DNA of 20,000 nt from Rhizaria sp. SCN 62-66 (lineage: Eukaryota). The notes under the pieces are model-generated. The model did not search any database. It was given only the letters and a program-made list of their open reading frames with translations, and was not told the origin of the DNA. This document shows positions 1 to 20,000 of this stretch, piece after piece; position 1 is the stretch's first letter; each line of letters opens with the position of its first letter. Location of the stretch: contig MEDY01000233.1 in assembly GCA_001724265.1 (NCBI GenBank), positions 54,068 through 74,067 of the forward strand, in the 5' to 3' direction. The position numbers and the translations under genes were made by a program.

Positions 1-1
1 A

Positions 2-745
2 GTCAAGGCCGAGCCACGGCTCCAATTCGACACACCCGAAGGCCTGACATGCAATTCAGATGATGAGCGTGCTGCCACCGTAGCAAAAGACACTAAAAAG
101 AGCTCTTATGAGTGCAGCATGAGCGGGAACTGCTTCAAGCTTGCACGTGATAATTCACACATGGAACTCTTACATACTGACTTGCACTTGCAACCACGCG
201 TGCATTCTCTTGTTGCGTCTACAATCACGACTCAGTTACCCAATGACTGCGCAAGACTGGCATCTTCCGGCAGCGTATTTTCTGTCACAGCATCTGGTAA
301 ATTCAATGAATCTAACTCTTTCTCCACTGGTGCTGACTTTGACTTCGCTGCGGATGTCACTGATGCGACTCTAGCAAGCACAATTGCTCTAAGTGTTACT
401 TGTGCTCCTGATCAATCTTTTGCAAACATCCCAGATGAATTGACGCTACCAGATCAAATTTCCCCGGCAAATGTTGTGATTGCTAGCGCTATGACTGCAA
501 TATCACAAGACAACGAGCAAAACGACCCCGAGTCGTGCAGTCGCCATCACATTGCATACGGCGTCGATGTGACGGCTGTGTCGCACTCCGACGACAGCGA
601 TGACGATGAAGATAACCACATGGCTGATTCTGCTGCTCAAATCCGGTACTATGACAATGACGCTTTGTGGGATGGGGACGATGACTACGGCCGGTCTTCA
701 GGGGACGAAATCTCGGTCAGCCATCTGCGCGTCCACTTTCGCTGA
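2..745 (+). CDS. 3' end of an unidentified protein (Ser/Asp-rich, probably disordered acidic C-terminus), 5'-truncated
   Basis: The frame of ORF 119-745 is open back to position 2 (VKAEPRLQFDTPEGLTCNSDDERAAT...). It ends at TGA 743-745 and is followed within about 35 nt by a shift to AT/T-rich sequence. No domain recognised. Confidence 0.6.
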   Translation, partial: VKAEPRLQFDTPEGLTCNSDDERAATVAKDTKKSSYECSMSGNCFKLARDNSHMELLHTDLHLQPRVHSLVASTITTQLPNDCARLASSGSVFSVTASGKFNESNSFSTGADFDFAADVTDATLASTIALSVTCAPDQSFANIPDELTLPDQISPANVVIASAMTAISQDNEQNDPESCSRHHIAYGVDVTAVSHSDDSDDDEDNHMADSAAQIRYYDNDALWDGDDDYGRSSGDEISVSHLRVHFR

Positions 746-1996
746 GCACTGAAATACGCCGTGTCGCATGACTTGCGATGAAAATAAGTTTCTTCACAAC
801 TAGTCGGATCTATTTTAATATGTTTCTTTTATTTTTAATTGTTTTTATTACTTTCACCACGATTGAATACTCTTACATGTATCTTCATTTTCGTATGAAC
901 CATGTTGCTCATGAGCGACCTATTTGCAAAGACGCATTACGAGGGTTTGTCGTTCTTGAATCACCATACTAGTAATCATTATGTCAATATCTTCTCATTA
1001 ATCAGTGTCCGCAACGCTTGCATTAGCGCGTGATCGTACACTTCACTCTATCTTGTCGTTTGCGTCGTCGATGCTGTGGTTCTGTTTGTGAACAGTCAGT
1101 CACTGATTGCAAAAGAATCAGATCACGAACACGCCTGCGCTTGCTCTTCGAACTCGTCCAGTCTACTTCTGTGACATACTATGTTTTCTATAGACACTAT
1201 GACGAGTTTCTCTTTAAAGGAACATTCCCATAATTAGCGGTGCGTTTTATCTTAGACGCTATCAAGAATAGCGACTGCCCGCTTACTACTTTAAACCACT
1301 TCGCTTCAATAAACAAAAGCAACGTTTGACAAAAGATATATTGGAATTCACTTAAATATAAGGTTTAAAAAGTGATCACACAACCCGGAAGTTGAGATAC
1401 GTTCATATTTATTAAAATAAGCATGCATTTGAATGCGTGAGAACAATACGTCACTTATTTGCGACGTAGGAGCTGATGAAAAAACGCGTTTTAGTGTCTA
1501 TACAGAGTGATGCTCTCCTGATGACGGCGTTTCGCGCATCACCTTCAAACAAAACAGATGAAGATTGGCTGTGATGGCGGATGAGCCGTGGGTGTGAGAA
1601 AAAGAAAACAATCAAAAAGTCGATAAATCAATGAAAATGCAGCCCATATGAACAAGTTAACGTGATTATGTGGGTTGAAAAAGAAAACAAACACAATGTA
1701 ACGACGAAGCAGTAAACTTGTTAAGTTTTAGGTAGTGATACTGGAGCATATGAACTCGTGGCTTGAGATAAGTTGAGACTCGCACACTTAGCAAAAGTGG
1801 CACAACTTGGCAACTTGGTGAGAGATAATACGACGGCAAGTTTAAATACATAAGTACATCAAAACCTAAAACATTGCTAAAAATAAAACAAATAATAACA
1901 TAAAGTACGTGACGTGTTACGAAAACGCAAAAAAAAAGAAAAGAAGCAAAAACAACAACAAAAAACAAAAACACAACAACGGCCGATTCGCAGTGT
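746..1996. other. AT-rich intergenic region, probably two convergent 3' UTRs
   Basis: GC is clearly lower than in the flanking CDSs. The plus strand is T-rich at about 790-1260 and A-rich at about 1300-1980, so each gene is followed by U-rich sequence on its own sense strand. Confidence 0.65.
1878..1980 (-). promoter_or_regulatory. U/GU-rich tract directly after the TAA stop
   Basis: Minus strand reads GTTGTTGTGTTTTTGTTTTTTGTTGTTGTTTTTGCTTCTTTTCTTTTTTTTTGCGTTTTC, starting about 16 nt after TAA. Its function (3' processing or stability) is inferred. Confidence 0.4.
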
Positions 1997-4900
1997 TTAC
2001 TGATTCGGTTGTTCACGCCGTTGCTGCCACTCACGCTTCTGTTGCTGCTTGCGTAGTTTCTGCAGCCTAGACAAATCAGCCATTGCTAGCGGTGTCTGGC
2101 CTTCGCCACTTTGTCCGGAAGACCCTGAGCTGGTGCCCGAATGCGTAGCTGAGGGACTCGTGGGCGACAAGCTCGCAGTTGACGCGCTAACAGTCGTCGC
2201 AGATGCAGACGCAGAAGAGCTACTGGGTGACGCGCGCGACATTTGCGCGTTCACACGCACGTCGACCCCGCCCACGGTCATCACGCTAGAGCCGCGTAGT
2301 CTACCGGAAACGGGGCCTCTGACGGGTGCTGTCGTCGCAGAAGACGCGGCAGACTCAACAGACACGGCAGTGTGTTTAGATTGAGGTGATGAGACAGAGT
2401 CTGTGTCTTGCGAGACAGGTGAGGAGGAAGAAATTTTTAAGCCGATGAACGCCTGCGTGTTTGCGGACGTAGCAGGTTTAGCTGTTTCAGCCACAGCGTA
2501 AGAGCAAATACCTGAGTGAGTGGTGGCGTTCTGTAGTGCCGTCAGTGCGGTTTGAGCCTCAGCGTCAATGTGCGGCTGCGTCGCCTCAAGCTCGCGCTCA
2601 ACATCCACAATGTGCACAATGTGCTGCGAGGGAGGCTCGGCCTGGTACAGTGGAGGAAGCTGTTGTGAGATGTCGTCGGGGCTGTTGCTATCACCACCGG
2701 CAAGGTGAGAAAATCCTCTAATCACAATCGGCTAAGACTCCAACTGCGACTGCAGCTGGGAAAGTAACTTCACACGAGGAGACGGTACCATTTGCTGGTG
2801 CTGTTGCTCTGTCGCAGTCTCACCTTTAACAAGAGCATGGTCCGTTACAACGGGCTCAGTGATAGAAGCAGAACAGTGTGATTGAGGAATGACAGGAACA
2901 AACCCTAGATTCGCGTTTGACTCAGGGCCACCGCTAGAAGCAGCATTCAAATTGTTGTCGCTACCACTGAGTCCGCCTTCCTGGGCTTGCTGGCGCAGAA
3001 GCAGATCAATAAGCTGGATGCGAAGCTGCTGCTGCGGGCTCAACGTCGGCATCGGCTGCTGCTGTTGCACTCGCTGCAGTTGATAAAGCTGTTGTTGTTG
3101 TTGATGATAATACATCTGTTGTTGTTGCTGTTGTTTTTGTTGTTGTAGTTGATCTAGCTGTTGAAGGATCACCTGCTGCTGCACGAACTGTGCTGCGATG
3201 GCGTTGTATTGCGCCAGGTAATGCTGCATCTGATGGTCTGTCGGCTGACCGTTTCTCTCATCCATAAACGACGTTAGTGGTGGCGGCATTGGAAATGGCG
3301 TGCCACCGTTCATCGCTCCATCTGCAGGAGCGTCGCCGGGTCCCCACGCCTGCGCGTACGGGCCGGGGCTACTGCCGCCTGGAGCGACGCCGGAAATAGC
3401 ATGTATCACAGCATCGTTATTCGTGATATTATTGTTGCTGGGGTTCTGTTCTGCGATCGAACCAAGAGGAACGGGAGCAGCACCGCCGCCTGACTTGATG
3501 CGAGACCGGCTCCAGGACCTGGCCACACCACGACGTGCGCCAACGTTGTTTGATCCAGCGGCGCGCCCACGTGCATCAACGCCGCCGTTAACAAGCTTAT
3601 TGCTACCGGGCAGCCGGCGCGAGTCCGCGCCGGTCCCCAGCAGTGTCGCACGCAAGGCGGACGGAGACGGTGCCTCGGGGTCATCCAGCTCCAGCCCTGA
3701 AAAGGAGAGCAGTGGCAGCGGCGCAAAAGCGGGCACGGTTTGGACAACGCGCGCGGTCGTTTGTGAGAGCTTCAGTGGCGCCCAGCCCCATGAAGCCGTG
3801 TTAGGGTCAGTTGCCGTGGCCTTGGCGCTAGACAACGACGCCTTGTTCCCCGAACCTGTGCCTGCGCCTGTCGCCACGGTTGTTCCCACACCTGCGCCAG
3901 AACTGAGGCGGTCACGCGCGCAACGCGGCGCGGGAAGACGGCGGCTCGCCGCGTGGACAACCTTGGTGCAGGTGGGGTTGCCGTTCGTGTCCACAGCGCT
4001 GCGGCTCGAGCGCGAAGAGCTGCTGTCGCTGCCGCTGTGACGCGCGTTAGGATTGTCGAGCACACGGACCTTCCAAAGAACCTCCTCTGCGTTGTTGGGA
4101 CCAACGTTGCCCGTGGTCGTGACGGTGCCGCGCGTGCGGCCGCGCACACGCATCGCCCGCAGCTGCGCCAGCACGCGCTCGCGCGCAAGCAGGATCACGG
4201 CGCGGCGGCGCTCGCGCATCTCGCGGACGATCTCGCGGCGCCGGCGGCCGTGGAGCCGCATGCGGATGTGCGCAGCGCAGCCCGCAAAGACCGCGACAGT
4301 CGACAGCAGCAGTGGCGTGGCGACAAACCACTCGATCACAATGCCGATGAGTGCGCCGAGACCCCACATCCACACGCCCGAAGAGCCATCGCGCACGGAA
4401 AGGCGCACAGAGAACACAAGTGCGAGCAGGATAGCCACAACGATGACAAACGTGACAAAAGTCGTCTGCAACACCAACGTCGGCAATAGTGCCCATATAA
4501 AGCAGCTGTCGCGCTGCAGCTTCTGTGCCGAAGGTGTATCAGAGAGAGTAGTCGTAGTTTCCTCTTCTGGCGTAGGTGCCCTGGCGTTAGAAAAACCACG
4601 CTGCCTCTGCTGCGTCGCAGAGGATCCACTGCCGCCAGCGTGCTGCTGCGTGGACCGATGGGTATCACGCTGCTGGCGAGTGCGAGCACGGCAACAGAAA
4701 CGCTTATTGCCACTGCGCCGGCTGGGACGTGGTGATGCTGGGGTTGGGGTCGGAACAGCCGACGTGCTTGCGCTGCTGCTGTGCGCAAGGATCTCATTGG
4801 CGCTCGTAGAGGATACCATTGTGGCGCGGGCATCGGCAGCAAAATCATCCTCATGATCCTCCTGGCAGTCCTGAGCCGACGTTGAAGCAGAAACAGAGAA

Positions 4901-7900
4901 GGCTGCACTCTCGTTCGTGTAAGGTTTCGGGTCAACAAAGCGCTCGTAGCAGCGCAGCACGTGTGCGGGATCAACAGCGACTAAAATCATAAGCGCACGC
5001 TCAATGAGTGCTTCCTCGCGCTGACGTTGCGTCAGCTGTTCCTGCAACTCCTTACCAGCGCCATTGCGCGCGCCGACGCCGCAGAGTGGTAGTCCGTTGT
5101 AACAAGAGGCCAAAGCGCGCTCGCTGAGACTGGGGCCCAGCTCGACAGAACGTATCAAAACGCCGTCGCGGCGACGGTGGCGGCGTGCACGTGCGGCCGC
5201 AGCAACGGCGTCGCGACGTGCGCCAGTTACTGTCGACACGGTGATAAACGTCCCCGGAAGCGAGCCGACAACTGCGGTCCGGTCGGCTGAAGGCAGCCCA
5301 ACATTAAGGCTCAAACCGTTCGCGAACGCAGCAGCAGCAGCCGCAGCGGTTGCTGCAGCTGCGGTGTTTGCATCTTTGTTCGCAGGGAACGCCTTGTTTC
5401 GCCTGCTATTCGATGTCGCATTCTGGTGATGTGGCGATGTCGCTGCGGTTGCCGCAATTTGCACATCTTCCTCATTGTCACTCCCACTGCTGCTCGAGTT
5501 CAGGTCTTCGCTCAAGCCCGTGAGCGACGCATGCCCCCGGTATCGTTGGCCCGCACGCACGGCAGCGCTGCGACTCAAAGCGTTGTCGCCATAGAGTATC
5601 GCCAGCGGCAGCACACGCAAACTGCGCTGTAGCAGTCGCTCGCGTGCAAACCGTCCGACAAGGTGCTTGGGTAGAGTTGTGCCGGCGGTCATAGCTGCAG
5701 CGGCAGCAGCAGTGCCGCGACCGCAAGCTGCCGTCGGGCGCGGGACATCTTCTGAGGAGTGGGATGAAGGCGCGTCGGGGCTAGTGTCGTTACTAGAGTT
5801 GCTGTTTTGTTGCGCATTCGCGTTTGCAGCAGAAACAGCAGCAGCACTGGACACTGTCACAAAAGCTTCATGACTGATCGCGGCGTTACTCTCGGGCGGA
5901 ATTGTGATCACATGCGCGCCCTTGACAAAAGGTGTCGGCGCCGCAGTGGACGTGTTGGCCTTGGTGGAAATAACCACCATTTGACGCATTGCACCTGGAG
6001 GGCTCGGTGCGGGCGAACCAGGCTCACTGTTTTGTCCACTGCTGCTGCTGGCAGCGGGTAACGAGTCGCTGCTGCTGGTTGTGGGCACACCGTCGCTGCC
6101 GACGTCGTCGCTCACTCCGGTGCCACTGTTTTCAGTGGTTCCTGTAGGCGAATCTAATGTACTGGCAACAACTTCTTCACTAAGTCGTGTCGTTTGTCCC
6201 TGCTGACGCTGCTGTTGTTTTTGCTGCTGCTGCTGCTGCTGCTGCAACGTGCGCTCCTCGAAAGTTCCACGTGCATGTTGGTTCGCCCTGCGACGTCGGC
6301 TACGTGAGAACTGGCGCTGCGGCTTCCACGCGCCTGCCGCAACGGGGCCGCCTGGAGTCACGGAAGAGCCTGAAGACGAAAAGTAAGATGAGGTTGACGA
6401 AGATTTCGATGATGATGAGGAGGAAGATGATGATGACGACGACGAGGAGGAGGAGGAGGAGACTGCACCTGCAGCGCGGTTCAATGCAGCGCGAGCGCGG
6501 CGGGCATGTCGCGAGGTGATCTTGAGATTGTCATAAACTCCGATCGCTGCAATCTCAGCCAAGGTAGCGGGCGCGGAACTTGTGGCGCCCGTCGAGGAAG
6601 CAGCCATAAGACGGTTGAGCTCGCGGGCAGCATTGGGAATCTCATGCGGTGTCGGCCGCCAACGAGCAGCGTACGATAACACGTGCAACAGCTCGAATGC
6701 GCGCGAGTTTCGCGATTGCATCGCTGCCTGCAGTAGACATGGTTCGGACTCTGAGATACTGCGAGCCGAAGGATGGCCACTGGCCACAAACCCAACATTA
6801 GAGCTTGTTCCAGAGAGGTTCATTTGACTCGAGTCCACTGGAGACTGAGCGTGACGACCAGCCGCAACTGCTATCGCCGCCGTGATGCGCGCAGCAGGGC
6901 CAACGCAGAGCGTAACCCAGCCAAGCTTGCGGTGAGGTCCTGCCGCAGACGCGAGGGCTACAGCACGAGCTCGGGCAGAGCAAGTGCCGCATGCGCACTG
7001 CAGATGCCGACTAATAGTGTCTTCAGCCGCAGCGGCAGCGGTATTAAGACTGTTGACACGCACAAAAGGCATCGCGATGTCAGACGAACCCTGTCGTCGC
7101 AAAGCGGTGTTTCCAGCGGCACTCTTCTTTGGTTCAGGTTGTTTGGGGCGCTTGTACAGGACAAGAGGCAGCTCCATCTTAGGGAAAAAACTATTGCTGT
7201 ACTGGCCAGAGACTGTTTCTGGAATGACACCTCCACAATAGTTCACAAAGGCGACTTGCTCGGCGTAGTATCGAACAAAGTTTTCTGCACGCTTGATGTT
7301 TGAGGTTCGCAACACACAGAGAAGAATTTGCGACAGGAGCGATACAAAAAGTGAGATAATGGCGGCAGCGACAAAAATACGCATGATGGTTTCTTCGGCA
7401 GAAAATGGCTCTGCACTGGAGCTAAAGAGAAACAGCAGCACACACGCCGCATATGCAAGTGCACCCACTGTTGTGGCAAGAATGATCACAAAGCGGCGTG
7501 CGAAAGAAATGCGTGACACGGGGGAGCGACGCCAAAGCGAGTATGCGACGTGGCGGCGGCGCATGAGCCGCGAGAGCATGACTGCAATGATGGTACACAG
7601 CGGCTTCTGCCGCGGACCCCAAATCGACGCACTGCTACTACTGACGCGATTACCGTTGGTATTCTTATCATTGTGGTTATCATCAATCTCATCGTCATCA
7701 GCAGCAGATTCATCGCTGTCAAGGTCCGAGTCGTCTGAGTCATCGCGACTGCTGTTCTCGAGCTCGTCAAGCTCGTTCTGCAGCTCACGCCCCAGCGACT
7801 TGGCCGCGGCTGCGAGTGCACTGATGTCAATACTAGCAAAATTACCATCGTTGTCACCCATAGGCACAACACGAGCGTCACGAGCACTATTAGAAGCAGA

Positions 7901-10900
7901 AGCACTGCTATCAAGAGGACCCTTATTATGATCTCGTGAGTTAGTGGTTGCAGAAGCTGAATGTTGCGGGCGCGGTGCGCTGGTGCGCTTGCCGACGAAG
8001 CGAGAGGAGTCGGAAGCCTGCCCCGTGTTGTTCTGAGAAACGTTGTCAAGACGCTGTCGATTCTGTTGCTGCGTATGTTGTTGTTGTTCGGCGTGTTGCA
8101 GCTGTTGCTTCATCACCATATTTTCATGCAGTGTCTGAGCAAAGATCAACTGTTGCTGTAATTGCACCTGCTGATGTTGCTGCTGCTGCTGAAATGCTTG
8201 TTGTTCTTGAGCAGCAATCATTTCAGCTTTCCGTTGACTTGGTGGCGTGGGTGTACGCGAGCCTGCGTCGCTGCAGCTTCGGCTTATTGGCCGCGAGCGC
8301 GAATGCTGGTGCTTGAACATGTTTATCGCGCTGTGAAACAAAGCGTCTGACTGGTAAGCATCTACAGGGCGCACGCGTGAGCGGCCACCTGCTGCAGCGG
8401 CACTAGAGGGAGGAAGTGCAACTGAGCCCGAAGAAGGCCTGATATTCGCCACAGGAGAGTCTGTAGCAGGAGGAACAGACGGTGGCGGCAGAGGACCGTT
8501 CGGTTTAGAGTTTGGGACATCGTCACCTAGATTAGATGCGTCAGCGCCTCCGTTATTATGACTTTTGAGTGAAGTTTGTGGCGGCGCCGAGTGTCCAGTG
8601 TTGCGCACACCAGGACTTTGAACAGGTTGCGCCATTGGCACTGCGAAGGAGTTGCTAGCGCCATGAAGTGGTGACTCTGCAGCGTCTGCCGCAGCTGCCG
8701 CCGCCCTGCTCGCGGCTGCGGCGGCCTTCTTGGCGGAGTTTTCACTCGCAGCTGCCGCGGCAGTGAGCGCAGCCGGGTCTGTCTCGAGAGCCCATGGGTG
8801 GTTCGCAAGGTGCTTTTTGTTCCACTTAAGCGCTGCAAGCAACACACTATTGCGCAGAGCAGCAGCGTCAAAATAGCTCGCCATAAACACAAGAAGCAGA
8901 CAAATTAGCACAACAGCGCCGATTACGATAATAGGTGCAAAGTTGTCCTCTATCATGCTGACTGACACACCAAACACCGTCGCAGGCCCTGCAGCAACCA
9001 CTTCAGCGACAGAGCTGATGACAGCTGCGTATAGTCCCAACCGGGTGCATGCACAGACTGTGCGCGTAGCAGACACGTGTTTCGCAACCGTACAAGAAGT
9101 CAAGTCCCAGTCTTGCGCTGCGCCAGTCTGCGCAGTCACCGCGCCAAGGAGCACATCTGTGACAGAGGCCGTCGCCACCCAATCGCTTGGACGACTCACA
9201 CACGAGACTCGCTCGTGTGATCCAACACTCCGGTGCTCGACGGTCACGTGCAACGGAGTCGACAGTAAAATCCACGAGTCTGAGTCTGGGAAAAAACTCG
9301 TCGCGTTCCGTGGTGCGATCCGAACGGCAGTATAGACAGAAGAGGTGATACTGTCGTTTTTCGAGAGAGTCGCACTGCTTAAGTCAGGATAAAGCACCGT
9401 GTCATCTGTGAAGCTCATCTCAGCAAGCATGTCTTCGGCGGATGCAATTGCAGCGACAGAACCATCATCCTGTGAGTTCACCTTGCGGTCTGCGCTACCA
9501 GAATAAACAAACGCACTCTGAAGCCCAGAACGCATCCATAGTGGCCACTGCACAGAGTCTGTAGTCTTAAACATGAGCTGTCCGAGGAGCTCGGGAGAAA
9601 GGCCCACCGCAGCAAGTTGAGCATCAGTTAATGAGTTTGATTGAGTGCTGTAGCGCACGGGTCCGATTATGTTGTCAAGAGCAAGCGGCGCTAAGGGAAG
9701 CAATAAATTAGGGAATTCTGCTGTACGAAGCGTGGCATCCGGAGCTGTCGTTAGGGTTTTACCAGCAACGCTGCTCGCCGACTTGGTTGCTGCGCTTGTT
9801 GCCCCCGTTTGTGATAATAACGCGCTGCTGGTAAAGAGTGAAAACATGCCACCAGAAAATAACCGGAATACAGCGATATCAGCGCTTTCATCGCCGTCAA
9901 GCGCAAGTGTGGACAAAAAAGACTCAGGGATGGTAAGCGAGCCTGTACTTTCTTCGTTTGCAGGTGTGTTCGTGGTAACTTCCTCATTGTTTACGATACG
10001 CACACCGCTCCAGGTTGCATATGCCTCAGTTAGAGGTCCATCGGTGTTACGCGGGGACAGGCGTGATGTGATATAAGAGGGAGCTTTCTTAACAGACTGA
10101 GTGCTGAAGATCAGGCTTGTGATGTTGTGTTGAGCACTCGTAGCAGCAACGTCGCTGTCGCGCGGTGAAAGGGTTGCATCGATCTTCATCTGAGTCGATG
10201 AACGTAAGAAAGTAAGTGTAACAGCACTATTACCCACAACAATTGGTGCCGAAGTGGTGACCTTTCCGCGCAGCACTAACGCCGTAAGTGACGGCATTAA
10301 GCTCGTAATGTGTTCAACCATCACATCTACTGTCGGACCCAGCGCCATAAAGCCAGAAAGTCGCTGCATGATGTACACACCACTCATGACCGTCGAGAGG
10401 GTTGAGTCCACCAGTACAGCCGTATGACGCGTGCCGCTCTTGGCAAGCGCCATCACGTGACGCTTTTGGTACGCTAGAGCACGCGTCCAGAGACTCCATA
10501 CAGCCGTGAACGCAGACCACGCATCATCAGACGTTGTGGCCGTGTCGGTCCTAAGAGCGAAAATTTCTGTCACGTCCAGAGTTTGCAGCAAGGACACTCC
10601 GGTGAGATTGACGGAAGAGTAATTGCCTGAAAGGACGTCTATCACGCGGAGAACCTCAGCCAACTCGGACTTGAGAACACTTGCCTGACGCACACGTGAT
10701 AAATCGCTTAAATTAGTTGTTGTTACTCCTGTCGTGTTCGTACTAGTCGTGGCGCTACTCGCAGACGAATTAGCAGTCGCAATCGCCGCAAGAGCATTAA
10801 ATTGGCTAACCGCCGAGTACATAATGCTTGAAAAGTAGTTGGCGAGCACGACACCGAGTTGAGTCCCGCTACCCGCAGTCGCAGCGGCTGTGGAGAGTGT

Positions 10901-13900
10901 TGTGCGCGTTGCGGACGATGACTTACCTGCAGGCATCGCAAGCGTCTCCATATCAAATAGCGCGCTCTGCTAACTTCCATAGTTTGCATTTGTAGATGCT
11001 CTGGACATGGTGGGCTGCTCGGGTTGCACAAATGCGTTGGATTCTGAGACTTGAGTCGTGGTGCCAGTATAGAAAGGAATCAATGACCCAATGTGCTCAA
11101 AGCTCGCAAGAAATTCATCAAGCTTGCCGTCAAGAATCTCGTATAGCAGCGTGACAGCAATCGCAAATTGAACACGAGCGCCAAGCTCGCTGGCGGAGGC
11201 TGTTAGCAACAAGAAAGACTGAATAATGTCAGGCGCGCGTTGACTTGCAACAGCAACGCGGGTCTTGGCAAGTAAGGTCTGTAGTCGTTCCTGTTTCAAC
11301 GTGCGTAATGCTGCTGCCTGCTGCTCCTCAGTGCCCGTGGAGTCTACAGTATCAGCGGATGCGGCAGGTAAAGTAAACGTGGTCCATGTGCATACTCCAG
11401 TTGCGTCAACAACTTCCACTAAAATCTGTGCCGCATTAGGATAGAAGGGGAACGAAGCTGTTGGGTCTGCATGAGTTACCTGCAGAAGCATCTTGGGCTG
11501 CCGGCTCACCGCTACTGGGTCAAGCCCAGTCGCAGACAGTACAGTGCTATCAGTCGATTGCGGCATGGACAAGTACCAACGATATTTCAAGGGCAACACG
11601 GTCTCCGCTGTCGTGAAGCCATAACAACGCACATAATATTCCGTTTGGCTCACAGGAATCGAAGAGTCGACCTGGCAGCGGCCAGATGTCGCCTTCGGCG
11701 CAGTTACGATCGTCACAATCGCAGATTCGAGCGCGCCAGGTAAGATTGCGCCCGGAATACGCTTGCTGTTTGCCGCAGTCAAAGCAGCATCAGACGGTCG
11801 TGACTGAGGGTACGCAGAGTCCGCCGCGAAAATGTGCACGCGGAAAGTGTATGTTGTGTCAGGACTTAGCGCGGTCGCGTTGATCACTAGCGTCGTCAGT
11901 GAACGTTTGCCAATAGTCACGTATGGCCACGTGAGATTGAGCTGGCCGGACTCGCACGTCCACAACACGGCGTATCTGCTGTCCTTAGCCGCAACATGCG
12001 CACTCAACTGCAAATTATCCGAAGATGAAAACACGCCTGTCGCGTACTGCGGGTGCGGCACTGCGACAGCGTTCACGTAGTATCCGTAGCCACGCTTGAA
12101 CGTCCCGCCAAGCACTGCAGTAGACACACGCGTTGAGTCAGACGAGGAGTAAGTGGAAGCAGCAAAGTAAATTGACACCCTCGCGTCAGGCTGTTGGCCA
12201 ACGCTTGAGGCACGTTCGGCCTCAGTCTCTACAAGAGTCGCCATGACTTCCGGTGGAAGAGTTAGGATAGACTGCGTAGTCTTGAGCAAATTCGCACCTA
12301 CGCTGCCAGCCGCAAAGCACGAGGCAAAAGTGTTCTGAAGCACTGTCAAGTTGGCAGTGAGTTGTAGCTGCGATAAGGAGGAGTTGGTCGCGAGATCGGT
12401 GGACGTGAGTTTCGAGCGCAAGGTCGCGTTCAAATGAACAAACGTATTGACAAAACTAGGTGAGTGATAACGGCGGAAACACGACCAGCCGTAAAGCAGC
12501 GTATTGGGATTTGTCGTCTCGAGGTCTGGATCACTTGAACCGTCAGCATAAAGAGTCAACTTCTCGTTCGGAAACTGCAAAACACCAGCGTATCCAGTAC
12601 TGTCTCGCGGACGCCCCGACTCTGCAGTCGCAATTTTTTGGTGCTGCCGTTGTCGTGAGGTTGCTGCATCAGACGCTGAGGTGACATACTGAGGAAGAAT
12701 GTTCGAGTCTAATTCGCTGCTCGGGTTCGGCTCATAGACGTAAGTGAATGAGGACTCAAACACTCGCACTGATGGTGACGAGACTGTGCTAACCGCTAAA
12801 ATAGAATTCCTCGTCGGCAAAAAACGCTGCTGCGCAAACGGGTGCAGTGAAAGGCGAACAACAAGAGGCATGCTTTTGACGGTCAGTTTAATCCGCTCGC
12901 AAACAGTCACAAACGTAGAGATCAAGTCTGGAACTCCCGCAGTAACGCAAAATCGAAACCGGTATGACGCGCCAGACGGCAACGTGAAGGGTGGGATGAC
13001 CAAAGTCGACTGGTTCAGCGTCGTGACTGTGGCCGCAAACAGAGCAGGGAGCGTCTCATTGGCGAGTGAACTCCACGAATACGAGATAAGTTGGAGACCT
13101 GACGCCACAGAGCAAGATGACAAGGTCACACGGGGCGTTACTGTAATCGCATCAGCAGCCGCAAAAGTATTGCTGCGGCCAAAGGGGAACGAGATAAGAG
13201 GGCCGTCTGTGCTAAGGCGTGTTATGTTCACAGTGGCGGTGAATTCGGAGCCTAGCCAATTGGTGGCACGGACTGAAAATGTTGCTGTCGTATCAACGTG
13301 GAAGAATGTGTCAAGCTCAGTTGCGTTGAAGCTAATTGAAAACGTGGGAGCAGGGCTTGTGAGAGCAGAAAACGGCGTATTGATGTTTGTCGGTGCCATA
13401 CGGTTAAGGACAATTTTGAACGCGCTAATAGCAGCGCTATTTGAACCATTGCTTACGAGCTCAAAAGCCATCGACGGCATCATGCCGGCATGGCCAATAA
13501 TAGAGCGCACGAGCAATGTCAATGGTGAGCAGTTACCGATTGTTGACGGCGCTGAAAGATCAACAAAGAGCTTCGGCAAAACCGCCGGTGCATGCACTGA
13601 GACTGAAACCTGGGGCATGTACAGAACGAACGCGTCGTCTATCTTGTTGTAGAATGCCGAACTTGTGGCACTCACCGCAGGCTTGATAACGCTGCCCTGC
13701 AGCGTGATCGTTGAAGCTGGCCGCAGACTAAAACCGTAGCCAAGACGAATGCGTAGAACAGACGGGGTGCGCCAGATGCAGCCAGCGGTCTCGGTGTCGC
13801 CCAACATGTCCAGCGTTGTGTTCGCGAGCAAATAGGTACATGTGCGGAACGAACCACCGGTGTCGCGCACAGAGACGCCGTCACTGCCAGTGTAAGTCGG

Positions 13901-16900
13901 CACGGGCTGCATGGTTGGATACGAGAACAAGACGTCGACAAAAGTCCCACCAGTATCAAAACGGGCGTCCGTCACGTTGCTCATTGGGATACACATGATA
14001 TCCTCAGACCAAGTGCCATCCCATGTCACGCCGTCGCCTGAGGCAGCAGAGCTTGCAAGTGCGCGCGAGCAGAGAGTGTAAGAGGTCGGATAAAAGACAA
14101 AACCGCTCTTGCAAGTGATATAAGCCTGTGTTTCAAGAGGAAGGTCGTCAGGACTTTGTGTTGTTGTCGCAGAGCCAATGGTCATTTCAGCAACATCAGA
14201 GTCATCCCAGACTTCGCCGTCATCGCTGACATAAGCAGAACTGCTTGCGGCAGCACGTTGCTGCGAGGCGGCTCTCCCATCTCGGGTTGCAGTGGGCCTT
14301 GCGGGTGCAACAAAATAGCCTAAGGGATAAAGCTCTCCCATGTTACCACCACTACCACCATCGTTCTTCGCACCACCGCTCATTGTAGCCGGGTCTACAA
14401 CAAAGATAGTACTGTTCCACGAAACTGTGTAAGTAATCGAAAGCACACCAAGACGAACACGCATGGGGAGACACACAGGCTTTGATACGCAACTTGGAAC
14501 CTGAGGAGCCCAAGACCCGTCGGCTTGGCAGTAACGGTACATGGCTTCTGCGTTATAGCTGTAGCCAGCAAACTCATAAGAAAAAGAACACCTGTACTTG
14601 ATACGTGTGCCTTCCTCAAGTGTGTGCGTGTTGTAGGATGTGAGTGTACTGGGAATCGACTGAAAGAATGGGATTGCGGGTGCACACACCCTGTTGGGGT
14701 CGGGCTCGCACACTGGCGGCTCTGGTTGCCACTTACCCTCTTCACTGCATGTGATCTTGATGTAGTAATCCTCAGAGTCCTTGATGCGATATCCAGGGTT
14801 GCACACTCGGTAACGAGACCGACCAGGAAAATAGTCAGTGGTAGAATACGAAGATTCGGCTCCGTAGTAGTCACCATCAAAGTAATCACCAAACTGCACA
14901 GACTTGTACACAGACCCGTTCTAACTATTGTACGGAGTACTGCACTCTTTGATGCATAACATCAACGCGTTAGTCGGAGACCAATACGCCATGGACGTTG
15001 TGTTAAAAGTAGAATCAAGAAGGGCTTGTGACTGTGCTGCAGACCGAGATTGAGCAGCACCTGTGCGAAGGGCTTGTTGCCGCTTCCCAGAAACTGTTTC
15101 AAGAGCAGTAGTCTCGTCATATGCACTCAAGGATTGGTAATATTGTGCATCCTTAACTGTTGCAGCAGCGGAATCGTTAAGAGTACAGACAAAGCGAGCG
15201 CGGACAGCGCTATTATCATCAATAACAAGAATGGCTGCGCGTGTGATGCGGCTATCTTCACTCTCGATAACATCAAGTGGTGAGACCAGCAATGCCTTGG
15301 CAGAGTTCATTGGACATAAAAGCGTCATATCTGTGCTTATATCATATAACACGTCTTCTGGGACAGACTTTGAATCCAGTAGTGTCCGCGGCTCAACAAA
15401 AGTGATAACATCGTTAAACTCATCGATAGTAACAGAACCCACAGTGACGACAGTGGCAAACGTCCTAAATCTGCTGCGAGTCGCAGCAACGCGCGGCACG
15501 GAAATAGAAGCACCAGACGTAGAACCACTTGCCATCATCTTCGGTAAAGACGGAGCCCAAAATGAAGCTGCGTTGAACATCTCTGTGTTCTGGTAGTGGA
15601 TATTATTCTCAATCACGCGCGCTGCAACCTCGTCAAAAGAGTCAGTTGAGGAAGAAATATCTGTTGGCTGAATGGGCACCATTGGATACGCCGGAAACGC
15701 CCCACATCCCACCTTTGTGCACTCAAGCCCAGAGCGCTGCACCCAGCCACGGGCGTACACACACTCATACTTGCCAAGAAGATCGGAAGAGCCCGGCTGT
15801 ACAGCGCCTGTTAACGAGTTCACTTTCATTTTTGGAACATAGCACTTTGTGTAGGCAAGCTTCCCTGGACTATCAGGTGACCTATTCTCGTCGTATGGAA
15901 TGCCCGTTGCAGGGTCAGGTGCATACTTCTGCCCAATAGGAGCAAGAAAAGTGTAACACACGTATGGCTGACAAGTTGCAGAGCTTGACGACCATAGCCC
16001 CGTAGATAAGCACTCCATCGTAACATCTTCGATGTACCTTAACACAAAACTGGCCGGGCATGAAAATATCACAGTCGTGCCAACAGTATAGCCAGAACCA
16101 TACGTGTCGCTGACTAGCGTCCCTCTGCGCACAGAGAAGCTTGGCAACGGAGACGTGGTTGTGCCATTGACACCCTTTAGTGGATCGGGGCACTGTACTG
16201 GAACACAGGGCGTCTCCGTCGACCAGCCGTTGGGCCCGCAGACAATGTTCTCAACCGGCACGTAGCGCGCGGAAACGCATGTCGGATAAGCTCGCACAGT
16301 CTCAAGAGTGAGCTGAGTTGCACCTGTGAGAGATGAGTAGGAGATCGATGCGACTGGGAAAACTACTGGCAGAAGACCGCAATTGTAGCGAGGCACGCAG
16401 TTGACAGAAGAAACATTCCATTGATAATCCACTAAGAGCGACGCTGCAGCATATGCGATCGAGCGCAATGCAATTGGCGCAAGAGAAAGACTTGCTGCAG
16501 AATCAAATGCGTTCGTGCTCGAGCGCTCGTCGTCCAAAGGAGTAAGATTATCGAGAGCAGCGTCCATAGAAGAATCTATACCTGTACATAAGAGCGCTGT
16601 TGTTGCTGAAGCCTTGAGCGATTGTGACGAGCACATCGGCATTGCGTACGAGTCAGGAACGCGAGAGTCCGAGTACGAAACTGAGCCGCCAGAGATATCT
16701 GAAAATATCGGACATTGCGTTGTGGGCTCGCATTGGAGCACGGCTGCGTCTTCAATTGCCTGAGCAGTCATACGCACTGATGACACGACTGAAGAAGCCG
16801 TGACAACGGGCAAAGTGGCTGAGACCGAGGCGGTGCTGGGTGCATATGGAGCCCAACCCGCAGCAGTGCAGTTCAGCGTGCCTACAGTCCCCGAAACTGG

Positions 16901-19900
16901 TGAAAACCAAGTCCGACATCCCAGAGCAGCGAATGTGCCGATGGGGTGCAATTCGCGGTCTTCATCATACGTCGCTGTTGTCTCAATCTGTGTGCCAATG
17001 AAAGGAATAACGACTGGCAGTGGCGGGCAGTTCGCCGAGAACAGACAGACGTCAGTCATCGGAACTGTGACAGTTGCACCGGTGTCGCGCTGCCACACGC
17101 CTCTCTCACTGCATGTCAGAGTCTGTTGCGCAAGCGCGAATAAATCGGTAACGCTTGTGTTGGCGCGGCACGAGTATGTCGCACGAGCGCCGACAGGGTA
17201 TCCATTTGCGGGCTTGAACGAGTACGCAGCGCCATTCTCGCCTGGCGCGCTCACAGTCACTATCATCGTCTGGGGCGTCGCAGGCGGCACGTCGCAGAGA
17301 ACGCGCGAGCACGTTGGCGCCATGCCATACCACTTGCCATTCGAAGCGCATTCAACAGTGGTGATATTGGCCTTGTAGCCAGACGGACATGTGATATTGA
17401 GCACGGAACGGAAGGCCGGATACGCAACACCGGTCTGGAACGAGCCCACAGCGGCGGGAATGGCATTATCGATAGTACCACTTAGCAGACACAGCTCGCC
17501 AAGATCGCACTCAGTGTACGGAAAATCAAGCGGGTTAGATATCTCGGATGAGATCACATCGTCAGGATCTAACAAAGAGCCGGCGGGCAGCACATGGTGC
17601 GTCGCAACAACATCGCCAGCGGCATTGACTTCATATACAGTCTCAGTCACATGGGGGCACTGCACAGGGACACAGAGCGGGATGGCGCCATGCCACTGCG
17701 CGTCCGTCATGCACCGCAGCGTGCTCAGCGTGCCCGTGGGTGCCGTAGGGCAGACCTCAGGGTCGCTAGGCCCAGTCAGCGAGACTAAATGTGAGGGCTC
17801 GTAGCCGAGCGCACACGACAAATGCAATGCAGATGTGGCCTGAGGATACGCACGCGTTGTGTTTGTAGGGTCCGCCTGTTTCACAAGAACAAAGCGCGTC
17901 AGAAGCTCTGTGAGTAAGTCGGCGCACTGCGGAATAATACACTGAAAGGCGCTCTCCGCCAGCGGGCCTGACAGCACGAGCACGCCTGACAAAGGATCGC
18001 GCAAGCGCCAAACACCTATCTGTAACGTGGCGTTCAAATGCGATGTCTCTTCAATACACTCATATTGGCGTGAGTTATCGCTCAATGCGTCAACCGGAAT
18101 AGCACCATCCGTGGCAAGACATGAGACTGCAACTACGGTCATAATCTCTAGAGATCCATCCAAAGCAGCTGGTTTTGAGTAAGATATCTCGACGCCCGCA
18201 GTTGCAAGTGAGGCCTCTGTCGTGTTTGTGCCAAATAGTGATGCAGCGGAGAGACACCTGGGCGCAGCAGAGCAAACAGGTGCAGTGCCAGACCACGTAC
18301 CTGTGCTCATACACTGTCGCGACAGCGTTCCCTCAATAAGATGAGTGTTCTCCTTACATTCGTACGTTATGACTGAGTCAGCTAGTGGGTATGAAGCAGT
18401 GTTCGTGTCGCCATTGTGCGCAGAAAGCGTGTAGATAGCGTTTGCTACAGCGTCAGGAATCTCACAGGAAGCAAACGCCGCGGTCGCCGTCGGGACGCAG
18501 AGGCCCAGCACAAACCCAGCGTTGGTACTCACCCACTCCGCAACAACGCCGTTCTGAACACAGGTCCAGCTGATCTCATCATGCTCGCGACCCAGCGCAC
18601 GTGCAGCGCCCTCGCGACATTGCGCGCGTAGCACAGTTCCCAGCGGCATCCCTGTGGAAGAAGCCACCAGCATCGGGTTCGACCACCCACCGAGTGCGAC
18701 TTGACTCACGACGGCGGTGATGTATATAGAGCCGTTGAACGAAGGCTGAAGTGGGCACTCGGGGCGCACGCAAGAAAAGCTGCTCACACCGTCGGTATCG
18801 ACCCATTGAGGCGCTGCAGTGTGTGAAGCAGCAGCGCGCGCTTGACAAGTCGCGTGCAACTCAGCACCGTTCAAGGGCACATACCCGGAAGCACAAGTGT
18901 AGTGCACCTGCGCACCCAGAGGGTACGGGTAGGTGGGATTGACAATGGCACTGACAGCAATGGGCAGCTCAAGTACACTCGCTCTAATGATCACAGCGCT
19001 GCCAGTCGAAGCCGGAAGTGGGGGCACGCCGCAACCAGTGTAGTTGGCGGGTGGCGCAGTGCCGCAGGTCGGAAACACACCGGTCCATGCGCCTTGTGGA
19101 GAGCAGTAAATCGTGCTGGCGCGGAAACTAAGTGGATCATCCACACCGTCGGTTGATAACGCAGAGAATGAGCGCATGCGCAGCATCCTACGACTAATCG
19201 ATGTACTGCTCTGAGAAACATTGTCAGCAATCATCTCAGGAAGGCTTGCAACCTCCTGTGCTAAGTTCACACACGTCAGCGTCGCAGCAGAGCCAACCAA
19301 AGGGTAAGTGTGTGCGGCAATCTTCATCGGAGTCGACGTCACAAGATTGGCAAACTCAGAACCCATGTACAAACATGCAGTTTCTTGCACGCACGTCATG
19401 CAACGGAACTCAGGTGCGGACAGCGGGACCCCTCCAAGGCCAGTTGACAATCGTGCCGTTGTAGAATCATCGTTCCCAGACGCAAGCAAGGATGAGTTGG
19501 TCCAAACAGCGCCAGCGCCGCCAGAGCCTGCAGCTTCGCAGTGCATCCAGAGCGAGCGCGGCGAGCGCGGGCTCGGATACGTCTCTGCAGCACAGCCGAC
19601 TGCGATTGCGCTGCCGACAGAGACAGTGTCGCGATACTTGGTCGGCGCACTGGTCCAAGGCCGCGTGAACGCGCCATTGATGGCTGTGATTGTCATATTT
19701 GCCGCCAGGTCCGGGCGCGCACACTGCAGATCAAGGCACAGCGGCAGCGCGGTCACGTTGTACTTCCACAGACGCGTCTGTAAGTCGCACTCAACGCGAA
19801 CCCAGTCGAGGTCCGAGGGCCGCGACGGGTTGCGGCAGCGCACGTAGACCGACTGGCCAGGCGTGCCGCTAACCGCGCTGGCAGGCTTCATGGTCAAGTC

Positions 19901-19999
19901 AGAGTACGTCACGTTAGAAACAGGCGTAGCGAGCAACACGGCATGGTGCGCAGACATTATCGTGCTGAGCGCGGGACAGCGCGGCGCGACACAGCTGAA
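1997..19999 (-). CDS. Giant polycystin-1/REJ-like membrane receptor (Sushi/CCP array - REJ - GPS - 5 TM - low-complexity tail), 5'-truncated by the window, with 3 in-frame TAG codons
   Basis: The four track ORFs share one frame (all stop coordinates mod 3 = 2) and are joined across single TAGs: ...CSTPYNS*NGSVYK..., ...NANYGS*QSALFDME..., ...SQLES*PIVIRGF.... The frame is open upstream of ATG 19957 to the edge (FSCVAPRCPALSTIM, a Sushi-Sushi linker) and ends QPNQ-TAA. Domain order matches the PKD1/REJ family, recognised by motif rather than by search. Confidence 0.85.
3050..3186 (-). repeat. Coding CAA/CAG-rich poly-Gln tract
   Basis: (TGT/TGC)n on the plus strand, translating as QQQVILQQLDQLQQQKQQQQQQMYYHQQQQQLYQLQRVQQQQP. 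Confidence 0.85.
4280..4502 (-). other. Predicted TM4 and TM5
   Basis: FIWALLPTLVLQTTFVTFVIVVAILLALVFSV and WMWGLGALIGIVIEWFVATPLLLSTVAVFAGC. The second resembles the PKD1-family TM5 pattern W........P. Confidence 0.7.
6200..6246 (-). repeat. Coding poly-Gln tract
   Basis: (CTG)n on the plus strand, translating as QQQQQQQQKQQQRQQ. Confidence 0.85.
6368..6463 (-). repeat. Coding poly-Ser tract
   Basis: (GAG)n/(GAT)n/(GAC)n on the plus strand, encoding a run of about 20 Ser followed by KSSSTSSYFSSSGS. Confidence 0.85.
7310..7560 (-). other. PKD1-like H..S.....S....RR motif plus predicted TM2 and TM3
   Basis: RRRHVAYSLWRRSPVSRISFARRFVIILATTVGALAYAACVLLFLF...IMRIFVAAAIISLFVSLLSQILLCVLR resembles the PKD1-family 'H.W.S......S.FTR.QR' segment preceding TM2. 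Confidence 0.7.
8060..8215 (-). repeat. Coding Gln-rich tract
   Basis: QEQQAFQQQQQHQQVQLQQQ...KQQLQHAEQQQHTQQQN. Confidence 0.8.
8870..8941 (-). other. Predicted TM1
   Basis: FAPIIVIGAVVLICLLLVFMASYF follows the GPS motif and is followed by D, as in PKD1-family TM1. Confidence 0.8.
9020..9202 (-). other. GPS motif (C-terminal part of GAIN domain), degenerate cleavage site
   Basis: CVSRPSDW...QDWDLTSCTVAKHVSATRTVCACTRLGLYAAV matches the C..W...W...C......C.C.HL(T/S).FA consensus, lies about 25 aa before TM1, and has RLG in place of HL(T/S). Confidence 0.75.
11360..13975 (-). other. REJ / PKD-REJ-like beta-sandwich region
   Basis: Motifs typical of REJ modules: FSVRATNWLG, YSWS, LVIPPFTLPSGASYRFRFCV, LTLYADGSSDPD..LLYGWSC, WTC, LVINATALSPDTTYTFRV, P..GRCQV, PLKYRW, VEVVDATG. 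These are preceded by an ARFD..G..V.V.F...C...LG...C.W...LRIRLG module that I associate with protist REJ proteins. Confidence 0.75.
13988..19999 (-). other. Tandem array of about 19 Sushi/CCP/SCR domains, many with large insertions
   Basis: Repeated C..P...G....(Y/F).C..GY.....C...G.W....P.C pattern, e.g. ITYECKENTHLIEGTLSRQCMSTGTWSGTAPVC, NITCPSGYKANITTVECASNGKWYGMAPTC, RVCNPGYRI..ITCSEEGKWQPEPPVC, IKYRCSFSY..RYCQADGSWAPQVPSC. The count was made by eye. Confidence 0.85.
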
Positions 20000-20000
20000 C

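Follow-up and report, generated by a model that had tools for sequence, protein, structure and literature searches.

Does this locus encode a protein in which UAG is read as an amino acid while UAA and UGA still stop translation? To our knowledge, nuclear codes that give UAG and UAA different meanings are very rare, with exLh, Iotanema and some ciliates as examples, and each new case in which the two are uncoupled tests how eRF1 drops one stop codon and keeps its near twin. The question is raised by a giant gene in the window, the whole stretch of 20,000 nucleotides analyzed here, whose coding frame is interrupted three times by TAG.

Reading frame and gene ends

The minus-strand frame at positions 1997-19999 of the window spans 18003 bases or 6001 codons. 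It contains three internal stops, every one of them TAG, with zero TGA codons and zero frameshifts; its sole TAA is the terminal one, and the 6000 internal codons hold neither TAA nor TGA. Each of the remaining five frames has 193-296 stops in total (32-177 per stop kind), and the frame is therefore open far beyond chance. GC3 in blocks of 500 codons lies between 0.46 and 0.68 without a break at any TAG. Our recount agrees with a sequence-only reading of this DNA, which had described a single 18-kb frame with three stops, all TAG, no TAA, TGA or frameshift and no compositional change across the TAGs.

The gene begins beyond the window, at whose right edge the frame is still open. A database ORF, P0012 (3273 aa), matches the frame and extends it by 1581 upstream codons with zero stops and a signal-peptide-like N-terminus. 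With this upstream part the whole gene has 7581 codons and a TAG frequency of three in 7581, or 0.4 per 1000. A code in which UAG alone is reassigned would leave no in-frame UAA or UGA, and none occurs in this one gene.

Gene ends at TAA and TGA, also claimed in the earlier reading, were both found (Table 1), and GC falls to 0.39 past the TAA. UAA and UGA are each represented as terminators by one gene end (n=2 ends in the window). This small basis leaves some room for a wider code change, in which UAA and/or UGA are also decoded or have dual roles (UAR=Gln, or the context-dependent type of Condylostoma and Blastocrithidia). So does the second break in the gene of a related species, discussed below, which lies opposite CAA, a codon one change away from TAA and two from TAG. 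However, the 6001 window codons include no in-frame TAA or TGA other than the terminal TAA, the 1581 upstream codons are stop-free, and the TAA at 1997 falls where the sequence becomes T-rich and non-coding and where P0006 of the related species ends; we consider a change beyond UAG improbable. No tRNA gene was found in the window by ARAGORN and no RNA family by Rfam, and the ESM Atlas returned nothing for the neighboring plus-strand ORF.

Table 1. Positions of features in the window
Feature	Position	Strand	Description
Segment 1	14924..19999	-	Last 1692 codons of first table-11 ORF; Sushi/CCP repeats; Pfam Sushi E=1.1e-26
TAG1	14921-14923	-	Codon 1693; context AGT TAG AAC
Segment 2	10973..14920	-	1316 codons; Pfam Sushi E=4.1e-11 and REJ E=1.9e-13; 64% identity to P0003
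TAG2	10970-10972	-	Codon 3010; context AGT TAG CAG
Segment 3	2735..10969	-	2745 codons; GPS-like motif and transmembrane-like segments; P0005/P0006 40-62% identical
Transmembrane-like segments	8885-8941, 7433-7489, 7334-7390, 4406-4462, 4271-4360	-	In segment 3
TAG3	2732-2734	-	Codon 5756; context TCT TAG CCG
Segment 4	2000..2731	-	Final 244 codons; relative's P0006 spans the region to the same C-terminus
TAA, apparent true terminator	1997-1999	-	Followed by T-rich non-coding sequence; P0006 ends near the homologous place
Window codon opposite end of relative's first ORF (P0009/P0013)	15887..15889	-	GAG, Glu1371
Window codon opposite end of relative's second ORF (P0003/P0007)	9617..9619	-	CAA, Gln3461; P0005 resumes 15 codons on
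AT-rich intergenic region	746..1996	.	Between two convergent genes; GC 0.39 in 1001-2000
Neighboring ORF, 3' end	2..745	+	No known family; ends with TGA at 743-745

Protein architecture on either side of the TAG codons

The predicted protein runs from a signal peptide through Sushi repeats, REJ and a GPS-like motif to transmembrane segments. Pfam matches Sushi before TAG1, Sushi and REJ between TAG1 and TAG2, and past TAG2 only a sub-threshold GPS. The REJ match (PF02010, at about 11810-12568) scores 50.3 bits (cut-off 25; E=1.9e-13), and REJ is also present in P0007 of the related species. The GPS match (PF01825, at 9020-9202) reaches 17.4 bits, under the cut-off of 22.5; a Cys-rich motif with the end CACTRLGLY sits 27 residues ahead of the first transmembrane-like segment. 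Apart from a weak stretch in the Sushi region (residues 335-353), all transmembrane-like hydrophobic segments lie past TAG2, and the codons past TAG2, which include the membrane anchor, make up 61% of the whole gene. Segment 3 also has long low-complexity stretches rich in Q, S and A. A 242-aa ORF of the segment 4 region, P0014, is present on six contigs.

This arrangement of extracellular repeats, REJ and a GPS-like motif before the first of several transmembrane segments resembles that of polycystin-1/REJ-type and adhesion-GPCR-type proteins. It differs from them in that Pfam finds no PLAT, 7TM or polycystin channel, the GPS is below cut-off, and the cytoplasmic parts consist of very long, low-complexity sequence; for PLAT and polycystin-type channel domains, there was no Pfam match in the protein at E<=0.01. 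In the ESM Atlas, segment 2 gave weak REJ leads alone, with a best score of 0.82. Exhaustive searches with three parts of the protein returned one related species and weak, Sushi-only matches to animal proteins.

TAG1 falls within a Sushi-like module (14708-14944), where it separates the first Cys from the other three. Reading TAG1 as Q does not extend the Pfam Sushi match at this module; a long insert keeps the start of that match at profile position 14 under both readings. An AlphaFold2 model of the module across TAG1 (TAG=Q, two-row alignment) had a mean pLDDT of 42.4 and was set aside, and a regex survey of the residue preceding the NG-like motif in other Sushi modules was uninformative.

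The order Sushi-REJ-GPS-transmembrane had been said to be coherent only with TAG1 and TAG2 translated, and known domains or transmembrane-like segments were indeed confirmed on either side of these codons, with the reservation noted for GPS. Since both TAG1 and TAG2 lie inside the conserved coding sequence of one gene, the alignments support the view that the protein makes sense only if both are read through.

One way to achieve this with UAG still a stop is leaky termination, where near-cognate tRNAs would read through the TAGs to give truncated products and a little full-length protein. C at the +4 position after a stop is a leaky context, and C follows two of the three TAGs, which are rare. 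The codon before each TAG is a Ser codon with T in third position; only 8 of 168 CAG codons directly follow Ser, which makes this arrangement unusual and hints at a context effect. Against leaky termination, three stops in series multiply the loss, the long part of the protein past TAG2 is conserved together with its membrane anchor, and the 3' contexts (AAC, CAG and CCG) are unlike one another. Moreover, in the 123 bases from each TAG (120 of them downstream), folding does not exceed that of shuffled sequence (z=-0.40, +0.96 and -0.58). Leaky termination is thus a rather unlikely account of this gene. Programmed stop-codon readthrough, which acts on one leaky stop through its 3' context or an RNA structure, was rejected given three stops in differing contexts, no structure in excess of shuffled sequence and most of the protein downstream.

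Recurrence of the TAG codons in other data

The metagenome is of low depth, with a word depth of 4-9 per run, which could favor an artefact in the form of assembly errors, or short introns containing the TAGs. The X3/X4 contig over 10744-11665, which holds TAG2, has zero differences from the window, and at the first base of TAG3 (2734) X3/X4 show no other letter at a depth of 4.2. X3 and X4 have identical tables, possibly being one data set filed twice, and were counted once; runs X5-X8 and X10-X12 contain small shares of the words and play no part in these comparisons. The runs showing TAG2 and TAG3 are dated 2016 and 2017. P0008, P0011 and P0012, which come from three ENA contigs and are 3-4 residues apart, all terminate exactly at TAG1. 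This recurrence bears on the confirmation in raw reads that the sequence-only reading called for: the TAGs are real and not assembly errors.

In the polyA RNA run X9, small contigs were found at eight listed places within the gene, none of which crosses a TAG; the zero depth of X9 in some bins, intergenic ones among them, carries no meaning. None of the joints listed removes a TAG alone; they are long skips with 20-33-base anchors in low-complexity repeats. P0003 and P0007 of the related species align in frame and gap-free through TAG1 and TAG2 and are similarly conserved before and after these codons, which argues against introns at these codons, and none is apparent there. Taken together, an artefact of either kind is very improbable.

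Strain differences and purifying selection

Run X2 represents a second strain, 0.4% diverged, in which G replaces A at 2734 of the plus strand and TAG3 becomes CAG (Gln). X2 and the window differ at 24 listed places in the ORF (TAG3 and 23 others), with 57 further differences beside those listed. Among the 23 listed, 12 are synonymous, compared with 25-30% expected under neutrality (P=0.005-0.019), and the only listed indel, +CAG, is three bases long and keeps the frame. These strain differences indicate purifying selection on the encoded protein.

The same data bear on the possibility that the TAGs are recent nonsense alleles which, under the standard code, truncate the protein of a gene that is decaying or dispensable in this strain. 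The CAG in X2 makes at least one TAG a young C/T difference, and the T that precedes all three is compatible with C-to-T change at TpC sites. The TAG codons are very few and fall at poorly conserved positions. Approximately 3% of random substitutions in this gene give a stop, and three stops are therefore close to the neutral expectation for a divergence like that of X1 and X2. TAG makes up 46-49% of such stops, and from the codon content of this gene the probability that three random nonsense mutations are all TAG is about 0.10-0.12. That all three are TAG had been part of the earlier case for a changed code; taken alone, it is weak evidence, weaker than supposed there.

However, the marks of a pseudogene, frameshifts and relaxed constraint past the first stop, are not seen: there are zero frameshifts in 7581 codons, and the share of synonymous changes among the differences listed is high. 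TAG1 is common to three protein variants, and TAG2 and TAG3 appear in runs from both years. Finally, the gene of the related species is broken at other places yet keeps long conserved ORFs, so that two species would have had to undergo decay in parallel. We regard recent nonsense alleles as unlikely.

The related species and the meaning of UAG

Proteins of the related species are 62-71% identical to the window, and 40-62% in the case of P0005 and P0006. Its residues opposite TAG1 and TAG2 are Asp and Leu, respectively, and the TAG sites are poorly conserved positions. The relative's gene is itself split into P0009, P0007 and P0005, that is, broken at two sites elsewhere (Table 1); P0009 and P0007 lie on one 18668-base contig, and P0003 and P0005 on one 32233-base contig. 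At both breaks homology continues up to the last 1-2 residues and is back 15-17 codons later, and the ORFs that are kept (2991, 2080, 568 and 1687 aa) have 40-71% identity. None of the five stop sites is common to both species. The relative is known from proteins alone and its breaks could be TAA, TGA or frameshifts; its DNA was found neither in JGI metagenome contigs nor in GTDB genome contigs or IMG/VR scans.

The residues opposite the five stops of the window and the relative are D, L, Q (in the strain), E and Q, only two of the five being Gln. In a BLOSUM62 tally done by hand, these residues agree less well with Leu than with Gln or Glu. Of the possible meanings of UAG, Gln is the likeliest. 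The D and L opposite TAG1 and TAG2 count against Gln, while the TAG/CAG polymorphism at TAG3 points away from Leu.

Translation of UAG as the most probable explanation

The recurrence of the TAGs, the reading of the relative through TAG1 and TAG2, the CAG in X2 and purifying selection together make translation the best reading of this locus. We therefore favor, with some confidence, the explanation that the three TAGs are translated, probably as Gln, within one giant surface-protein gene; one gene cannot prove a changed code. That the basis is one gene and that TAG is very rare both weigh on the other side.

The host would be an uncultured eukaryote from wastewater or bioreactor samples, with a giant surface protein of about five transmembrane segments. 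Its ribosomes would place an amino acid at UAG, most likely by means of a CUA-anticodon tRNA that arose from tRNA-Gln(CUG), alongside weakened recognition of UAG by eRF1, and UAA and UGA would still terminate. We infer this tRNA, the change in eRF1, the Gln meaning and any genome-wide scope. Because TAG use is rare and zero of five sites are shared between the species, the decoding of UAG could be recent, of low efficiency or not yet unambiguous. As for the UAG-only reassignment put forward in the sequence-only reading, the real and recurrent TAGs, the place of TAG1 and TAG2 in conserved coding sequence, the relative's interruptions of like kind at other sites and the CAG at TAG3 speak for it; that it is genome-wide and confined to UAG is not established.

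Comparison with known systems and implications

According to the available part of one report, UAG encodes Gln in the nuclear code of Iotanema spirale (Fornicata), where UAA and UGA terminate, and 204 in-frame UAG codons were counted in 126 genes (PMC5304391). The locus described here is similar in that UAG alone occurs in frame, UAA and UGA are each seen at one gene end and Gln is the best fit, and the tRNA-Gln(CUA) that we predict, one base away from tRNA-Gln(CUG), would be a further likeness to the system in that part of the report (PMC5304391). It is different from Iotanema as presented there in its much lower density, three TAGs in one 7581-codon gene, and in that two of five aligned sites are Gln. 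The same text gives UAG=Leu for the rhizarian exLh (Sainouroidea), with 384 UAG codons spread over 71 genes, most of them at Leu positions that are conserved (PMC5304391). Like exLh as portrayed there, our case would be UAG-only in a non-ciliate protist with in-frame UAG from a mixed sample (PMC5304391). Unlike in that account of exLh, one of five sites here is opposite Leu, and TAG density is much lower.

In ciliates, macronuclear DNA is rich in AT and is often carried on small chromosomes. In contrast to that of phyllopharyngean ciliates, the DNA here reaches a GC content of 52-62% where it is coding, and it lies on an 81-kb contig. What it has in common with the phyllopharyngean ciliates reported to have UAG-only reassignments, in the available part of that source, is that UAG is uncoupled from UAA (PMC11687900). 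In our literature search, the available parts of the sources contained no report of UAG reassignment in a protist from wastewater or activated sludge.

It is possible, and we suggest it tentatively, that the two related wastewater eukaryotes belong to an unrecognized lineage early in UAG codon capture, with UAG=Gln, rare UAG sites that turn over fast, decoding that may still be ambiguous, and termination kept at UAA and UGA. Gene callers that assume the standard stops split the 7581-codon gene into at least four pieces in public protein collections, and proteins of such organisms would therefore be systematically fragmented in metagenome catalogues. If true, translation of UAG here would be a non-ciliate addition to the cases in which UAG is uncoupled from UAA, and a lineage with rare, fast-turnover UAG sites would show codon capture at an early and possibly ambiguous stage, which is predicted by theory and rarely seen.

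Results and Discussion

The minus-strand frame from 19999 to 1997 comprises 6001 codons. All three of its internal stops are TAG, TGA is absent and the sole TAA closes the frame, confirming the open frame described in the sequence-only reading. Each of the remaining five frames of the window carries 193-296 stops of all kinds together. GC3 is unchanged across the TAGs, and past the TAA the strand turns T-rich with GC down to 0.39. Gene ends in the window use TAA (n=1) and TGA (n=1). The latter closes a convergent putative gene with an acidic C-terminus, for which neither a Pfam family nor an Atlas relative was found, and no rRNA, tRNA or conserved gene was detected within the window.

Features of the window gene, its neighbour and database proteins matching the gene
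Feature	Position or length	Strand	Description
TAG1	14921-14923	minus	in-frame internal stop
TAG2	10970-10972	minus	in-frame internal stop
TAG3	2732-2734	minus	in-frame internal stop
TAA	1997-1999	minus	sole TAA, closes the 6001-codon frame
Convergent neighbouring ORF	2-745	plus	TGA terminator at 743-745
P0012	3273 aa		first piece of the gene, on an 81,082-base contig
P0002	1313 aa		ORF from TAG1 to TAG2
P0014	242 aa		ORF past TAG3
P0009/P0013	2991 aa		related species, identity 70-71%
P0007/P0003	2080/1995 aa		related species, identity 64%
P0005	568 aa		related species, identity 62%
P0006	1687 aa		related species, identity 40% by HMMER, blocks up to 61%

The full gene extends past the window to 7581 codons, is GC-rich in its coding sequence and shows no evident intron. 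Its first piece, P0012, differs from the window at 2 residues across the window's 1692 codons and contributes 1581 further codons upstream, beginning with a hydrophobic, signal-peptide-like N-terminus. The pieces in the public protein collection, called with translation table 11, are the cuts expected of a standard gene caller. Pfam detects Sushi repeats upstream of TAG1, Sushi and REJ domains between TAG1 and TAG2, and a sub-threshold GPS match past TAG2. A Sushi-like module at TAG1 has its cysteine 1 before the TAG and the other three after it. Strongly hydrophobic segments all lie downstream of TAG2, and 27 residues separate the first of them from a preceding Cys-rich GPS-like motif; a product stopping at TAG1 or TAG2 would be predicted to keep the signal peptide without a membrane anchor.

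The TAGs are genuine and reappear in other data. The window derives from bioreactor and wastewater metagenomes. Contigs of sequencing runs X3 and X4, differing from the window in sample and year, show no differences over 10744-11665, which spans TAG2, and no alternative letter at 2734 in TAG3. X3 and X4 are filed under separate studies and years with identical contig tables, and may be a single data set deposited in duplicate. TAG1 is the end point of three protein variants that are 3-4 residues apart from each other, and none of the contig joints listed removes a TAG. Small near-identical contigs of a polyA RNA run match at least 8 places in the gene and flank TAG1 and TAG2 on both sides; none of those listed crosses a TAG.

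X2, a second strain with about 0.4% divergence from the window, has G instead of A at 2734, turning TAG3 into CAG (Gln). Its best-supported differences in the ORF (n=24; 57 further X2 differences fall outside the table counted) are 12 synonymous and 12 not, the latter including TAG/CAG. With that site omitted, 12/23 are synonymous, whereas neutrality predicts 25-30% (P=0.005-0.019). A single indel is listed, an added CAG in a poly-Gln run at 4694, which keeps the frame. Low-complexity coding repeats rich in Q, D/E or S (5327-5364, 6420-6464, 8167-8192) draw contigs of other organisms, which accounts for many long joints, loose ends and an X2 depth spike of 67 (bin 6004-6670); these joints were rejected as rearrangements of the gene.

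Relatives were sought by an exhaustive HMMER search with window residues 3300-4499 and word-based searches over other parts. A single set of close relatives was obtained, all from ENA assemblies, and no named relatives apart from weak Sushi matches to animal proteins. P0003 and P0007 align gap-free through TAG1 (Asp opposite) and TAG2 (Leu opposite) with similar conservation on either side; therefore, these two TAGs are not intronic. The relative's gene is interrupted too, at other places. Homology of P0009 lasts to 1-2 residues from its end, opposite window Glu1371 (GAG), and P0007, on the same 18,668-base contig, picks up 17 codons further on. P0003 and P0007 end opposite window Gln3461 (CAA), and P0005, sharing a 32,233-base contig with P0003, picks up 15 codons later at a shared Met. 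Seen at the protein level, each break would be a stop of any of the three kinds or, conceivably, a frameshift. P0006 extends beyond where TAG3 lies and finishes at roughly the C-terminus of the window protein. The two species have none of the five sites (three TAGs and two breaks) in common.

Residues 1512-1652 of P0012 (window 19787-19999 and upstream), 141 in a row, are identical in both species, compared with 71% identity overall. Within this stretch the window has 2 residues that none of the three conspecific ENA variants shares, and a deeper X3/X4 contig (depth 15.1) departs from the window at 10 places in 19754-19901. This could reflect extreme constraint, recombination, or the assembly of two co-occurring species into a chimera.

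The count of TAGs would fit a strain-level pseudogene carrying random nonsense mutations. Stops arise in about 3% of random substitutions, and three out of three would be TAG about 10-12% of the time, so the central argument of the sequence-only reading, that all three stops are TAG, is weak by itself. Against decay stand the absence of frameshifts across 7581 codons, purifying selection in the strain differences, a TAG1 common to the variants, and a second species that is interrupted independently and in which thousands of codons stay open and conserved. Under the standard code, leaky readthrough specific to this gene would need to get past three consecutive stops. The 3' contexts of the TAGs all differ, and 123-base stretches starting at each TAG (120 of the bases downstream) show no better folding than shuffled sequence. 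From this one gene, decoding of UAG as an amino acid in the lineage is the best reading, which we consider somewhat probable.

Gln is the favoured meaning because TAG3 alternates with CAG, the relative's breaks lie opposite Gln and Glu, and Gln offers a one-step tRNA route, described for Iotanema (PMC5304391). The relative's Asp at TAG1 and Leu at TAG2 fall at poorly conserved spots and do not decide the meaning. A Ser codon with T as its last base precedes each of the three TAGs (AGT, AGT and TCT at 14921-14926, 10970-10975 and 2732-2737, minus strand); among the gene's 168 CAG codons, only 30 are preceded by T and only 8 by Ser. Either a C-to-T mutation signature in TpC context or an influence of context on decoding may underlie this. 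Ala is the residue before both well-defined breaks of the relative.

TAG density in this gene is about 0.4 per 1000 codons, far below the per-gene counts given in PMC5304391, which are 384 UAG over 71 genes for exLh and 204 over 126 for Iotanema. In the literature listings searched, no wastewater lineage with such a UAG code appeared. If UAG is indeed decoded, it would be a rare, probably disfavoured codon in this lineage, and its reassignment could be young or ambiguous. If confirmed, UAG as Gln with UAA and UGA as stops would resemble Iotanema, and would represent another instance of this type of code, in a eukaryote with GC-rich coding sequence.

Follow-up and report, generated by a model that had tools for sequence, protein, structure and literature searches.

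Our analysis indicates that an uncultured, single-celled flagellated rhizarian, known from a metagenome bin of bioreactor type, probably uses UAG in its nuclear code as a seldom-used sense codon for glutamate and keeps UAA and UGA as stops; from the sequence evidence, we put the probability of this reading at about 0.75. According to the proposed mechanism, a duplicate of a tRNA-Glu gene with a CUA anticodon would be charged by GluRS and would read UAG, and since the CUA anticodon is unable to pair with UAA, the latter would remain a stop. We infer that this tRNA(CUA) is probably expressed and charged with Glu, that the recognition of UAG by eRF1 may be weakened, and that decoding of UAG may be inefficient, in which case its rarity would be explained.

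The window, by which we mean the whole 20,000-nucleotide stretch of DNA that was analysed, carries a receptor reading frame that is interrupted by three TAGs and by no TAA or TGA, and that ends at a TAA (Table 1), while the two other minus frames contain 193 and 296 stops over the same stretch. The receptor is probably polycystin-1/REJ-like, since it shares with that family the order of Sushi repeats, REJ domain, GPS-like motif and hydrophobic segments, followed here by a long low-complexity tail; unlike the known receptors, this putative one gave no PLAT or channel domain in Pfam, and its GPS-like motif falls below the cut-off. With UAG read as Glu, the receptor, more than 6000 residues long, would be made in full, and TAG1 would place a Glu in the N-terminal loop of a Sushi domain. 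The genome holds five paralogues with 48-62% identity, and their comparison with the window gene covers its sequence up to the C-terminal third (the TAG3 region). Every inner stop of the fetched Sushi-receptor frames was a TAG (7/7: three in the window, one each in C367 and C112, and two in the neighbour L089), for which p is about 0.006 under random nonsense changes, and the TAG of the C367 paralogue aligns with a GAG of the window gene.

Table 1. Positions of the receptor features in the window and of the tRNA gene with a CTA anticodon elsewhere in the genome.
Feature	Position	Strand	Remarks
Receptor reading frame, 6000 codons	1997..19999	minus	5' end cut at contig end (19999); single frame; paralogues
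Sushi/CCP domain with TAG1	14708..14944	minus	Cys1 14944-14942, Cys4 14710-14708; Pfam covers 14845-14708 only
TAG1, in-frame, within Sushi domain	14921..14923	minus	paralogue codons GCA, GAC, GAG, GAC, GAC
REJ domain, best stretch	11810..12568	minus	PF02010, E 1.8e-12
TAG2	10970..10972	minus	gappy unconserved linker; same in contig of runs X2/X3
GPS-like motif	9026..9118	minus	PF01825, 17.8 bits, under 22.5 cut-off
TAG3	2732..2734	minus	low-complexity tail; CAG in strain of run X4
TAA, likely true stop of receptor frame	1997..1999	minus	T-rich non-coding sequence after TAA
tRNA, CTA anticodon	G000:C84:76008-76080	minus	folds as a normal cloverleaf; 58 bits in Rfam; followed by oligo-T

The tetranucleotide composition of the Sushi half of the window is atypical (r 0.29), as is that of the neighbour L089 (r 0.18). 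A chimeric contig was considered and not favoured because other parts of the window's contig are typical in composition (r 0.87 and 0.89).

An earlier note on this DNA had placed TAG1 inside a Sushi domain and taken it to be decoded, and on both points our data agree. The minus strand from 14944 to 14909 reads TGC AGT ACT CCG TAC AAT AGT TAG AAC GGG TCT GTG (C-S-T-P-Y-N-S-*-N-G-S-V, with the TAG at 14923-14921), and the other three Cys and the Trp lie 3' of the TAG as had been described: C2 (RVC), C3 (ITC), W and C4 (PVC) are present, and these together with the upstream Cys1 are invariant in 6/6 family members. All five paralogues carry a sense codon at the site, without an intron-sized gap in the alignment, the residues being D, D, D, E and A and the upstream Cys being kept in each, which argues that TAG1 is probably translated. 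Other details of that note did not hold. The N-G motif is not conserved, with N in 4/6 and G in only 1/6 family members; in all four where N is present, it opens a glycosylation sequon, N-x-S/T. A single Pfam Sushi (PF00084) match had been expected to span the TAG, and none did: the best covers residues 153-198 of the translation P0001 (model 15-56), where X is residue 127, so that it begins 26 residues past TAG1 at model position 15, and the loop that follows Cys1 is of unusual length. Likewise, none of the PDB Sushi alignments listed reaches X (query residue 10), the earliest beginning at residue 28. An AlphaFold model of this domain, built on an alignment of six rows, had a pLDDT under 50 for most of residues 1-57 and did not display a Cys1-Cys3 bond, a disulfide that would nevertheless be predicted from Sushi chemistry. 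The downstream reading frame, described as having no ATG, contains one 127 codons past TAG1, inside the next Sushi domain.

That a short intron removes the TAG, or that the TAG is an assembly error, is barely credible. Many apparent in-frame TAGs of the genome are indeed intron acceptors or intronic, and splicing at TAG1 was the outcome named beforehand as counting against its decoding; yet no frame-keeping GT-AG intron with a donor up to 120 nt upstream removes TAG1, and the GC-donor candidates around it would delete the invariant W and Cys residues. The base-by-base support for TAG1 comes from one assembly, whereas TAG2 and the TAG of eRF1 recur in other assemblies; a contig of run X4 also covers TAG1 (13662-16677) with 17 differences, and none lies at 14921-14923 among the differences listed. 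In the one RNA run aligned to the window, read depth at TAG1 is zero.

TAG1 had been called the strongest single piece of evidence for decoding, and it is outweighed by three others: the codons at which genes end, the tRNA(CUA), and the TAG of the eRF1 gene. In a sample of about 0.94 Mb (2.7% of the 34.9 Mb assembly), 69 gene-end calls comprised 42 TAA, 26 TGA and one TAG, and the lone TAG end proved to be an antisense shadow frame; zero real TAG in 69 calls has a p of 2e-4 if 15% were expected. Coding-like sequence continued after a coding run in 12/13 cases for TAG and in 10/78 for TAA or TGA (Fisher p 2e-8). One frame, in L135, ends TAG-TGA, and this could be a true TAG stop. After filtering, TAG made up 27 of 168,119 codons (about 0.016%), a rarity that points to inefficient decoding or to a reassignment of recent date. 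In-frame TAGs occur within the conserved coding sequence of unrelated genes (eRF1, UBE2J1, kinases and Sushi receptors), and most lie in weakly constrained genes.

Scans of gene families for TAG sites mostly found none or led to introns. There was no TAG site among the matches to ABC (0/20), WD40 (0/149), AAA (0/22) or guanylate cyclase (0/10) domains, and the dynein genes were free of TAG over more than 30,000 codons. The single DEAD candidate (1/43) was rejected as an intron acceptor, two dynein AAA_6 candidates (2/18) lay at intron borders, and the kinesin candidate (1/54) is the first codon of its match, with too little upstream DNA for a verdict. Among 142 kinase matches, 11 TAG sites were found, six exonic and five at or in introns by reading; raw counts of candidate sites were 3/148 for ankyrin and 5/32 for UCH matches. 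Unfiltered all-against-all BLAST was dominated by shadow frames.

The rarity of TAG and its concentration in weakly constrained genes speak for a standard code, in which the TAGs would be nonsense alleles or sites of gene-specific readthrough and the tRNA(CUA) a weak or dead suppressor gene. Further points in its favour are that one of the three window TAGs varies by strain, that 16/30 listed strain differences are non-synonymous, and that one TAG stands at a Trp position invariant in 5/5 paralogues, a point that also weighs against Glu. We nevertheless consider this reading very improbable, given the gene ends, the exclusive use of TAG among the inner stops of the Sushi-receptor family, and the presence of a TAG in the only eRF1 gene that was found. 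Nor does TAG1 resemble a readthrough site: RNA structure 3' of it did not rise above shuffles (z 0.02), and the base following the three receptor TAGs varies (A, C, C).

The eRF1 gene has its in-frame TAG at the position of human E107, where 117 homologues have E in 106, D in 10, V in one and Q in none; the closest eRF1 relative has V. The TAG recurs in an independently assembled contig (L191, 100% identical). A second match to PF03463 is presumably pelota, judging by its motifs. At columns that are 99-100% conserved, this eRF1 carries the changes T32S, G57S, T58K and L124M, while E55 and Y125 are retained. Human eRF1 with T32S is largely unaffected at all stops (PMC3632111), and this neutrality, together with the retention of E55 and Y125, leaves a loss of UAG recognition unexplained.

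A possible but doubtful elaboration of the glutamate code, with UAA and UGA as stops, is that it is at an early or stalled stage, in which a single tRNA-Glu(CUA) vies for UAG with an eRF1 that has kept part of its recognition of this codon; that would be why hardly any UAG occurs at gene ends or in housekeeping genes. In such a state, codon 107 of the eRF1 gene, a UAG, would act as a feedback switch, abundant eRF1 cutting its own synthesis short and scarce eRF1 admitting Glu, and the code would be a second, different UAG reassignment in Rhizaria. The feedback idea draws on just two observations, the TAG in one pre-chosen gene, for which the chance at the sampled rate is 0.067, and the absence of TAG from the dynein codons.

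The residue inserted at UAG was examined through 17 aligned sites, for which the summed column score was highest for E (9.1), followed by Q (4.2) and D (3.4), with all else negative (K -3.9, L -17.9). The TAG falls at a Glu column in two strongly conserved sites, and at an acidic one in three more. At the kinase hinge, 42 of the organism's own kinases have E in 33, D in six and Q in none, and in the nearest kinases of solved structure the residue is S or Q; at the UBE2J1 site, 116 homologues include D in 65, S in 12, H in 11 and E in 10. The deep alignments alone (seven sites) scored E 7.7, D 5.7 and Q -2.5, whereas the 10 paralogue or strain sites, which are weakly constrained, scored Q 6.7 and E 1.5, and leaving out eRF1 and the hinge site flips the total to Q 5.0 versus E 4.2. 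In resampling, an E-minus-Q sum as high as the one observed arose from true Gln residues in 0.2% of cases, and a score as low as the actual one arose from true Glu residues in only 1.8%.

What makes glutamine the main rival is the frequent exchange between CAG and those TAGs that are under weak constraint: the strain of run X4 carries CAG at TAG3, TAG replaces CAG in a degenerate ubiquitin copy, and the same exchange occurs in a kinase-SEL1 paralogue pair. On either side of the 27 filtered TAGs the sequence is also CAG-like, with poly-Q surroundings (mean Q within three residues 0.67, compared with 0.75 for CAG and 0.23 for GAG), and a flank-composition mixture test, which is a weak one, favoured Q by 0.8-2.5 log units. 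UAG would in that case mean Gln, or a mixture of Glu and Gln, through mischarging of the CUA tRNA by GlnRS or decoding by a near-cognate tRNA-Gln(CUG), and the available text of PMC9976931 describes many amber suppressors in E. coli as charged with Gln. We regard this as unlikely. Strain differences show transitions at about 3.2 times the rate of transversions per type (by arithmetic), and as CAG to TAG is a transition, a Glu code, too, would be expected to draw its TAGs from CAG where constraint is absent. In addition, Q is absent at eRF1 107, at the hinge of the own kinases and at TAG1 (0/5), and the body of the tRNA(CUA) is of the Glu and not the Gln type.

This tRNA gene was the only one found with a CTA anticodon and gave a single match in a DNA search; of two overly strict tRNA sequence patterns, one gave 0 matches and the other recovered the CTA tRNA alone, and no tRNA(UUA) was among the 34 distinct tRNAs seen (Rfam scored 63/506 candidates). 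The contig of the tRNA(CUA) gene is typical in composition (r 0.83-0.89, median 0.83). Over 73 nt, the tRNA is identical to the organism's own Glu(CTC) tRNA at 47 positions, to Glu(TTC) and Gly(CCC) at 40, to Asp(GTC) or Lys(CTT) at 39, to Gln(CTG) at 36 and to Gln(TTG) at 32, and it has the TCCCA/TGGGA acceptor in common with both Glu tRNAs, suggesting that it is of Glu descent with tRNA-Glu(CUC) as its closest relative. The Glu determinants of E. coli, as given in the available parts of PMC9976931, include U11-A24, U13-G22, A46, no base 47, U35 and A37, all of which the tRNA(CUA) carries; it lacks the further determinant C36, and the own Gln tRNAs likewise have U11-A24 and U13-G22.

That UAG encodes some other residue (Asp, Lys or pyrrolysine) is also highly improbable. 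The D scores above are in its favour, and ARAGORN labels the tRNA as Pyl owing to its anticodon; on the other hand, the tRNA is closer to Glu than to Asp or Lys, and K scores negatively. A tRNA-Pyl is not a standard cloverleaf with a D-loop GG and TTC, whereas the tRNA(CUA) is an ordinary cloverleaf in which both are present. Leucine was rejected on its column score and on the variable loop of the tRNA(CUA), which has 4 nt and no long variable arm of the Leu type.

The organism was placed in Rhizaria by a dynein tree: for dynein-10 (one gene, 39 sequences, 1383 columns), the query clade joins Bigelowiella (FastTree 0.997), sister to stramenopiles. Lists of eRF1 and UBE2J1 homologues did not fix the lineage. 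P0005 and P0246 represent a relative at 84-85% identity, and the 18S gene of the genome was retrieved as L192. A residue insertion between polyubiquitin monomers is a rhizarian trait (PMC12930898), and the ubiquitin monomers here start MSMQIF, as separate monomers with no head-to-tail junction in the assembled sequence. Scanning metagenomes yielded one near-identical contig and, among the matches listed, no relatives. Runs X5-X9 have small word shares and carry no evidence on habitat, X7 aligning over short pieces only.

UAA and UAG nearly always have the same meaning. We found no description in the literature of a code in which UAG alone means Glu, the published UAG-only changes being to Leu, Gln and Ser. 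If true, it would be one more nuclear code, and the code would have changed twice, independently, within Rhizaria. As both the cognate tRNA and the altered eRF1 are known, the mechanism could be tested in yeast or in vitro with no need for a culture. Annotated with the standard code, the genome would yield a shortened eRF1 and would have large genes, the receptor among them, broken into pieces, and a codon so rare easily escapes code screens.

As far as the available text of the sources goes, nuclear exceptions in which UAA is kept as a stop are few (PMC11687900): UAG means Gln in Iotanema spirale, Hartmannula sinica, Trochilia petrani and Protocruzia tuzeti, Leu in TARA phyllopharyngean ciliates, and Ser in Scotinosphaera. 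These codes uncouple UAG from UAA as here, although lineages and residues differ, and Iotanema eRF1 has T32G where the present eRF1 has T32S plus G57S and T58K. The closest parallel in lineage described in the available part of PMC5304391 is Rhizaria sp. exLh, also a rhizarian nucleus with UAG alone reassigned, UAA/UGA ends and a tRNA(CUA), which was predicted in exLh and whose gene was found in the present genome. In exLh, however, UAG means Leu, is far more common (384 in 71 genes) and is accompanied by eRF1 L69A, which is not among the present changes at conserved columns. In the accessible portion of PMC10553269, Oligohymenophorea sp. PL0344 reads UAG as Glu through tRNA(CUA) genes nearest to tRNA-Glu, as here, but has 10 such genes and UAA as Lys, whereas one gene was found in the present genome and UAA is its main stop. 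Blastocrithidia and peritrich ciliates likewise derive tRNA-Glu(CUA) from tRNA-Glu and avoid the reassigned codons in highly expressed genes, a likeness to the present genome; in these, by the available accounts (PMC12153298, PMC11687900), UAA and UAG both mean Glu and UAG reaches 1.4-1.7% of codons. With a codon use about 100-fold below that of Blastocrithidia, the present genome is a candidate for the intermediate stage of reassignment, which is debated between the codon capture and ambiguous intermediate models.

The minus-strand reading proposed in an earlier note was confirmed by the sequence, with the first in-frame TAG (TAG1) at 14923-14921, codon 1693 of a frame whose terminal TAA is followed 3' by T-rich sequence. 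Over 6000 codons this frame holds three TAGs, beginning at 14923, 10972 (TAG2) and 2734 (TAG3), and no TAA or TGA; the remaining two minus-strand frames hold 193 and 296 stops. By Pfam, the frame carries a REJ domain (E 1.8e-12) and Sushi repeats, together with a GPS motif scoring below threshold. The window occupies G000:C233:54068-74067. The assembly (G000 in the table) is eukaryotic, with 34.9 Mb in 714 contigs, and the four runs with most of the window sequence, one of which may be the source run, are labelled as bioreactor or wastewater metagenomes in three cases and unlabelled in the other. Non-synonymous changes make up 16 of the 30 listed strain differences in the gene. Polycystin-1/REJ-like receptors form an expanded, intron-poor family whose open frames reach 7872 codons, and a second giant Sushi/REJ-type receptor gene lies convergent with the window gene, running for at least 3332 codons upstream of the window, with two in-frame TAGs and a TGA end at 743-745.

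The earlier note had placed TAG1 inside a Sushi domain, directly before an N-G motif. A Pfam Sushi match spanning TAG1 was absent, the best stretch starting at position 15 of the model and 26 residues past TAG1, and all PDB alignments displayed for the domain likewise begin downstream of TAG1. The paralogues nevertheless place the codon within the domain: among 15 genome matches, five genes (48-62% identical) are stop-free in this region and face TAG1 with the sense codons GCA, GAC, GAG, GAC and GAC (A, D, E, D, D), while Cys1, C2, C3, W and C4 are invariant in all six sequences. The N-G motif itself is not conserved, with N in 4/6 (as N-x-S/T) and G in 1/6. No GT-AG intron that keeps the frame and removes TAG1 was found, and GC-donor candidates were rejected as they would delete invariant residues. 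RNA folding downstream of TAG1 was unexceptional (z 0.02). Because the structure model is confident only from about residue 60 onward, a Cys1-Cys3 bond is presumed. The TAG inside a Sushi domain is real and very probably decoded, and the phenomenon extends genome-wide, beyond the original claim.

Locations of the principal features (C numbers are contigs of G000, GCA_001724265.1)
Feature	Location	Strand	Basis
Window-gene frame, contig end to TAA	19999 to 1999-1997	minus	frame reading
Convergent receptor gene	window 2-745 and L089 (G000:C233:44068-54067)	plus	
Window-gene relatives, close	C8, C367, C112, C232, C2		
Window-gene relatives, distant	C80, C135, C101, C205, C463		
tRNA(CUA) gene	G000:C84:76008-76080	minus	pattern search
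Frame ending TAG-TGA	L135, ~7240	minus	
Tandem TAG TAG	L146, ~5750	minus	
ORF with degenerate ubiquitin copy	L168 (G000:C681:2600-4600)		
18S rRNA gene	L192 (G000:C706:4459-8903)		

Gene ends were called across roughly 0.94 Mb of sampled DNA where coding sequence upstream met non-coding sequence downstream without a splice donor. These calls comprised 42 TAA, 26 TGA and a single TAG, which falls antisense to a real gene. Following a coding run, coding-like sequence continued past 12 of 13 TAGs compared to 10 of 78 TAA or TGA codons (p 2e-8); excluded from these counts were 31 cases closely preceded by a donor. Among 168,119 codons with both flanks coding-like, 27 were TAG (a few may be shadow frames), 7111 GAG and 5371 CAG. 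Other apparent in-frame TAGs were mostly intron acceptors or intronic, and eight dynein heavy chains (>30,000 codons) contained no exonic TAG. All seven internal stops in Sushi-receptor frames were TAG (p about 0.006). UAG is very probably decoded as a sense codon. One coding frame ends in TAG-TGA, which could be read as Glu followed by a stop or could hold the sample's one true TAG stop; a tandem TAG TAG directly follows a poly-Gln tract in a frame that appears to be coding; and in-frame TAGs are far commoner than in other genes in a lineage-specific kinase family (L085-L087, L193-L200) with a tail labelled SEL1-like from its sequence.

Among 15 hits from a pattern search was a tRNA whose anticodon is CTA; it scores 58 bits with Rfam, precedes a T run and matches the genome only once. 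Its nearest match among the 34 distinct tRNAs obtained is Glu(CTC) (47/73 identical), with lower identity to Gln(CTG) (36) and Gln(TTG) (32), and it shares five acceptor pairs with both Glu tRNAs. It retains U11-A24, U13-G22, A46, the absence of base 47, U35 and A37, which are among the E. coli Glu determinants, but lacks C36, a further determinant there (PMC9976931). The contigs of this tRNA, eRF1 and the window all have the tetranucleotide signature of the genome as a whole.

The eRF1 gene (L031), terminated by TAA, carries an in-frame TAG at human E107, a column with E in 106, D in 10 and V in 1 of 117 homologues; this TAG is repeated exactly in an independently assembled metagenome contig (L191). 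T32S, G57S, T58K and L124M fall at columns that are 99-100% conserved (n=117). A close relative exists, 84% identical in eRF1 and 85% in dynein (metagenome proteins P0005 and P0246, which may come from separate organisms); its eRF1, the closest found, has V at 107 and, of the four changes, shares only T58K, without T32S and G57S. Thr32 touches the G of UAG, and its replacement is T32S here and T32G in Iotanema (PMC5304391); human eRF1 is largely unaffected by T32S (PMC3632111). More speculatively, the TAG in this gene could provide feedback on eRF1 (chance of such a TAG, 0.067); in plants, eRF1 is reported to autoregulate through readthrough (PMC5397192).

From the features that the sequence shows (TAG sites, conservation, gene ends, the tRNA gene and the eRF1 changes), a mechanism can be proposed in which a duplicated tRNA-Glu(CUC) mutated to CUA and would be charged by GluRS; a CUA anticodon, which decodes UAG but not UAA (PMC11687900), would then read UAG only. 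UAG would have vanished from gene ends, and its decoding may be inefficient, so that selection would hold TAG rare.

The residue was scored at 17 aligned TAG sites, excluding TAG2 (gappy column), one kinase insert, five exon-border sites, four sites in the unalignable L193 linker and non-coding frames. Summed scores were highest for Glu (E 9.1, Q 4.2, D 3.4, the rest negative). The seven deep alignments gave E 7.7, D 5.7 and Q -2.5, and the ten paralogue or strain sites Q 6.7 and E 1.5; with eRF1 and the kinase hinge removed, Q led (5.0 vs E 4.2). Resampling gave p 0.002 for true Gln residues to attain the observed E-minus-Q sum and p 0.018 for true Glu residues to drop to it, so neither a pure Glu nor a pure Gln model fits well. 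Decoding as Gln, or as a mixture, is consistent with the strain of run X4 having CAG where the window has TAG3, with TAG in place of CAG in a degenerate copy of ubiquitin, and with Q-rich TAG flanks. The ORF holding that copy continues into a tail that we take to resemble the intramolecular chaperone domain of mobile elements. Glu is indicated by the hinge column (E33/D6 of 42 own kinases, although the nearest solved kinases displayed carry S or Q), by one paralogue TAG facing GAG and by a further TAG opposite GAA in the nearest paralogue. At one site in the kinase family TAG replaces an invariant Trp, and, per type, transitions outnumber transversions about 3.2-fold, by arithmetic from the strain comparison. 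Most TAGs may thus descend from CAG or TGG through a transition and be tolerated under weak constraint, with only the synonymous GAG to TAG route surviving at constrained sites. Given this reading of the constrained sites and the Glu-type tRNA, we assign UAG to Glu with a probability of about 0.75 and regard Gln or a mixture as unlikely.

A dynein-10 tree was built from the query and 38 of 120 hits, picked by score and taxon spread (39 sequences in all). It joined the query's clade with Bigelowiella (0.997), sister to stramenopiles, suggesting from this one gene that the organism belongs to Rhizaria. Ubiquitin monomers begin MSMQIF, consistent with the rhizarian insertion, with no monomer junction seen in the sequence; ubiquitin at L166 and L170-L173 is unusually divergent, and tandem C3 copies are separate genes, one internally deleted. 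At 4.4 kb against a 1.8 kb model, the 18S rRNA gene contains approximately 2.6 kb of insertions, which are probably introns.

In the literature searched, mostly open-access main texts without supplements, neither a UAG-only Glu code nor a rhizarian with one is described, and a term search did not return UAG in the available text of two 2026 rhizarian papers (PMC12930898, PMC13746701). UAG as Glu with UAA as stop would probably be a code not previously published. With UAA as stop, UAG is reported as Leu in TARA ciliates, as Gln in Iotanema, Hartmannula, Trochilia and Protocruzia, and as Ser in Scotinosphaera (PMC11687900). The rhizarian exLh likewise keeps UAA as stop but reads UAG as Leu (PMC5304391), whereas here it is most likely Glu. 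UAG as Glu is otherwise known only where UAA is sense too: in peritrichs and Blastocrithidia, UAG is Glu together with UAA (PMC11687900, PMC12153298), and in PL0344 UAG is Glu but UAA is Lys (PMC10553269).
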